A DNA stretch of 64,000 nt. It comes from Escherichia coli. GTDB lineage: Bacteria; Pseudomonadota; Gammaproteobacteria; Enterobacterales; Enterobacteriaceae. Below are positions 1-64,000 of this stretch, piece after piece; position 1 is the stretch's first letter; the number at the start of each line of letters is the position of its first letter. Below the pieces are notes generated by a model that made no database searches, was not told the origin of the DNA, and worked only from the letters and a program-made list of their open reading frames with translations. The position numbers and the translations under genes are program-made. The stretch lies in assembly GCA_025336725.1 (NCBI GenBank), contig GCA_025336725.1_3647.1. One strand, 5' to 3'.

Positions 1-342
1 CACGTTCTCTTCAATATCTCCGCTATAGACACTTTTAATGAACGTCAGGATCTCTTTTTCACCATTAGACTGATTGCGACAGCAACGAGGGCATCCTTGT
101 CCTTTCCCGTAATGGAATTCAGGACGCTGCATGAAGATATTCCCACACTCTTTGTGGCGCATCATCATAGGCGTTGAGGCGTTCACATAAGAGTCTTCAA
201 AATACTCATAATCCCCACCATGAACTTCTACACATCTCTCAACTATTTCTTGGAAGCTAGGAACTTTTTTCACAGAAACAGACCTTGCTGCGCAAGTCTT
301 GCACCCTTGCCCAGATAAATGCTTGCTGGGTTTCTGATACAT
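1..342 (-). CDS. Zn-ribbon repeat protein, partial (runs off window start)
   Basis: Minus-strand frame from ATG near 342 encodes ...VHGGDYEYF...CGNIF-QRPEFHYGKGQGCPRC, the same repeat module as ORF 430..729; not in the ORF track because truncated. Confidence 0.35.
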   Translation of the reverse strand, partial: MYQKPSKHLSGQGCKTCAARSVSVKKVPSFQEIVERCVEVHGGDYEYFEDSYVNASTPMMMRHKECGNIFMQRPEFHYGKGQGCPRCCRNQSNGEKEILTFIKSVYSGDIEENV

Positions 343-429
343 TATTCTTCCGCACGTTTTGCAATGAATCTCAACCTTATCCCAGAGGTCTTGCTTACTA
401 CATGGCTATGACCATACTTTTCAGCATTT

Positions 430-729
430 TCAAGGATATCTTTTTAATACCTTTTTGATCCACTCCTCGGTAGTGCACCTGTTACCACGCTCATGTGGGA
501 ATTTCTTACCCTTTCTTGATTTTGCAGATCTCTCAGCTCCACAAACAGGGCATCCTCTTTTTAGATTTATATGGTTATCAGGTGTCTGGTTGAAGTGGTT
601 ACCGCAGGTATTGCAGACTATTTCTACCTTATCTTTGCATGTTTTGTATTCTATAAGAGAATAATCGTACTTATCTCCGTGAACCCTACGAGCTTTTTCG
701 ATAAACCTTTCTGCACTCAATTTAGCCAT
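430..729 (-). CDS. Zn-ribbon repeat protein (VHGDKYDYS...CNTCG...GCPVCG module)
   Basis: 99-aa track ORF; RBS AAGGAGGAG before ATG at 729; Cys-x2-Cys ... Gly-Cys-Pro-x-Cys zinc-ribbon signature. Confidence 0.45.
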   Translation of the reverse strand: MAKLSAERFIEKARRVHGDKYDYSLIEYKTCKDKVEIVCNTCGNHFNQTPDNHINLKRGCPVCGAERSAKSRKGKKFPHERGNRCTTEEWIKKVLKRYP

Positions 730-789
730 AACTGTCTCCTCCTTTATTGTAGGATACTAAAAACAAACAAATATGTCAAAACCCTAAAA

Positions 790-818
790 GCAAAAAAGCC
801 CCACCCGAAGGTGAGGCT
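790..818 (-). terminator. Intrinsic terminator after tail tube gene
   Basis: Minus-strand hairpin AGCCTCACC-ttcg-GGTGGGGCT followed by TTTTTTG. Confidence 0.55.
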
Positions 819-835
819 TATACTAAAGTGTGCCC

Positions 836-1309
836 TTAGATAATACCTGCAAGACCTGCGAGGCCAGTGAGAGCACCAGTGATGTTGTCACGGTTGAGCC
901 ATGCATCCAGAATACCGATATCCCAGTCCAGTTGACCTACTTCGGTTCCGTAAGTCAGGTCAGGCTGTTTCTGGATCCAACCGATTGTAGAAATACCAGG
1001 GCCTTGGCTACCTTCCAGCAGAACCGGGAAGAATACCAGACCAGTAATCGATGCCTGTTTCTGCCAGTCGGAAAGGTAGGCGTTCCATACAGAAGTGTTC
1101 TGCAAAGATACAGTCATAACACCGGATTGGTTACGAGACAGAGCCGCAGACATTTCGCCATCCACACCAACGTGAGGGTAGATGTTGTCTTCATTTCTTG
1201 AAACAACGATCTTGGTGTCAGCAGCGAAGCCAGTGACACGCTGCTGCATCAGATACAGTTTGACCTTTTTAGGGTCATACGCATAAGGAGTTAAAATTTG
1301 AGTTTCCAT
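836..1309 (-). CDS. Tail tube protein (putative)
   Basis: 157-aa ORF immediately downstream of the sheath-sized gene on the same strand, the canonical sheath-tube order; no motif check possible. Confidence 0.5.
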   Translation of the reverse strand: METQILTPYAYDPKKVKLYLMQQRVTGFAADTKIVVSRNEDNIYPHVGVDGEMSAALSRNQSGVMTVSLQNTSVWNAYLSDWQKQASITGLVFFPVLLEGSQGPGISTIGWIQKQPDLTYGTEVGQLDWDIGILDAWLNRDNITGALTGLAGLAGII

Positions 1310-1319
1310 CTAGTATTCC

Positions 1320-2696
1320 TTATTCAGTCATTGCAACAGCATTGGTGGATTTAGAACCAACTTTGTCCAGAAGAACGTTGATCCGGATACGAACGAAGTG
1401 CAGAGCGTTGTTATACACCAGTTCTACTTTCACACCTTCCAGAACACGAGCAGCCAACTGGTTGGTCGGGATTTCTGCACGTTTTGGAACTGTAATGATC
1501 GGGTCGTAGAATACATTGTTGTCTTCGTCAAAACCTGTCAGGATAGCACCGTTCTTAATGCCCGTATTGATCGGGTTGTTCATCAGAACAGACTTGATAA
1601 CTGGCAGATCATCATCAGACATCTTCATGCTCAGGCCCATATTAGAGCGGCGGTGCATATATCCGAACATGGACTCTTCAGATCTAAACTTAATCCAGTG
1701 AGCGAAGCGGATAGCATCTGCATACTGACCAGAGGCACATTTACCTTCCCAGAAAGCACCAACACCGTTGATTGTTCTGTAGAAGTTAATGTTGTTCTCC
1801 CAAATCGCCATGCGCTGGGTCAATGTCAGTGATGGTGCAAGCACACCAGGCATCTGTTTTAAGTGTAAGCTGTCTCCGTAAGATGGATCGTTGGATGCCA
1901 TAGCACCGATAATACCGCCCTCTGGGAAGTCTTTGTCGGCGCGAGGGTCGTACATACCAACACTGTCATATTTTGCAGCTTTCAGTTTAGCGGCGATGTT
2001 GCTGTCTTTACCAGTTACATCTTCTGAAGTAGAGTAGACATGTAACTTGTAGTTAGCCTGAGCCCACTTAGCACACGCCTCAATGTCTGTGTGGTCTTCA
2101 TGACACAGGAAGTACCAATTGTCCCGCTCAGCATTGATCTTGTCAATTACTGTAGAAGGTTTTTCAGCATTGGCGATATTTTTGATTGTATAGTTACCAG
2201 TATGATAACCAACAGTGCAGTCACCAGTGATGGTGAGAACACCTTCAGAAGCCTCTACAGTGATATCGTTCAAGCTATCATCTGCTTCAATTTTAGTCTT
2301 CATTGACTCTGCAATCTGAGTTGCACCTGTTCCACCAGAAACAGGGACTATCAAGGCAGTATTGTAGTCACCTTTTGCAATAGTCATTACGACATCGGTA
2401 TCAGCTGCAGCAGCAATGCCTTTGAAATCTACAGTGGTTTTTTCTTTGGCTTGTCTGCCGATCATAACATATTGTGGAGGGAATACACCACCAAAAGCTT
2501 TTGCTGCAAACTCATATGCTGCAGAGCCTTGTGCGAAACCATCTTCCACCATCTGGTCCAGCTCAGCATATACGCGAGCTCGCTCAGTAAAGTTATTGTG
2601 GATAGCGATGAACAGGGGAGTTTCGAAACCTACAGTGTCAATAGGCTGGGTTCCGAGGTTAACTGTAACATCTACCACTTTATCTAAATATGGCAT
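1320..2696 (-). CDS. Contractile tail sheath protein (putative)
   Basis: 458-aa ORF, sheath-like size and position between head-completion genes and tube gene. Confidence 0.6.
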   Translation of the reverse strand: MPYLDKVVDVTVNLGTQPIDTVGFETPLFIAIHNNFTERARVYAELDQMVEDGFAQGSAAYEFAAKAFGGVFPPQYVMIGRQAKEKTTVDFKGIAAAADTDVVMTIAKGDYNTALIVPVSGGTGATQIAESMKTKIEADDSLNDITVEASEGVLTITGDCTVGYHTGNYTIKNIANAEKPSTVIDKINAERDNWYFLCHEDHTDIEACAKWAQANYKLHVYSTSEDVTGKDSNIAAKLKAAKYDSVGMYDPRADKDFPEGGIIGAMASNDPSYGDSLHLKQMPGVLAPSLTLTQRMAIWENNINFYRTINGVGAFWEGKCASGQYADAIRFAHWIKFRSEESMFGYMHRRSNMGLSMKMSDDDLPVIKSVLMNNPINTGIKNGAILTGFDEDNNVFYDPIITVPKRAEIPTNQLAARVLEGVKVELVYNNALHFVRIRINVLLDKVGSKSTNAVAMTE

Positions 2697-2768
2697 TTGT
2701 TTCCTCTTAATATCTGTGCACGGATATCAAACACGCAGTGTAATCATTACACTACACAATTATAACGA

Positions 2769-3320
2769 TTACTGACCGCTGTCTGTAACCGCTTGACCAG
2801 CATCGGGTGAAGGGAAATGTGTGGTTACTTCAGCCTTTATTCCCTGGAGATCTTCAAAAGCCCCAATGTCTGTCTCAACAAACCTTACGTTAAATGTCAA
2901 CATTACAGTGGCTCTATTTTCATACGTCTGCTTATTCAACGGCACCCTTTGAGGTGAGATTGTTGAATTGTTAGAGTAGGCAAAGCACGATCCCAGAGGG
3001 AAATACTTGTCATAAAACATTGGGAGATTTATTGCTTGCAGCACTCTACTCAGTGCAGCATATGCCCTGCCACGATAAGCTGTTAACAGATAAGTAACAG
3101 TGTAACTATGGGTGACGTAAGCATTACCCTCCGCATCTTGAAACTCATTGTCTTCCCAAGTGGTAGGATTGATCGCCAATGTTTGTAAAAGTACAAACTC
3201 ACCTTCCGGCTTCGGTATGGTAGAACTTTCTGCCAGAACCACAGTTCTTCCTGTAGCAACCTTGACGAGTTTAGCAATAGTGGTTTCAAGATCAGAAAAA
3301 ACTTTTTCGAAAGCTTCCAT
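2769..3320 (-). CDS. Hypothetical virion protein (tail completion/neck region)
   Basis: 183-aa track ORF packed between head and tail genes. Confidence 0.3.
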   Translation of the reverse strand: MEAFEKVFSDLETTIAKLVKVATGRTVVLAESSTIPKPEGEFVLLQTLAINPTTWEDNEFQDAEGNAYVTHSYTVTYLLTAYRGRAYAALSRVLQAINLPMFYDKYFPLGSCFAYSNNSTISPQRVPLNKQTYENRATVMLTFNVRFVETDIGAFEDLQGIKAEVTTHFPSPDAGQAVTDSGQ

Positions 3321-3745
3321 TAGTTTTCTCCTTCAGGCTCTTCTACCACAAAAAATCTATATCTTCCCCCACCAGACGTGATATATGCATCACACTTTAA
3401 AACGGTAAACCATTTCAAGTCACCGCGGATGTCAGGCAGTTGAATTTGATCAGCCATTGCATACGTTCCTTCATCCGGACTATACAACTTGGTTGATGAG
3501 TAAACTGTAAAAGCCTCATACTGTCTGTCACCCTCAGGGTTTATTTGAGAGGAGTAATCTTTAGCTGCCCTTCCTGTCAACGGCTGCACAACACACTCTA
3601 AGACATCAAACTCTTCATATTCAAGTTCTAACCCCTCGTTAGCAAAAGGCCCACCAATTGTTTTGTTATACACTCTGTGGCGACCTTTGAATGTTTTACG
3701 AGGTATTAGCCTGTTCTTTCCTATCAGCCTATAACCTGCTGCCAC
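3320..3745 (-). CDS. Hypothetical virion protein (neck/tail terminator region)
   Basis: 141-aa track ORF, start/stop adjacency with neighbours. Confidence 0.3.
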   Translation of the reverse strand: MAAGYRLIGKNRLIPRKTFKGRHRVYNKTIGGPFANEGLELEYEEFDVLECVVQPLTGRAAKDYSSQINPEGDRQYEAFTVYSSTKLYSPDEGTYAMADQIQLPDIRGDLKWFTVLKCDAYITSGGGRYRFFVVEEPEGEN

Positions 3746-3754
3746 TCAACCCCC

Positions 3755-4231
3755 TTATTTTTGCTGTCCAATTTTAAAGGTTGCAGATTCAAGCAGCACA
3801 TCGTAATGCCGCATAGCTTCGTTGAAGCCCTTCTCTTGTGCCCACTGCTCACTAACCGTAGGATTACTAAACTGCCCCGCCTCAATAACAAACTGGATAG
3901 CTTTAGCCCCTGTATCCCCCATCTGCTTAAGAATAGCCTCTGCACTTGATCCTCTAGCCATAGCTCTCAACAATTTTTCTGTCAAGGTCTGCAGTTGCGT
4001 GCTGTGAAATGCAAAGGCCGTCTCCATGAAATTGCGAACAGGCAGCCCGTTCCAACCGAAGTTGTGAATAGCTGCCAATGTTGCCATATTTAAGCCTGAC
4101 GGGTGAGGTTCATCATAAAAGCCGTAGGTTATTGTTTTGCTTTCTAGTTTCACAAGGTCTTTGTAAAAGCGATCTAAACGCTTTAGGTTGAACCTGGTTT
4201 GACATCTAACCTTTAGCATTATATTCCTCAC
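3755..4231 (-). CDS. Hypothetical head-tail joining protein
   Basis: 158-aa track ORF in head-completion position. Confidence 0.3.
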   Translation of the reverse strand: MRNIMLKVRCQTRFNLKRLDRFYKDLVKLESKTITYGFYDEPHPSGLNMATLAAIHNFGWNGLPVRNFMETAFAFHSTQLQTLTEKLLRAMARGSSAEAILKQMGDTGAKAIQFVIEAGQFSNPTVSEQWAQEKGFNEAMRHYDVLLESATFKIGQQK

Positions 4232-4272
4232 TAATGTATTTTACCACAAAGATACATCAAAAGCAACAATTT

Positions 4273-4950
4273 TTAAAAACTGCGTTTGCGTCTTGGGTGG
4301 CGAGGAGGTTGGTTATTTAGACCACTGATAGGTGTAATCCCCTGGACATCGAACGGTCCGTTGCTGTTTTCATTAAATTTAACCCGAATTCCTTCATCTA
4401 CACGAACACCCCCAATGATAATCATTCTGCTGTAAGCATCTAGCTCAGAATCTACATAGTCTGGGTTTGCCAGCAACCAATCAAGGAAATCTTTCCATTG
4501 GGCGTAGGAAGATCCACCACGAATCTCTATGGTCTCATCACCTATTTTTTCCAGACGGGAAGTTATACTTGCATTACCGCTGGACACTTCCTGCATCATC
4601 AGCCACCGCACAAGCTGCACAAGCACATTGTACTTAAGTAGGGGAAGCTTATCAGGGTCTGCCGGATAATTTAATTTCAACTTTTCCATGTCAAGGAATG
4701 TTTTAATTACCTCATCAGGGAGGGTTTCCTCATCAACATTGCCAAGCAACAACCTCATAATATTAATAAGAGGTTGGTCTGGATCAGGTTCCGGAGGTAC
4801 AGGATCTTCTTTTGGTGGTTCTTCTGGGGTATCGACTACACCATCATGGTTAGGCGGGGACGGGATAATCTCTTCATCTTCATACCATGCCATTTGAAAA
4901 TACCTCGTAAAAATAAAGCCCCATTCCTGATTTGGAAGGGGCCTTAACAA
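4273..4950 (-). CDS. Hypothetical virion protein
   Basis: Track ORF uses TTG at 4950; likely true start is ATG at 4893 (MAWYEDEE...); proline/acidic-rich N-terminus. Confidence 0.3.
   Translation of the reverse strand: MLRPLPNQEWGFIFTRYFQMAWYEDEEIIPSPPNHDGVVDTPEEPPKEDPVPPEPDPDQPLINIMRLLLGNVDEETLPDEVIKTFLDMEKLKLNYPADPDKLPLLKYNVLVQLVRWLMMQEVSSGNASITSRLEKIGDETIEIRGGSSYAQWKDFLDWLLANPDYVDSELDAYSRMIIIGGVRVDEGIRVKFNENSNGPFDVQGITPISGLNNQPPRHPRRKRSF
4917..4942 (-). terminator. Weak hairpin plus T-tract between two head-completion genes
   Basis: GCCCC/GGGGC stem with a long loop, followed on minus strand by TTTATTTT. Confidence 0.25.
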
Positions 4951-4952
4951 AA

Positions 4953-5768
4953 TTATGCCAGTGCAGCCTCAAAATCTTTCATCATATTTTGGAAAGTTTT
5001 TGCCTTACTTAAGGTAACACCGTGCTCTTTAGCGAAGGTTTGGAGTGCATCTTTTGAACCACTTTTGTCATCTTCGTTGTTAAGAGCTGCGGCCTGTTTA
5101 AGGATTTCATCCTTATTCTCAACAGCTGCAGATGCGAAAGAGGCTACAGTCACATCTTGTGGATCTGCTACAGGACCTTCACCGTCACCCTCAAGAGGTG
5201 GTTCCGGAACTTCAGGTTCAGGCTCTGGGGCCACTGTAGAGGTCAGCCCAAGATTTACAACCTGAGAGCGTTTCTTAGGCCATTCGATGGTGAAAGTTTG
5301 GGTATCTTCTTCATAAACAATGTTGCATTGCTCATCGTTTATGGTCACTTTCTTAGGCATACCTTCAGGGTCCCACAGATGGCCCTCTGCAACGGAAACT
5401 TGGAAAGCAGCATCTACTTCTTTAAATACTGACGGGGTGAGTGTGATATTGACATCCCCACTTTGCAGTGTTAAAGTGCTTTCATCAAGGTTTTCTGTGA
5501 AGAACAGAAGAATAACACCCATACGGATAGTTGAAATACCAGTATCAATTGGCAGGCCTGTGTGTTTTGCAATCTTCTGGAAGAAGTCTACAATCGTTCT
5601 ACATGGATAGTGAACACTGCCAATAACGAATTCTGTTGGGGGCAGCAGAGCTGATAAACCAACATTGATTTCTGGATTGTATTGTGCTAAAAATTGATAA
5701 AAACTTAATTGATTGTTGAAAACTCTTAATAGAGGATCATACTCAACTGGATATACGGCTCTCTTCAC
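4953..5768 (-). CDS. Hypothetical virion protein
   Basis: 271-aa track ORF directly downstream of the major capsid terminator. Confidence 0.3.
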   Translation of the reverse strand: MKRAVYPVEYDPLLRVFNNQLSFYQFLAQYNPEINVGLSALLPPTEFVIGSVHYPCRTIVDFFQKIAKHTGLPIDTGISTIRMGVILLFFTENLDESTLTLQSGDVNITLTPSVFKEVDAAFQVSVAEGHLWDPEGMPKKVTINDEQCNIVYEEDTQTFTIEWPKKRSQVVNLGLTSTVAPEPEPEVPEPPLEGDGEGPVADPQDVTVASFASAAVENKDEILKQAAALNNEDDKSGSKDALQTFAKEHGVTLSKAKTFQNMMKDFEAALA

Positions 5769-5789
5769 GGGACACTCCTGTTAAACCCT

Positions 5790-5824
5790 AATAAAATAAA
5801 AAAGGGGGGGAGAACCCCTCCCCA
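5790..5824 (-). terminator. Intrinsic terminator after major capsid gene
   Basis: Minus-strand GGGGAGGGG-ttct-CCCCCCC hairpin followed by TTTTTTTATTTT. Confidence 0.6.
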
Positions 5825-5847
5825 TATGGGATGAATCACCTTAGTGA

Positions 5848-6858
5848 TTAGCCACCGTTTTTCAGAGTTACTTTAACAACCAGCTCTGGACGGGTGTTAA
5901 CTGCCAGCATAGAAGTTTCAGATTCAATCTTCTCTTCACGCAGGTATGCAGAGTGTTTATACCACATATACAGTTCCTGTGCTGGGGTATTTGCTTCGTT
6001 AACATCGTCTGCCGGAGCAAAGTGCAGCTGGAACATCTGATCAATACCCATCGGCAGAATGCGAGCTTCTTTCGTAGGAATATTGCCAGAGATATCTTCG
6101 ATAAAGGTGATACCTTTATGCTCAAACACACGGTATACGCTGTCTTGACCGCCAGCACCAAGACGGCGACGCAGAGGTTCCTGAGCAGAGCCGTAATAGG
6201 TGTATGCCAGTTCTACCAGAGGGTGATGGGTAATAGCACTGAAGAACTCCGGTGAGCACAGAGCTACAATACGATAGCCAGCTGCGTTATCGCCAGCTTG
6301 CAGCGCGATGTGCAGACGAGCTTCTTCCAGAACCTCCATCGGATCCTGATCTGCTTTTGCAGGGTCGATCTCAACAGATTTCTGAGACACACCCCACAGA
6401 GTGTAGTAGTCATACTGACAAGTTGTGTCGCCAGGTGCATAGGATTTACCCAGAATAGCCTGGAACAGCGCTTTCTCACGCAGTGCTTCATGAGAAACAC
6501 GGATACGGCGAACAACGCGGGTTACTACGTCCTGAACAGTTTTCGGAGCATCAGGGGTGAAGTAACGACGGAAGTTCTGAACATCTGCGGCAGTGATGCC
6601 TTTATCCAGAGGGAAGAACGGGATGTTCAGGTTTTTAACCTGGGCACGTTCACTACCAACGTAGTTACGCTCACCACCACGACGGCGTGCCGGAATGTCG
6701 GTTACAACTTCATCAACACGCTCGATCTGAGCAATTGTTGAGGTGCCGAGACGGGTTTCGAACAGATCCATACCAGTGATCAGTCGGAATTGGCGCGGAA
6801 CAAGGTCCAGAGTAGCACCTAAATCAACAATGCCAAATTCATCTTTACGAGTAATCAT
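5848..6858 (-). CDS. Major capsid protein (putative, HK97-fold)
   Basis: 336-aa ORF downstream of scaffold and decoration-like genes and followed by a strong terminator; typical capsid size. Confidence 0.6.
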   Translation of the reverse strand: MITRKDEFGIVDLGATLDLVPRQFRLITGMDLFETRLGTSTIAQIERVDEVVTDIPARRRGGERNYVGSERAQVKNLNIPFFPLDKGITAADVQNFRRYFTPDAPKTVQDVVTRVVRRIRVSHEALREKALFQAILGKSYAPGDTTCQYDYYTLWGVSQKSVEIDPAKADQDPMEVLEEARLHIALQAGDNAAGYRIVALCSPEFFSAITHHPLVELAYTYYGSAQEPLRRRLGAGGQDSVYRVFEHKGITFIEDISGNIPTKEARILPMGIDQMFQLHFAPADDVNEANTPAQELYMWYKHSAYLREEKIESETSMLAVNTRPELVVKVTLKNGG

Positions 6859-6908
6859 TTATTTCTCCAAAGTAAAACTTAAATATTTCCCGAACAATTT
6901 AGGGCTTA

Positions 6909-7295
6909 TTATTCACCAATAGTCTGGACGTGAACTTTGTTACCTAAAGCTTCCAACTTATCCAGAATTCTTTGGTCTGCTTTAGCTCCGTCTGCACCTA
7001 ACAGCATATCTTTTGCAAAGGTAACACCGTGGACGGCAACAACCAGGTTATAGGACTGACCCACTTCTAATGGTTTTGCAAGATGAACTTTTCCTGCATC
7101 TTTGACAAGAGCACGGTCAACAAGAACGCCGTACACATCAGAACCGTCTGCGTTAGCGATAGTCCCAGTTTTTGTTACAACAGTGCCAGCGTGGTGATGC
7201 TCTGTCAGTGTTACCTTGATCTCTTTAAAATTGTAGCCAGCATCGCTAGAATCAACTTTGCCGAGCACGATATCAGAATATTGAGCGGTAATCAT
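6909..7295 (-). CDS. Head decoration-like protein (putative)
   Basis: 128-aa ORF between scaffold and capsid genes (lambda D-like position). Confidence 0.35.
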   Translation of the reverse strand: MITAQYSDIVLGKVDSSDAGYNFKEIKVTLTEHHHAGTVVTKTGTIANADGSDVYGVLVDRALVKDAGKVHLAKPLEVGQSYNLVVAVHGVTFAKDMLLGADGAKADQRILDKLEALGNKVHVQTIGE

Positions 7296-7315
7296 TTATT
7301 TCCCCCGTTAATGTC

Positions 7316-7789
7316 TTATTTGTTAGATTCTGCACGTGCACGAGCAAGTGCTTTTGCAACGTTTTCAGCAAGAATTTCTTCTGCGGATTTTGCAATATCA
7401 TCCACAACAGGTTCGCCATCATTACCATGTTCAGTGGTGGCAAACTCTTCTTTGGTTTTATGCACCTCTGCTTCCAGCTCTTCAATTTTTGCTTGAGCTT
7501 TCTCCAGCATAGCTACGATAGGTTCGTTAGCTTTTTCCAGCATGAAGTCAACCAGGGTTGCATGATCTTCTTCACCAACAAAGCTTAAAGCTTGAGCTTT
7601 AGCCAGCATTTTAGCTTTTTCAACTTCAACCTGGGCCTTGATGATTTCTTCAGCTTTACTCTGGGTTGCTTTCAGCTCTTCTACTTGCTTCAGCAGATCC
7701 AGATACTCTTTAGTTTTGGTTACGTCCACCGGATTCTCCTCGGTATTTGCGGATTTTGCAACATCATCCACCTCGGTAGTTTTATCCAC
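7316..7789 (-). CDS. Scaffolding protein (putative)
   Basis: 157-aa acidic, Ala/Glu/Lys-rich predicted coiled coil, upstream of capsid gene. Confidence 0.45.
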   Translation of the reverse strand: MDKTTEVDDVAKSANTEENPVDVTKTKEYLDLLKQVEELKATQSKAEEIIKAQVEVEKAKMLAKAQALSFVGEEDHATLVDFMLEKANEPIVAMLEKAQAKIEELEAEVHKTKEEFATTEHGNDGEPVVDDIAKSAEEILAENVAKALARARAESNK

Positions 7790-7809
7790 CTCAGCAGGTT
7801 CCTGTCTAC

Positions 7810-8295
7810 TTAACAGATCAGGTTCCCTTCTTTATCGAAGAGATCAGCGGTTACTTGTTCAAAAATCTGTTGTGTTTTTAACGAACTGCTCTGATCTACC
7901 ACGTTAAGCTGCTTGCCTTCTTTTGCAGCTTTATGAATGGTCACGTTATCACAACGCTCTTCCAGCCATGCAATGCAAGACTCTGCGTCAGCTTGCGCCC
8001 ATTCCCAATCAGGATGCTCTTTAGCCCAAGCTTCCTCTTCAATCTCAAAACCAAGCATGTGTGCGAGTGCTTTGGCATCGTCATACCACATATCGAAGAA
8101 ACGACGCAGGTATTCTTCAAAACTCAGCTCCACAGTAACTTGGCGAAGTGCCTTAACAATATCGTCTGTTAACTGCTCAGGCTGAAGATCACTCTTCATC
8201 AAAAGAGATACAGGTCTGTTGTTAGCGCTATAGCCTTGCGCCTTATGGCACAGGGCAATCCCCTTCTCTTTAATAGTGATTGTTTTTTCAGACAT
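7810..8295 (-). CDS. Hypothetical head morphogenesis protein
   Basis: 161-aa track ORF between portal and scaffold. Confidence 0.3.
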   Translation of the reverse strand: MSEKTITIKEKGIALCHKAQGYSANNRPVSLLMKSDLQPEQLTDDIVKALRQVTVELSFEEYLRRFFDMWYDDAKALAHMLGFEIEEEAWAKEHPDWEWAQADAESCIAWLEERCDNVTIHKAAKEGKQLNVVDQSSSLKTQQIFEQVTADLFDKEGNLIC

Positions 8296-8870
8296 TATTC
8301 ATTGCCCTCTTCTACAACACTGATCCCGAAATTTACATTGGTAATTTCGCCCGTCTCTTCATCAACATTACCTGTTGCCTGAATGCTTAGGCCACCAACA
8401 ATGCCAGCCTTCTTAGCTTCCCATAATTCAGGATTATTGTATTTAACTTTAGCAACCCAAGAGCCAGCCTTGATGACCTGCTCAGTACCAATTACTACAA
8501 CATCAAACTCTTCTTGAATCCACGTCTTTTCAATAGTGAAAGCATCTGTAGAGGTCAAGTGAAAAAGGTTTTCAGAAACTAGGCCTGCGGCGTATGCTGC
8601 GTCCCAATTATCTTTAGCCTTTTTGATAGTGTCTTTACTCATCCACTCACCGTGAGCATCTTTAGTGTCAGGTTCGTAGATGATTTCGTAGGAAATCATT
8701 TCTTCCTGTGGCATCTTATTCCCCATGTGGATTATTTTATCACGCCAAAGGAGGTTTTGCAACCCCCTGTGTTGATAATTTTTAATTTTCCATGTTAGAT
8801 ATGGAATTATCTCTGGTTGATGACATCTTAGAAGTGCCGTTGCCAGTGGATCCTGCAGCCATACCATCAC
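8295..8870 (-). CDS. Hypothetical head morphogenesis protein
   Basis: Track ORF overlaps portal 3' end; true start probably the internal Met (MPQEEMISYE...). Confidence 0.3.
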   Translation of the reverse strand: MMVWLQDPLATALLRCHQPEIIPYLTWKIKNYQHRGLQNLLWRDKIIHMGNKMPQEEMISYEIIYEPDTKDAHGEWMSKDTIKKAKDNWDAAYAAGLVSENLFHLTSTDAFTIEKTWIQEEFDVVVIGTEQVIKAGSWVAKVKYNNPELWEAKKAGIVGGLSIQATGNVDEETGEITNVNFGISVVEEGNE

Positions 8871-10338
8871 CAGCTCTACTGATGTCCTGGCCCAAGAGTT
8901 TCATTAGCTCTTCCTGATCCATGTCCTCGTCAAATCTTTCATCAAACCCGCCTACTTCAAGAATCTTATTAATTACTGCAGGAGTTTTTGGCAAGTAACC
9001 TACAGCACCGATCCTCTGGACAAACTTGGAGAAGCTCTCCATGTCCACTTCTTCAATCAGACCGGGTTTCAGTTTAGGCATATCATCATCTTCAAGGATG
9101 ATACCATTCAATGCCAGAAGCTGTGGAATAAGATCTTTATTGAAGGCCTCAGTGATAATATCTATATCACGCTGAACAAAATGCCCATGGATAGACTGTT
9201 TTGACTCAGACAGGGAGAAGGATCCAACGTTATCGTTACCGAGGTTAATAAATCCAGCACCGAAACGGTCAAGAATCGCCTTCTTACGGGCATCAATCAA
9301 ATCTTTAGTTGAATACTGCTTACCCATGCCGTCAACACCCTTCAGGGTCATGGAGTAAAGCTCTTTACCAGACTTATCTCTATCAGACGGAAGTATAAAG
9401 AAACTTTGCTCCCCACTGTGGGCATTTGCTGCGTCAAGCATAAGATCTGCAACCATTCTCCCTTCCATTGAATTCGGGTCAATACTGGCCTTGTTCAGAA
9501 TATTGGAAGGAATTTTCAGCTCAAGCACACCACCAAGGTCTTTGGAGCAGCCAACAACCTCAAGGTTTTCAATCAGAACTTTCTCACGGAAAGATCTGTA
9601 GCAACCTATCATCGGTGACACACCTGCAGGATTAGACTCTGTTCCTGACAAGGTCATGAGCATAAGCTTCTTGGCAGGGATGAAAATTTCAGGCTCATTA
9701 AAGCCTTTTGAAGGCATTGCAGCAAGAGGACCAGCCCAGCGTGCATTCTGCGTGTTTAGAAATGCATTAGGTGATTGATAAATACCTGTCAGTGTTCTAC
9801 TATTCTTGTCAAAGACAAACGGCTCTGATCTGGACAAACTGGCCTGAGGTCGGAATGCAATTTTATCAATAAGAAGCATCCCGGCATATTTACCTTCTTT
9901 CTCTCTGCGGTATACTTTCTCAAACAGTGAAAAACCATACTCGTTAAAGGTAGCTGCGCTTCTTGCAATATCTCGAAGAGTTTGCTGGTTTGCCAAATTA
10001 CGCAAAGAATACTCTATAAGCTCGGCAGCTTTCCTAGAGTCTTCACTTTTAACATTATAAAGGATCTTAAAATCATTAAATGCTTTCGTGATGAAAACAT
10101 ATTTTGTATCTAAGGCAGTAGCAACTGTGGAATCACATTTCATAGTCTCCACTGTGGCAATCAGCTGAGGCCAACGCAATTCCTCAACCATCATAGATTG
10201 TGATTCTGCCATAATTTGGGAAAGTGCGCCAGAACCGATCTCACTCATACGAACATTATGAGTTGGTGCGCCTGCGTTCCCAGATTTATTCACAGTTTTG
10301 GCTGTGGCGTTGTGTTTCCTGCGGTTCTTTTTGGACAC
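8782..10338 (-). CDS. Portal protein (putative)
   Basis: 518-aa ORF immediately downstream of the large terminase on the same strand. Confidence 0.6.
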   Translation of the reverse strand: MSKKNRRKHNATAKTVNKSGNAGAPTHNVRMSEIGSGALSQIMAESQSMMVEELRWPQLIATVETMKCDSTVATALDTKYVFITKAFNDFKILYNVKSEDSRKAAELIEYSLRNLANQQTLRDIARSAATFNEYGFSLFEKVYRREKEGKYAGMLLIDKIAFRPQASLSRSEPFVFDKNSRTLTGIYQSPNAFLNTQNARWAGPLAAMPSKGFNEPEIFIPAKKLMLMTLSGTESNPAGVSPMIGCYRSFREKVLIENLEVVGCSKDLGGVLELKIPSNILNKASIDPNSMEGRMVADLMLDAANAHSGEQSFFILPSDRDKSGKELYSMTLKGVDGMGKQYSTKDLIDARKKAILDRFGAGFINLGNDNVGSFSLSESKQSIHGHFVQRDIDIITEAFNKDLIPQLLALNGIILEDDDMPKLKPGLIEEVDMESFSKFVQRIGAVGYLPKTPAVINKILEVGGFDERFDEDMDQEELMKLLGQDISRAGDGMAAGSTGNGTSKMSSTRDNSISNMEN

Positions 10339-10440
10339 AAGCTTTACCCCTCAAAACAGTATAACAAAATAGCCCTCGTGTCAGAGGGCTAGTATCTCCG
10401 ATTACTCTATTCTACCACATCTAATTAAGATTGGCAACAC

Positions 10441-11583
10441 TTAGATAAAACGCTTGAACATAGAGGGTGATGAGATTGATGGAATCACACAAGGCAGCGC
10501 TACCTCCTCTTTCTCCAGGAAATTAATCGCAGAAGCTACACAGTCGGCCCAGTCGTCTTTTCTGTTAAATGTTGATCTTTCCCCGTTGAATTTTTCAAGT
10601 TCAGTCAGAAATGCTTCCAGAGTATCAGGATGAAAACTGGATTTTACAATCCTCACCATCCCTTGTTGGGCAAGATTGGCAAAAGGTGAGAACCTTGTCA
10701 GTTTAGATTTGTTGGAAGGCATTGGGTCTTCTTCAACCCTGAACCCTTCGGCGAGCAAGGATCTGGATGAGGTTAAGAACTCACTCTTACCTGCCTGACC
10801 AGGGTCCACAGAAAATACGATTATGCAATCATCTCCATCAAACTGCGCCTGTTTTCTGATGATCACATCTCGTTCCCCAGCCTTTTTACAGAACTTGCCT
10901 TCCAGACCTGTGGAATACCTCCCGTCATCCACGTTCTCAGGACAATAGTCCCCAGATAGGTAATAAAAGCCGTCGCTATCTTTACTTACCTTAACACTGG
11001 CGGTAAAGTCAGGAAATTTATTACCGGAAGTTCTCTCGGTTCCTGCCTTATCCCATGCCCTGCAAGATACTGATCCAAGAGGTACTCTATCGGCATCACG
11101 AAGGAAAGATCTTTGGAAATAGTTTGCACCCTCAGGTTTGGCAAACCAGTTGCCATGAAGAAGCTGGGCTTTTTCCAGCTCTGGCAGACCTTCAAGGAAA
11201 GCAAGGTATTCTGGGTTGTCTCTCAGGCATACAGGATTATCGAAAATTGTTGCGCCTATAAACGAGAATGACAACGGTCTTGGCTTGATTTCCACACCTA
11301 GTCCATTGACCGTAGTGTATTTCTCTATTAACTCCTCTTTAGAGTCTCCCCAGATAAACTCACCGTCGCGTCGGATAAAATATCTTTTCTTACCACATTT
11401 CTCCGGATCTGGATACCCTTCATCGTCCAACCACCACCTAACCAGTTTGGCAAGCATGTGTTCTGAGTCGGGGTTACAACTGATAACCATTCTTGATGGA
11501 TACTTTGACTGAGATCGCAGACGAGACATCAAATAGTCTATCTGCTCCCATTCGAATTGCGTGCCTTCATCGAAGCAAACCAT
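10441..11583 (-). CDS. terL: Large terminase, Walker B and nuclease segment
   Basis: Begins MVCFDEGTQF (Walker B hhhhDE); same frame as 11611..11988, separated from it by a single TAA at 11608-11610. Confidence 0.75.
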   Translation of the reverse strand: MVCFDEGTQFEWEQIDYLMSRLRSQSKYPSRMVISCNPDSEHMLAKLVRWWLDDEGYPDPEKCGKKRYFIRRDGEFIWGDSKEELIEKYTTVNGLGVEIKPRPLSFSFIGATIFDNPVCLRDNPEYLAFLEGLPELEKAQLLHGNWFAKPEGANYFQRSFLRDADRVPLGSVSCRAWDKAGTERTSGNKFPDFTASVKVSKDSDGFYYLSGDYCPENVDDGRYSTGLEGKFCKKAGERDVIIRKQAQFDGDDCIIVFSVDPGQAGKSEFLTSSRSLLAEGFRVEEDPMPSNKSKLTRFSPFANLAQQGMVRIVKSSFHPDTLEAFLTELEKFNGERSTFNRKDDWADCVASAINFLEKEEVALPCVIPSISSPSMFKRFI

Positions 11584-11610
11584 GGTGTATTCAAGTCCTT
11601 GATGGTTAGT

Positions 11611-11988
11611 TTATCTTGGACATACTCCATGTGGCAGTATTTTACAACGGCCTCCTTTTTTGCTCCTGTCCCACTTGCCAGTGCTCGGATCAAACCGTGG
11701 AAAAATAAACTTATGATCCTTCTCTCTGAACTTTGGTTTAATGTTTTCAGGCAGATCACTGTAAATAGCTACTGCTTTAGGCCATAGCCCACCCTCACCT
11801 TCCAACTGTGGAGTTGTTCTTCGGAACATAACCACAGAGCTGTGTGGGTCATCAATAATTTTAAGTGGCATTAGCTGCAAGAGGAACGACTTGCCAGAAC
11901 CGGCTGCACCTCCGATCACCAAAATATCTGCATCGTTCTCAAGGATCATCTTCTGCTTTTCAGAACACGGTCCGTAAATCTTAGACAT
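11611..11988 (-). CDS. terL: Large terminase, N-terminal ATPase segment
   Basis: Walker A GGAAGSGKS; ends at an in-frame TAA 8 codons before the downstream segment. Confidence 0.75.
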   Translation of the reverse strand: MSKIYGPCSEKQKMILENDADILVIGGAAGSGKSFLLQLMPLKIIDDPHSSVVMFRRTTPQLEGEGGLWPKAVAIYSDLPENIKPKFREKDHKFIFPRFDPSTGKWDRSKKGGRCKILPHGVCPR

Positions 11989-12275
11989 TAACCTCTCTCC
12001 TTTGGAAACAGTGTTCTTATATAGTCTTGCAAAATGATCAATTTAGCTCTATCATTACTACAAGACAGGTTATTATCCCTCATAATGCCAGAATTCACCG
12101 CATCTGGCGCACCTTTCTTCAAAGGGATAGCTTTAGCAGGTGGTTTCATAGCACCCTCGGGAGGTTTAACAATCAACCTTCCTACATCAGGAGGGTCAAT
12201 CTTATATTCTTTTTCGACACTTGTCGCACATCCGCACAGCAGTAAGCAAGCAACTAACAATACGGTGGCTCTCAT
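11988..12275 (-). CDS. o-spanin (outer-membrane lipoprotein, Rz1-like)
   Basis: 95 aa; signal peptide with lipobox-like LLLCGC; Pro-rich; 4-nt overlap with upstream i-spanin. Confidence 0.5.
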   Translation of the reverse strand: MRATVLLVACLLLCGCATSVEKEYKIDPPDVGRLIVKPPEGAMKPPAKAIPLKKGAPDAVNSGIMRDNNLSCSNDRAKLIILQDYIRTLFPKERG

Positions 12276-12670
12276 CTACCCTCCTGATTTATACTCTCAT
12301 TATAAATCTCTATAAGCTGATCAGGGAGTGTTGACTTCTTACCCTCAGGAGACTGGAGGTAAATAATCTGCTTTTCTTTACCTGCCTTCTCAGCTATACT
12401 TAATTTATCCTGCAGGTCAGAAAGGGATTTTTCAAGGTTTTTAACCTCCTCTGCGTGACCCATTTTAATCCTGTCCGCTTGCTTTTGTTGCTGATCAAGG
12501 ATCCGTTCCCACTTCAACTCTGTTGCTGTCACACCTTCCTGGTAAGCAGTGTCAAGCTTAGAATTAAACCAATATACGGCACCAAGATAGGCTATACCAA
12601 GAGTTGCTGCAAAAACTAAACCTTTTATGACCCCTTTATACCTGCCCAGTCCTGTTAAAACTGAAATCAT
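12272..12670 (-). CDS. i-spanin (Rz-like)
   Basis: N-terminal transmembrane helix then coiled coil; start refined to the Met preceded by GGAG (track ORF extends to 12706). Confidence 0.5.
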   Translation of the reverse strand: MISVLTGLGRYKGVIKGLVFAATLGIAYLGAVYWFNSKLDTAYQEGVTATELKWERILDQQQKQADRIKMGHAEEVKNLEKSLSDLQDKLSIAEKAGKEKQIIYLQSPEGKKSTLPDQLIEIYNESINQEGR

Positions 12671-12775
12671 TTTACGGCTCCAGAAACGAAAAAACCCCGC
12701 AGCCATACAGCTAACGGGGCGGGTTAAAATTGAGTAACCTAAATAGATCGAAACTAACTAAAAGGAGACTAATAC

Positions 12776-13045
12776 TTATCGAGGCACTCGGTGGATGATT
12801 CTAACAGTAACTGCATTCTCATTCATCAAGTAAGCATCCACATCTCTGTAAATATAAAACTTCTGCTCGCTATCAACAACACAAGCTACTGCCCCTTCAG
12901 AGTTGTCTTCAAAGAAGACCACTACTGCATCGCAGCTTAGTTCATGATACGACTCTCGAAGATTTACAGCAAGAGGGTTGAAATCGTCACGAAAATCTAC
13001 AGTATGGGTTGGATTTACACGTTCTACAATTTTAAGTGTATACAT
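12776..13045 (-). CDS. Hypothetical protein
   Basis: Track ORF 12776..13201 trimmed to Met 53 because the upstream extension overlaps tRNA-Pro. Confidence 0.35.
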   Translation of the reverse strand: MYTLKIVERVNPTHTVDFRDDFNPLAVNLRESYHELSCDAVVVFFEDNSEGAVACVVDSEQKFYIYRDVDAYLMNENAVTVRIIHRVPR

Positions 13046-13088
13046 TTTTAGGATTCCTTTTGTATATATGTTTAAGGTATGGTGAAAT

Positions 13089-13165
13089 TGGTCTCCACGG
13101 AGTGATTCGAACACTCGACCTCCTGATCCCAAATCAGGCGCTCTACCAAGCTGAGCTACGCGGAG
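13089..13165 (-). tRNA. tRNA-Pro (anticodon TGG)
   Basis: Hand-folded cloverleaf: acceptor CTCCGCG/CGTGGAG, anticodon stem CCTGA/TCAGG with loop TTTGGGA, T-loop TTCGAAT, encoded CCA. Confidence 0.65.
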
Positions 13166-13174
13166 TTTATAATT

Positions 13175-13249
13175 TGGTGGCCCTGGGTGGAATTGAACCA
13201 CCGTCTGGCGATTATGAGTCGCTTGCTTGAACCTTCCAGCTACAGGGCC
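13175..13249 (-). tRNA. tRNA-Met (anticodon CAT; could be Ile-lysidine)
   Basis: Acceptor GGCCCTG/CAGGGCC, anticodon loop CTCATAA, T-loop TTCAATT, encoded CCA. Confidence 0.6.
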
Positions 13250-13250
13250 A

Positions 13251-13326
13251 TGGTGCTGATGGCAGGACTCGAACCTGCAACCTATTGATTACAAATCAAT
13301 TGCACTACCAATTGTGCTACATCAGC
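13251..13326 (-). tRNA. tRNA-Thr (anticodon TGT)
   Basis: Acceptor GCTGATG/CATCAGC, anticodon stem ATTGA/TCAAT with loop TTTGTAA, T-arm GCAGG-TTCGAGT-CCTGC, CCA. Confidence 0.6.
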
Positions 13327-13331
13327 AAAAA

Positions 13332-13430
13332 GGTGCTAGGCGATGGAATCGAACCACCTATGTATTCAACGACTACTTCGTCTATTTTCAGGATTAAAAA
13401 TCCTCGCCCTTGCCAAAGGGCCTACCTAGC
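13332..13430 (-). tRNA. Atypical tRNA-like element (~99 nt), identity unresolved
   Basis: Good acceptor (GCTAGGT/GCCTAGC), D-arm and T-arm (GGTGG-TTCGATT-CCATC); only plausible anticodon hairpin AGGA-TTTTTAA-TCCT (TTT) plus a ~30-nt variable region with its own hairpin. Confidence 0.4.
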
Positions 13431-13528
13431 ATATTATGCGAATCATGCTGCTAGTCGGCGATGACGACTGTAACATTTGTTAATCCGGTTCTGCTTCCGG
13501 AGCTCGCTTAATTTCATGATCCACGATC

Positions 13529-13618
13529 TGGCAGAGAGTAATGGAATCGAACCATCATCGAGGATATCTCAACGGGACGGTTTTCAAGACCGCTTGAGCA
13601 CCATGCTCCCTACTCTCT
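13529..13618 (-). tRNA. tRNA-Ser (anticodon TGA), long variable arm
   Basis: Acceptor AGAGAGT/ACTCTCT, anticodon stem GCGGT/ACCGT with loop CTTGAAA, ~20-nt variable arm, T-loop TTCGATT, CCA. Confidence 0.6.
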
Positions 13619-13730
13619 TTTTATAAACAACACTGATAATGACACTGATTTTCGAACAGTTAGTGACTAGTATAAACGACGATAAACATCAATGTCATTA
13701 TCTATGTTATTTATCACAAATATGTAATTT

Positions 13731-13817
13731 TGGTGGGGAGTGATGGAGTCGAACCACCCGAGTCGCAATGACAATAGATTTACAGTCTACACCGCTACCC
13801 CTACGGTATAACTCCCC
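13731..13817 (-). tRNA. tRNA-Tyr (anticodon GTA), long variable arm
   Basis: Acceptor GGGGAGT/ACTCCCC, anticodon stem GTAGA/TCTAT with loop CTGTAAA, ~15-nt variable arm, T-loop TTCGACT, CCA. Confidence 0.6.
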
Positions 13818-13821
13818 GATT

Positions 13822-13896
13822 TGGCACCCCGTACTGGACTCGAACCAGTGTCAACGGCTTAGAAGGCCGCTGCTTTATCCACTAAGCTAACAGGGC
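13822..13896 (-). tRNA. tRNA-Arg (anticodon TCT)
   Basis: Anticodon stem GCGGC/GCCGT with loop CTTCTAA, T-loop TTCGAGT, CCA; acceptor contains G-U wobbles. Confidence 0.55.
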
Positions 13897-13954
13897 ACTG
13901 GGTGGCTTTCTTTTACACCTGAGCCGCCAGAAAAGGTGGGAGACCATGTTTATA

Positions 13955-13983
13955 ATATTACACTGTTAAGCAAAGTTTGTCAA
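13955..13983 (-). promoter_or_regulatory. Sigma70-type promoter for the tRNA operon
   Basis: Minus strand TTGACA - 17 nt - TAATAT about 50 nt upstream of tRNA-Arg. Confidence 0.55.
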
Positions 13984-13992
13984 GAAAATATT

Positions 13993-14187
13993 TTAACTGT
14001 TGCTAACAGGCTGTATTTCGGTGGTAAACGGCATAAAAGGTGCTGGTTTTTCAGCCTCTTCTACTACCACCTCTTCTTCCTCTTCACCAAACATCTCATC
14101 ATATTCTTCCTGCATTCTGTCTGCCTTGTCAAGGACATACTCTGCAATGCTTTGACGAATATTTTGTTTGGTTTTCGGATCCAACAT
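13993..14187 (-). CDS. Hypothetical protein, 3' portion (5' end lost in assembly gap)
   Basis: Acidic C-terminal ORF segment running into the N-run. Confidence 0.3.
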   Translation of the reverse strand: MLDPKTKQNIRQSIAEYVLDKADRMQEEYDEMFGEEEEEVVVEEAEKPAPFMPFTTEIQPVSNS

Positions 14188-14288
14188 CNNNNNNNNNNNN
14201 NNNNNNNNNNNNNNNNNNNNNNNNNNNNNNNNNNNNNNNNNNNNNNNNNNNNNNNNNNNNNNNNNNNNNNNNNNNNNNNNNNNNNNNN
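14188..14288. other. Assembly gap (run of N)
   Basis: About 100 consecutive N characters in the sequence. Confidence 0.95.
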
Positions 14289-14296
14289 AAACAACC

Positions 14297-14539
14297 TCAT
14301 TGTAAAGCACAAATAAATAAAACATACTTAATTTGTTTGTTATCGGGCTCAGGGTAGAAGTAGAAGATCTTGCTATCACCAATCTGAACACCACCATCCC
14401 AACAACATAAACCATAACCCGTATTCATACAAGCTAAGTCGTTGGCAAAATCTATTGCATCATCTAGTGCACGAAATTCACCTTCATCTTCTAAATAATC
14501 CTCATTCATGGAGCGGAAAACGAGCTTAACCTTAAACAT
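14297..14539 (-). CDS. Hypothetical protein (3' end may lie in the gap)
   Basis: 80-aa track ORF abutting the N-run. Confidence 0.3.
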   Translation of the reverse strand: MFKVKLVFRSMNEDYLEDEGEFRALDDAIDFANDLACMNTGYGLCCWDGGVQIGDSKIFYFYPEPDNKQIKYVLFICALQ

Positions 14540-14615
14540 AGCATTACCTGTAGACCTCGTAAGTTAAAATTGCATCACATCATATTGCAGATCTTATCAG
14601 GTAACACTGTTTTTG

Positions 14616-14804
14616 TCAACAGATTCCGGCCTTATCCTTCCTGTCTGCGTACTCTTTAATCGCAATCTCATCTGCATTGAGGGCCAAGCCTTCAAAGTAA
14701 TCCTCAAGCTCCTCGTCAATATCAGGAGACCAGCTCTTTTTCCTGTCAGTGTGAATTGCAGACTTGTTGAACTTATTACAGTTCTTTGCTACCGGATTGT
14801 TCAT
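14616..14804 (-). CDS. Hypothetical protein
   Basis: 62-aa track ORF, same orientation as neighbours. Confidence 0.3.
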   Translation of the reverse strand: MNNPVAKNCNKFNKSAIHTDRKKSWSPDIDEELEDYFEGLALNADEIAIKEYADRKDKAGIC

Positions 14805-14819
14805 TAGCTCTCCTCAGCG

Positions 14820-15392
14820 TTCATAGTAAATTTTATTTAACATTACCTCATTCTTTGCAGAAAGAATACCGAGATATGCATCACCGAACCTACCTGCAAC
14901 AACCTCTGCATGATACATCACTTCGTTAATATCGTCAAGAGTGATAACTGGATGACCGTATCTCTCTGAATATTGTCTTAGAGTGCGATGTAGAGAGTCG
15001 TCATCGTAGGCAGACTTTTTAATATCGCAAACACGACGAATAGCCTTGATGTCGAAAAACCCTGTGCGATACTAACCAAAGGAAAGTGTCTCATCAGTAT
15101 CAACATCTACATCAATACTAGCAAGAACCTTATCTACAAGATAGCTGTCATCCTTTGGACTAGCTTCCTTAGTGCGAATGTAGTTGCCATCTTTCCCTGG
15201 TGACAACTCCTTCTCATCACCAACTCGCATGTCATCGTTTGGCGGTGTTAACCACTTATCTGGATGCTTACGATCACGAGCGTCCGAATGATTGCGCTGG
15301 AAACCTGGCTTCCACTTGAAAGTTTTCCCCATCTGTTCTTCATCCTGATAACGTTTTGCAATCTTTTCTCGGTCATGTTTGCGTGAGCTCAT
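14820..15392 (-). CDS. Hypothetical protein, apparently frameshifted into two segments
   Basis: Track ORF 15072..15392 continues in another frame (YRTGFFDIKAIRRV...KIYYER, no start codon of its own) down to ~14820; shift sits near a TTTTT run. Confidence 0.3.
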
Positions 15393-15499
15393 AGCTGACT
15401 CCTCTTCAGGTTATAGAAAAACTCACTGTATCGCTTTGTAACAAGCTTTTCTATCAATCTGGTGTGATTGCCTTACCTAATGTAGTTCACACAGCTGTA

Positions 15500-15770
15500 G
15501 AGCGATTTAGAGGCCTTCTTGCCAGTTTCCACACATAAACTTTAAACAAACTCGCGCGGGAGACTCTCAACCGACTCCTTACGGCGCTTGCAAGCTTTCG
15601 TCGGCGGTCCACATTAGTGCTCGGCCTTTGGCCTGCGCTATAGCTTCGCTACCACACATGTGAACAGTCATGCATGTATGCACGCCTGTTATTGTGTGCA
15701 CTATGGAGGCCCGGCATCTCGCCCCTCATAGGCGAGTGCCAATGAAGGGCCGACACTATACCAGTAAGTA
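15500..15770. other. GC-rich, ORF-free, hairpin-dense segment (candidate structured RNA/leader)
   Basis: Multiple stems, e.g. GGCCC-GGCA-CTCGCC-loop-GGCGAG-TGCC-GGGCC (15708-15751), GGCC-ttt-GGCC, GCTTGCAAGC; no ORF of 60 aa or more. Confidence 0.3.
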
Positions 15771-15896
15771 ATAAATTTAAAACATAATACTTTAGATCTA
15801 GTATATTCTACATAAGTTAAGTATATGTACTTTAGTACCATAAGTACTAGATCTTTTATTTTTTATTATTTAGTTATTTTAGTTATATTCTTTATG

Positions 15897-15977
15897 TGTC
15901 CGTATCACGGACAGTTAGTGTCCGTATTACGGACAGATGTGTCCGCGTGGCGGACAGTAGTGTCCGTCTCACGGACA
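15897..15977. promoter_or_regulatory. Array of four palindromic operator-like sites TGTCCG-N5-CGGACA
   Basis: Perfect 6-bp inverted arms at ~15897, 15919, 15940, 15961 (21-22 bp phasing), intergenic. Confidence 0.6.
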
Positions 15978-16052
15978 GTTGGTAATCTTTGTGCTGTTGT
16001 GGACATAAAACATACATACCTTTATAATACAAATATTTAAGTTTTTACTGGT

Positions 16053-16403
16053 CTAACCAGTTGTCGACATGTGAATCACTTCTTCTGGTGGTAAAACTTT
16101 AGAAAATGTGCATCTTTTCCCTCTCCCTTGTGTGGAAGTTTCAACTATCCCAGCACACTCTAAAGTTCTAACGCATTCTGCTGCTTTCGTTTTCTTAATC
16201 CCTGTATCAGCTGCAATTTTCCTTGTGCTTGGTGTGAATCGTGAATTTCCTCCAAGCTTATACCAGTTGTGCAGATAGCAGTATACTACCTTGTCATACA
16301 GATCAAGAATAACCACCTCTCCTGTTGTAGTATTCAAAACTTTCGACAGAGAAAGTATCCCAAGCGGGACTTTAAGATAGGGCAGCTTATCCTCATCTTT
16401 CAT
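16053..16403 (-). CDS. Small DNA-binding-like protein (possible winged helix)
   Basis: 116-aa track ORF; segment RKIAADTGIKKTKAAECVRTLECAGIV resembles an HTH; adjacent to the palindrome array. Confidence 0.3.
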   Translation of the reverse strand: MKDEDKLPYLKVPLGILSLSKVLNTTTGEVVILDLYDKVVYCYLHNWYKLGGNSRFTPSTRKIAADTGIKKTKAAECVRTLECAGIVETSTQGRGKRCTFSKVLPPEEVIHMSTTG

Positions 16404-16450
16404 ATCTCCTGATTCTCCTTGTGTGGATATTTTCTTTAATATAGCAGGGA

Positions 16451-17005
16451 TTACTCCCTGCTGTCAATATCAAAACCCATTGCAAGGCCGTATGCCTCTT
16501 CTAGCGGTAACAGTCTCCCCCACACATCCCAACCAACATCCAACTGCCTGCCAAATAACTGTTGTGTGGTTCCGTGAGCATGACCAAACAGTTGAACTGA
16601 TCCGTGGGGCTTTCTGTTCCACGTTGCAAACTGGTAATGGCTCATACAGATCAGATTCTTGTTGTGGCGAAGCTCGTAATAATCTACAACCTCATGACAG
16701 AACTCTTTCATAATTCTGACAGTCGTCCTTGTGTCATGGTTACCACGAACAAGAATAATATGTCCGTTCAGCATATTTAGAATTTCAGGCAGTAAGTTGT
16801 TGATATTCTTATCCTTAGTGCATGCAATGTCTCCCAAGTGGAACACGGTGTCCCATGGTGACACAATTGAGTTCCACTTGTCTATGATCCCTGCATTCAT
16901 GCTATCAAGATCGTGGTTATACTGCGATCTGTGCTTTTGACAAGAATCGAACTCCATAACACGCTGGTGGAGAAAGTGTGTGTCACTTGTTATAAAATAT
17001 TTCAT
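16451..17005 (-). CDS. Calcineurin-like metallophosphoesterase
   Basis: Motifs SDTHF (DxH), GD, LVRGNHD (GNHD), GHAHG (GHxH). Confidence 0.75.
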   Translation of the reverse strand: MKYFITSDTHFLHQRVMEFDSCQKHRSQYNHDLDSMNAGIIDKWNSIVSPWDTVFHLGDIACTKDKNINNLLPEILNMLNGHIILVRGNHDTRTTVRIMKEFCHEVVDYYELRHNKNLICMSHYQFATWNRKPHGSVQLFGHAHGTTQQLFGRQLDVGWDVWGRLLPLEEAYGLAMGFDIDSRE

Positions 17006-17012
17006 ACTATCC

Positions 17013-17423
17013 TCATTTAAGTTTAATACAGTTTTTCAGTTCACGTTCCATACGATCCACAACCCTTTCTGGAACATTGTGGATACTTTTGTTACCGTGG
17101 CGATTCTCCACCACGATTACGGTGTAATTATACCCATTACGGATCGCCATGTCAATATACTCTTGCACATGCTTTTCTTTTGTGAATGTGTTGCTTACCA
17201 CGACACGGTCGTATCCCATACGCATCATATCTTCTATATTATCTTTGCACCATTTTGCAGCAAGTGTGACTTTACTTGCATCCCAGTTGTAATTTCCATC
17301 ATCGTCGTACCAGAACATGTCGTTCTCAAAATGTGGATACAGACCTTCTAAAGATAGCGCATTTGCCAGTGTTGATTTGCCAGACCCTGGTAGACCACGC
17401 ACGATATACAGCATTTTAGACAT
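17013..17423 (-). CDS. P-loop kinase (polynucleotide-kinase-like candidate)
   Basis: Walker A GLPGSGKST right after start; start refined to Met 34 with GGAGGG RBS (track ORF runs to 17522). Confidence 0.45.
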   Translation of the reverse strand: MSKMLYIVRGLPGSGKSTLANALSLEGLYPHFENDMFWYDDDGNYNWDASKVTLAAKWCKDNIEDMMRMGYDRVVVSNTFTKEKHVQEYIDMAIRNGYNYTVIVVENRHGNKSIHNVPERVVDRMERELKNCIKLK

Positions 17424-17502
17424 AGCGACCCTCCGTTTTAATTTTAACGACAGTATACCGTGTTCTTTTGAACATTTCAAGTGTTGACATGATGCTGTTT
17501 GT

Positions 17503-18459
17503 GTGGGAAGATTGTGTAACAAAATGACAAACGAGGAACGTATGATGAAGTATTTTAATGCAGATGATTTAGTGGATAAAGGTCTTGTAACCAGTCGGTA
17601 TTATCCAAATCTCGGATTAAAGATCTACAAATATGCCAGAAAAGTATTCTACAACAATTTATGGCATTTGTCTCCGCGTCTACTGGAGTGCCGAGGCATT
17701 GTTGTCGGTAACGAGGGGAATGTTGTGGCATGGCCCTTCACAAAAGTGTTTAACTTAGGAGAAAACTCCACCAACCTACCTGACAATAAGCTTGTGACGG
17801 CTGTAGAGAAAAAGAACGGGTTCCTTGGCGTGGTATCCTCTCATAAAGGTGAACTATTGTTCTCAACGACTGGGTCTCTTGATTCTCCATATTGTAACCT
17901 TGCAAAGGAAACCATCCAGGAGCAATGTGGCAATTTAGATCTTATCAAGAAGGTTATGGGCCATGAAAACATGACATTTATGTTTGAAATTTGTCACCCT
18001 TCAGACCCGCATATTGTTCATGAGGATCATGGTGCGTATTTGATAGGTTGTAGATACAATGATTCTGGAATAATGCTACCAGAAGCGGCTTTAGACGGTA
18101 TTGCCAAGTATCTTGGTGCAAAACGTCCTCACACTGTGCGTGAAATTCCGTTCAGCTATGCAAAAGAATTAGCTGCAGAAACAAGAGGTGAAGGGTATAT
18201 GATTCGTAAGCCTTACTACCCTTATGATCTGCAGCTGAAGATCAAGTCTCCATACTATTTGGCACGGAAGGCCGTAATGAGGGGTAAAGCTTGGAAGATT
18301 TGGGATGATGATATCTTTAAACGTGTTGACGAAGAGTTTTATGGCATGGTAAACTTCATTCGTAGCAATTACACAGAAGATGTGTGGAACTGCCTCCTGG
18401 AGCAAGAACGTCGTGAGATACTTGACTGCTATTTCCACAACGAGGACTATATGCAATGA
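17503..18459 (+). CDS. ATP-dependent RNA ligase-like nucleotidyltransferase
   Basis: Motif I EKKNGF (KxNG), motif IV GEGYMIRK, motif V LKIKSP; likely start at a downstream Met (17524 or 17542). Confidence 0.55.
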   Translation: MGRLCNKMTNEERMMKYFNADDLVDKGLVTSRYYPNLGLKIYKYARKVFYNNLWHLSPRLLECRGIVVGNEGNVVAWPFTKVFNLGENSTNLPDNKLVTAVEKKNGFLGVVSSHKGELLFSTTGSLDSPYCNLAKETIQEQCGNLDLIKKVMGHENMTFMFEICHPSDPHIVHEDHGAYLIGCRYNDSGIMLPEAALDGIAKYLGAKRPHTVREIPFSYAKELAAETRGEGYMIRKPYYPYDLQLKIKSPYYLARKAVMRGKAWKIWDDDIFKRVDEEFYGMVNFIRSNYTEDVWNCLLEQERREILDCYFHNEDYMQ

Positions 18460-18504
18460 AGAAGTGGAAAGTTCTTTTTAATCATTCCAGCTTAAGGGAG
18501 CTGT

Positions 18505-19113
18505 ATGAAACTTGTGCATGGTGTTGGTGTTAATGATGCAGACTATCCTGTCAGGGTTTTAGACAAGGATACCGGAAAGAGAATCATGTGTCCTTTTTAT
18601 ATGACATGGTCAAATATGCTAGGAAGGTGCTACCTTAAAAACAAGAAATTTGAAGCTTATGCTATGGTAGAAGTTTGTGAAGAATGGAAAATCTTCAGCA
18701 ACTTTAAGCGCTGGATGGAAAAACAAGATTGGCGGGATAAATTTTTAGATAAAGATATCCTGTTTGAAAATAATCTTATATACTGTCCAGAAGCGTGTAT
18801 TTTTGTTCCTCGTGAAATAAACAACTTCTTTGTAGCAAGGGTACCACAAAGAGGGGAGTGTTTGATGGGAGTAAGAAGAAAAGGCCCATCTTTTGCTGCC
18901 TATTGCAAAGATGGGGTTAATGACACACAGGTTTATCTTGGAACCTTTCCCACGCAGATTGAGGCACATATGAAATACTTGGAATGCAAACTGCAACTTC
19001 TTAGAGACTTGATTAGAACTGTAGATGACAGTAGGTTGCTATTAGGATTACGAAGAATTGAGAGTAAGATAGTTTTAGCTTTATCTTCAAAAACACCGAT
19101 AGAAAATTTTTAG
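18505..19113 (+). CDS. AP2-domain protein (homing-endonuclease-related DNA-binding protein?)
   Basis: C-terminal GVRRKGPSFAAYCKDG...YLGTFPTQIEAHMKY resembles an AP2/ERF-type domain; no HNH or GIY-YIG motif seen. Confidence 0.4.
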   Translation: MKLVHGVGVNDADYPVRVLDKDTGKRIMCPFYMTWSNMLGRCYLKNKKFEAYAMVEVCEEWKIFSNFKRWMEKQDWRDKFLDKDILFENNLIYCPEACIFVPREINNFFVARVPQRGECLMGVRRKGPSFAAYCKDGVNDTQVYLGTFPTQIEAHMKYLECKLQLLRDLIRTVDDSRLLLGLRRIESKIVLALSSKTPIENF

Positions 19114-19121
19114 AGGGATGT

Positions 19122-19469
19122 ATGAAAGTCTGGATAGATGATTTGCGTAACCCAGCTGATTACGGACAGGCAGATGCAGTTTGGTTTAAAACTTCACAAG
19201 AGGCTATGGAGTTTCTCAATACTCCTGCTAAAATGTATCGAAGAGTGACAGAGTGGTTTTTTGACCACGATTTGGGTGAAGACTCTGATCAAGACGGGTA
19301 TGCTGTTTTATTGCGCCTGGAAGAGCTATTTGTATTTGGCAAGCCACCTGTTGTTGACAACGTGAAGATTTTCGTGCATACTTCTAACCCATCAGCAGCT
19401 CGTAAATTTATGCTTGCTGCAGATTCGTTCAGAAAGTTTGGAATAGAGATCAAACAGAACATTTACTGA
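19122..19469 (+). CDS. Hypothetical protein
   Basis: 115-aa track ORF immediately upstream of Sir2 with a 9-nt gap. Confidence 0.35.
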   Translation: MKVWIDDLRNPADYGQADAVWFKTSQEAMEFLNTPAKMYRRVTEWFFDHDLGEDSDQDGYAVLLRLEELFVFGKPPVVDNVKIFVHTSNPSAARKFMLAADSFRKFGIEIKQNIY

Positions 19470-19477
19470 GGACACCT

Positions 19478-20239
19478 ATGCGACGACTGATTATTATCTC
19501 TGGTGCTGGCTTGAGTGCTGAATCCGGTATCCCCACCTTTCGATCTGGTAGCACTGCAATGTGGGAGAATTTCAGCATCGATGAGGTGTGTAACATCCAC
19601 ACCTTTGCCAAGAACTACTATAAGGTGCATGACTTTTACAATGCACGGCGTGTAGCTCTGGGTAGTGTTGAGCCCAATCTTGCACATCTCCGGATCGCCG
19701 AGTGGTATTCTCGCTGGTCTGGTCGTGTAATCAACCTGACCACCAATGTAGATGATTTGCTGGAGCGTGCTGGTGTAAAACATGAAGATATTTTACATGT
19801 CCACGGGTATTTGCCAGAAATAGTCTATGAGGACGATGAAGGAAGTAATGTCATTAAAGACGTTGGGTATTCGGAGGTAGATGCAGGAGAGTATATTTGG
19901 GTTAAGCCTAATGTGGTATTCTTCGGAGAAGTTGCTCCAAAGTACACAGACATGTATGACCTATTGACTTCTCTGACAAGCAATGATATGGTTATCCTTG
20001 TAGGGTGCTCAAACACAGTTATCAATTTTAACTGGGAGCTGTTCCCTGCCTGTAACAAGGGCACTAAGCTGTTGATTGTTAACAAATACGACTCACAGCA
20101 TTTGGAGGAGAATGGCATTTCACGTAGTGACATTTACCAGTATGAGGATCGCGGCATTCCTGTTTGGTTTAACGGGGCGGTTGACGCTTTCTCTGATAAA
20201 ACATTTATTGAAACTGTAGAAAACTTCATGGAACTTTAA
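19478..20239 (+). CDS. Sir2-family NAD-dependent protein (no zinc ribbon)
   Basis: Sirtuin signature GAGLSAESGIPTFR, TTNVD, catalytic HG; no CxxC pairs between HG and VVFFGE. Confidence 0.75.
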   Translation: MRRLIIISGAGLSAESGIPTFRSGSTAMWENFSIDEVCNIHTFAKNYYKVHDFYNARRVALGSVEPNLAHLRIAEWYSRWSGRVINLTTNVDDLLERAGVKHEDILHVHGYLPEIVYEDDEGSNVIKDVGYSEVDAGEYIWVKPNVVFFGEVAPKYTDMYDLLTSLTSNDMVILVGCSNTVINFNWELFPACNKGTKLLIVNKYDSQHLEENGISRSDIYQYEDRGIPVWFNGAVDAFSDKTFIETVENFMEL

Positions 20240-20252
20240 AAGGAGACCTTTA

Positions 20253-20966
20253 ATGCTGAATACTAAGTTAATTGACAATCTGGAAAAACTGTCCCAACCT
20301 GAAAACTACCTTTGGTCTGCCAACTGGGTGGAAAACTGGAACCGTGTGGCAGCTAAAGTGAAAAAATCATACACACCATTCGAATTACAGCTTAGCTTCA
20401 TTGAGGAAGAGTTTAATGAAGTTCTGGAAGAGCTGGAGAAAGGTGATGGTGGAGATCATCTGCTAAAAGAGGCCTGCGATCTTCATGTTGTTACAAGCTA
20501 TGCCGCTTATCTTGTTAATGATAATCATGAAAAGTGGTCAAACCTGTTTGATAATCCGCGAGGTCTTAAGTTTAAGATCGGTGAGTTCTATGACACACTG
20601 ATCGCTGCGAAAAACACCTCCAAGCAAAAAGCTTCTGCTTACCGCCTGGCGGAGTTGTCAACAGCTTTGCTATTCCAGCTTCGCGGTGATGTGTGCGGGA
20701 TGATGCGGAAGGTTCTCAAATCTAATGACAGCAAGTTTGCACGGGTCAACCATCTACGGTATTCACACGGTGCCAGTGCAGATATGCCTGCTGAACAACT
20801 CGTAGAGTTAGAGATTAAAGATCTTGAGCGACGCTTCGATGGTCGATATGAAGGTTTTGTTGCTAAAGAAGAATTCTACAACGGTAATAAGGTTATCATC
20901 TTCCTTGACAGCAAAGGTAAGATCATGAAGCCTTCAAGCTTCAAGGATGTAACAGAGTATATTTAA
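20253..20966 (+). CDS. MazG-like nucleotide pyrophosphohydrolase domain protein (putative)
   Basis: EEEFNEVLEELEKGD...KEACDL resembles the MazG acidic motif; C-terminal half unknown. Confidence 0.4.
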   Translation: MLNTKLIDNLEKLSQPENYLWSANWVENWNRVAAKVKKSYTPFELQLSFIEEEFNEVLEELEKGDGGDHLLKEACDLHVVTSYAAYLVNDNHEKWSNLFDNPRGLKFKIGEFYDTLIAAKNTSKQKASAYRLAELSTALLFQLRGDVCGMMRKVLKSNDSKFARVNHLRYSHGASADMPAEQLVELEIKDLERRFDGRYEGFVAKEEFYNGNKVIIFLDSKGKIMKPSSFKDVTEYI

Positions 20967-21029
20967 CAACATAGCCGGGGTTACCCGGCTTTACCTGTTG
21001 TGGAAAGTAGTAAAGTGAGGTAGTTAGTT

Positions 21030-21338
21030 ATGTACAAGCACTCCAGGTATCTTGAAAACGATGCTGTGTTTGGGGATCAGATGAAAGAATTGGTTAAACT
21101 TATAGGCAGGATAGAGGATAAGTTTGACACTAAGATCTACATCGACAGCAAGGTCTTCAACCACAAAATATGGACAAATGTGTGTGTTGGACTACATGGG
21201 GATAGAGATGTAGTAAATTTAGTTGTAATTAAGTTCATAGTGTGGCAGAATAAGACTATAAGTTATTACGATCCACATCTGCTTGTTTACCCGATAAAAG
21301 ATCTATTAGAGAAGGAGGACTGCAATGCCATTATTTAA
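21030..21338 (+). CDS. Hypothetical protein
   Basis: 102-aa track ORF. Confidence 0.3.
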   Translation: MYKHSRYLENDAVFGDQMKELVKLIGRIEDKFDTKIYIDSKVFNHKIWTNVCVGLHGDRDVVNLVVIKFIVWQNKTISYYDPHLLVYPIKDLLEKEDCNAII

Positions 21339-21591
21339 TCTTGCTAAACCTGTAGAAGCACACCAGTTTGATGGAAGCTCTTCCTCAGCATCTGATCTGC
21401 AACGGTGGATTGATACAGGTGAGTTTACATCGTCACCTGTTCGGACCAGAGATATTCGTCGCATGTGTGAGCTTGTCGAGCGTTTGGTAACCTGGTCTTT
21501 TACAGGGGATTGGTTAGTTGACTTTATGGGAGACTGGCTGGTAATGAGTAAAGAAGAAATGTTTAAAATTTTTAAGGAGGAGACTGAGTAA
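21325..21591 (+). CDS. Hypothetical protein
   Basis: 88-aa track ORF. Confidence 0.3.
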   Translation: MPLFNLAKPVEAHQFDGSSSSASDLQRWIDTGEFTSSPVRTRDIRRMCELVERLVTWSFTGDWLVDFMGDWLVMSKEEMFKIFKEETE

Positions 21592-22892
21592 TGCATCAAA
21601 TCAAAACACCCCTGTACGCACTAAACAAAGATGGCAGTTACCAGCAGTGGAAAGTATTCACAGATGGTGAAAAGGTTATCGTAGAGTTTGGCAAGCTTGG
21701 CGGTAAATTGCAGTATAAAGAAACAGTATGCACGCCTAAGAACGTAGGTCGATCCAACGAGACTACAGCTGAGCAACAGGCCGAGCTGGAAGCGATCAGT
21801 AAGTGGGAAAAACAAGTTCGCCTGGGGTATGTTGAGAATATGGAAAATTGCGAGCAGGGTGTTGACCTTTTACCCATGCTGGTGCATGACTACCTGAAGC
21901 GTGGCAAGGCACTTAAATTACCTTGCTGGATCTTGCGTAAGTTAGATGGCCTTCGTCTGCTTGTTGTTTTCCAAAATGGTGAGCCTAAATTTATTTCCCG
22001 TGGTAATAAGTCCTACCCTATTCAAGGAAAGCTTTTAGAGCAACTTCGTTCTTTCCATTCTACCACTGGGATTAAACAACTTGATGGGGAACTATACATT
22101 CATGGTCTTCCTTTGCAGAAAATAGTGTCTCTTGCTAAACGGTGGCGCACACAGGAAGAGATTCAGGCCGAGATCGATAAAGACTACGAGGCAGATAAAA
22201 AACGCCGTCATGCCGCAATTAAGGCAGGCTTATCAACATACAAAAACTTCAATAAGGTAGATATTCCTGTTGATGTTGAGCCTGTTCGTGATGATTTGCG
22301 TTACGGAGGGTATTGTAGCTATGACTTAGAGTATCATATTTTCGACATCCCTAGCGACAAGGTATGGTGGGATCCGGAAACAGAATCTGGACGCTGTAAG
22401 GATCTTATGGATGCAGAAAATACCATTACCACTCTGATGCTTGACCATATCAAGGTTGTTGACGCAGAACTTGCGTACACAGTTGATCATTGCGAAGAAT
22501 CTGTTGGTGTATTCATGTCCGAAGGGTATGAAGGCACTATCATGCGTAACTTCTGTGGTAAATATGAATACGGTCAGCGAACATCTGAAGCGTTGAAATG
22601 GAAAAAATTCAACGACACGGAAGCCAAAGTGGTGGATGTAGAAAAGGATAAGAACGATGAGGGTGTTCTTGTCTGTGTTGACAAGGAAGGTGTTGTTGTT
22701 AAAATGAAGATGAAAGGGACGCACGAGGAGCGTAGTTATGACCGGATGCTGGAGTTGATTGGTAAGTTTGTGACTTTTAAATATCAGGCGCGAACAGAGG
22801 ATAACAACTTCCAGTTCCCGGTGGCTATATGCGTCCGAAATGTTAACCAGACACTTGGGAGGTGCTGGAATAATATAGGGTTTAGTAGGTAA
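21591..22892 (+). CDS. ATP-dependent DNA ligase
   Basis: Motif I KLDGLR, motif IV EGTIMR, motif V LKWKKF. Confidence 0.75.
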   Translation: MHQIKTPLYALNKDGSYQQWKVFTDGEKVIVEFGKLGGKLQYKETVCTPKNVGRSNETTAEQQAELEAISKWEKQVRLGYVENMENCEQGVDLLPMLVHDYLKRGKALKLPCWILRKLDGLRLLVVFQNGEPKFISRGNKSYPIQGKLLEQLRSFHSTTGIKQLDGELYIHGLPLQKIVSLAKRWRTQEEIQAEIDKDYEADKKRRHAAIKAGLSTYKNFNKVDIPVDVEPVRDDLRYGGYCSYDLEYHIFDIPSDKVWWDPETESGRCKDLMDAENTITTLMLDHIKVVDAELAYTVDHCEESVGVFMSEGYEGTIMRNFCGKYEYGQRTSEALKWKKFNDTEAKVVDVEKDKNDEGVLVCVDKEGVVVKMKMKGTHEERSYDRMLELIGKFVTFKYQARTEDNNFQFPVAICVRNVNQTLGRCWNNIGFSR

Positions 22893-23022
22893 CGGGGGTC
22901 AATTGAATGATGGTTTTTCAATTGTCTCCTGCATATGCCCTGATATTCTCACTGTGCAACATAACCATGCTGTGCAGTGTTGTTGATCGGGTTCGTTATG
23001 AGTGAACTGGAGAGTATGGAAA

Positions 23023-23511
23023 ATGAAACTTGATAAAAATGTTCAACGAAAAGCTTTCTTGGATATGATCGCATATTCAGAAGGCACAGATAATGGTAGA
23101 CAACCTACCAAGGATCGGGGATACGATGTCATAGTTGGTGGCAAGCTGTTTAGCGATTACAGCAAGCATCCAGGTGTGTACGTTAAGCTAAATTCTAAAC
23201 TTACCTCCTCTGCCGCTGGTCGTTACCAAGTTTTGGAGAAGTTTGCTAAACACTATATGAAGCAGTTAGGATTGCCAGATTTTGGCCCTGACAGTCAGGA
23301 TAAGATTGCCTTACAGCTAATCCGTGAGTGCAAGGCACTTGATGATATTGATGAAGGGCGTATTCATCAGGCCATTTATAAATGCCGCAGCCGCTGGGCA
23401 AGCTTCCCACCACCACCAGGGGCTGGAAAGCTGTACAATCAGCGAGCAGAAAGTATAGACAAGATGCTGGAGATCTTTAAGAAGGCAGGTGGAGTTGTTA
23501 CAGATGAGTAA
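23023..23511 (+). CDS. Endolysin, lambda R-like lytic transglycosylase
   Basis: QRKAFLDMIAYSEGTDNGRQ...GYDVIVGG...FSDYSKHP closely matches lambda R as I recall it; start refined to ATG after GGAGAG. Confidence 0.8.
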   Translation: MKLDKNVQRKAFLDMIAYSEGTDNGRQPTKDRGYDVIVGGKLFSDYSKHPGVYVKLNSKLTSSAAGRYQVLEKFAKHYMKQLGLPDFGPDSQDKIALQLIRECKALDDIDEGRIHQAIYKCRSRWASFPPPPGAGKLYNQRAESIDKMLEIFKKAGGVVTDE

Positions 23512-24187
23512 CGGGATTGACTGGTGGAGTGTCTTTAGATACGATACAGGCACTGGAAGGTTGTTTTGGAAGTCCCCACCAAAAAACAAACCTCAACTGA
23601 TGGGAAAGGAGGCTGGATGTACTAACATGGACGGGTACAGGGATATAATCTATCGCGGCGTGCATTACTACAGGCATAGATTGGTGTGGGAGATGCATTA
23701 TGGACCAATTCCAGAAGGGTACGAAGTTGATCACATAAAGCCACTTTTCTATTCCGATGGTGTTGCTGATGACAGGATAGAAAACCTACAGCTGTTAACA
23801 CCAGAAGAAAACGCAAAAAAGGCGGCAGATGACGGATGCCTGGCACGCAAGATACCTAAATCTAACACTGGACACTTGGGTGTATATTTTCATGCTAGAA
23901 CTGGAAGGTATGCTGCTTTTGGTAAGGTAGGTCATTACTATAAGAAAGACCTAGGAGAATACGATACCTTAGAAGAGGCCCTTGCTGCTCAAAAGTCTTT
24001 TGAAAGTGGCACGTTTGTCAGGGAATATCGTGGACAGCCTTTAGGGAGGGATAAATCTAGAGGTGTCAGATTTGAAGCAGATAGGGGCAAATGGAAAGTA
24101 ACTTTCAGAGGAAAAACGATAGGCAGGTTTGACACCAAAGAGTCTGCTGAAGCGTGTTACGCAAAGGCTCTTGCTGAAAGATTGTAA
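23489..24187 (+). CDS. HNH homing endonuclease with AP2 domains
   Basis: HNH core VDHIKP...NLQLLTPEEN followed by two AP2-like repeats (GVYFHARTGRYAAFG..., GVRFEADRGKWKVTF...). Confidence 0.7.
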   Translation: MELLQMSNGIDWWSVFRYDTGTGRLFWKSPPKNKPQLMGKEAGCTNMDGYRDIIYRGVHYYRHRLVWEMHYGPIPEGYEVDHIKPLFYSDGVADDRIENLQLLTPEENAKKAADDGCLARKIPKSNTGHLGVYFHARTGRYAAFGKVGHYYKKDLGEYDTLEEALAAQKSFESGTFVREYRGQPLGRDKSRGVRFEADRGKWKVTFRGKTIGRFDTKESAEACYAKALAERL

Positions 24188-24255
24188 CAGTATCATTGAC
24201 ATGACCACACGGACGTGGTATTGTTTCCTCATAAAATATTAAGGAGGGTTTAACC

Positions 24256-24462
24256 ATGAAAGATTTTCTGTTGGCAATTTTGTTCATGGTAGCATGTTTG
24301 GCCTGTGGTGTCGTATTTGCAGGTGAAACAGCGTACCTTGTCGATGTATATCGAGACAATGGTAAACGTATTTGCCTTTATGAAACAAGCCAAGGTGAAC
24401 TCTATGAGCTTGTGAAACAAGGCGAGGCAGGTTCCTGTCCTCGCACCCATTTCTTTGAATGA
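24256..24462 (+). CDS. Small secreted or membrane-anchored protein
   Basis: 68 aa with N-terminal hydrophobic segment LLAILFMVACLACGVVFA. Confidence 0.35.
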   Translation: MKDFLLAILFMVACLACGVVFAGETAYLVDVYRDNGKRICLYETSQGELYELVKQGEAGSCPRTHFFE

Positions 24463-24474
24463 GCGGGGGATTAC

Positions 24475-24937
24475 GTGGAAGACGGTCGTTTAATGAAGTC
24501 TGAACGCAGGCTTATTGTGCAGCTGATCCCAGAAACAGCTTGGTATAATAACCTACGAAACGCTGTGAAGAAGAGCGAGTGGGATAAGATCCGTAAGAAG
24601 TGCTACAGAGAGGCCAACTACACTTGTGAGGTGTGTGGCGGTAAAGGTAGCAAACACCCAGAATTAGTGTCATGAACTTTACACTTTCGAAGGGGGTGAT
24701 CGGCTTGTAGGACTGATAGCGTTGTGCCCAGACTGTCACACATCGGTGCATCCAGGGTTAGCAAATATCCGTGGAAAGTATGCTCAGGCAGTTAATCAGT
24801 TGGCTAAGGTGAATAAGATCACCAAGGGTATGGCAGAGGCCTATTACCGAGACTGCTTTGCAGAGTGGCGTGAGCTTAGTAAAGTTCCAGAATGGAAGAC
24901 TGACTTTTCGTGGATAGAGGGTTACCTTGATGGCTAA
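24475..24937 (+). CDS. HNH-like zinc-finger nuclease, apparently frameshifted
   Basis: CEVCGGKG...HPELV in one frame continues as CHELYTFEGGDRLVGLIALCPDCHTSVH in the adjacent frame (~24655). Confidence 0.4.
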
Positions 24938-25220
24938 GAAACCTGCAAAAGAGAAATTTGATAAGACAGCTTTTGTATTCGATACACCTTTGGACGATAT
25001 CATCAGAGGTATGCAAGCCTTGTATCGGAAGTCTGAATCTGAGCAGTTGTCGGAATCAGAGCTTTACTGGTTGGGTTGGTGGGAGCTTAATCTGCCTAAA
25101 GCTGAAAGCTCTAATCTAAAAATCGTTAAAACGTGTGCCCAAGAAAATGCTGCACTTGGGATTTACCACAAAAGAAAAAGATCAACAAAAAGCTCTCCAA
25201 GAAAGACTAAAAAGTCTTGA
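24927..25220 (+). CDS. Hypothetical protein
   Basis: 97-aa track ORF, basic C-terminus. Confidence 0.3.
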   Translation: MMAKKPAKEKFDKTAFVFDTPLDDIIRGMQALYRKSESEQLSESELYWLGWWELNLPKAESSNLKIVKTCAQENAALGIYHKRKRSTKSSPRKTKKS

Positions 25221-25279
25221 CAAAAGTGTTATTAATCTGATATTATCGGTCAGATACATATAAACTAGGAGAACTAGAT

Positions 25280-25588
25280 ATGCTTAAAATTTTTATTGTT
25301 GAAGATAAAGATATTGTCCAGTTGTATGCAAACGAGAATCATAAAGGTATGATTCTGAAGAAGGCAAGCAACCTTCATGAAAACACAATTCAACCTGGTG
25401 ATGTAATTAAGATCTGTGGTTATATGATGCCAGACTCCTTGATGAAAATAACCCACCACTGGGGGTCTAATCCGTTCCTTTTTGAAAAGTATTGGGATGT
25501 TGAATCACTTATTGCAGAGAGTGATGATGCATTCCATTACAGCATCCAACCATCTTGCAGAATAACTAACAGGAGGGTCTTTGAGTAG
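25280..25588 (+). CDS. Hypothetical protein
   Basis: 102-aa track ORF. Confidence 0.3.
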   Translation: MLKIFIVEDKDIVQLYANENHKGMILKKASNLHENTIQPGDVIKICGYMMPDSLMKITHHWGSNPFLFEKYWDVESLIAESDDAFHYSIQPSCRITNRRVFE

Positions 25589-26720
25589 AGAATATCCACT
25601 TATTGAGTCCATAGATTGTCTGGCTGATCTTCTTGAACCTGACGCTATAGTTTATTATGACTTCGATCAGGTTGCGTATCAAGCTGCAGCAAGTTGTGAA
25701 AAAAGGACAATTGAGGTAACACACAAAGCCTCCGGACGTAAGAAGATGTTTAAAACACGAACAGAGTTCTGGGGGCGGCAGAAGAACACCGTTGGTGGTT
25801 GGTTAAAAGCTGAGAATACCAACCGTGAAGCTGCATGTAAAAAGGCTGGCAAGGAGTTTATTCCGTGGACACGAGAAGATTTCGATGTCTTGGATATCCA
25901 AACACCTGATCCTGTAGAGAACTGCTTGCACACAATTAAGTGTAAAGCTAATGCAGTTCTTAATTATCTTGGTATTCCTGAAGATCGGTGCGTGGGGGTA
26001 CTTGGAGGCACAGGTAATTTCAGACTAGATCTTCCCATGCCGGAAAGATATAAAGCCAACCGTAACAATACTCTTCGACCACTGCTGCTTGGAGATGCAA
26101 GACAGTATCTCCAAAAGCAGTATAATGCTCAAGTGATCAACGGTATCGAGGCTGACGACTGGTTAGCTATCCAGCAATTTGAAGGTTGGAACCACTACCA
26201 AAAAACAGGTAAGTTCAACAAGTTTATTATCTCTATTGATAAGGACCAAAGAACACTACCGGGGCTTGTGTTCGATCCCATGCGAAACGATAAGGGAGAT
26301 TTTGTAAGGGAAACCCCTATGCTGATCGATAACGGTATGGGGAACATCTTCATGAAGCCTAATGGAGAGGTTGGTGGTTACGGAATGCTGTTCTTCGGAT
26401 ACCAAATGCTGTGTGGTGACTCTGCTGACAACATCAAGCCGTATCAAGGACTTATCGGTAAGGGTAAGTTCGGGGATGCCTCAGCATTCTACCTGCTGTC
26501 TCAGTGCAGCACTCCAAAGGAGATGTGGGTGGCTATTATTGATCAGTACAAGAAGTGGTTCCCGAAAGGTGTTGTTAAGTATACTGACTTCAATGGTATT
26601 GATCGTAGAATTTCCGTAGGTCAATGGATGAGTATAATTTTTGACTGTTTGTATATGAAGCGAACATTCAATGATCAAACAAAACTTGTTAACGTTCTTA
26701 GAAATGTTGGAGCAATTTGA
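25581..26720 (+). CDS. 5'-3' exonuclease / flap endonuclease (RNase H-like, FEN family)
   Basis: Hallmark GIEADDWLA (GxEADD) plus an acidic-residue pattern typical of FEN nucleases. Confidence 0.7.
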   Translation: MSREYPLIESIDCLADLLEPDAIVYYDFDQVAYQAAASCEKRTIEVTHKASGRKKMFKTRTEFWGRQKNTVGGWLKAENTNREAACKKAGKEFIPWTREDFDVLDIQTPDPVENCLHTIKCKANAVLNYLGIPEDRCVGVLGGTGNFRLDLPMPERYKANRNNTLRPLLLGDARQYLQKQYNAQVINGIEADDWLAIQQFEGWNHYQKTGKFNKFIISIDKDQRTLPGLVFDPMRNDKGDFVRETPMLIDNGMGNIFMKPNGEVGGYGMLFFGYQMLCGDSADNIKPYQGLIGKGKFGDASAFYLLSQCSTPKEMWVAIIDQYKKWFPKGVVKYTDFNGIDRRISVGQWMSIIFDCLYMKRTFNDQTKLVNVLRNVGAI

Positions 26721-27052
26721 TGACTAAAAATGCTGTAGATAACGCAATTATGGAAGCTGTTTTTGAGGATGACCATACAACAGGGACACTTAAAACAAAA
26801 AACACATTCGTTGTTGCCACAGGTATGTGGCGGTTGTATGAAGATGACACCATTTCATACATCCTGTACACGGATGATTACGCAGATGACCGTGTATGGT
26901 CTGCTGTTTTAAAAGAGGATTGTGAGCTGATTGATGGCGAGCGGTTATGCATGTTCACCAGTGTGGAAACCGATGTTAAGCTTTGCTCTCTCGTCTTGTT
27001 CAAAGATAAGGCTTATGCTCCTGATGAAGGAGAGGAGGATAAGGAAGCATGA
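26717..27052 (+). CDS. Hypothetical acidic protein
   Basis: 111-aa track ORF. Confidence 0.3.
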   Translation: MMTKNAVDNAIMEAVFEDDHTTGTLKTKNTFVVATGMWRLYEDDTISYILYTDDYADDRVWSAVLKEDCELIDGERLCMFTSVETDVKLCSLVLFKDKAYAPDEGEEDKEA

Positions 27053-27676
27053 GAGAGCGTCTATTATCCATAGACCAGTCGTTGACACACACAGCTTGTG
27101 TTGTATGGGACGATGGAAAGCCTGTTCATAAGGTTGTATTACGAACTCAAAGCTCATCTGCAAAAGAGAAGAAACCAGGGACGGTTTCTTTTGCAACAGC
27201 TGCTGAGCGTATTGACTGGATCTGCAAACAGGTCAGATATTATATCCACACGCACGGAGTTGACACCGTGGTTATGGAAGGGCTTTCCTTTGGATCACGC
27301 GGGGATGCCACACGTGAACTGGCGGGTTGTTTTACGGTCTCGAAGTATGCTTTGGGATGCTTTAGCAGATTGTGAAAATGACGGCCTGTTTAAGGTCCAC
27401 ACAGTAACACCGACAACCGCCAAAAAGTTTGCTCGTAGTCATCTTCCTGAAGAACTTGCTTTTGAGGAGAAGAAAAAGCTTGACAAAAAGACAGGTAAAG
27501 AGCATACTGTGAAGAAACCTGTTACGATGGATAAAAAGTTAATGGTTAAGGCCTGTGAAGTATCTGAACCAGGGTTTCTGGATGGGATCAATTTAAGATA
27601 CAAGGTAAGGCCGATCTGCAGATGCCTACGGATAGGCAGGGCGCATCTGGAGGGATTATCGCAAAGCGTAAAATAA
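27049..27676 (+). CDS. RNase H-fold nuclease (RuvC/YqgF-like resolvase candidate), apparently frameshifted
   Basis: SIDQSLTHTA...VVMEG in the first frame; continues in a second frame after ~27340 (near TGTTTTA). Confidence 0.3.
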
Positions 27677-28231
27677 GAAAGAAAGCTGTCAAAGCTCCCG
27701 TTCATAGCGGGTGGCTAAAAGATTCTAAGGACATAGCCAACTTTCGGAAAGAATTGTCAGAAGAGCAGGATGGCCTTGATCCGATCTTGTGCGAGCCACT
27801 TCGTAAGCCTTGTTTAGATCATGATCATCTGACTGGTCGTTGCAGAGGTGTTTTGTCCCAATGCACTAATACCTTTGAAAGATATGTGCTTAAATACTGG
27901 ATGAAATACTGTAGCGAGTATCAGGTGCAGTTTATCAGAGGCGTTGCGCCGGATGGCTGACTATCTGGAGAAAGACTACAGCGACTTCCCGCTCCACAAA
28001 AACTACAGAGACGATATGACAAAGTTCTTGAGGAGATGCTCTAAAGCCACAATTATTGCACGAGCAGAATCGGATCTCGATCTTGTCATTAATCCAGAGT
28101 ACACTAAGCATGAGGCTATTGAAGCCTACATGCAGGAGTTCATAAAGAAAACTGAGGAGAGAGACTTCTATGGGGATGAAAAAGGTATTCAATCCTTGCG
28201 ATTCAGTTCTGATCAGGATGAAATACCGTAA
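27622..28231 (+). CDS. Endonuclease VII-like resolvase, apparently frameshifted
   Basis: CLDHDHLTGRCRGVL...CTN resembles the T4 gp49 core; C-terminal part (ADYLEKDY...) lies in the next frame from ~27950. Confidence 0.5.
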
Positions 28232-28391
28232 CTGGAAAGGTGTTGTTGCAGATCGCCGCGTTACTGAACCTAATTTATGGTTTGGTTCTACAGAGTATCA
28301 TAAAGAAGAGCAGTGGTTGATGCATGCCTTTGATGTAGACAAGGGCGAATATCGTGACTTCGCTTTAAAAGACATTCTTCAGTTTTACTAA
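28170..28391 (+). CDS. Hypothetical protein
   Basis: 73-aa track ORF. Confidence 0.3.
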   Translation: MGMKKVFNPCDSVLIRMKYRNWKGVVADRRVTEPNLWFGSTEYHKEEQWLMHAFDVDKGEYRDFALKDILQFY

Positions 28392-28403
28392 GGAATCTTA
28401 ACG

Positions 28404-29387
28404 ATGATGACAAAGTTAACTCTTGAGCAAATTTTAACACTAAAGCAACAGGGATACACTAATAGACAAATTGCTCGTGAATTTTTAGGCCGTGAGTCAC
28501 GTGAGAGCTGGATCCGACTACAGCTTAAACGTGCACAAGAGAATATGTCAGAGATTGTAGGAGAAGCAACGGAGCGCTTCCTTGAAGAGCACAAAGGCGC
28601 TAAAGTTTGGGTGTATGATACAGAGACATCCCCAACAAACGGCTGGTTCTTTGGGCACTATAAGACCAACATTCAAACCTGTGGTATTGAAGTTATGCCT
28701 TATATGCTAACTTTCGCAGGTAAGTGGTTAGACAGCCCTAGTGTGGTTGACTGCGCTCTTCCCGATTACAAAATGTGGAATGAGGATATTCACAATGATC
28801 TCGAATTGATTCAGGATTTGTGGTATTATCTGGATAAATGTGATGTCGCAGTAGCCCACAATTCAGGTTTTGACTGTGGGTGGGCCAACCAACGATTTGC
28901 ATTTCACGGGTTGCCGCCAACAAGCCCATACAAAGAGGTTGACACCCTCAAAATGATCAAGAAGGCATTCCGTTTGAATGCAAACACTTTGGAGTATGCA
29001 TGCAAATACTTCCAACTTGCCAGACAGAAACTGATTGACCACACATTTGAAATGTGGATCAAGTGTGTTCACGGTGATCTTGAGGCGTTTAAACAGATGC
29101 GGGAGTACAATGTTGGTGATATCCTATCTCTGGAAGGCCTGTATTTGCTGGCTCGTCCGTTTGCTAAGCAGCACCCCAACATGTCATTGTACTACCAGGA
29201 CGAGGAGCCAAAAGTTCGTTGCCCACGCTGTGGTGGAGAACACCTTCACGAGGAAGAAGCTTTGGCGTATACTCAATTGAGTGCATTTAAAACATACCGC
29301 TGCGAAGGTTGTGGATCTGTTGTTCGTGATCGTAACAACATCCGTACCAGAGAAGAAATGAAAAACACCCTGATTCAGATAGTCTAA
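28404..29387 (+). CDS. DnaQ-like 3'-5' exonuclease with N-terminal HTH
   Basis: Exo motifs VYDTETS (DxE), HNSGFDCGW, YNVGDILSLEGLY; N-terminal TNRQIAREF helix-turn-helix; C-terminal CxxC...CxxC. Confidence 0.65.
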   Translation: MMTKLTLEQILTLKQQGYTNRQIAREFLGRESRESWIRLQLKRAQENMSEIVGEATERFLEEHKGAKVWVYDTETSPTNGWFFGHYKTNIQTCGIEVMPYMLTFAGKWLDSPSVVDCALPDYKMWNEDIHNDLELIQDLWYYLDKCDVAVAHNSGFDCGWANQRFAFHGLPPTSPYKEVDTLKMIKKAFRLNANTLEYACKYFQLARQKLIDHTFEMWIKCVHGDLEAFKQMREYNVGDILSLEGLYLLARPFAKQHPNMSLYYQDEEPKVRCPRCGGEHLHEEEALAYTQLSAFKTYRCEGCGSVVRDRNNIRTREEMKNTLIQIV

Positions 29388-29396
29388 CAATTATAG

Positions 29397-29430
29397 GGAG
29401 GCTTGCGCCTCCCTTTTCATTTTGGAGGCA
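29397..29430 (+). terminator. Intrinsic terminator after exonuclease gene
   Basis: GGGAGGC-ttgc-GCCTCCC hairpin followed by TTTTCATTTT. Confidence 0.55.
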
Positions 29431-29432
29431 CT

Positions 29433-30251
29433 TTGAGCAAGAAAGAGTCCAACGACAAATATTACACAAACCCTGAGTATGCAGAATACCTTGTTGGTAA
29501 AGTAAAAGATAAGTATGGGAATTGTGCATACGTTGAGCCTTCTGCTGGAAGGGGTTCTTTTTCAAAACTATTTTCAGAGATACTGTCGTACGATTTAGTA
29601 CCAGATCCTGAATTTGAAGGACCAACACCGTGCATTCAGGCAAACTTCTTGGAGGTGTATCCCAAGGCAGATGTCTTCATAGGTAACCCACCATTTGGCA
29701 AGAATTCATCCTTAGCTTGCAAATTCTTTAACCATTGTGCATCATTGCTGGAGATTGGAGGAGCTATAGCCTTCATCTTGCCACGGACATTTGAAAAAAT
29801 ATTTTTTGCAAACAAACTTAACCTGTCGATGCACATTGTCTACAGCGAAAGGTGCCCTAAGAACTCGTTTTTACTTAATGGCAAACCTTATGACGTGCCA
29901 TGTGTTTTCCAAATTTGGGAGAAAAAGGCGTGCAATAGGGATCCTGTAGAGGTTGGAGAGAATAAGTTATTTTCTTTTAGCACTCCAGATGACTACGACT
30001 TCTGTGTAAGACGTGTTGGGTATAATGCTGGAAAAGTATTGGAGGAGGATGACCCAAAATCTGAAGAATCAACATATTTCATAAAATCTTTAGTTGACGG
30101 TGTTGACAGAGTGTTTGCTGAATGCTATTCTTCCTTTCAAGAAGAAGCAGGTAAGACTGCCGGAATGAAGAGTATAGGTAAGAAAGAACTACAATACATT
30201 TTGGAGACTAGGTATGATCAAAAGCATAGACTTGACCAAAGAACTTACTGA
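29433..30251 (+). CDS. N6-adenine DNA methyltransferase (putative)
   Basis: Motif I-like VEPSAGRGSF and motif IV IGNPPFG; start moved to TTG after GGAGG because the track N-terminus overlaps the terminator hairpin. Confidence 0.6.
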   Translation: MSKKESNDKYYTNPEYAEYLVGKVKDKYGNCAYVEPSAGRGSFSKLFSEILSYDLVPDPEFEGPTPCIQANFLEVYPKADVFIGNPPFGKNSSLACKFFNHCASLLEIGGAIAFILPRTFEKIFFANKLNLSMHIVYSERCPKNSFLLNGKPYDVPCVFQIWEKKACNRDPVEVGENKLFSFSTPDDYDFCVRRVGYNAGKVLEEDDPKSEESTYFIKSLVDGVDRVFAECYSSFQEEAGKTAGMKSIGKKELQYILETRYDQKHRLDQRTY

Positions 30252-30672
30252 TGCAAAAGCTTTTGGTGAGACAGCGGTACAAAGGGGGCAGGCGATGGGA
30301 CTGGCACTACCTTTCGTCTTAAAAGAGCACTTTACAGATTTTCAACTTATCAAGGGTGATAAGGGAATGCTTATTCTGGAGCATAAGTTGAGTAAGAAAC
30401 GCTACAAAGTTGTTTTTAATTCTAAAGCCCCAACAAAACTAGGATTCAGAACTTACAATCTCAACCCATCCTACACCAAGGGTGTTGGAAGGGTAGAACA
30501 ACAACATTTCAGTGCCAGAGCTTCTTTAGCCCCTTTGATGCTAAATTTCTCAGGGGTGGCTTTAGGATACCTTGATAAGAAAAGAGTTCTTCATGTTCGT
30601 TTCACAGACTTTGTAACGCTTTTAGCTAACAACGAGGTTGATGAAAAGGGACGTGTAAAAACAAACTTCTAA
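30214..30672 (+). CDS. Hypothetical protein
   Basis: 152-aa track ORF. Confidence 0.3.
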   Translation: MIKSIDLTKELTDAKAFGETAVQRGQAMGLALPFVLKEHFTDFQLIKGDKGMLILEHKLSKKRYKVVFNSKAPTKLGFRTYNLNPSYTKGVGRVEQQHFSARASLAPLMLNFSGVALGYLDKKRVLHVRFTDFVTLLANNEVDEKGRVKTNF

Positions 30673-30687
30673 TAACGCATAGTATGA

Positions 30688-30891
30688 TTGGAGGCCACAA
30701 TGACACTAAAGTTAACAATTCCAGACAGCTTTTCAGAAAACTTTATCCCAGAAATGATGGATAAGATGCGATCATTGCTTGATCAGATCGAGGAAGCTGT
30801 TTGGGAAGACGATGCTGTAGTGGCTAACGAGCTGGTAGATAAGTGTAAAAGTATTATTGATGCAGTTGAAGAATACCACGGAGGTTTTTGA
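30688..30891 (+). CDS. Hypothetical acidic protein
   Basis: 67-aa track ORF. Confidence 0.3.
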   Translation: MEATMTLKLTIPDSFSENFIPEMMDKMRSLLDQIEEAVWEDDAVVANELVDKCKSIIDAVEEYHGGF

Positions 30892-32459
30892 TGGATATTA
30901 TTGTTCTTAATGCACCACCGTGCTGCGTCCCGAGTGGTACAGAGTTCCTCACCAAATCCGGGTGGAAAAGTATAGAAGATTTTGATAATGATTTCGTGGC
31001 GGTGTGCGATAAATTTGGGGCAATGCATTGGGAGATACCTGAATTTATTGAAGGCAATACTCCAGTTTTTGAAAAGGGCGTTTTTGCCACATGGTCTATG
31101 GTTTTAACACCTAACCACAAAGTTCTGTATGAAAACAGAAGAGGATCAAGAATTGCTAGAGAGTGGTCAGAGATAACTTTGGAATCCAAAACTGGCTACG
31201 ATGGATATATACCTGCCACCTTCCATCAAGAGTCTGGAGAGGATGTGGACGATTTTGACCTGCTTAGAGTTGCAATCCTAGCAGACTCTTCTGAGGTTAA
31301 AAACCGAGAAGGTGTGTTAATGTTTAATATTAAAAAGGACCGTAAAAAGGAGAGGCTGCGATACTTATTTAAAAGAACTGGAGTAACCTTTTCCGAAAAA
31401 GAGTTTGAGAGTATGCCTGGTTACACCCGTTTTTTCATTCACAACAGCCCTTTCATGAAGAAAGATGGTATACCTAGCCACTGGTGGAATCTCTCTTCCA
31501 AGGCCAGTGAAAAACTACTAAACGAGATGCTGAAATGGGATGGGTGCGAGAAATACAAATCTTTCTCAACCACTTCTAAAGAGGAGGCAGATCTATTTCA
31601 GCTTTTAGCAGCAAAATGTGGGAGAAAGGCCAAAATTGAAATAGATAACTACAAAAGGGAGTGTGATGAAGAGAGCAGAACTCGTAGCGTTTGCTATGCG
31701 GTAAAAATTCTAAAGTCAGACTCTTATTCGATGCGTAAAAGTGGCGGATATGATAATCCCGATAAAGCTTTTCAACCTTACAAAGAGGAGTTACCTGGGG
31801 GTAAGTGTTACTGCTTTACCACAACAACCGGATTTTGGGTGGCAAGACAAAACGGTATGGTGTTTTTAACAGGTAACAGTGGAAAAGACCATATTGCAGA
31901 TCTCTTGTTGGAAGCTATTCCTAACTCACACCACCGTGAGGTTAAGGAGATGCTATTCAGTGTGGCAATTAAGGCAGCTGGTGTAACTCCTCAGCTCTGG
32001 AATGCACTTTATGACCGCCACTACAAAGAAGAGCCTTGCCCTTTCTTAATGATAGACGGCAAGCATGTTTCTCCGCGAGAATGGATGATCCATTGTAGTG
32101 AAAATCTGATTAAACCTATCTTTGGTGAAGATGCTTTCGGTAAAGCCGCAGTCGCATCTTTGAAGAAAGATTTCCCTGAAGGTAAAGGGGTTATTGTTTA
32201 CTCCGATGGTGGATTCAAAGAGGAGCTGGCATGCCTTAGTGAGTACGCATACAGCACAGGTGGAGATCTGTTGTTGTTCCGTATTCACCGTGTCGGATAT
32301 GACTGGGGAAATGATTCCAGAACCTATCTAAGTCTGGAAAAGAACGGAATAAAAGGGATTGAGTTTGATGTTGTAAACCCTGAAGGTGCACCTTGGGAAT
32401 GTGCATCGGAGATTGTGTGCAAGTATATTGATGCTAAAGAGGCACAAGAAGAATGTTAA
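30891..32459 (+). CDS. dNMP kinase (T4 gp1-like) interrupted by an intein
   Basis: Extein MDIIVLNAPPC + SGKDHIADLL... gives a P-loop of the T4 gp1 type (RSGKDT); extein C-terminus resembles dNMP kinase. Confidence 0.6.
   Translation: MDIIVLNAPPCCVPSGTEFLTKSGWKSIEDFDNDFVAVCDKFGAMHWEIPEFIEGNTPVFEKGVFATWSMVLTPNHKVLYENRRGSRIAREWSEITLESKTGYDGYIPATFHQESGEDVDDFDLLRVAILADSSEVKNREGVLMFNIKKDRKKERLRYLFKRTGVTFSEKEFESMPGYTRFFIHNSPFMKKDGIPSHWWNLSSKASEKLLNEMLKWDGCEKYKSFSTTSKEEADLFQLLAAKCGRKAKIEIDNYKRECDEESRTRSVCYAVKILKSDSYSMRKSGGYDNPDKAFQPYKEELPGGKCYCFTTTTGFWVARQNGMVFLTGNSGKDHIADLLLEAIPNSHHREVKEMLFSVAIKAAGVTPQLWNALYDRHYKEEPCPFLMIDGKHVSPREWMIHCSENLIKPIFGEDAFGKAAVASLKKDFPEGKGVIVYSDGGFKEELACLSEYAYSTGGDLLLFRIHRVGYDWGNDSRTYLSLEKNGIKGIEFDVVNPEGAPWECASEIVCKYIDAKEAQEEC
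30924..31877 (+). mobile_element. Intein (318 aa) with homing-endonuclease-like insert
   Basis: Block A CVPSGTEF, block B TPNH (TxxH), C-terminal FLTGN followed by +1 Ser; central LAGLIDADG-like LLRVAILADSSE. Confidence 0.6.
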
Positions 32460-33046
32460 TCGGAATTGATGTAGATTTGACACTGGTAGATTCAGGAACA
32501 GCATGGTGGGAGTGGTTGGAGCGTTTGTATGGTCCAGCCAGTAAGACAGTCGCTAAACCTTCTAACGGACTGATGTATTACGATCTGTCAAAGTATTGGC
32601 CTGATCGCCCCAAAGAAAACATCATAGGGCCTTTTGATTTTTGGAGTGACCCGTTCCTCTACGACTTTCTTAAGCCTGAAGAGGGGGCTATTGAGGTTAT
32701 GAAAGATTTGGTGGCTCGTGGTCACAAGCTTGCATTTATCTCGGTATGCAAGAAAGGTCACCTTGCATCTAAATCAAGGTTCTTAAAGCGTTGGACCAGT
32801 GATTTTATGGATCTTGACGATCACACCCAGGGCCACGGCTTCTACGCCACACATTTCAAAGGAAATGTGGCTGTAGATGTTATAATTGACGACAGGCATG
32901 AATACCTAAACCAATTCGCTTCACGACCTGAAGTTATTAAAATCCTAAAAGATACGCCTTATGAGCAATTCGAGGAGTTAAAGGTCAGTGTTGACTATAC
33001 CGCTAATAGCTGGTATAAAATAGGAAAGTTTTTAGAAGGTATTTGA
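32453..33046 (+). CDS. HAD-family 5'(3')-deoxyribonucleotidase-like hydrolase
   Basis: N-terminal IGIDVDLTLVDS (DxD nucleophile motif). Confidence 0.55.
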   Translation: MLIGIDVDLTLVDSGTAWWEWLERLYGPASKTVAKPSNGLMYYDLSKYWPDRPKENIIGPFDFWSDPFLYDFLKPEEGAIEVMKDLVARGHKLAFISVCKKGHLASKSRFLKRWTSDFMDLDDHTQGHGFYATHFKGNVAVDVIIDDRHEYLNQFASRPEVIKILKDTPYEQFEELKVSVDYTANSWYKIGKFLEGI

Positions 33047-33047
33047 A

Positions 33048-33248
33048 ATGGGCAGATGTTCTAAAGGTGGCGATCCTGTAGTCAGATACGGTGACTGGCT
33101 AGAGGTGTATGATCTGGGAGGTAAGCTGGTGTATGCCTCCAGGATCACCCAAGACATGTGCTCCGATATGTTCAACAGATACCTTGCATTTAAGGCCAAC
33201 ATAAACCCAGACGAAATTTCCAAAATTAAAACAAGGAGAGCTAAATAA
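33048..33248 (+). CDS. Hypothetical protein
   Basis: 66-aa track ORF. Confidence 0.3.
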   Translation: MGRCSKGGDPVVRYGDWLEVYDLGGKLVYASRITQDMCSDMFNRYLAFKANINPDEISKIKTRRAK

Positions 33249-34231
33249 TGCTAAAACTGTGCACTGCAAAGATCATTGCTGACAGCATTTCCGAGAAAGG
33301 TAAGCGCATCACCACTTTTGAGCTAGAGTATCCTCGAATTATTCACTCAGAGCTTATGACGCATCGAGTATTCAGCCGAAACGCCATGTCTTCCCGTGCA
33401 GTTCCTGTCGGCAAGATGCTGCAACAGATTGTGGAGAATCCTGCAATGCCAGTTCGCTTCGGTGCAAATAAGCGAGGGATGGAAGATGGTGGGGAACACG
33501 ATCAAAAGATCCGTGTAGAGTACACTGACATGGAGTTAACTCCTGAAGAATTTTGGAAAGAAGCTGCAAAAAACGCCGCTTGGCATGCAGAGAAGTTCGC
33601 ACTTGCTGGTTACCATAAGCAAGTATGTAACCGCTTAGTGGAGCCTTTTCAACGCATGAAAACAGTTGTAACAAGCACCGAGTGGAATAATTTTTTCCAC
33701 CTCCGTTGCTGGCACGATGCGGATCCTACGATTCAGATGTTGGCTAATTGTATGTGGGAAGCTCTTGTGAATAGCACCCCTGAGATCCTTAAACCAGGTC
33801 AATGGCACACCCCATATGTAGAGCACGTTTATTTGGACGGAGAGTTTAACTACGCTGTACGTGACACAGAAGGAAAGCTCTGCATCCTCGATACTAAAGA
33901 AGCTCTGTCTATCAGTGCTAGTTGCTGTGCACAAGTATCTTATCGAAATATTGACAGCACGTTTGAAAAGGCAGACAGTGTGGCTAAAAAATTGATTGGT
34001 GGGGATCGTATTCATGCAAGCCCTTACGAGCACCAGGCAACACCTATGGATCACGATAACGCAATGGAACGTTTAAACTACTATCTATCTTCATGTGAAA
34101 TCACACAAGACAGCTGTGTTTGGCAGGAAGGTGTAACCCATCAAGACCGTGATGGTAAATTCTGGTCTGCCAACTTTTGTGGGTGGGTTCAGCACAGACA
34201 ACTGCTTAATAACCACTTCGTGAAAGGTTAA
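33248..34231 (+). CDS. thyX: Flavin-dependent thymidylate synthase ThyX
   Basis: ThyX-like signature ELMTHRVFSRNAMSSRA (HR...SxR). Confidence 0.65.
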   Translation: MLKLCTAKIIADSISEKGKRITTFELEYPRIIHSELMTHRVFSRNAMSSRAVPVGKMLQQIVENPAMPVRFGANKRGMEDGGEHDQKIRVEYTDMELTPEEFWKEAAKNAAWHAEKFALAGYHKQVCNRLVEPFQRMKTVVTSTEWNNFFHLRCWHDADPTIQMLANCMWEALVNSTPEILKPGQWHTPYVEHVYLDGEFNYAVRDTEGKLCILDTKEALSISASCCAQVSYRNIDSTFEKADSVAKKLIGGDRIHASPYEHQATPMDHDNAMERLNYYLSSCEITQDSCVWQEGVTHQDRDGKFWSANFCGWVQHRQLLNNHFVKG

Positions 34232-34290
34232 TCCTATCACAGCGATAGGTAACTTCTGTGTTGACTAATACTATCAGATAATCTATAATA

Positions 34291-34791
34291 ATGGCTCACT
34301 TTGTTGGTGAGCCAGAAATGGAGACAGATATGAGTAATGTTATGATTCCTAAAAAGACATTTATTTCAGTTACTTTAGATTTTCTATCTACCGTTCCCGG
34401 GTTTAACGTTCGCACACGAAACGGTCTCCGAGCTGCACTCTTTGCCATAGGGTTTGATTTAAAAAGTATTGATGTTCTTCGTGGAAAAAACGTTCGATGC
34501 AGAAATAAGCCAACACATTATCGAAAGACAGATGTATTTGCTGGTGTCATGCGTGCAGACTTTAGATACCCACAAATGTATAACGGTGTAGATATTTTAG
34601 ATGTAGATAAAGCACCCGGTGAGGCAATGCTTGTTCAAGATCTTCCGTATGATATCCCTGTAGAGGATCGTGTTAATGTAAGAAAGTATACAAAACAATC
34701 TGAAAAGGCTGAAGATATTCATATTGTTGATGAACCTTTCAATTTTGAAGATCTGCATCGCCTGGAAAAATTATTCGGTATTGAAAGCTAA
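34291..34791 (+). CDS. Hypothetical protein
   Basis: 166-aa track ORF. Confidence 0.3.
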   Translation: MAHFVGEPEMETDMSNVMIPKKTFISVTLDFLSTVPGFNVRTRNGLRAALFAIGFDLKSIDVLRGKNVRCRNKPTHYRKTDVFAGVMRADFRYPQMYNGVDILDVDKAPGEAMLVQDLPYDIPVEDRVNVRKYTKQSEKAEDIHIVDEPFNFEDLHRLEKLFGIES

Positions 34792-35032
34792 GGTGGTGAA
34801 GATGAGTCATAACTCCAAGTGGAAGGATCTTGGTTTTGCAAGTCGGGCAGAATATGTTGGTTGGCTTTGGTTCAACGGTCTGACAAACGATATTAAAATG
34901 TATGATGATGTTTATTATGACGAGTATACAGGTAAAATTATAAATATCTCTGTAGAAGAGGATACCTTTACTCGGCAAGATACTGATACCTGCCTTGATA
35001 AATACGTGGATGAAGTGGAGGAAGCAAATTGA
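34724..35032 (+). CDS. Hypothetical protein
   Basis: Track ORF; likely start is the internal Met (MSHNSKWKDL...) around 34801. Confidence 0.3.
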   Translation: MLMNLSILKICIAWKNYSVLKAKVVKMSHNSKWKDLGFASRAEYVGWLWFNGLTNDIKMYDDVYYDEYTGKIINISVEEDTFTRQDTDTCLDKYVDEVEEAN

Positions 35033-37344
35033 TCACCAAAGTAATTAAAAGTAACGGATGTGAAGTTGAATTCGATCCAGAACGTTTAAATAAGGCAGCT
35101 ATTTTCGGTGACGACGGTAACGGCAATTGGTCACATATTGCAATGGATGCATACAAACGTCTGTATGATGGATGCACAACCAAAGAAGTTAACCAAGCTA
35201 TTATAGATTCATGTGTTAGCCGTAAAGACGAAGCACATTCCCGTATGGCTGGTCGTGTTCTTATTGGTCAGATCTATAAAGAGGCTTTTGGAGGGTTTAC
35301 AAAGATCCCTTCCTTACCATCATTCTACAATACCATGGTTGAGAAAGGGTATTGGGAGGATATGGGTTATAGCTTTACTGAGTTAAACACTTTAAACACT
35401 GTTATTGATCACAGTAAAGATCTCGGTTATGGCTATGCAGTCCTTAAACAGTTTCGTGACAAATACGGGATCAAGGATACTCTTAAAGACACCCTGTTTG
35501 AATCTCCCCAGATGATGTTTATGGGGATAGCAATGGCTGTAATGAAGAATATGCCTAAAGAACGCCGTATTAACGATGTTGTAAAATTATACACTTATCT
35601 GTCAGACTTAAAGATCAATGCCCCGACACCGTACTTAAACGGTCTACGCACAGGCAAGACAGGGTATGCATCTTGTTGCGTAATAAAAGCTGACGATACA
35701 GCAAAGTCTATTGGTGTGGCACGTGAAGTTGCTTACACAATGACGGTTAACCAAGCAGGCATTGGCTACTATTTATCGTCAAGATCTGCAGGTGATGGTG
35801 TTCGTGGTAACACGATTAAACATATGGGAAAGCTCCCATATTATCGTGGTATTGATGCTGGGGTTAAGGAGAATAGACAACAATCCCGTGGTGGTTCGGC
35901 AACAGTGTCATTCCTTGCACTGGATCCTCAGATTGATGAGCTAATCCGTTTGAGAAACCCTATGACTGTTGCTTCAAAAAGAATCAACACTATGGATTAT
36001 TCCATAGGTATTAATAGGTCGTTTATCAACCGTGTGGCTAAAAATTTAGATTGGATGCTTGTTTCTTATAAGCACGCACCTCAGCTGCATGAAGGCATCT
36101 TCACCATGTCTATGGAGGAGTTTGATGCAGAGGTTGATCGGATCGCTAAAGATGACAGTATTCCTAAAACATGGATCCGTGCTAGAGATCTTGCTGCTGA
36201 ACTTATCACGCAGCGTACTGAGGTAGGAAGACTGTATGTATACTGGACAGACGAGATGAATAGGCATACACCTTTTAAAGATGTAATCTATTCAAGCAAC
36301 CTGTGTGCAGAGATAGCCCTTCCGACAAAAGGCTATTCAGATATGCGTAATATCTTCAAGTATGATGCTGATGATGGTGAGGTTGCATTGTGCTTCCTAT
36401 CATCTCTTGTAGCTGGGAGGGTTACCCCAGAGGAGTATGAGGACGTTGCATACTACACGGTGCTTATGATTGACAATGTTATGGAAATCATGACATATCC
36501 GTATGAAAATATGGAGAGCACTGTTAAAAAACGCAGATCCATCGGGGTTGGCCTTACCAATGTTGCACATTTTATTGCCAGCCACAAGGTTACTTACGGA
36601 TCTCCTGAAAGTAAACAGCTTGTTCACGATCTTGCAGAACTCCACAGCTACAGCTTGCATAAGGCAAGTTTACGGTTGGCAAAAGAGCGTGGTGTCTGCG
36701 AGTGGATGCATAAAACAAAATATCCAGAAGGTTGGTTACCAATCGACACCTATAACAAAGAGGTCGATAGCGTGGTGAAAGATCCTTCTCTTAAACAGGA
36801 TTGGGAAGGGTTACGTAAAGAAATAATTGAAAATGGTGGGCTACGTAATAGCGTTCTTGAAGCATATATGCCTAATGAAAGCTCTTCGCTGGCAACAAAC
36901 ACCACTAACGGGGTTTATCCTGTCCGTGAGCACATTATCTTTAAAAAGTCGCCACAAGGGCAGGTGCTGTTTATCGTTCCTGACTATGATGAGTTGAAAG
37001 AGTATTACACTTCGGCTTGGGACGTTGATACTAACGACATGATCGATATGTATGCTGTGATTCAAAAATTCACAGGTCAGGCAATCAGCGCGGATTTATA
37101 CATCGACTACACCAAGTTGAAAGATGGTAAAATTTCAATGAAGGAGCAGCTGGGTTACCTTATCCGTGCTACTAAATTCGGGATGAAGACATGGTATTAT
37201 TTAAACTCCAGGGTTGGTGCTGGTGACTCCTTGGCAGAGGAACTTCATGCCAAGAAACAGGCTGAAGATGAAACCAGAAAGAACTATCCTTTGATTGCAG
37301 ATAGTTCAGTTGAAGATCCGTATTGCGAAAGCTGTGCACTATAA
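35029..37344 (+). CDS. nrdA: Ribonucleotide reductase class Ia large subunit
   Basis: 771 aa, NrdA-typical length, followed by NrdB-like and glutaredoxin genes. Confidence 0.7.
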   Translation: MITKVIKSNGCEVEFDPERLNKAAIFGDDGNGNWSHIAMDAYKRLYDGCTTKEVNQAIIDSCVSRKDEAHSRMAGRVLIGQIYKEAFGGFTKIPSLPSFYNTMVEKGYWEDMGYSFTELNTLNTVIDHSKDLGYGYAVLKQFRDKYGIKDTLKDTLFESPQMMFMGIAMAVMKNMPKERRINDVVKLYTYLSDLKINAPTPYLNGLRTGKTGYASCCVIKADDTAKSIGVAREVAYTMTVNQAGIGYYLSSRSAGDGVRGNTIKHMGKLPYYRGIDAGVKENRQQSRGGSATVSFLALDPQIDELIRLRNPMTVASKRINTMDYSIGINRSFINRVAKNLDWMLVSYKHAPQLHEGIFTMSMEEFDAEVDRIAKDDSIPKTWIRARDLAAELITQRTEVGRLYVYWTDEMNRHTPFKDVIYSSNLCAEIALPTKGYSDMRNIFKYDADDGEVALCFLSSLVAGRVTPEEYEDVAYYTVLMIDNVMEIMTYPYENMESTVKKRRSIGVGLTNVAHFIASHKVTYGSPESKQLVHDLAELHSYSLHKASLRLAKERGVCEWMHKTKYPEGWLPIDTYNKEVDSVVKDPSLKQDWEGLRKEIIENGGLRNSVLEAYMPNESSSLATNTTNGVYPVREHIIFKKSPQGQVLFIVPDYDELKEYYTSAWDVDTNDMIDMYAVIQKFTGQAISADLYIDYTKLKDGKISMKEQLGYLIRATKFGMKTWYYLNSRVGAGDSLAEELHAKKQAEDETRKNYPLIADSSVEDPYCESCAL

Positions 37345-37349
37345 TTTTA

Positions 37350-37371
37350 AAGGGGCTTCGGCCCCATTTTA
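37350..37371 (+). terminator. Hairpin plus T-tract between nrdA and nrdB (attenuator-like)
   Basis: GGGGC-ttcg-GCCCC followed by ATTTT. Confidence 0.45.
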
Positions 37372-37382
37372 GAGGTAGAATA

Positions 37383-38470
37383 ATGGCTGTATTTAATGCT
37401 GAGAACACCGCTCATAAAACTGGTGACTATCCGCTGTTTCTGGGACAGCAAATGGGCATGTACGACTCTATCAACAAAAAATATCCACAACTGTTTGAAC
37501 TATACAAAAAACAAAAAGAGCAAGATTGGGCAGAGGATGAAGTGGATTTGTCGCAATCTATTTCAGATTTTGTAACATGCTCTAAGTCAACTTATGACGT
37601 GATGGTGCAGACCTTGATGTGGCAATGGGAGGCTGATAGCGTTGCGGCAAGATCGATTATCTGCCTCTTTTCACCATTCATCACTAATAGCGAGCTTTTC
37701 ACTCTACTGATGAAACAGTCAGAGATTGAAGTTCTTCACGCACTAACCTACTCAGAGATTGTTAGACAATGCCTCCCTAATGCTCGTGAGATTATAGAAG
37801 AGATTCAGGAAAACCAAAACGTTCTGAGCAGATCTGGCGTTATTGTCAAATACATGCAAGAGCTTGAGATTATTGGTGCAAAATACCGACTGGATCCTTC
37901 TAGTGTTGAAGAAGATATTGTGCGGAAATGCATTCTTAGAGCGCTTTTGCACTTTTAGCTCTGGAAAGTATTGAGTTTGTGCAAGTTTTGCATATACTTT
38001 CGCAGTAGCTGAACAGGGTATTTTTTGTTCAGGTAGCGCAGCTTGTTCAAAAAATCATGCTTGACGAAATGCTGCACTCGAAAGGTGATTTTGCCATCAT
38101 TGATATCCTGCTTAATGATCCAGCATGGGAGAAAAGCTTCCTTGAGATAAAAGGGGAGTTAAAAGAGATTCTTGATGAAGTACGAACCAAAGAGTACGGT
38201 TGGAGCGACTATATTTTCAGCGAAGGAAGAGCGATTATAGGTCTTAACTCACCGTTGCTTAAAGAATGGGTTGACTATAACTGTTCACCGATTTATGATT
38301 ACTACGACATCGACAAAGACTTTGTGCCGCCAACAAAGGACCCGCTACCGTTTATGCAGGTGTGGATGAAACCTTCATTGCAACAGACGGCGAACCAAGA
38401 AATGTCGAACACTGACTACCGCGTCAACACAACTGTTAACGACGCTGAAGAAGAAATTTGGGAGTTTTAA
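37383..38470 (+). CDS. nrdB: Ribonucleotide reductase small subunit, disrupted by about three frameshifts
   Basis: N-part has ExxH-Y (EIEVLHALTY); the SFAxxFAxAE and DEMLH motifs appear in different frames within 37940-38060, each switch at a T-run. Confidence 0.65.
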
Positions 38471-38473
38471 TAT

Positions 38474-38752
38474 ATGAGCTGCGAAAAATCTTTTTTCATC
38501 ATCATTTACGGTAAGGATAACTGCCCACATTGTGTAAGAGCAAAAGAATTTGCAGTCAGTAAAGGCATACCTTTCGTATACAAGACGCTAGGTGAGGGAT
38601 ACACAAAAGAAGAGCTTATCGAGAAGTGTAGCCCATTTGTTCCCAGAACGTTGCCTCAGATCTTCTTGGAAAGCAACCTTAACAGTATCCACATAGGAGG
38701 TGCTGACGATTTCATCTCTTTTGTTAAGAATGGTTTTGGAGAGAAAAAGTGA
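38474..38752 (+). CDS. Glutaredoxin (NrdH-like)
   Basis: 92 aa with CPHC redox motif near the N-terminus. Confidence 0.65.
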   Translation: MSCEKSFFIIIYGKDNCPHCVRAKEFAVSKGIPFVYKTLGEGYTKEELIEKCSPFVPRTLPQIFLESNLNSIHIGGADDFISFVKNGFGEKK

Positions 38753-41378
38753 AAGTTGTAAAACGGGACGGTAGAGAAGAGTTTTATAACGGAATCAAGG
38801 TGATCAAGGCGGCAGAGTCCGCCTTACTTGAGTCTGGGCATACTGAAGAAGAAGCTTACCGGATTGCCTGCGCGGTTAATGAAGTTGTTGCCAACAATCT
38901 GCCAACCGACCAGTGCACGATCTCTGTAAAAAATATCCATATCCTTGTTGAAGATGCTCTTATGGATATGGGTTTAAAATGTGCAGCCAGAGAATACATC
39001 CAGTATAGACAGACAAGAGATAATAACAGAGAGGCAGGTGGAAAACTGCTTGCAGATATTAGTGGCTTTTTGGATCGTACTTGTGATGAATTTACAAAAG
39101 AAAACGCAAATAAGCCTACTAATCATGTACACACTCATCGTGACCTGCTTGCAGGAATCCTTAGCAAACACCTTGCATCAACACAGATCCTGCCAGATCG
39201 TGTCTCAGAAGAGCACAACAAGGGCTTCATCCATGTGCATGATCTTGACTACTTGATCAGTCCGTTAACAAACTGTTGTTTGGTAAATTATCCGGATATG
39301 CTGGAAAACGGATTCAACATTGGTAACGCCCATGTCAGCAAGCCTAAGTCAATAGGGGTTGCAACAACAATCCTTAGCCAAATCTCTAGTGCAGTAGCTA
39401 GTGCTCAATATGGTGGTCAGACTATGAGCCATATTGATCATTATTTGGCACAGTATGCTGAAGCCACCTATGAGAAGAACCTTAAATTTTGTCAGGAGCA
39501 TTGGTTGCCGGATGCTGAAGGCGTTGCAATGCAGATGACTGATAAAGACGTGTTTGACAGTATGCAGACGTTGCTTTATCAAATCAACACGTTAACTTCT
39601 GTCAACGGTTAACAAACTGGCCGTTTTAAAACTCTGCTAACCTCAGTATGAGGGGTCAGCTGATTGCTGGCTAACGGGGAACGCTAAGGCGAAAGCTATG
39701 CCAATCCCGTGACTAGCTTCACAAGGAGTGAGGCGGTTGTAACGACTAACCTTTTGGTGTAGGGATTATGGAAGATTCCGAAACGCAGAGGTCTGATTAA
39801 GAATCACATGGTGTGATTTCAGGCAAGAGATAGTCTGGCCTTGTGGAAACATAAGGGTGGGGACCGCAAACCCCTTTTATCACATTAAGTTTAGGACTTG
39901 ATACCTCGGTCTTTGGTAGAATGATTACCAAAAACTATTTGAAAGTTCACAAAATGGGTCTTGGTGAAGAACGGATCACACCTGTGTTCCCTAAAGTATT
40001 GTTCTTCCTAGAAGAGGGTGTCAACATGAGCCCTGAGGATCCTAACTATGATTTGAAACGATTAGCTCTGGAATGCTCTGCAGAGCGGATTTATCCTGAC
40101 TTTGTTTCTGTTCCGCTAAATCGTAAGGTGACAGGTTCTACAGATGGCAAAGTAACGAGCATGGGTAAACTATAACTGCTCATGTAAAATCTATCTAAAC
40201 GGGGAAACTCCAGAACGGACAATCCCGTGCTAAATGTTCTTTTGAACTAAATGCCTAACGACTAACCGTGATGAATGTAGCGGTGTAGGGTGTAAGCCGA
40301 TGACACTCGAAATGGTAGACACACTAAGTGTGAAGATATAGTCTGATCTGCATGGGAACATGCAGCAGCACTTAAAGGTGCGGGGGTGGACTTGCGAACC
40401 ACCCTGAACATAATGTGTAGAAGTTTCTTATCGAAATATAGCGACCCTGTAACAGGCGAGGAGAAATACCTTGGCAGATTTAACTTAGGTGTTGTTAGCC
40501 TTAACCTACCAATGATTGCGGCAAAAGCTAAGACGGAAGGTGTTGATTTCTTTACCGTTCTAGACGAATATCTGGATTTGGCATATGAAGCTCACCTTGT
40601 AAGGGTTAACCGTCTGAAAGGCACTAAGGCAGGTCAGAACCCCATCATGTGGTGTGAAGGCGCTCTTGCTCGCTTGGATCCTGAAGAGAGTATTGATAAA
40701 CTCTTCTATGACGGGTACGCTTCCATCAGTATTGGGTATATTGGTGTGTATGAAACCTGTCAGATTTTGGGTAGAGAGGGAGACAAGGCTTTAGCTCTTG
40801 GAATCCTTCAGCACATGAAAGATGCTTGTGAGCGATATAAGAAGGAAAGTGGTCTGGCATTCAGCTTGTACGGCACTCCTTCTGAAAGCTTGTGCTACAA
40901 AGCTGCAACCTGTCTGGATCGTGAATATCCTGAGGTATTGAAGCACGAGCATGAATATATCACCAACAGTTTCCACCAACCAGTATGGATCAATAGTTCA
41001 CCTTTTGATAAGTGGAAGTATGAAGAAGGTTTTGCTATGATCTCCTCTGGCGGCAACATTGGATACATAGAGACACCTAACCTGAAAAACAACCTGGATG
41101 CTTTAGAGGCTCTTGTTGACTTCGGGTATAAACACATTATGTATTTTGGTATTAACCAGCCAGTGGATAAATGTCTTAAGTGTGGATTCTCTGGTGAGTT
41201 CAGTGCAACAGCTAAAGGGTTCTGCTGCCCTGCGTGCGGATGCCACGATGAACAATATATCTCAGTGATCCGAAGAGTGTCTGGCTATCTCTCCAGCCCG
41301 AACAGTAGGCCGTATAACACAGGTAAACAAGCAGAGGTTATCGAGCGAGTTAAGCACTACGGAAGTTGTGGCTGCTGA
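38749..41378 (+). CDS. nrdD: Anaerobic ribonucleotide reductase, three exons
   Basis: Exon1 38749..39609, exon2 ~39867..40166 (GPQTPF...DTS...GRMIT...PEDPNYDL), exon3 40416..41378 (CRSFL, RVSGYL glycyl-radical motif, CxxC...CxxC). Confidence 0.7.
39610..39866 (+). mobile_element. Group I intron 1 in nrdD (ORF-less, ~257 nt)
   Basis: Exon ends in T, intron begins with TAA stop and ends in G; contains AAGAGATAGTCTGG resembling the group I core; exon reading frame restored after removal. Confidence 0.5.
40167..40415 (+). mobile_element. Group I intron 2 in nrdD (ORF-less, ~249 nt)
   Basis: 5' exon ends ATGGGT, intron ends in G before TGT AGA (CRSFL); contains AAGATATAGTC, the conserved group I core element. 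Confidence 0.6.
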
Positions 41379-41440
41379 TACTTGACAAAAGCCACAAGGA
41401 TGTGGCATATTGTTGGTACACAGTAAACTAGGAGGTGCAG

Positions 41441-41560
41441 TATGTCTACAGGTATTTATAAAATTTGCAAGTGCGGTTGCCATTGTAATCTTCGTTGGTG
41501 CAAGGCGCTGGATGATTTTATTTGGTATTGCCCTGAATGTGGTGCGGAGTATCTATGAAC
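41441..41560 (+). CDS. Small Cys-rich zinc-ribbon protein (39 aa), not in ORF track
   Basis: ATG preceded by AGGAGGTG; MSTGIYKICKCGCHC...WYCPECGAEYL. Confidence 0.35.
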
Positions 41561-42028
41561 ATTGCCGGATACACAGAAATATCTTACACCGAAGGGCCAG
41601 GTATTAGAACTGCCTTGTGGGTATCTGGGTGCCCACACGCTTGCCCTGGTTGCTTTAATCAGGCATTTTGGTCAAAAGATAAGGGAAGAGAGTTCACCGA
41701 GGAAGACTTGCAAAAAATCTTGTCAGATTTGGACAACCCGTCTGTGTGCGGTATCTCTCTGCTGGGTGGAGAACCCTTGGCATACTATAATGAGCCGGGT
41801 ATTATTAGCCTGATGGAGAAAATTAAGGAAAAATTTGGTGACAAGAAAACTATTCTTGTGTATACTGGGTTCACATTTGACCATATCTCTAGTGATGTTC
41901 TTAAACTGGCTGATATCATCATTGATGGTAAGTATATAAAAGATTTGCCAACCAAGAAACCGTTCCGAGGAAGCGATAACCAAAGAATGTTTAAAAAAGT
42001 AGCAGGTGGGTGGGTTCAGGTAGACTAA
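41555..42028 (+). CDS. nrdG: Anaerobic RNR activating enzyme (radical SAM)
   Basis: Cys cluster GCPHACPGC near the N-terminus; start refined to MNIAGYTEIS. Confidence 0.65.
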   Translation: MNIAGYTEISYTEGPGIRTALWVSGCPHACPGCFNQAFWSKDKGREFTEEDLQKILSDLDNPSVCGISLLGGEPLAYYNEPGIISLMEKIKEKFGDKKTILVYTGFTFDHISSDVLKLADIIIDGKYIKDLPTKKPFRGSDNQRMFKKVAGGWVQVD

Positions 42029-42031
42029 TTG

Positions 42032-42061
42032 TTGACAAAGCTTTGTTTAGACGGGTATAAT
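42032..42061 (+). promoter_or_regulatory. Sigma70-type promoter
   Basis: TTGACA - 18 nt - TATAAT. Confidence 0.5.
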
Positions 42062-42092
42062 TATCGTAAAATGAAAGCAGAGGAGGTGCCAA

Positions 42093-42206
42093 ATGGCTAA
42101 AAAGGCCTTGAAGAAGGCGTATAAAAAAGAGATTGCGCTTGAGCTTAAGAAAAAACACAAGCGTGAAAAGAAACATCATGAGGATGAAGAGGGGGTGCAA
42201 CAGTGA
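42093..42206 (+). CDS. Small basic protein (37 aa), not in ORF track
   Basis: ATG after GAGGAGGTG; Lys-rich MAKKALKKAYKKEIALELKKKHKREKK. Confidence 0.3.
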   Translation: MAKKALKKAYKKEIALELKKKHKREKKHHEDEEGVQQ

Positions 42207-42553
42207 CACAAGAACGTATTGATTTGGCTAATAAGTTTGTAGATCTCATTTTGCCACGGTTAGTTACTCAACATGCTGACGCTATTTCTACTAATCTCGA
42301 TGGCTTACGCCTAATGCTGAATCGCACAGATGACCCTCGTATTCGGGCCGATTTAGAAGCCTCTGCCAACAAACTGGAAAAGTTCTTGCAAGTAGACACG
42401 CAAGAAGCCTTACACAATATTATGGTGGAAGGTTTCTCTAAAGAATTTACCGTTAAAGAGCTTAAGGAGCTGATCCACCAAGAAGAGATGAATATCCGAG
42501 TTCAGGCTGTTGCAAGCAGCATGGAAGCGGCTATCGAAAAACTGTTGCAATAA
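42203..42553 (+). CDS. Hypothetical protein
   Basis: 116-aa track ORF. Confidence 0.3.
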   Translation: MTQERIDLANKFVDLILPRLVTQHADAISTNLDGLRLMLNRTDDPRIRADLEASANKLEKFLQVDTQEALHNIMVEGFSKEFTVKELKELIHQEEMNIRVQAVASSMEAAIEKLLQ

Positions 42554-42591
42554 AAGTTCCAGACACATCTCAATCTGAAAGGAGTCCCACT

Positions 42592-43380
42592 ATGGGTCGA
42601 GCTAAAGAAACAAAACGCATGCGTGATGAAGCCAGAGAGGCTCGTAAATCTGATCGCCTGCGTAAGGCTGCTGAGAAATTTGCTGACGAACGAGAGCACA
42701 CCGCTCCAGCTCTCCGACCAATGAATAAAAAGCAGCAAAAGTATCTTGATTATCTAGGGTCACGTAAGATTATTATTGTAAACGGTGTGTTTGGGTCTGG
42801 TAAGACATTCATGGCATCTGCATATGCAGGTGATCTTCTGCGTAAGAACGAGATTGATAAGATCATTGTTGCACGCCCTTACGTTCAGACAGGAAAGACT
42901 TCAGGATTTAAACCCGGAAATGCAATGCAGAAACTGTGGCCCTATCTTCGGAGTATGATGGACACGATTTGTCGTCGTGTTGGCAAAGGTGCTTTTGCAG
43001 CAATGCTGGGAGACGGTCAGAACAGCCGTATCGAGATTTGTGAAGTTGAAAGTATTCGTGGTCGTAGTTTCGATGAACGATGCTTTGTCCTAATTGACGA
43101 GGCACAGCAAACTAACCCTGAAGAAATGTTGTCAATTATCACAAGGATTTCCGATCAGGCCACCCTTGTAATTATGGGGGACAATAGCCAACGAGACATT
43201 CCTGGTAAATCTGGCCTTGCATGGGTGACAGATTTCTTTACACGACATCCAGATCCTGAAGTTGGGATGATTAGCTTTGATAGTCCTGACGATGTTGTTC
43301 GTTCTGGACTGGGTCGTCAGATTGCACTCAATCTTATTGAGGACCGTGCAAACCGTATTTGGACTCCTGTTTCCGAGTAA
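42592..43380 (+). CDS. phoH: PhoH-like ATPase
   Basis: Walker A GVFGSGKT, Walker B VLIDEAQ. Confidence 0.7.
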   Translation: MGRAKETKRMRDEAREARKSDRLRKAAEKFADEREHTAPALRPMNKKQQKYLDYLGSRKIIIVNGVFGSGKTFMASAYAGDLLRKNEIDKIIVARPYVQTGKTSGFKPGNAMQKLWPYLRSMMDTICRRVGKGAFAAMLGDGQNSRIEICEVESIRGRSFDERCFVLIDEAQQTNPEEMLSIITRISDQATLVIMGDNSQRDIPGKSGLAWVTDFFTRHPDPEVGMISFDSPDDVVRSGLGRQIALNLIEDRANRIWTPVSE

Positions 43381-43424
43381 CATATAAGGGTGGTTATTCC
43401 ACCCTTGAATATCTAAAACACTTG

Positions 43425-43453
43425 TTGACAAACAGACAAGCTTTAGGTATTAT
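43425..43453 (+). promoter_or_regulatory. Sigma70-type promoter
   Basis: TTGACA - 17 nt - TATTAT, preceded by hairpin GGGTGG-ttatt-CCACCC. Confidence 0.5.
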
Positions 43454-43481
43454 TGCCTGACAAAACGAGGAGAAGAACAGT

Positions 43482-43793
43482 ATGGCTACGATACAAGAGA
43501 GATTGAATAAAATCTACTGCCTGTTTGTCTATAACGGCGAGACAATTTTGGCAAATAAAGGATACAAGAATGTGTGGATTAAGGACAGCGGTGGTAATAT
43601 AATCAACTTGGCTCTACTACGTGAGCGAAGACACCGATTCTTCACTGAGTCTCGTGTTATTGAAAGCAACACCTTTTACAGAACAGGTGATAAAGTAATT
43701 GTTGACAATGACACGTGGTATGTGGTAGACTGGCAATCGTTGACCTGTGATGCTTCTGACAATTGCAAGTATTCCATGGTAATTGCCAAATAA
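43482..43793 (+). CDS. Hypothetical protein
   Basis: 103-aa track ORF. Confidence 0.3.
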   Translation: MATIQERLNKIYCLFVYNGETILANKGYKNVWIKDSGGNIINLALLRERRHRFFTESRVIESNTFYRTGDKVIVDNDTWYVVDWQSLTCDASDNCKYSMVIAK

Positions 43794-43854
43794 AGGCAAA
43801 CGAGAATCAGGTTTAAATAAATCGCTTTTAATTTTCCAACATTAAGGACCTCAC

Positions 43855-44901
43855 ATGAATTTAACACCTCGCAGCACCATGGTACACGGCATGAAAGAAA
43901 AACAGAACGGCTTCGAACCGATGAGTAATAAAATGTTTGGTATGCCGGGTGGTATTATGGAAACATACAGCTACCCAACACCTGTTGTTGACCACGTTCT
44001 TTATATCGACGATTTGGAAGATCTACAAGACCATATGTCTCGTCTGCAGACGATCCGTATGGCTCAGCCGGAAGAAAGCATTCGGGTGATCATCAATAGC
44101 CCTGGTGGTTGCGTGCACATTGCAATGGCATATCTGCAGGCATTCCGCGAGTCTCAGGCAAGCGTTGTTGTACATGCTGAAGGGATGTGCTGCTCTGCTG
44201 GAACAATCTTATGGCTGGGTTGCAAAGAACGCACCGTGGCTCCAGATACTGAGTTTATGTTCCACTACTACCAAGGTGGCACTTATGGCAACGGTGTGAA
44301 CATGAATACTCAGGTCAGCTACTGGAAAAAACGTTTCGAACGTCTGATCGAAAAATACTACGGTGGGGTGCTGACAGAAGATGAGATCGCATCCATCACG
44401 GCTGGTGGAGAAGTGTGGTTGGACGGAGAGGAGCTGGCAGCTAGAACTGGAGCTATCATTCTGGACGATGAAAATATTCAGCGTATCCAGAACGGGCAGA
44501 AACCGAAAAAGCTCCTGGCAAAAGGTGATGAAGGGGTATTAGGTGAAGCAGGTCTGCCAGAGATTCACCAGTGCACCTCCCTGGACGAACTGGTTCATGC
44601 TGTTGAGTCTGCAAAAGCAGGTGGTGCGAAAGACGATGTTCACACTGTGTTCCTGAATCTGCAGATGGAAAGTGGTGAGACCGTCCGGATCGGCCTCGGA
44701 GAGATTACCTCAGAAGATCTGCAGCGATTCTCTGTGGTAGAGCTTCAGGACATTTTGTCCCAATTGAAAACCACCCTGAACGGCGGCGAAGAAGTTCAGG
44801 TGAAAGATAAGACCCGTAAGCGTCTGGTGGACAATATTATTAAAACAGCAAAAGAGCTCAATGAAAAAATCCTGGGCGCAGGAATTGTCGAAGAAGCTTA
44901 A
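43855..44901 (+). CDS. ClpP-like serine protease with ~150-aa C-terminal extension
   Basis: INSPGG, GMCCSAGT (Ser), FMFHYYQGG (His), VWLDGEE (Asp) match the ClpP fold and triad. Confidence 0.55.
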   Translation: MNLTPRSTMVHGMKEKQNGFEPMSNKMFGMPGGIMETYSYPTPVVDHVLYIDDLEDLQDHMSRLQTIRMAQPEESIRVIINSPGGCVHIAMAYLQAFRESQASVVVHAEGMCCSAGTILWLGCKERTVAPDTEFMFHYYQGGTYGNGVNMNTQVSYWKKRFERLIEKYYGGVLTEDEIASITAGGEVWLDGEELAARTGAIILDDENIQRIQNGQKPKKLLAKGDEGVLGEAGLPEIHQCTSLDELVHAVESAKAGGAKDDVHTVFLNLQMESGETVRIGLGEITSEDLQRFSVVELQDILSQLKTTLNGGEEVQVKDKTRKRLVDNIIKTAKELNEKILGAGIVEEA

Positions 44902-44913
44902 ACATTAATTCCA

Positions 44914-44935
44914 AAGCCCTCTTCGGAGGGCTTTT
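44914..44935 (+). terminator. Intrinsic terminator
   Basis: AGCCCTC-ttcg-GAGGGCT followed by TTT. Confidence 0.5.
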
Positions 44936-44952
44936 ATGATCTGGAGATTTGC

Positions 44953-45486
44953 ATGACTTGTGCTAGAAAACCTGATGAACAACGTAACGCTTACGATGAG
45001 TATGTGACACCGGAGTGGTGTGCAGAAGGGCTGTATGACCTTATTCCGTTCCCAGAAGACTGGACATACTTAGAGCCTTGCAGGAATAGCGCTTCAGGTG
45101 TGTTCTACTCCCGTATGCCGTTAGGATCTGCATGGGGAGAAATTCAAGAAGGTGTTGACTATCTGAATACAGAATACAACCATGTTGACTGTATTATCAC
45201 CAACCCGCCGTACAGCCTGGCTCGTGAGTTTGTGGACAAGGCGTTGAAAGATGCCGACGTAGTTATTATGCTTTTGCGTCTTAATTTTCTGGAAAGCAAG
45301 GCCAGATTTGAATGGTGGCTTGATAATGCACCTACCACTGTGATCACAATATCTAAGCGTCCGTCATTCCAATCCAATGGTAGAACGGATGGGCAGGCAT
45401 ATGCATATTTTGTATGGGACAAGAAAAACCGTCTAGACTTGCCGCCATTTATGTGGTTGGCACCACCAGAGGCAGACTTGAAATGA
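44953..45486 (+). CDS. Small phage-type N6-adenine DNA methyltransferase
   Basis: 177 aa with catalytic motif IITNPPYS. Confidence 0.6.
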   Translation: MTCARKPDEQRNAYDEYVTPEWCAEGLYDLIPFPEDWTYLEPCRNSASGVFYSRMPLGSAWGEIQEGVDYLNTEYNHVDCIITNPPYSLAREFVDKALKDADVVIMLLRLNFLESKARFEWWLDNAPTTVITISKRPSFQSNGRTDGQAYAYFVWDKKNRLDLPPFMWLAPPEADLK

Positions 45487-45767
45487 AAATGAGTGCTAAG
45501 GACAAGTTGCACCAGTTAGCGCTAAAACGTCCTGTAACGCTTCCTGACGAGCTTAACTCTATTTATGATGCGATTGTAGGGGAGATACAAAATAAAGCGT
45601 TAGCAGGCTTTCTGGGATGCGGATTTTCGATAAATCTTCCATCGCACCTCTCAGACTACTTCCCACACATCGTTGGGGATTTGAGGGCAGGAGGTCTGCA
45701 GGTGGATGTTGTTGGCATCTCTCCGGAGAAAAATAACACGGTTGCCTACTTGACAGTAACTTGGTAG
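45483..45767 (+). CDS. Hypothetical protein
   Basis: Track ORF 45414..45767 trimmed to ATG overlapping the upstream stop. Confidence 0.3.
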   Translation: MKMSAKDKLHQLALKRPVTLPDELNSIYDAIVGEIQNKALAGFLGCGFSINLPSHLSDYFPHIVGDLRAGGLQVDVVGISPEKNNTVAYLTVTW

Positions 45768-46028
45768 TTGTGTATTGTTGTTATCAACAAGGGGGTCATT
45801 TATGTATGTCATTTTCAATTTACTCAAGACAGGCGAAACACTACACAGAGATTCTGATCACTCAGAAAAAATCTGTAGAAGGTGAGGGAATATCATCATA
45901 AATGCGTCCAGATCGGGTTTTTGATAGGCTTATTGCTATGATCCCTCTTGAGAAGTATACCCTCTGACAGGTCATAGGGATGCTTGGGATTTAATTGATT
46001 ACATAGATTCATTTAAGGAGCCTAGTGT

Positions 46029-46427
46029 ATGAAGATTGAGATCACTAAAGAAGGTAAGAAAGTGTCTGGCGATTATGCAACAGTAATTCGGGATGTAATG
46101 TTTGAAGTAGCCCAGACTGGTACTTCTAAGGTTGGTCAAACGGTAAGTGTGCAAGGTAATATTGCCGCAGGTGAAAAGATAATCATCGTGATCAAAGGAC
46201 AAGACCCTGTGGAAGGAACAGTGGGCCGAGGAGGCTACCTGTGCATTTCTGAAGAACCGCGTATGCTGGTTGCTGATAACTCCACAGGTAAAAAGCGGGT
46301 ATGTAACACGGACGAGGTGATGATTATCTATCCAGTCAACCAAGATGATCCGGCAACATGGATTGTGGGAAATGAAATCTTCTCTTTAGAAGAGTTATCC
46401 TTCCCAGCTCCGCGCTCTGTTCAGTAA
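46029..46427 (+). CDS. Hypothetical protein (MKIEIT-type N-terminus)
   Basis: 132-aa track ORF. Confidence 0.35.
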   Translation: MKIEITKEGKKVSGDYATVIRDVMFEVAQTGTSKVGQTVSVQGNIAAGEKIIIVIKGQDPVEGTVGRGGYLCISEEPRMLVADNSTGKKRVCNTDEVMIIYPVNQDDPATWIVGNEIFSLEELSFPAPRSVQ

Positions 46428-46466
46428 TAATTTATCTTACCAGGGACGGTAGAAGTAGGAGGTAGC

Positions 46467-46700
46467 ATGAAAGTTAAATTTCTTACAGATTTAGGATACC
46501 CTTCCTTGGTTGACTGCATCGGTAAAATTGTGGAAGCAAAACGGCTATCTGCAAACGATAATGTTGTCATGGTTAAGGGAAAAGATTTATTAGCTGCAGG
46601 TGCAGAGTCTGGCAGGATCTCTCCTGACTATACGTATTACCTGTCTTTAAGTAATCTACCAGAACGAGGCGGCAAAGGCCTTGAAGTTGTAGAGGAGTGA
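46467..46700 (+). CDS. Small paralog-family protein (MKVKxLD...DLLAAGA)
   Basis: 77 aa; shares N-terminus and LIAAGA core with 50029 and 50243 ORFs. Confidence 0.4.
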   Translation: MKVKFLTDLGYPSLVDCIGKIVEAKRLSANDNVVMVKGKDLLAAGAESGRISPDYTYYLSLSNLPERGGKGLEVVEE

Positions 46701-47230
46701 CAGGTATGCTTCTGATTAACTGGGAATACCTCTATGGGGACAAAGATCCTGTTGCGTTTGTTGATCGTAGATGGAGATATACTGAAGAACAACTGGCTGC
46801 AAAAAATTTAACTGCAAAACGCAGAAAGATCATCCAGTGCAAGTATAAATACGCACAGTTTGCTGCAAAAGTGTCTCCACAAATCGAGAGCTTTGTGCTT
46901 AAATTGTATGACGAGTACCTCAAATTCAAATTGGATTTTGTACAGGTATACCGTGCACAGATACGGCCAGATACCAGCATTTGTAGATGGAAGGTTGTTT
47001 GTGACGGTAAAGATTTGCCACTCAGCTTGACAATTGAGCAGCGTTGGGGGTATCATGAGTGCGGTCTGTATGAGACTTGGGATGTCATTGTAGATCCTGC
47101 TAAGTACCTGAACACAGAGGAGCTGGAATATATCAATAAGGTTATTCTAGATATGTTTTTCAACTACACTCGTGAAAACTCCGAGAAAGAACGAGATAAT
47201 TTTCTTGACACCATCAGCAACCATCTGTAG
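46697..47230 (+). CDS. Hypothetical protein
   Basis: 177-aa track ORF. Confidence 0.35.
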   Translation: MTGMLLINWEYLYGDKDPVAFVDRRWRYTEEQLAAKNLTAKRRKIIQCKYKYAQFAAKVSPQIESFVLKLYDEYLKFKLDFVQVYRAQIRPDTSICRWKVVCDGKDLPLSLTIEQRWGYHECGLYETWDVIVDPAKYLNTEELEYINKVILDMFFNYTRENSEKERDNFLDTISNHL

Positions 47231-47260
47231 TATATAATTTAACCTACAAAGGGAGAGCTA

Positions 47261-47497
47261 ATGAGTATAAATGTTGTGCTAATAGGTTACCTGGTAATAG
47301 CCGTTATAACAGCGGTATTCTTGACAGGTGTATGCATCGTGTCTAGACGAAGGGTGAAGTTTGATGATTTTATCACCATCATCACTGCTGCACCTTTTTG
47401 GCCTATTGTTATCTTCATCGTAATAATGTGCCTAGTTGATTACTACAAGAATATCCGTAAGGAGAAAAAGGGGAGTAGGGATGGAGACCGCACCTAA
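47261..47497 (+). CDS. Small membrane protein
   Basis: 78 aa with two predicted hydrophobic helices. Confidence 0.35.
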   Translation: MSINVVLIGYLVIAVITAVFLTGVCIVSRRRVKFDDFITIITAAPFWPIVIFIVIMCLVDYYKNIRKEKKGSRDGDRT

Positions 47498-47698
47498 AAC
47501 TGTTTATACTGTTCTTAAAGAGATTGCGTTCTACGCAGATCTTAGCCAGGCACCTTTATGGGAAAAGAGCATGTATTTAAAGTGGTGCGTTAATTTAGGG
47601 AGACCTTCCAGTGTTTCAAGACATGTTTATTGAGATGCTATCTGGGGTATTGTTACTGGTAGCCATCTTAGGTGGTGCAGTTCTGATGTATAAATATC

Positions 47699-47902
47699 TT
47701 GAAAAAGGAGACAGCAATGGCAAAAAATAAATCTTTAGAGCAGGCTGAAAACCTTCTCCACGAGCTGGTAAAGGAGTGGAAAGTTGAATACTCAGATTTT
47801 AATGCAAGAGAAGGTGAGGATTATTGGCCTACGGAGCGCTCAGAGGGGGAGTGGTATCAAGATTTTATAGAATGGTTATATCAGACGTGCGATGAGGGGT
47901 GA
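47699..47902 (+). CDS. Hypothetical acidic protein
   Basis: Track ORF; probable start MAKNKSLEQ near 47717 after AAAGGAGA. Confidence 0.3.
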   Translation: MKKETAMAKNKSLEQAENLLHELVKEWKVEYSDFNAREGEDYWPTERSEGEWYQDFIEWLYQTCDEG

Positions 47903-48309
47903 CGATGTTTGTTAAATATGTAAAAACGTGCCTCAACAGTCTTGGTAGAGAGCATTGGTACACACTGCTTGAAAAAGGAGAAATTTTAACAAAATCTGGA
48001 AAGATAACTTTGATACCTTTGGACGATAAAGATCCGTCACTACTTGTCATAGATGATTACGTTACAGGTGTGTCGTACGAGGTATCTGTAGAGAGGTTAA
48101 TACGCAGATCTGGAGGTCCTTATGACCGAAGAGAGTATGTTTTCGATTCCGTTACAGAGAAGGAAGATCCGTCCCTAATGTTTAGGATGGTGATCAGGGA
48201 TATGAAATCATCTATAAATAGGATCGTAAAGGACATTAGAAGGCCTTTTAGGGTAAAAGTTAAGAAGTTTTTGATTCTAAAAAGATCAACATACTCGCCG
48301 TTGTGCTAG
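47899..48309 (+). CDS. Hypothetical protein
   Basis: 136-aa track ORF. Confidence 0.3.
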   Translation: MTMFVKYVKTCLNSLGREHWYTLLEKGEILTKSGKITLIPLDDKDPSLLVIDDYVTGVSYEVSVERLIRRSGGPYDRREYVFDSVTEKEDPSLMFRMVIRDMKSSINRIVKDIRRPFRVKVKKFLILKRSTYSPLC

Positions 48310-48342
48310 GCGTAATTCAACTTCTGTTAATTTTGCACTATT

Positions 48343-48372
48343 TTGAACTGTTGTTTAAGTAATGTGTATTAT
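48343..48372 (+). promoter_or_regulatory. Sigma70-type promoter followed by a palindrome
   Basis: TTGAAC - 18 nt - TATTAT, then ATGGCACA-aagga-TGTGCCAT. Confidence 0.45.
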
Positions 48373-48422
48373 GGCACAAAGGATGTGCCATAATTAAATA
48401 AACTAAGAAAGAGGTAGAGAGA

Positions 48423-48770
48423 ATGTCAAAGATTAAATCGATATTAATGTGGGTGGCTGTTGTAGCTTTTGTAGGATACTGGACTTGGGAAACTGAATTA
48501 AAAGATATTGGGTATACCAGCCTTGAGAGCAAGGCGTGCATTGGCATAACCGATGCATTCAGGCAGAATGCTATGGATCACGAATGTGTCGATGCAGATA
48601 TAGATGAGAAACTGTCTAAGGACAAAGATTTTTACCATGGTCATGCCTTGCTTGATAGTGGTGACACTGTAGAATTCTGGTCGTGGTTCCGTGAAGATGG
48701 GACAATAAAGACAGCAGTAAAGATTTCCAACAAAGAGTTGATGCTGTTGCAGCAGAAGGAGGTGCAATGA
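48423..48770 (+). CDS. Secreted or membrane-anchored protein
   Basis: 115 aa, N-terminal hydrophobic segment ILMWVAVVAFVGYWTW. Confidence 0.35.
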   Translation: MSKIKSILMWVAVVAFVGYWTWETELKDIGYTSLESKACIGITDAFRQNAMDHECVDADIDEKLSKDKDFYHGHALLDSGDTVEFWSWFREDGTIKTAVKISNKELMLLQQKEVQ

Positions 48771-49054
48771 TCTGGATATCCTACGCTGATGGCACCATGC
48801 TGTATACTGCAGGTACTAGATATGAAGTTAAGGAGGACGATAAAAAATTTATCGTAAAAACATTTGACAAGGACGACAACCTTTTGCTAGAATTGACTTA
48901 CAAGGTTGGGGAGGTATCTAGCATCCAATTGGATTGCGGTCATAAAGATAACCCGCTCAAGAAACCTGGGGTAGGTAAATCTTCAGAAGAACGCCTGTCT
49001 CGTATTGCAGAAAGCGTTTCTGCACAAAAATCTAAGAAGGGGACTAGAAAATGA
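48767..49054 (+). CDS. Hypothetical protein
   Basis: 95-aa track ORF. Confidence 0.3.
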   Translation: MIWISYADGTMLYTAGTRYEVKEDDKKFIVKTFDKDDNLLLELTYKVGEVSSIQLDCGHKDNPLKKPGVGKSSEERLSRIAESVSAQKSKKGTRK

Positions 49055-49245
49055 AAAACTTACGTTTTAACACTTATTACTACAACACCTTGAATGATTT
49101 GTATTATATTGTTCGAAGTAAAAGTCCTGAAACAGTCCTATTCTGCCGCGAACCTTTCAAAGGGGAGGAAGTAGAGTCTGAGATGAATGTTAGCCATATT
49201 ACCTCTTTGTTGCTCTCAGGCGCAATGGAAGAAGCAATATTCTAA
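49051..49245 (+). CDS. Hypothetical protein
   Basis: 64-aa track ORF. Confidence 0.3.
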   Translation: MKNLRFNTYYYNTLNDLYYIVRSKSPETVLFCREPFKGEEVESEMNVSHITSLLLSGAMEEAIF

Positions 49246-49263
49246 ACCAGGCGGGAGGGTTTT

Positions 49264-49461
49264 ATGAAGCACTATTGCCTGTTTGGTAGGATGGGTGTAG
49301 ACTGTGATTGGGTTTTCTTAAAACTTGTCAGCATCCGAGAGTCAATCCCAGAAGAAGAGCAAGAAAGTGAGCTGATGGCATGGATCAACTATTACGGAAA
49401 CACTTTCAGGTATGTCAAAATGGAAGGGCTGCCAAGCGAGGCTGAAGATGAAACTGTTTGA
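49264..49461 (+). CDS. Hypothetical protein
   Basis: 65-aa track ORF. Confidence 0.3.
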   Translation: MKHYCLFGRMGVDCDWVFLKLVSIRESIPEEEQESELMAWINYYGNTFRYVKMEGLPSEAEDETV

Positions 49462-49732
49462 GTGGTTTAAAAAGTTTAAATACCGAGCCGTTGCTGTATC
49501 GAAATGGACCGTCCGCTGGGTGGACGATGATGGAACACAAATTCCAGGTGATCAGGATACCGGATACTGGGTTATGATGGAGAACGGATTTGGGAAAAGG
49601 AAGTTTAAATGTGTTGGTGCTCCTACTCTTTTAAATGTTAGAAGTGTGCCAGGGTACAGCACTATGGTTGTTTGGGAGCTATCCGGTGTTCCTCCTGCCA
49701 ATGTGCAATATCTGCCAAACCCAGAAAAATAA
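49412..49732 (+). CDS. Hypothetical protein
   Basis: 106-aa track ORF. Confidence 0.3.
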   Translation: MSKWKGCQARLKMKLFEWFKKFKYRAVAVSKWTVRWVDDDGTQIPGDQDTGYWVMMENGFGKRKFKCVGAPTLLNVRSVPGYSTMVVWELSGVPPANVQYLPNPEK

Positions 49733-49744
49733 AAGGAGAAGATA

Positions 49745-50029
49745 ATGAGCAAGGGTGTCAGTAACAGTGCTGCAGAGTTTAAAGTGATCTGTAAAGGAAC
49801 TTATTGGATAGTGAAACAGAAGGTGTACCTATTCGGTTTCATACCGTTTTGGCAGAGATTTTGCTGGGGAGCTAACGAGCTTAAGAGATACGCCACCAAG
49901 GCTATGGCACTTATTGGTATAGCTGAATACATTGCTGCCAGGGACAGAGAGGGGAAAACTTGTTACTACACTGCTGACGAGATTCGCAACAGTGTTTACG
50001 TTCCACAACCGCCCGATGGAGACCGCTGA
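49745..50029 (+). CDS. Hypothetical protein
   Basis: 94-aa track ORF. Confidence 0.3.
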   Translation: MSKGVSNSAAEFKVICKGTYWIVKQKVYLFGFIPFWQRFCWGANELKRYATKAMALIGIAEYIAARDREGKTCYYTADEIRNSVYVPQPPDGDR

Positions 50030-50253
50030 TGAAAGTGAAAGTTTTAGATTCAAACTTCTATATTGGTCAAGAGCCTTTAGTTGGAAAAGTATTTACCGCT
50101 ATCCCTAACGAAGATTATCCTGACCTTTTAAAAATAAAAGGATCAGATCTTATTGCCGCTGGCGCGTCTCAGGAGTACTTTGACAGTCAGTGGGCCTACA
50201 ACTTTGCCCTAGGGGAGGATGTGGAGGTAGTGGAGGACGATTATGAAGGTTAA
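50029..50253 (+). CDS. Small paralog-family protein (MKVKVLD...KGSDLIAAGA)
   Basis: 74 aa, paralog of 46467 and 50243 ORFs. Confidence 0.4.
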   Translation: MKVKVLDSNFYIGQEPLVGKVFTAIPNEDYPDLLKIKGSDLIAAGASQEYFDSQWAYNFALGEDVEVVEDDYEG

Positions 50254-50497
50254 AATTCTTGACTCTAACGTCTACTTGGGACAATCATTCCTGAAGGGAA
50301 AGGTAGTACCTGCTGTATACTTCGAAGGGTTGCCGTGGGATGATCCTGTGCGGCAAAATCACAGCTATGTAGGCCACAATGTGGTGTTCATTTTGGGATC
50401 AGACCTGATCGCGGCTGGTGCTCCGGAATATTATTTCGGAGAGGACTCGTATTATGCCTTTGGGTTAGGGTCAGATGCAGATATTTTAGAGCCGTGA
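50243..50497 (+). CDS. Small paralog-family protein (MKVKILD...GSDLIAAGA)
   Basis: 84 aa, paralog of 46467 and 50029 ORFs. Confidence 0.4.
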   Translation: MKVKILDSNVYLGQSFLKGKVVPAVYFEGLPWDDPVRQNHSYVGHNVVFILGSDLIAAGAPEYYFGEDSYYAFGLGSDADILEP

Positions 50498-50900
50498 TTG
50501 GGGACTGTTGTGAAAAATAAACTGTTCAAAGTTACAATGAAAATTCGCGGAGCTTGGAGCGTAAAGCAAGGGCGTATCCCGGAATTTGAAAAAGACTTCT
50601 ACGTAGTCTCCACCTCGGAGGCTGCATGCTGTGAGCTGGCTGTACTATGCAAGAACTGTCGAAGGATACCAGACTGGTGGCTATGACGGAGAAATTATAA
50701 GCAAGGGTGTAGAAGAAATTAATGTGTTGACAAGTGAAAAAGTTTTTGTTATAGTGCATCCAGATTCCAGAGTGAAGCATTACTGGAATGCCAGAACAAA
50801 AACTTGGACACCGTTTGCAGATTCTGCTACGCCACTTTTAAACCAGAAAGCTCTTGACTCTGCCCCAAGTTATGGGGTTGTTGAAGAAAAGCTAGACTGA
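50498..50900 (+). CDS. Hypothetical protein, apparently frameshifted; paralog of 52705..53100
   Basis: Two overlapping track ORFs; C-part VIVHPDSRVKHYWNARTKTWTP matches VMRHPHSNIAYYWDVLNNEWTP of the 52705 ORF. Confidence 0.35.
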
Positions 50901-51213
50901 AACAGTGAGGTACTAACATGATGGATTTAGTTCTGGACACTGATAACACCGGAGAGTTTAAAAAGGATGGTGTAACAAGCGTTGACCAATCCTTCTCTGC
51001 CAAGATTGACTCAAAATGGACCTACAAGTTTGATGGAGATCTCCGCAAATGACTAAGGAAGGTTGTAGATGCTGCAGCCATTTTGAACGCTCTGGATACG
51101 ACCCTGTGAATCCTTTGATCAAGGATCCTGTTGAGTTTGCAGAGTATGTTCGAAAAATGGCAGATCTTGCTGTAGATATTTTAGACACTATCGACAACAA
51201 GCTATAAAAACTG

Positions 51214-51242
51214 TTGACACAACGCTTCAGATTTAGTATCAT
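51214..51242 (+). promoter_or_regulatory. Sigma70-type promoter upstream of hpf-like gene
   Basis: TTGACA - 17 nt - TATCAT, then hairpin AGAGGG-tttggtt-CCCTCT. Confidence 0.45.
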
Positions 51243-51289
51243 TGTTTTCAAAGAGGGTTTGGTTCCCTCTTCTTTAAAAGGAACACGTT

Positions 51290-51607
51290 ATGCAAATTGA
51301 AATCACTGGCAACGTAGAAATCACTGAAGGTATGGTGTCTTTCATTTCCCACAAAATGTCTAAGCTGGAGCGTTTGCACCCCTCTGCCAACTATGCACGT
51401 GTGAGTGTAAAAGTTGAAAATGATCACCAGGAAGTTATGGCGTTCATTTTTGACACTTTCGGAAAAGAAGTTATTGCCAAAGCTAAAGGCAGTGATGCTT
51501 ACGAGGCAACTGACCGTATGGTAGATGTTGCAGCACGTCAGCTGGCTAAATGTGGTGGAAAGAAAGGTAAGGGGAAAGGCAAAGTAAAGATTGACTTTGG
51601 AGAATGA
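51290..51607 (+). CDS. hpf: Ribosome hibernation promoting factor-like protein (HPF/RaiA family)
   Basis: MQIEITGNVEITEGM...KLERL...VKVEN...AKGSDAYEATDRMVDVAARQLAK parallels E. coli HPF as I recall it. Confidence 0.65.
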   Translation: MQIEITGNVEITEGMVSFISHKMSKLERLHPSANYARVSVKVENDHQEVMAFIFDTFGKEVIAKAKGSDAYEATDRMVDVAARQLAKCGGKKGKGKGKVKIDFGE

Positions 51608-51743
51608 GGTGCTACAATGGATGTGATTAAGAAATTAGTCCCAAGTGTAGAGATTGCATGCTTTGAAATTATGTTTGCAATCGCAGTTGTAGTTAATGTG
51701 TTAGGTTACGGCTATTAATATCAAATATTGAGGAGACCTCTAA

Positions 51744-51974
51744 ATGAAAATTAAATTATTCAAAACTGAGCTGGCAGACAAAAACTGTGGACTGGTCGAA
51801 GGCATGATCGTTGAAGCACAACCAGTTGACTACATGAAGGTGGTTCGTGATGCCCTGGGTGAAGGTTTTGATCTGATGGAGCCAGCTCTGCGAGAAGATG
51901 TTATCGAGATGGCTAAAAAGCACACACCGGAAGGTTTGGTAGTGTTTGTTGCTCCGGTAATGGAGAGGAGTTGA
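51744..51974 (+). CDS. Small hypothetical protein (MKIKLF-type)
   Basis: 76-aa track ORF. Confidence 0.35.
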   Translation: MKIKLFKTELADKNCGLVEGMIVEAQPVDYMKVVRDALGEGFDLMEPALREDVIEMAKKHTPEGLVVFVAPVMERS

Positions 51975-52104
51975 TTGTAACTCCGGATGTGTATGAGGTT
52001 GTAGAAGAGTAATCCTGCTTGGGTTGGAATACTTTCCTCGACAAGAAAGGTTTATAATTATTTGTGGGAAAGGAATCCCCATCTCTTACCAGAGGTGATA
52101 CCAT

Positions 52105-52368
52105 ATGATTGTTTATTTTAAAACTTCAGGTGGATACCCTGATTCTCAAAGCTTGATTGGAAAAACGTGCACAGCATACTCGCCTCTTGATGAGGAGGTA
52201 AGCGGTATCCTACAAGATATGTATCGGATTGATCCCCAAGAAGCTTTTGATCAAAACCTTGTATTTGTCAAAGGCTCAGACATGAAGTCTTTGGGGGCAT
52301 TCCCTGAAGCAGATGATGATGCTGTTTATTCGTTTATGACACCTTTTGAAGCTATGATTGTGGGGTGA
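52105..52368 (+). CDS. Small hypothetical protein (distant member of the LIAAGA family)
   Basis: 87 aa; VFVKGSDMKSLGAF resembles the family core. Confidence 0.35.
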   Translation: MIVYFKTSGGYPDSQSLIGKTCTAYSPLDEEVSGILQDMYRIDPQEAFDQNLVFVKGSDMKSLGAFPEADDDAVYSFMTPFEAMIVG

Positions 52369-52705
52369 GAATATGAAAGTACGCTTTATTGGTGAAACAA
52401 TTCCTGTGCATCTCCGGTCTCCTGAAGACTCTGCAGATCTTGCATCTCAAAAGGCGAGAGGGTATGATAAGAAAGTGATCTCAAGCAATGTAGAGCTTGA
52501 GGCCACCAGTCTACCTGACCCGGCTGCATTCTTCAATCATTATGGCTACTATTTTAGCAATCTGATGAATATTGGTGAGCTTGTGTTTATTAGTGGTGGA
52601 GAGATAGTTAGCAAGCTTGGTGGAGATCCGGATATCTTTCATGAAACCTGCCCTTTTGCATTTGTGGTGGGTTCAGATGTGGAAGTTATTGAGGAGGTTC
52701 GGTAA
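52358..52705 (+). CDS. Small hypothetical protein
   Basis: 115-aa track ORF. Confidence 0.3.
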   Translation: MWGENMKVRFIGETIPVHLRSPEDSADLASQKARGYDKKVISSNVELEATSLPDPAAFFNHYGYYFSNLMNIGELVFISGGEIVSKLGGDPDIFHETCPFAFVVGSDVEVIEEVR

Positions 52706-53100
52706 TGGTAAGTCTATACCGTGTTGAGTATAGCTCGGATACTGTATACAACGTAAGAAGCAAAGATCGCAGTGATAGAGTGCAAGAAATGTATGTTCTT
52801 GCAGATAGTCCGTTATCTGCAGCGTTCAAGGCAGGAGCTCTTGCATCTCGTTGGAAATTTGAGGGTGGATCTTTCTATGAAGAAACCCTTGAAGATTCTG
52901 TTGTTATTTCTTCTGTAGAGGTTTCAACCGACTACGAAGGGAAAAAGTTCGTAATGCGGCACCCACACAGCAATATTGCGTACTACTGGGATGTTCTGAA
53001 CAATGAGTGGACCCCTGATCTTCAGAAGGCCACTGTTCTAACCCCATTCCTGGCAGATAAGTTCCCACCAGAAGGTAATTTATCTGCACTGTTTCAGTAA
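52705..53100 (+). CDS. Hypothetical protein, paralog of 50498..50900
   Basis: 131-aa track ORF. Confidence 0.35.
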   Translation: MVSLYRVEYSSDTVYNVRSKDRSDRVQEMYVLADSPLSAAFKAGALASRWKFEGGSFYEETLEDSVVISSVEVSTDYEGKKFVMRHPHSNIAYYWDVLNNEWTPDLQKATVLTPFLADKFPPEGNLSALFQ

Positions 53101-53118
53101 TTTTATGCCACACAGGTG

Positions 53119-53147
53119 TTGACAACACCAACCCTGTGTGCAATAAT
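53119..53147 (+). promoter_or_regulatory. Sigma70-type promoter embedded in an inverted repeat
   Basis: TTGACA - 17 nt - AATAAT; CACACAGG (53109-53116) and CCTGTGTG (53133-53140) flank the -35. Confidence 0.4.
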
Positions 53148-53176
53148 ACCTTCATCTTAACAAGATAGGAGACCGA

Positions 53177-53437
53177 TTGATGAAGATTAAATTGAAAAAC
53201 CTTGAAACGGCAGAGATTCAGGAAGGTGTTGATTTCCGTTCTAAAGATGGAGACATCCTAGAGGCGAATGTCCCGACATATAAGTTGATTAAAGGTTTTG
53301 GCAACGTTCCGGAGGAGGATATTACAGACATTCTTATGATGTTGATCCTTGACGGGACTGTGTTTGTAGGTGAAGGTGAGAACGCTATTGCAATCCCGAG
53401 ACATTTTTATGAAGTAGTTGACGAAGAGGTGCTGTAA
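53177..53437 (+). CDS. Small acidic hypothetical protein
   Basis: 86-aa track ORF. Confidence 0.35.
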   Translation: MMKIKLKNLETAEIQEGVDFRSKDGDILEANVPTYKLIKGFGNVPEEDITDILMMLILDGTVFVGEGENAIAIPRHFYEVVDEEVL

Positions 53438-53788
53438 ATGAAAGTAGAGATCACAGGTTTTGATATGAATGCGGTTCCGGAAGATATTTTAGCTAAACTC
53501 CCGGAAGGTTTTGGTAACGGTGTTGTGGTTGATGCTGTTCCTCCTACCAAAGACATTCTGCTGCAGTATGGTGTGGCAGAGGAAGATGTCGATAAAGTTC
53601 TTACAATGATGGCAATCGACCGTGTTGTCGTTGTTAAAGGTCTTGAAGGTTTTGATGACGATCCTCTGATTATTCGTGGTGATGACTATAGCATCATCGA
53701 CAACGAAGGCCAAGAGTTCTACGAACCTTCTGCTGAAGATGTTCTTAACTTACTACTGGAAGCAGGCACCGAAGAGGAGGAAGAATAA
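53438..53788 (+). CDS. Small acidic hypothetical protein
   Basis: 116-aa track ORF. Confidence 0.35.
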   Translation: MKVEITGFDMNAVPEDILAKLPEGFGNGVVVDAVPPTKDILLQYGVAEEDVDKVLTMMAIDRVVVVKGLEGFDDDPLIIRGDDYSIIDNEGQEFYEPSAEDVLNLLLEAGTEEEEE

Positions 53789-54138
53789 TGAAAATTGATC
53801 CGTTACTGAAGGCTCGTGCAGAAAAAGTATACACTGTCAAGCTGACCTCTCTGGTCCCTACTTGTCATCCGGATGTAGGTTGGCCTGAAGGCCTGGTAGA
53901 GGGGACTGTAACAGCTGCATACCTTCCTAACATCAAATACCTCATGGAGATCTTGGAGATGGATGAGGAAACGGCAGAACAGTTCCAGTTAGACATGAAG
54001 CAAAGTGGGACTCTGGTTATTCACGGGTGGTATAATACTAAAGATGCAGAAGACCCTCTGGTGACTTCTAATCTGGCATATGAAATCTTAGGGCCTTTGA
54101 ACCTGGGGAAGACTAATGAAAGATCTGGTTTAGATTAA
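53788..54138 (+). CDS. Hypothetical protein
   Basis: 116-aa track ORF. Confidence 0.3.
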   Translation: MKIDPLLKARAEKVYTVKLTSLVPTCHPDVGWPEGLVEGTVTAAYLPNIKYLMEILEMDEETAEQFQLDMKQSGTLVIHGWYNTKDAEDPLVTSNLAYEILGPLNLGKTNERSGLD

Positions 54139-54205
54139 GATTAAAGATACCAATGGAGAACTCAGCCATTTTGGAATTAATGATGGTGACGAGCTGATCG
54201 CACAC

Positions 54206-54403
54206 TTGCCTACCAAGGAAGTTGTAAGCAAAGCGGTTGCCGGAGAAGAAGCTGCAATGCAGGCTGCAGGTGTGGATGAAAACTATGTAGCTATGTGCAT
54301 GTGCCGAGATCAGGTTGTTCTGTATAAAGCGTATCGACCAAACGGAGCCACGGAGTGGCTTGTATTCCGACCAGATGGGTATGAAATCTTAGAGGCACTA
54401 TGA
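54206..54403 (+). CDS. Hypothetical protein
   Basis: 65-aa track ORF. Confidence 0.3.
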   Translation: MPTKEVVSKAVAGEEAAMQAAGVDENYVAMCMCRDQVVLYKAYRPNGATEWLVFRPDGYEILEAL

Positions 54404-54492
54404 TAAATCTTGCCAAGGTTGCAATGGTCCTGCTAATTATTTGCTGGTCAGTAACCTTAACACTGTGTCTTGTATTTCAGTAAGGTGCTTGT

Positions 54493-54756
54493 ATGAACAT
54501 CCTGATGTGGGGTGTAGCAGTGGCGTTTGTTGCATGTTTTTGCTGCTGGGTTGCGGTGAGGATTTCTGTAGCTACCCTTCGGAAGTTGGGGTTCTCAGAG
54601 TGGGATATTAATATCCTCTCTTTTCGCAATGAAACAATCTCAGCCGCCCTGCTCTGTAAGAAATTCAAGTGGGAACCTTGTGAGGTCATGAACTATCTAA
54701 GAACGGGTGATATACCTGAAAGATTTAAAAAAGTTCTTGACGGCAAGGATAAATGA
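54493..54756 (+). CDS. Small membrane protein
   Basis: 87 aa with N-terminal hydrophobic helix. Confidence 0.35.
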   Translation: MNILMWGVAVAFVACFCCWVAVRISVATLRKLGFSEWDINILSFRNETISAALLCKKFKWEPCEVMNYLRTGDIPERFKKVLDGKDK

Positions 54757-54845
54757 TAGTATAGTGACTAACAAGAGGTGAGGAATGACTGATTTTACTG
54801 AAGCTTTAATGATGGCCTTGTCTGTTTTAGCGCTATCGGTGTGTT

Positions 54846-55163
54846 TTGGTGCGTTATTCACATCTCTGGTTAAAGTTTTACATACCATATTATCACCCAA
54901 GGAGCACAGTAATGACGAAGATTGACTTAAATGCTGGCGACCATGTTGTTGTCAAATGCATCGGGGATTATCTTGGATTCACAATCGGCAATACTTACGA
55001 GGCAGTAGTGGCGAATGTTTATCATGATAAAGTCCTCAGTCTTGTATTTGACTGCGACGATGACGGAGATGACCGCTACGTCTGTGAGGTGCTGGCACGT
55101 GACGATAGTGAAGATCAGAAATTCCTGGTTATCGAACTGAACGGTATTTTTGTAGAACGTTAA
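54846..55163 (+). CDS. Hypothetical protein
   Basis: Track ORF; likely start at internal Met (MTKIDLNAGD). Confidence 0.3.
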   Translation: MVRYSHLWLKFYIPYYHPRSTVMTKIDLNAGDHVVVKCIGDYLGFTIGNTYEAVVANVYHDKVLSLVFDCDDDGDDRYVCEVLARDDSEDQKFLVIELNGIFVER

Positions 55164-55191
55164 TTTAAAACAATATAAGGAGACTCTTACT

Positions 55192-55497
55192 ATGGCTAAA
55201 TCTAAAGTTGAACTGTTCACCTCTCTTCCTTCTGACACTGCAGAGCGTGATCGCCTCCGTAAAACAATTGAAGAGCTGGTAGAACTTCAGCTTCAGATTA
55301 AAGATCTGAAAGATGCTATTAAGGATATCATCCTTGTTGAGAAGCAGGATCACCTGTATTCCCCTAAATTCATCAAATCTCTGGTGGCTACCGAGTTCGA
55401 TATTCGCTATGAGGCTGAAAAGCGTCGAGCTAAAATCGAAGAAGAGGTTGAACACATGTCTGAGGCAGACATTCTGTTCAAACGCTCTGTAGAATAA
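55192..55497 (+). CDS. Hypothetical coiled-coil protein
   Basis: 101-aa track ORF followed by a strong terminator. Confidence 0.35.
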   Translation: MAKSKVELFTSLPSDTAERDRLRKTIEELVELQLQIKDLKDAIKDIILVEKQDHLYSPKFIKSLVATEFDIRYEAEKRRAKIEEEVEHMSEADILFKRSVE

Positions 55498-55503
55498 TGA
55501 CAA

Positions 55504-55529
55504 AGAGGGGGCTTGGCCCCTCTTTTTTA
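55504..55529 (+). terminator. Intrinsic terminator
   Basis: AGAGGGG-gcttgg-CCCCTCT followed by TTTTTT. Confidence 0.65.
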
Positions 55530-55551
55530 CTATCTATGAAGGAGATTTGAG

Positions 55552-55878
55552 ATGGGTATGCCGATTACTGTAAAAGAATTGAATGAACGTGATGCAGGTG
55601 GGCTATGGCCTGCACGAAAAATACGCTGCGTCTATATGAAAGAGAATCTTGAACATCTTGATCAACAGATCAAGGTCGGCGATATTTTCGAGGTCTTCTA
55701 TTCCAATCGTCGCAACTGGGAAACCATTCAGCCTTCTGGTTTTGTTCTTGCCAAACTTGACACTGGAGAAGTGATTATCCCCGGGTTGAATATTGTCTTC
55801 GAAATTATCCAGGAGTGGGATCCGGACAAAATGAAATACGAAGAGTTGTTCGGTAAGGACATCATTAAACCTGTGTGA
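55552..55878 (+). CDS. Hypothetical protein
   Basis: 108-aa track ORF. Confidence 0.3.
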   Translation: MGMPITVKELNERDAGGLWPARKIRCVYMKENLEHLDQQIKVGDIFEVFYSNRRNWETIQPSGFVLAKLDTGEVIIPGLNIVFEIIQEWDPDKMKYEELFGKDIIKPV

Positions 55879-55886
55879 GGTGAATT

Positions 55887-56186
55887 ATGTCTACAAAGAC
55901 AGCTAAATACTCATACATGCCAGCCACCTCAGCAGAAATAGACTTCAGTTTTGATGTGTTTCCACTGTTTGAGGTAGTTCTGGCATACCCTACTGTATTA
56001 TCTGCTCCTGAATCACTTGTGCCTGTTAAATTGCAGAACGCCATGCATTCCATGCACTACAACAATAAATGTAGGCACAGATGGTGTCAAGACGAGGAAA
56101 AAGATCTGGAGAGTTTGAGAGATTTTGATAGCCACCTTTTGACAACTTTTAGCTACTCTAATCTTGATAAGCCCTCATGGGTATAG
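55887..56186 (+). CDS. Hypothetical protein
   Basis: 99-aa track ORF. Confidence 0.3.
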   Translation: MSTKTAKYSYMPATSAEIDFSFDVFPLFEVVLAYPTVLSAPESLVPVKLQNAMHSMHYNNKCRHRWCQDEEKDLESLRDFDSHLLTTFSYSNLDKPSWV

Positions 56187-56210
56187 CAAAATATAGAATT
56201 TAAGGCACCT

Positions 56211-56239
56211 AGGACGCTCTGTGGCGTCCTTTTCTTTAT
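56211..56239 (+). terminator. Intrinsic terminator
   Basis: AGGACGC-tctgtg-GCGTCCT followed by TTTCTTTAT. Confidence 0.55.
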
Positions 56240-56398
56240 CTGATGCACGATTGCATATCTTAGATAGTTAATCTCACCACAGAGCGTTTAAGAGCTTCCT
56301 GCACACAATTATCTTTTTCGAGCGTAGCGAGAACGCACGTCCGTTTTGACCCAAATCACCATACGCTCGGATTTTAACCAACCCTCGCGGCGTTTCTG

Positions 56399-56427
56399 TT
56401 GACACATTACCGCTCCTGTGATAGTAT
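56399..56427 (+). promoter_or_regulatory. Sigma70-type promoter
   Basis: TTGACA - 17 nt - TAGTAT, upstream of two small unlisted ORFs (33-aa hydrophobic peptide, 52-aa acidic protein). Confidence 0.4.
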
Positions 56428-56821
56428 CCACACATCGTTTGGAGAATATGGAATACACAATTAAAACATTGTCAGAGGTTTTGGTGGTGATCCTGATGAT
56501 CATCACGTCCATAGCGGCTGTTGCCGGAATACTAACGGGTGGAACATGACCAACACACATGCATCTGAAGAGACATCTGAAGAAGTGACCGTAGAGGAAA
56601 ACTTAGACCCTGAGGCTGATGACCTGACGTGGGAAGACATCTTAGACATCTGGTTCTCTATCCTGCCTGAGCACGAAGAGTTCAGAGGTGGCAGACTATG
56701 AAGCACCGAGCCCACATAAGTTTATCATGCTAAAGCATGGCCTGAAGAGGCAAACGTATATAAATTCCTGCGCATTGGAACGTATAACCCTGTTCACACT
56801 CTCATTCCCAGAGGAGATTTC

Positions 56822-57037
56822 ATGAAGATAGAAATATTTGGTGGAGCTGACAACACTCGTGGCCTGATTTACCTTGAATTTGATGAATCTTACCTCCCAG
56901 AGGTGTTAAACATGGACGCTATTGCAGAATCCCTTAATGTAGACCCTAAAGATCTCTACTCAGGTGCTGAAATTGATGGTTGGGAAGAGACTATGAACAT
57001 TGATTTCAGTGAATCAGGTGATGAACCTCTGGACTGA
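56822..57037 (+). CDS. Small acidic hypothetical protein (MKIEIF-type)
   Basis: 71-aa track ORF, last plus-strand gene before the ORF-poor region. Confidence 0.35.
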   Translation: MKIEIFGGADNTRGLIYLEFDESYLPEVLNMDAIAESLNVDPKDLYSGAEIDGWEETMNIDFSESGDEPLD

Positions 57038-57385
57038 CACACAATTAGCTGCTCAGCTAAGGTTCTGTAGGCACCTATAACATCTTCCAACTAAATTTCC
57101 TACCAACACAGTTACTTACCTACCACACATGACTGTTTGCTTGTTTAGTGAGCAGTCATCCCTTGACATTCTTGCCTATCATGATAAAATTAAGTTCTTC
57201 TCTTTTCTTTTACCGAGTAATTCGGGTTTTCTGTTCTCTTCGGTTTGAAGGGGTATGGAGATACACCTGAGTGAACAGGGTGAACAACCGAACATTTGGC
57301 TATGGCATTAGCATGGCGAAGCGGACGGGTGACGAAAGAGGGGCCGGAGGACACCAGTCACTGCCATATAGTATATGGGTGATAA

Positions 57386-57927
57386 CCTGAAGAGTCTGAA
57401 TAAGTGTTTAAGTACCAGTCAGAGGAAAGGGTGAATGGTAGACGAAGGGGGAGGGGGGTTTCTTATATCTTTAATTTGTATACTTTATATACACTTGTAA
57501 ACCAATTCAATTGTAATTTGTTTACCACACAAAGTGGATAGAGACAAATATCACCTATTAAACTTGAATTATTTATAGAAAATACCACAACACCTCTTAA
57601 GTCTTTGATTTTACACACAAATCTTACAAATATCCTACCTCCATATTTAACATACTTGTAACATACTCCATATCCTACCTGCCTGATCAATTTTACTCCC
57701 ATCACATCCCCACATTCCCCTGTCTGTATTACTCCCCGCCCCGCTTGGGAGTCCTGTCATATCTGGCTTTCCGGCAAATATCACACCCACAAATATCATC
57801 ACCTGAAGAGGGTTTCATCCCATAGTATATACCTTGCCTGAAGAGCGCTTCATACACCACCTAAATTTTTTAATTGACCCCTCCCCGCCGCCGGAGAGGT
57901 TGGCTTTTCCCACACAGGCCTGAAGAG
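57386..57927 (+). repeat. Four same-strand copies of CCTGAAGAG
   Basis: Copies at ~57386, 57802, 57837, 57919; two preceded by ATAGTATAT. Confidence 0.5.
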
Positions 57928-58464
57928 TCAGCCAGAAATATCTCAAGGGGTCCGGTTATGCCACGATTCTGTGCTTGTCCTACAGGAGTGCTGCCCTGTC
58001 AGGAGCCGGTAGCGACTGGAGTGCTGCCAGGCGGACGGAATGGGAATACTTCTCATTCTTATAACGATTCTCAAATATCATGGCAGTGAGGCAAATTAAT
58101 AGGCCAGGCCGTTCACACAGTGGCACAACATTTGCAACCTATCTTGGGTGGGGGAATGAGAATACCTATCATTGTGAGAATAGTTATCATTACGGGCAAT
58201 TTAACATAATACCCATTATGCGCACCACTGGCGATACATACAGGGATTGATAACATGTGACACTGTTTACGCATATAACAATTGCATTTCTTACTATTTG
58301 TGGGGGATATAGTTAGCAGCCAATAGATTAGATATTAACCTGCAGCTATCCAGCCATTTAGACGTCTAAACGCCCACACAACAAGGATTATACATACATT
58401 CCTGAATGTAAACAGGGCCGCAAAAATGCTACCATACCAGATTGTAAATTTTTCATGCAGCACT

Positions 58465-58560
58465 TGACAAAGAGGAGAAAAACTTGTCTGACATGCTGTG
58501 ACATAATGGTGACATACTGGGCATGCTGTGACACAACTGACACGATTGACATAATTGACA
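58465..58560 (+). repeat. Phased array of TGACA(T) motifs
   Basis: Eight TGACA at ~58465, 58489, 58499, 58510, 58529, 58538, 58547, 58556; last four 9 bp apart; GCATGCTGTGACA occurs twice. Confidence 0.5.
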
Positions 58561-58683
58561 TGCATGACTGTTTACGCTCTCACTATTCCCGCTATTACTA
58601 TTCACTCCCTTTACTGTTTACATTTCCAATAATCTACATGCATAATAGTTTACATAGCTAACTATTTACACAGAGATGATAAG

Positions 58684-58924
58684 CCATGACATTCGTTTGC
58701 ATGACAATAATCACACTGATTATAATTAGCATGACATAATATAAAAGCAGGGCAACTATTAGAAGATCTATAGTTGCCTTGCTTATTATGTCATGATTAA
58801 CTGAATATAAGGCAACTATGATCTGATTAATAGTTTGCAGACAAACTATCACGGGGGTGATGGTTACTGCTTTTATATTATGTCGCGACTCCGTCGCGCC
58901 ATGCCATTCGTTTGCATAGTTGCC
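58684..58924. repeat. Direct repeat plus long imperfect palindrome
   Basis: CCATG(A/C)CATTCGTTTGCAT at ~58684 and ~58899; inverted arms CATGACATAATA...GGCAACTAT / ATAGTTGCC...ATTATGTCATG about an AGATCT centre (~58730-58795). Confidence 0.5.
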
Positions 58925-59530
58925 TTATTGTTACAGGTAAAACAATTGCATTGTTAATTGTTTCTTATCTTTTTCTTAGTCATCTAATGATTTCAGTCAG
59001 GACAGTAATGTACAGTAACCATTAGACGACTAAAGATTTCTCTGTTTATGATAACTCACCGTGATAATTTCGGACGGTTTACGAAAAATGTTGACACCCT
59101 GGCTGATTTATGTTATGCAGTTTACACGAATAATTATTTTATGCAGGTATTGACTATTCCGTTATTCTGTGGTTGGAATAAATACTTAGCAGGCTATAGA
59201 ATGGTGAACGTACGTAAATTCTGAGATTTGGCGGCTATAGTTATACTCGATTTTTCACGTAGAACACGGCTTTGTGGTTGTGTAAGTGTATGACTTATAA
59301 AGATTTTTAGTTATTGACAAGATATTGAAGATGTGCATCAGGTTAAATTTTGTGCAATAGCGGCATTACGTGCAATTTTGGGAGAGAAAACGGGTAAAAA
59401 TGGCATTGCTACCACATAATGAAAGATTATGCAATAGTTATTTTATATGTATATTTGTACAGTGTGCGGGATTGATGGCTCGTCAATTATTCCACTTGCC
59501 AGGCGGGGCCGTTGTGGTAGGAAGAGAGCA

Positions 59531-59559
59531 GACAAAAAGAAAGGGGCTTAGTGGGCCCC
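59531..59559 (-). terminator. Intrinsic terminator for the minus-strand block
   Basis: Minus-strand GGGGC-ccactaa-GCCCC followed by TTTCTTTTTGT. Confidence 0.45.
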
Positions 59560-59714
59560 TTGATAATTCAGTTAAAAAATTATAATGATTCGTATATTTC
59601 AAAAATCCGATTTGCCAGGCGTCGTTACGGAATCTAAATTTTTCTTCACGTTTGATCATAAGATCTTTATAGCCGTATTTCCTTAAGCACTTCATTAACT
59701 TTATGGCGGCATAC

Positions 59715-60002
59715 TTACATTATCTTGAGCGTCACCAATAAACTTGTTGCTATGTGGTGCATTGCTTTAATTTCTTCTTCCAGGACCAGGGCAACTACGC
59801 GGACCGGATCAAGCTGATATGCGGTAACATCAATGCGGCATTGTAGACGGCTTTTAACGTCTGCCACCGGATATACTGCAACCTCTTCCCCGTCAACATT
59901 GACGATAATTAGTTTACCATCGATTTCGAATCCTTTCGCCGCCGGACCGTGACAAAAAGCGTTATCAAAACTGTATGCCGGATTATCAGATTCAATGTTC
60001 AT
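59715..60002 (-). CDS. Hypothetical protein
   Basis: 95-aa track ORF. Confidence 0.3.
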   Translation of the reverse strand: MNIESDNPAYSFDNAFCHGPAAKGFEIDGKLIIVNVDGEEVAVYPVADVKSRLQCRIDVTAYQLDPVRVVALVLEEEIKAMHHIATSLLVTLKIM

Positions 60003-60156
60003 GGCGTTTTTACCTCTCAGTTAATTTTCTTACAGCTTCCCTTCAAAAAAGAATATATCAAAACTGCCGATCCCTGTCAACCAGGGATAGCATAATTTTT
60101 ATGTGATCAAGGGGCTGTTTGCCCCTGACCATGTAACTTGTTGTATTATTTATTGC

Positions 60157-60405
60157 TCATCCAGCTTTCCCAAGCTGCCTGATAATCTGCCTCACTGCGG
60201 CGGATCTCTTCTTGCTCTTCAAGCCGGATCTCTTCTTCAAAGGTAAAGGATATCGGATTTTTGGTCTGGCGTAACATCCAATCATCTTTTTTACGGGTAA
60301 AGATCTTATATGCTTTCTCGCAAACCTCCTTTTTACTACCTTTTTGGACTTCAGCGCTTTGTAGGCCATGTACTGAACTAGTTTGAGCTGATCAAGGCGT
60401 TTCAT
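60157..60405 (-). CDS. Small basic hypothetical protein
   Basis: 82 aa, Lys/Arg-rich. Confidence 0.3.
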   Translation of the reverse strand: MKRLDQLKLVQYMAYKALKSKKVVKRRFARKHIRSLPVKKMIGCYARPKIRYPLPLKKRSGLKSKKRSAAVRQIIRQLGKAG

Positions 60406-60470
60406 GATGTTTTCCCTCTTTATGGGGTTCTGGTTTGGTGGGCCTTTTGGCCCGCAGTGTCATTATCTTA

Positions 60471-60740
60471 TTACTTACGGCGGCAAAATTCAAGTGTTTT
60501 AATTGATAATCTTCCTCGGCCTGATACAACCGCCTCAATCATTTCGTTGGCATTGTTGAAGCCATACCCTTGAGCGAACTCATCCGCGCCACCTTCGTGA
60601 TCATGTTCTGCATTCATCGCTTCCACAAAATGGAATTCCAGGGTTATTGAGATAAGGCTTGATGTTCCGTCCTCTTTTTCGATGAGATCCCAAATAGCGT
60701 TAAAACGTGATTCGACTTCTTGGTTAATCCAGCTTGACAC
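60471..60740 (-). CDS. Hypothetical acidic protein
   Basis: 89-aa track ORF. Confidence 0.3.
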   Translation of the reverse strand: MSSWINQEVESRFNAIWDLIEKEDGTSSLISITLEFHFVEAMNAEHDHEGGADEFAQGYGFNNANEMIEAVVSGRGRLSIKTLEFCRRK

Positions 60741-61162
60741 GGCGTTTTCCTCTCTTCTGGTTGTTGTGTGGACACTTTTGCCCCTTCAAGATAAATGTTA
60801 CCTAACCACGGCAGATGTCAACTGTTTTTATAGTTTTTATATAACGGGCACCCTACGTGGGTGTCTCCCCGTCGCCAGGTGCCACCCGTGAGATAAGTAT
60901 AACAAAAAACAGGACCATTGCAAGCCCTGTTTATTGTCTTAAAACCAGTTGCCAACCGTTTCCAATAGATCACTGCCTATCAGGACAACACTGATCAGCA
61001 CATACCTAACCATAAAGGGAAAGATCGCCAACATTGCCGCCACGATCCCTATGGTAATAATTATCTTTCTCATGTTTTCTATTCTCTTTCTGTTGCGTTC
61101 AAGGCGGTCACCGCCGCCTGCTTATGCTTTGTTAGTCAAGGGGGCGTACGGTATAGATTAAA

Positions 61163-61387
61163 CTATGCTGTACGCTCAACTATGACAACGGTTTGAGGGA
61201 TCTCACCTTCCACCACTATCAAGGCTTTTTTCTGCGTAATGGATATTTTTACCCGCTTCAGCGTGGCGGTAAAGTCTTTCATTTCGTCACGTGGTGTTTT
61301 AGTGCAATGCCAGATCTCAGGCTTACCTATTTGCAAGCCGCGTAAAAATTCCGTTTTCCCTGTTTTGTTCGTGATCATTTGTTTCAC
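61163..61387 (-). CDS. Hypothetical protein
   Basis: 74-aa track ORF. Confidence 0.3.
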   Translation of the reverse strand: MKQMITNKTGKTEFLRGLQIGKPEIWHCTKTPRDEMKDFTATLKRVKISITQKKALIVVEGEIPQTVVIVERTA

Positions 61388-61388
61388 C

Positions 61389-61598
61389 TTACCCGATACC
61401 GTGGGAAGATAGGATCATGTTAGCCATAGTTGCAACCACTCCAACCGATAATGCCAGGCCAACTACTACAACCGTGAAAATTTTTTCTAACATGATTCCA
61501 CCATCATTAATGGGCGTTGCCTTATTGCCCCGCCCTATGTCGTACACTTTACCAGATCCGCGCCAGGTGTCAACAATTATTTTTAACCGTCTGTACAT
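61389..61598 (-). CDS. Small membrane protein (putative)
   Basis: 69 aa with hydrophobic segment VVVVGLALSVGVVATMANMIL; competing plus-strand ORF judged less likely. Confidence 0.25.
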   Translation of the reverse strand: MYRRLKIIVDTWRGSGKVYDIGRGNKATPINDGGIMLEKIFTVVVVGLALSVGVVATMANMILSSHGIG

Positions 61599-61664
61599 TC
61601 TGAAATTGTCAAGGTTTTTGATAAAACAATGGAATTGAGAGTTTTCCCATCTTCTGATCCTCTG

Positions 61665-61928
61665 TTAGCATATGATAGCGATCACGCCGCCACAAATAAA
61701 AGGTAAATCAAAACGGTCTAACCTGCAAGCTATTTTTAAACGAAAGGCAACATAAAAGAAAAGTTGCAAACAATCGATCATTGTGTTAGCTGTTGAAACG
61801 CTGCCAGCATTAAACATCGCCCCGCCCACGGCGTTAAACGTTGCGTTACTCACGAAAGCGAAAAGGCAAGCGATCACGGTGGCGATCATAATGTTGCGTT
61901 TTGTCAATTTGTAGATGATGTTTTTCAT
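61665..61928 (-). CDS. Small membrane protein (putative)
   Basis: 87 aa with N-terminal hydrophobic helix. Confidence 0.3.
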   Translation of the reverse strand: MKNIIYKLTKRNIMIATVIACLFAFVSNATFNAVGGAMFNAGSVSTANTMIDCLQLFFYVAFRLKIACRLDRFDLPFICGGVIAIIC

Positions 61929-61992
61929 TCTGTCATGTTGGCGGCAGCGATGCCGCCTTATGTATTATGCTTTGTTAGATTGTTGTTTGTTG

Positions 61993-62226
61993 TCAACTAT
62001 TTTCAAAAAATTTTTCTGCTGTAATATTTTTCCCGGTAGGGTTCGCTACTTTCAAAATTTTATCATGCACTGGACGCCCAAAAGAATAAGCGCCGTACAC
62101 AGTGCACCAATAATCGCCGTCAGGCTGTACTATTACCGCCGCATAGGGTACGCCTTTTTCGTTTTTGCTGACAAAATAGATCACATTGCCATTAATAGCC
62201 TCAGCGCGTTTAATTTGTTCCATCAT
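61993..62226 (-). CDS. Hypothetical protein
   Basis: 77-aa track ORF. Confidence 0.3.
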   Translation of the reverse strand: MMEQIKRAEAINGNVIYFVSKNEKGVPYAAVIVQPDGDYWCTVYGAYSFGRPVHDKILKVANPTGKNITAEKFFENS

Positions 62227-62289
62227 GATGATTCACCTATCTTTATTTTTTCATAGTTTCAGGAGGGGCCTTTTTCGGCCCCGCCAGGC

Positions 62290-62589
62290 TTATTTATTGA
62301 TGGCGTGCAGCGGGAAAGGTACGCCAGGTTGATAGATAACTTTTACAACCTCATCAGGGCAAAAAAAGTTACAAAATTCACCCTGATAAGCCTCATCCTC
62401 TTTTAATTCTTCATCAACATACTGGAAAAAGTAGTCGATGCTTGGATAATCCTGACCGGGATTATAGTCGACCATTGTCAGGACTAGTTCAAGATCGTTG
62501 CGTAGGATATGCATACCCGCTTTTAAGTATTTTGCTTCCATTTCTACTACATCGCCAACAGTAACAATAGCCATGATTTTAACTCCCAT
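62290..62589 (-). CDS. Hypothetical protein
   Basis: 99-aa track ORF. Confidence 0.3.
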   Translation of the reverse strand: MGVKIMAIVTVGDVVEMEAKYLKAGMHILRNDLELVLTMVDYNPGQDYPSIDYFFQYVDEELKEDEAYQGEFCNFFCPDEVVKVIYQPGVPFPLHAINK

Positions 62590-62797
62590 CTATCCGGTTA
62601 ATGATTGGGGGCCGCCCCCTGATAAGTCTTATTATCCATATTGTCGGACTTGATGCAAGTACTTTTTAAAAATTTTTTAAACGCCTTGGGGGCCGCTGTA
62701 GCGCTAAAATAAAAAAGGCCATGCAACCGCATAGCCTTTGTGTGATTATATCGCTGCAGGCCCTGCCATGGGCCTTATTTTGCATCATTTGCCGGAA

Positions 62798-63118
62798 TTA
62801 TTCAGAGAAAACATCGTTCACAATAGCGATCACAATGCCGCCCACCTTGTCACGGTCAACAATGCACAAATCACCATAGATCATGTGGTAGTCTGGATGA
62901 TCTTTCACGGAATAGTCAATGAGTGTTTTCTTATCATCCAGCTTTTTAACTTCCACAGTCATTGTAATAAAATGATCGTTAAAGGCACTATTGCGGAAGA
63001 TCATTACCTGGCCGCCTTGACATCCAGTGATCTCAACTTCCACGCCGTCTACGATCTGACCATCAAAGAAATAAAGATTATTGGCGGGCATAAACATGAT
63101 CATTGCTCCTTTTTGCAC
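62798..63118 (-). CDS. Hypothetical protein
   Basis: 106-aa track ORF; the overlapping plus-strand ORF looks like a shadow. Confidence 0.3.
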   Translation of the reverse strand: MQKGAMIMFMPANNLYFFDGQIVDGVEVEITGCQGGQVMIFRNSAFNDHFITMTVEVKKLDDKKTLIDYSVKDHPDYHMIYGDLCIVDRDKVGGIVIAIVNDVFSE

Positions 63119-63189
63119 TGATTATTTTAGCAGGGTTTAAATTTACTTTATTTGATGGCCCTGGGGTCAAGGCCATCTAAAAATAAATT

Positions 63190-63390
63190 TTACAGGCCTA
63201 CGATCTCTTTAATTCGTTTTACTGCTGCCTCAGCGCCTTGAGGGTAAAAATTATGGTAACCAATTACGCGGGTAATACTGATCGCCGCCTGATGATCTTC
63301 ATAATACCCCTTGAATATTTCTTGACCATCAACCAGCACAGCGATTTTTTCTTCTTTTTTGAAATTAATAACGCGGATATTGTTGCTCAT
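63190..63390 (-). CDS. Hypothetical protein
   Basis: 66-aa track ORF. Confidence 0.3.
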   Translation of the reverse strand: MSNNIRVINFKKEEKIAVLVDGQEIFKGYYEDHQAAISITRVIGYHNFYPQGAEAAVKRIKEIVGL

Positions 63391-63674
63391 TTTGTTTCTC
63401 CTTTTGGAACTTTGTCTGTGTGGTGGGGAGTGTCTCCCCGTTGATTGTTATTATCCATATCCCGGACCGGATTGCAACACCCCGGAAGAAAAATTTTTTG
63501 AAAAAAGTCAGGCCCCCAGGGATCGGGGCCGTTATCAGGTACGTACGGCGATAAAATACATCCCTACGCCTAACAATATTTCAAGGGCGATAATCTCAAG
63601 CCATACCATAACGCGGCGCGCCTTATCGGTGCTGGGCTTATCCTTGAGTGTCATCGTCTCCCCCTTTCCTTCTG

Positions 63675-63914
63675 TTAGCAGTGACGTGGTTTACAATGGC
63701 CCCCAGGAGTATTATCGCCACGCACATTACGAGAAAAATTATTTCTGTCGTTGTTCGATCCATTGTTATAAAATTCCTCAAGATCAGGCCTAAAAGTAAA
63801 TTTTTCGTTATTGAATCCATCACGCCAGGCGGCTGGCCTCAAATCTTCACTAAATGGATTAATTAACGTGGTATTATTTAAACGGCTGGCCCACATATTT
63901 TCTATTCCTCTCAA
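63675..63914 (-). CDS. Hypothetical protein
   Basis: 79-aa track ORF. Confidence 0.25.
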   Translation of the reverse strand: MRGIENMWASRLNNTTLINPFSEDLRPAAWRDGFNNEKFTFRPDLEEFYNNGSNNDRNNFSRNVRGDNTPGGHCKPRHC

Positions 63915-64000
63915 ATAAGCGATCCGCCTCAGTTAAACAAATCTCATGGGCGTGATCTCTGGTTTTAGCTTCATCAAAAACCTGTTGTGCAAGGCTGCAA

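Follow-up and report, generated by a model that had tools for sequence, protein, structure and literature searches.

A compound palindrome of about 155 nt, located at positions 58732 to 58885 in the noncoding DNA next to the putative left end of an rV5-like phage genome, is, judging by the counterparts that we recognized in other genera, the form that a cis element conserved in the subfamily Vequintavirinae takes in Vequintavirus. The reading that we favor, with a probability of roughly 0.4, is that this element is a cis signal which would fold as a single strand and, in that form, take part in DNA transactions at the genome end, for instance priming or the regeneration of the terminal repeat. 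Structured cis signals next to the ends of phage genomes are known as a general kind; what is new here, as far as sequence comparison goes, is the architecture of the element, together with its strand bias and its apparent conservation in the subfamily. In the literature on Vequintavirus and Vequintavirinae, we found no account of the element, the region being covered only by the label "non-coding" and by scattered reports of terminal repeats. The conserved equivalents suggest that the chromosome end carries a signal not described so far, with a putative function.

The window, i.e., the whole stretch of 64,000 nucleotides that was analyzed, belongs to an rV5-like myovirus of the genus Vequintavirus and matches about 120 phage records at about 90% identity. 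A host origin was discarded, as no match was found in 5,426 E. coli genomes. A direct terminal repeat (DTR) of 459 bp was placed at 58030 to 58488 through homology with the phages Gotham, YN3, and EdH4. In particular, the annotated repeat_region of Gotham (1 to 459 and 136567 to 137025) maps by blastn to 58030 to 58488, and the records of YN3 and EdH4 start at the position corresponding to 58030 and finish at that corresponding to 58488, with repeats of 458/459 bp. Gotham has been described as having 459-bp terminal repeats and one fixed packaging start (PMC7471380). By homology, then, the left physical end would correspond to position 58030 and the right one to position 58488. It follows from this comparison that the window is most simply taken as a permuted, concatemer-like form carrying the DTR in single copy, and that the repeats considered here, which begin about 195 bp to the right of the right DTR edge, would sit in the left-terminal noncoding DNA. 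The compound palindrome itself lies about 245 bp from the right edge of the DTR and about 700 bp from its left edge.

The surrounding gap extends over about 2.5 kb, is free of open reading frames (ORFs), and separates two convergent gene blocks. The final plus-strand gene before it, a homologue of rV5 gp158, ends at 57037, and the first minus-strand gene across it, a homologue of gp159, has its end at about 59583, with a good terminator after it at 59561 to 59541. In rV5, the equivalent stretch (104013 to 106618) has been labeled "non-coding," with no function assigned, and its authors noted that the expected terminators were missing (PMC3606486). A minus-strand ORF at 58658 to 58852 was considered as a possible protein-coding gene and rejected, since it is not conserved and its counterparts in relatives range from 15 to 68 amino acids with differing C termini. 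About 3 kb upstream of the element, a small regulator-like gene is present (55192 to 55497); it failed as a landmark across genera, lying 36 kb from the terminal repeat in the Klebsiella phage KPP-1.

The features of the region are the following.

58030 to 58488 (459 bp): direct terminal repeat, placed by homology with Gotham, YN3, and EdH4.
58489 to 58682, plus strand: hypervariable short-repeat zone, from the DTR edge to the first direct repeat, with TGACAY at a spacing of about 9 to 10 bp and a cluster of WGTTTACR.
58683 to 58702, plus strand: direct repeat copy 1, GCCATGACATTCGTTTGCAT (repeat search).
58703 to 58731, plus strand: variable spacer, with TATAAT at 58721 to 58726 in the lineage of the window.
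58732 to 58750, plus strand: 5' arm of the outer stem, with the perfect 18-nt core GACATAATATAAAAGCAG at 58733 to 58750 (inverted-repeat search and folding).
58751 to 58838, plus strand: inner long hairpin, with GGCAACTAT/ATAGTTGCC boxes (58751 to 58759, 58770 to 58778, 58811 to 58819, and 58830 to 58838), two GATC sites (58765 to 58768 and 58820 to 58823), the AGATCT palindrome, and an apical loop at 58782 to 58808.
58843 to 58865, plus strand: second inner hairpin, AAACTATCAC GGGG GTGATGGTT (folding), followed by a GTTA(C) junction motif common to other genera.
58867 to 58885, plus strand: 3' arm of the outer stem, CTGCTTTTATATTATGTC plus G (inverted-repeat search and folding).
58882 to 58900, plus strand: GC-rich motif GTCGCGACTCCGTCGCGCC, with the small hairpin GCGAC-TCC-GTCGC.
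58898 to 58917, plus strand: direct repeat copy 2, GCCATGCCATTCGTTTGCAT (repeat search).
58916 to 58928, minus strand: fifth box, ATAGTTGCC (58916 to 58924), with its flank, a perfect 14-nt complement of 58807 to 58820.

A sequence-only reading of this stretch had reported a direct repeat with copies about 215 bp apart, and the two copies are indeed there: they are identical at 19 of 20 positions (consensus GCCATG(A/C)CATTCGTTTGCAT), and lie 215 bp from each other start to start. With up to 3 mismatches allowed, the 64-kb window has these 2 copies and no others, the expected number being 0.05. Together, they bracket the compound palindrome and the GC-rich motif. The further GGCAACTAT/ATAGTTGCC copies mentioned in the same reading also proved to be nonrandom, as the 4 exact copies of GGCAACTAT in the window, two per strand, all fall within the 174 bp from 58751 to 58924, whereas about 0.5 would be expected in 64 kb. 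The strongest feature is the perfect 18-nt inverted repeat formed by GACATAATATAAAAGCAG at 58733 to 58750 with 58867 to 58884, 116 nt apart; indeed, when the long-range perfect inverted repeats of the whole window are ranked by length, the top three (18, 14, and 12 nt) all belong to the element. The imperfect palindrome previously noticed around AGATCT (58764 to 58769) is present as well, with arms at 58730 to 58759 and 58770 to 58795, and it is only one layer of the compound palindrome of about 155 nt.

Folding of the 168-nt stretch from 58725 to 58892 gave z-scores of -9.2 to -9.8 with respect to shuffled sequences, with RNA or DNA parameters and on either strand. In the predicted fold, a 19-bp outer stem (58732 to 58750 with 58867 to 58885) encloses two branches, and in the long hairpin GGCAACTAT at 58751 pairs with ATAGTTTGC at 58830, GATC with GATC, and ATAGTTGCCTT at 58770 with AAGGCAACTAT at 58809. 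According to this model, the AGATCT palindrome is an alternative, imperfect local pairing inside the larger nested structure. The plus strand, which runs from its 5' side at the terminal repeat to its 3' side toward the genome interior, folds more stably than the minus strand, with free energies of -69.9 versus -61.1 kcal/mol with RNA parameters and -39.6 versus -34.9 kcal/mol with DNA parameters. The same preference occurs in 10 out of 10 lineages, which are related and are not ten independent trials; for example, the consensus fold of Mydovirus and Seunavirus has -84.0 kcal/mol on the plus strand and -73.3 kcal/mol on the minus strand. Furthermore, cells with G.U pairs only number 29 on the plus strand and 2 on the minus strand, a count biased toward the plus strand, as the structure was predicted on it. 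The strand preference fits a folded single strand, be it DNA or RNA, better than it does a symmetric duplex cruciform or sites for a protein on duplex DNA. Wobble pairs of the G.T kind favor RNA at least as much as DNA.

The proposal of the sequence-only reading, a double-strand cruciform at a replication origin or resolution site, can be weighed in this context. Its palindromic symmetry is strong, and the AT-rich setting and the neighboring iteron-like repeats recall lambda-type origins, in which iterons are located beside AT-rich DNA. Nonetheless, the strand asymmetry speaks against a symmetric form, the iteron-like repeats differ in both number and sequence between genomes with about 90% identity, DnaA boxes were not found (motif TTWTNCACA, 57618 to 64000), and a genome with direct terminal repeats, as opposed to hairpin telomeres, does not need a resolution step. 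Moreover, the phage FV3, discussed below, is viable without the element. A change in GC/AT skew at 104425 to 105475 of rV5, inside the equivalent gap, could be taken in favor of an origin, but the authors of that work attributed it to the switch in transcription direction (PMC3606486). We therefore regard the cruciform as quite improbable. What stands of the proposal is the potential to form a hairpin or cruciform, with base pairing that compensatory changes indicate to be under selection; what does not stand is the AGATCT palindrome as the main pairing, and the symmetric form is disfavored by the plus-strand bias. The selected pairing is mainly that of the long-range stem (58732 to 58750 with 58867 to 58885) and the nested boxes, the 26-bp arms around AGATCT being imperfect. 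An iteron-type, lambda-like origin was also rejected for the TGACAY/GTTTAC repeats at 58489 to 58682, which have neither a fixed number nor a fixed sequence (identity of 0.34 to 0.63). Chi sites were not found near the genome ends.

Conservation within the genus was examined in an alignment of the window with 19 relatives. The core, from 58731 to 58935, is nearly invariant, and hypervariable DNA is found just outside both DTR edges, at 57950 to 58025 and at 58490 to 58730. The zone at 58489 to 58682, in particular, shows many indels and copy number changes, with an identity to the 19 relatives of 0.34 to 0.63. In the databases, 118 out of 120 records carry the core with 95 to 99% identity, with the exception of a small rV5-like subgroup in which an insertion of about 33 bp interrupts it; in rV5 and C7, these 33 nt are found at the apical tip of the long hairpin, after 58785. 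Variable sites account for 9 of the 38 unpaired positions versus 15 of the 130 paired ones, and the 5' arm of the outer stem is invariant in the 18 relatives that carry the core. As for the direct repeats, copy 1 is kept in 17 of the 19 aligned relatives despite its variable flanks, and copy 2 is invariant among them; V18, which is without copy 1, retains the core. When metagenomes were scanned with an 18-mer of the inner hairpin, only 3 Vequintavirus contigs were retrieved, all with invariant arms. Given this invariance, no covariation can be obtained inside the genus, and it has to come from other genera.

The exception is FV3, which reads ...GATATGATAA-GCCATGACATTCGTTTGCAT-AGTTGCCTTATTG..., i.e., a single copy of the repeat with the exact loss of the 215-bp unit. 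The sequence-only reading had considered that the lack of the repeats in collinear close relatives would speak against their significance; in this respect, the element is absent from FV3 alone, and EPFV3-03/2025, a close relative of FV3, has the complete unit. The presence of the full unit in EPFV3-03/2025 indicates that the state of FV3 is derived, by a deletion mediated by the repeats, and that it does not represent an empty insertion site. At the same time, provided that the FV3 record does not reflect an artifact of assembly or cloning, the existence of a phage without the unit implies that the element, as judged from these genomes, is strongly conserved yet not strictly essential.

These data also bear on the possibility that the unit is a selfish or neutral insertion, such as a miniature inverted-repeat element with a target-site duplication, or simply repeat-prone junk by the genome end. 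The 215-bp unit is flanked by 20-bp direct repeats and is missing in FV3 with the precision of an empty site, and the inverted repeats inside it resemble terminal inverted repeats. However, besides the derived state of FV3, the element occurs in a single copy per genome, both in the window and in the 120 records, nearly all of which have it at one place only, no copy of it was found in the 5,426 E. coli genomes, and its inverted repeats do not abut the direct repeats, from which the arms are 30 and 13 nt away. The identity of 95 to 99% next to hypervariable flanks and the conservation of the position, with compensatory evolution, across at least six genera are likewise difficult to reconcile with this explanation, which we consider very improbable.

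Beyond Vequintavirus, we recognized putative equivalents of the element at the same position in Mydovirus, Seunavirus, and CR3-like, Hena1-like, and other lineages, corresponding to at least six genera. KPP-1, a Mydovirus, has a 514-bp terminal repeat, classified as T7 type by PhageTerm (PMC9862379). Its DTR also lies in a convergent ORF-poor gap, the right DTR edges are alike (AGCTTGACAAGGAGAGAGAATTGTGT in KPP-1 and CACTTGACAAAGAGGAGAAAAACTTGTC in the window), and the two terminal repeats have in common a significant 37-nt block (z = 8.2). At about 310 bp to the right of the DTR, KPP-1 has a perfect 21-nt inverted repeat, 164 nt apart, with hairpins inside, which folds at -98 kcal/mol (z = -10.9), and PVP-SE1, a Seunavirus, has the same layout. 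The direct alignment of the window element with KPP-1 picked the equivalent right arm and the GC motif with a score that is not significant (z = 0.8), so that homology across genera is argued from position, architecture, and short shared motifs.

The block ATTTAACATAAWACNCNTTATRCGCAC, conserved inside the terminal repeat, was used to recover further lineages from IMG/VR. In most lineages for which enough sequence downstream is available, the DTR is followed, a few hundred nt farther to the right, by a perfect inverted repeat of 18 to 22 nt with a gap of 71 to 204 nt; besides KPP-1 and PVP-SE1, it is found in a CR3-like contig of 149,273 bp, in a Hena1-like contig of 148,842 bp, and in four further IMG/VR lineages. 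The DTR edge could be placed in four lineages, and there the distance of the inverted repeat from it is about 180 to 400 nt. At two loci (on contigs of 262 kb and 44 kb), no inverted repeat of at least 12 nt was found. The arms differ among lineages with a family resemblance (GACATAATATAAAAGCAG, GACACAATAACACGGGAG, GACCAATAGAAAACAGGT, and others), the 3' arm has GTTAC in front of it in 10 out of 10 lineages and a GTCGC..(T)CGCGCC motif after it in most of the lineages compared, and in several of them a second copy of a segment of 18 to 25 nt comes next, as the counterpart of direct repeat copy 2. Two other searches were of little use: the IMG/VR search with GGCAACTAT-N6-14-ATAGTTGCC gave relatives in 2 of its 24 matches, the others being due to chance, and a scan with a DTR-edge pattern yielded mostly chance matches, with the recovery of Mydovirus-like loci.

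Covariation was assessed on six Mydovirus and Seunavirus sequences, the genus of the window not being among them. In this set, compensatory double changes occur at 8 base pairs, and the 19-bp outer stem is 99% paired. None of 500 shuffles reached the observed covariation score, and shifting the pairing register destroys the signal. Between genera, the halves of both the inner and the outer palindromes change together, as in the passage from GATAA/TTATC to GCGAT/TCGC.

The last observation is relevant to the hypothesis that a dimeric, sequence-specific protein binds the duplex at an array of sites. Candidates for such a protein would be the small terminase subunit, a replication initiator, or a regulator of the phage; the sites would be the GGCAACTAT-N10-ATAGTTGCC palindromes together with the 20-bp direct repeats, and the hairpin potential would be a by-product of their symmetry. 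The four exact GGCAACTAT boxes, with degenerate copies, do form two palindromic pairs with 10-bp spacers, the variation of the core is concentrated in the spacer around AGATCT, and the small regulator-like gene is about 3 kb upstream. In addition, WGTTTACR, CCTGAAGAG, and TGACAY all cluster in the terminal noncoding DNA. Palindrome halves that change together, however, maintain pairing but would destroy a fixed recognition sequence; moreover, binding to the duplex does not account for the strand asymmetry, and half-sites leave unexplained the perfect 18-nt arms 116 nt apart. On balance, an array of this kind seems unlikely.

The main rival of the reading that we favor is a gene on the plus strand for a structured noncoding RNA of about 150 to 200 nt, acting in trans or in cis, e.g., in host takeover, in countering defense, or in transcript pausing or processing near the end. 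Compensatory changes accompanied by one-sided G.U changes on the plus strand are a classic RNA signature, to which the better folding of the plus strand in 10 out of 10 lineages can be added, and the dispensability seen in FV3 would suit an accessory RNA; the G.U pattern and the dispensability are explained at least as well by an RNA as by a folded single-strand signal. A TATAAT is present just upstream of the element (58721 to 58726) in the lineage of the window, and CR3-like lineages show TTGAC(T/A) about 30 nt upstream; in them, the second repeat copy is followed by a terminator-like hairpin with a T run. On the other hand, promoter scans did not find a sigma-70-like promoter conserved upstream across lineages, and the boxes resembling a promoter, where present, predict a start inside the 5' arm. 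In the rV5/Murica lineage, a terminator-like hairpin replaces the spacer at 58703 to 58731, directly before the element, and TATAAT is absent. No clear intrinsic terminator was found after the element in the window; a terminator scan flagged 58844 to 58865 plus ACTGCTTTTA on the plus strand, where the T run is weak and is part of the outer stem. Finally, cmscan of 56500 to 60200, on both strands, found no match to an Rfam family at E values up to 1. Overall, an RNA gene is possible, and we regard it with some doubt.

Returning to the folded single-strand signal, its likeliest form would be plus-strand DNA exposed during replication or concatemer maturation, where the element could serve as a priming or assembly signal. 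It is possible to hypothesize that a primer placed at or beside the element is extended to the left through the terminal repeat as far as the genome end; making this leftward strand would be the step needed for a short terminal repeat to be produced a second time and could equally be the start of a lagging strand from an origin near the end. In fact, the plus strand would be the one displaced by synthesis starting at the left edge of the repeat, as well as the template of the lagging strand when forks travel from the end to the right, and the location of the element 3' of the terminal repeat on this strand would fit the geometry of priming. The direct repeats may represent conserved flanking boxes, with the side effect that the element can be deleted, as in FV3. 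Since the flanking repeats allow deletions of this type, we infer that the role of the element is helpful rather than indispensable. Points against this signal include the lack of the unit in FV3 and the distance of the element from the DTR edges (about 245 and 700 bp), with no cleavage site at it. In rV5, the primase/helicase has podovirus homologues (PMC3606486).

The closest comparison is with the concatemer junction of the T7 group. With short exact terminal repeats, concatemers would hold one copy of the repeat per junction, to be recopied before or during packaging. In T7, packaging requires that the terminal repeat has first been duplicated (PMC4281155). The same source mentions strand-displacement and primase-initiated models for this duplication (PMC4281155, citing Molineux 2006) and hairpin DNA containing the terminal repeat, seen during T7 infection (PMC4281155, citing Chung and Hinkle 1990). 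Both systems have a linear genome with short exact direct terminal repeats, here recognized by homology, and cis elements in the noncoding DNA beside the repeat; a hairpin-forming sequence has been implicated in the duplication in T7, and here a hairpin-forming inverted repeat lies 245 bp from the DTR edge. Different from the T7 group, which uses a phage RNA polymerase, host RNA polymerase is used here, and the two show no sequence similarity; moreover, the element considered here is a multibranched palindrome of about 155 nt to the right of the repeat, dispensable in FV3 and with a putative role in packaging.

A second comparison is offered by the ssi signals, including the complementary-strand origin of phage G4, the primosome assembly sites, and the ssi/sso of plasmids, which are strand-specific stem-loops of about 70 to 200 nt. 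Like the element, they are stable stem-loops kept by compensatory changes, and the strand-specific conserved secondary structure typical of them is found here as well, with the plus strand folding better in 10 out of 10 lineages. A function of the ssi type would explain both this bias and the position 3' of the DNA to be copied. However, ssi signals belong to circular single-stranded or rolling-circle replicons and are recognized by the host DnaG or PriA, whereas here priming is putative and the element has no sequence or Rfam match to them. The most specific form of the idea, which we offer as a speculation with a low probability of being right, is that in Vequintavirinae a dedicated strand-specific stem-loop just inside the left end primes the displaced plus strand and thereby allows the terminal repeat to be recopied. 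If true, it would provide a defined cis element for the long-unsolved regeneration of short terminal repeats. A priming stem-loop of this sort may perhaps also occur in other myoviruses with short direct terminal repeats.

The nested palindromes of the element also resemble the inverted terminal repeat (ITR) of AAV and other parvoviruses, in which an outer palindrome and two internal palindromes form a branched hairpin of about 145 to 155 nt that serves to replicate a linear genome. The ITR, however, sits at the very terminus, primes itself from its 3' end, and needs a Rep nickase, whereas the element is internal, about 700 bp from the end, in a double-stranded genome with direct repeats; to our knowledge, no Rep-like gene is known for these phages.

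The injection stop region of T5, a virulent coliphage, is also large, untranslated, and situated at the left genome end, and it shares with the region studied here direct and inverted repeats, palindromes, and a layout conserved among relatives. By analogy, the element could be a signal that pauses or stops DNA ejection, holding it after the first few hundred base pairs. The T5 signal, however, is inside a terminal repeat of about 10 kb, has 8 ordered DnaA boxes, and follows the expressed pre-early genes; here, the element lies outside the DTR, there is no such box, and no genes are present between the genome end and the element, so that a first-step transfer would express nothing. Two-step ejection is not known for rV5-like phages. 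We find little reason to expect such a signal here and consider it highly unlikely.

Phages of the rV5 type are widely isolated and are used in the typing and therapy of pathogenic E. coli, and the 2.5-kb "non-coding" region of rV5 has been without an interpretation since 2013. According to our comparison, this region spans the physical genome ends and holds a structure that appears to be present throughout the subfamily and to evolve by compensatory changes. The element thus offers a concrete, mutable target for studies of end replication and packaging or, alternatively, of a new phage noncoding RNA. Many database records are opened at arbitrary positions despite the true ends being known. 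In genome engineering or cloning, the flanking 20-bp repeats would make the element prone to deletion.

In the FV3 record (2090 to 2130), exactly one copy of the 20-bp direct repeat is gone together with the compound palindrome of about 155 nt that the two repeat copies flank, and in the record of its close relative EPFV3-03/2025 (2894 to 3141) both the direct-repeat copy and the palindrome are retained. FV3 is a naturally occurring mutant in which the repeats mediated deletion of the palindrome element.

The direct terminal repeat (DTR; 58030 to 58488), which forms both ends of the physical genome, is present as a single copy in the window, and many database records of the genus have therefore been opened at arbitrary positions. 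Both Vequintavirus and Mydovirus carry the motif CTTGACAArGAG..GArAA..TGT at its right edge, Seunavirus has a closely similar version of it, and the block ATTTAACATAAWACNCNTTATRCGCAC inside the DTR is shared by at least six lineages. The invariant TTGACA at the right edge is used by a promoter-like site directed leftwards into the DTR, and similar boxes also occur in the Klebsiella phage KPP-1 (a Mydovirus) and in PVP-SE1 (a Seunavirus). This site is listed here with two elements of the right-terminal noncoding DNA:

57163-57190, + strand: near-consensus promoter, TTGACA-16-TGnTAAAAT, at the start of the conserved stretch 57125-57450
57213-57225: small hairpin followed by a T-run, downstream of that promoter
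58441-58470, - strand: promoter-like site, TTGTCA-18-TACAAT, directed into the DTR

Across the whole noncoding region, variability peaks just outside the two edges of the DTR (57950 to 58025 and 58490 to 58730), where identity to the aligned relatives falls to 0.34 to 0.56 and short repeats change in copy number.

Each of the 19 relatives in the alignment matches the stretch from 57125 to 57450, led by the near-consensus promoter, at about 100% identity. This stretch contains no open reading frame and has no Rfam match, and its RNA fold gave a z score of -2.45. We suggest that it represents a candidate noncoding RNA.

Short motifs are also concentrated near the genome ends. The nonamer CCTGAAGAG occurs eight times in the window versus 1.1 expected, with five copies, all on the + strand, between 56741 and 57927, the last of them about 100 bp to the left of the DTR edge. 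CCTGAAG(A/T)G is found again in the equivalent right-end noncoding DNA of PVP-SE1 and KPP-1. It is possible to hypothesize a putative protein-binding or packaging-recognition motif. Furthermore, six of the nine window copies of WGTTTACR are grouped between 58264 and 59126, within the DTR and the left-end noncoding DNA, and the similar CAGTTTACAC motifs are present in KPP-1 and PVP-SE1.

Elsewhere in the window, the homologue of rV5 gp159 (139 aa; 59583 to 60002, - strand) is apparently interrupted: the reading frame that starts at 60002 ends at a stop at 59715 (95 aa), and the similarity extends beyond it to 59583, partly in a different frame. The gene is thus either degenerate (a pseudogene) or affected by an error in sequencing. 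From 14189 to 14288, shortly after the tRNA cluster (13089 to 13896), the window shows 100 consecutive N, which are masked or unresolved positions.
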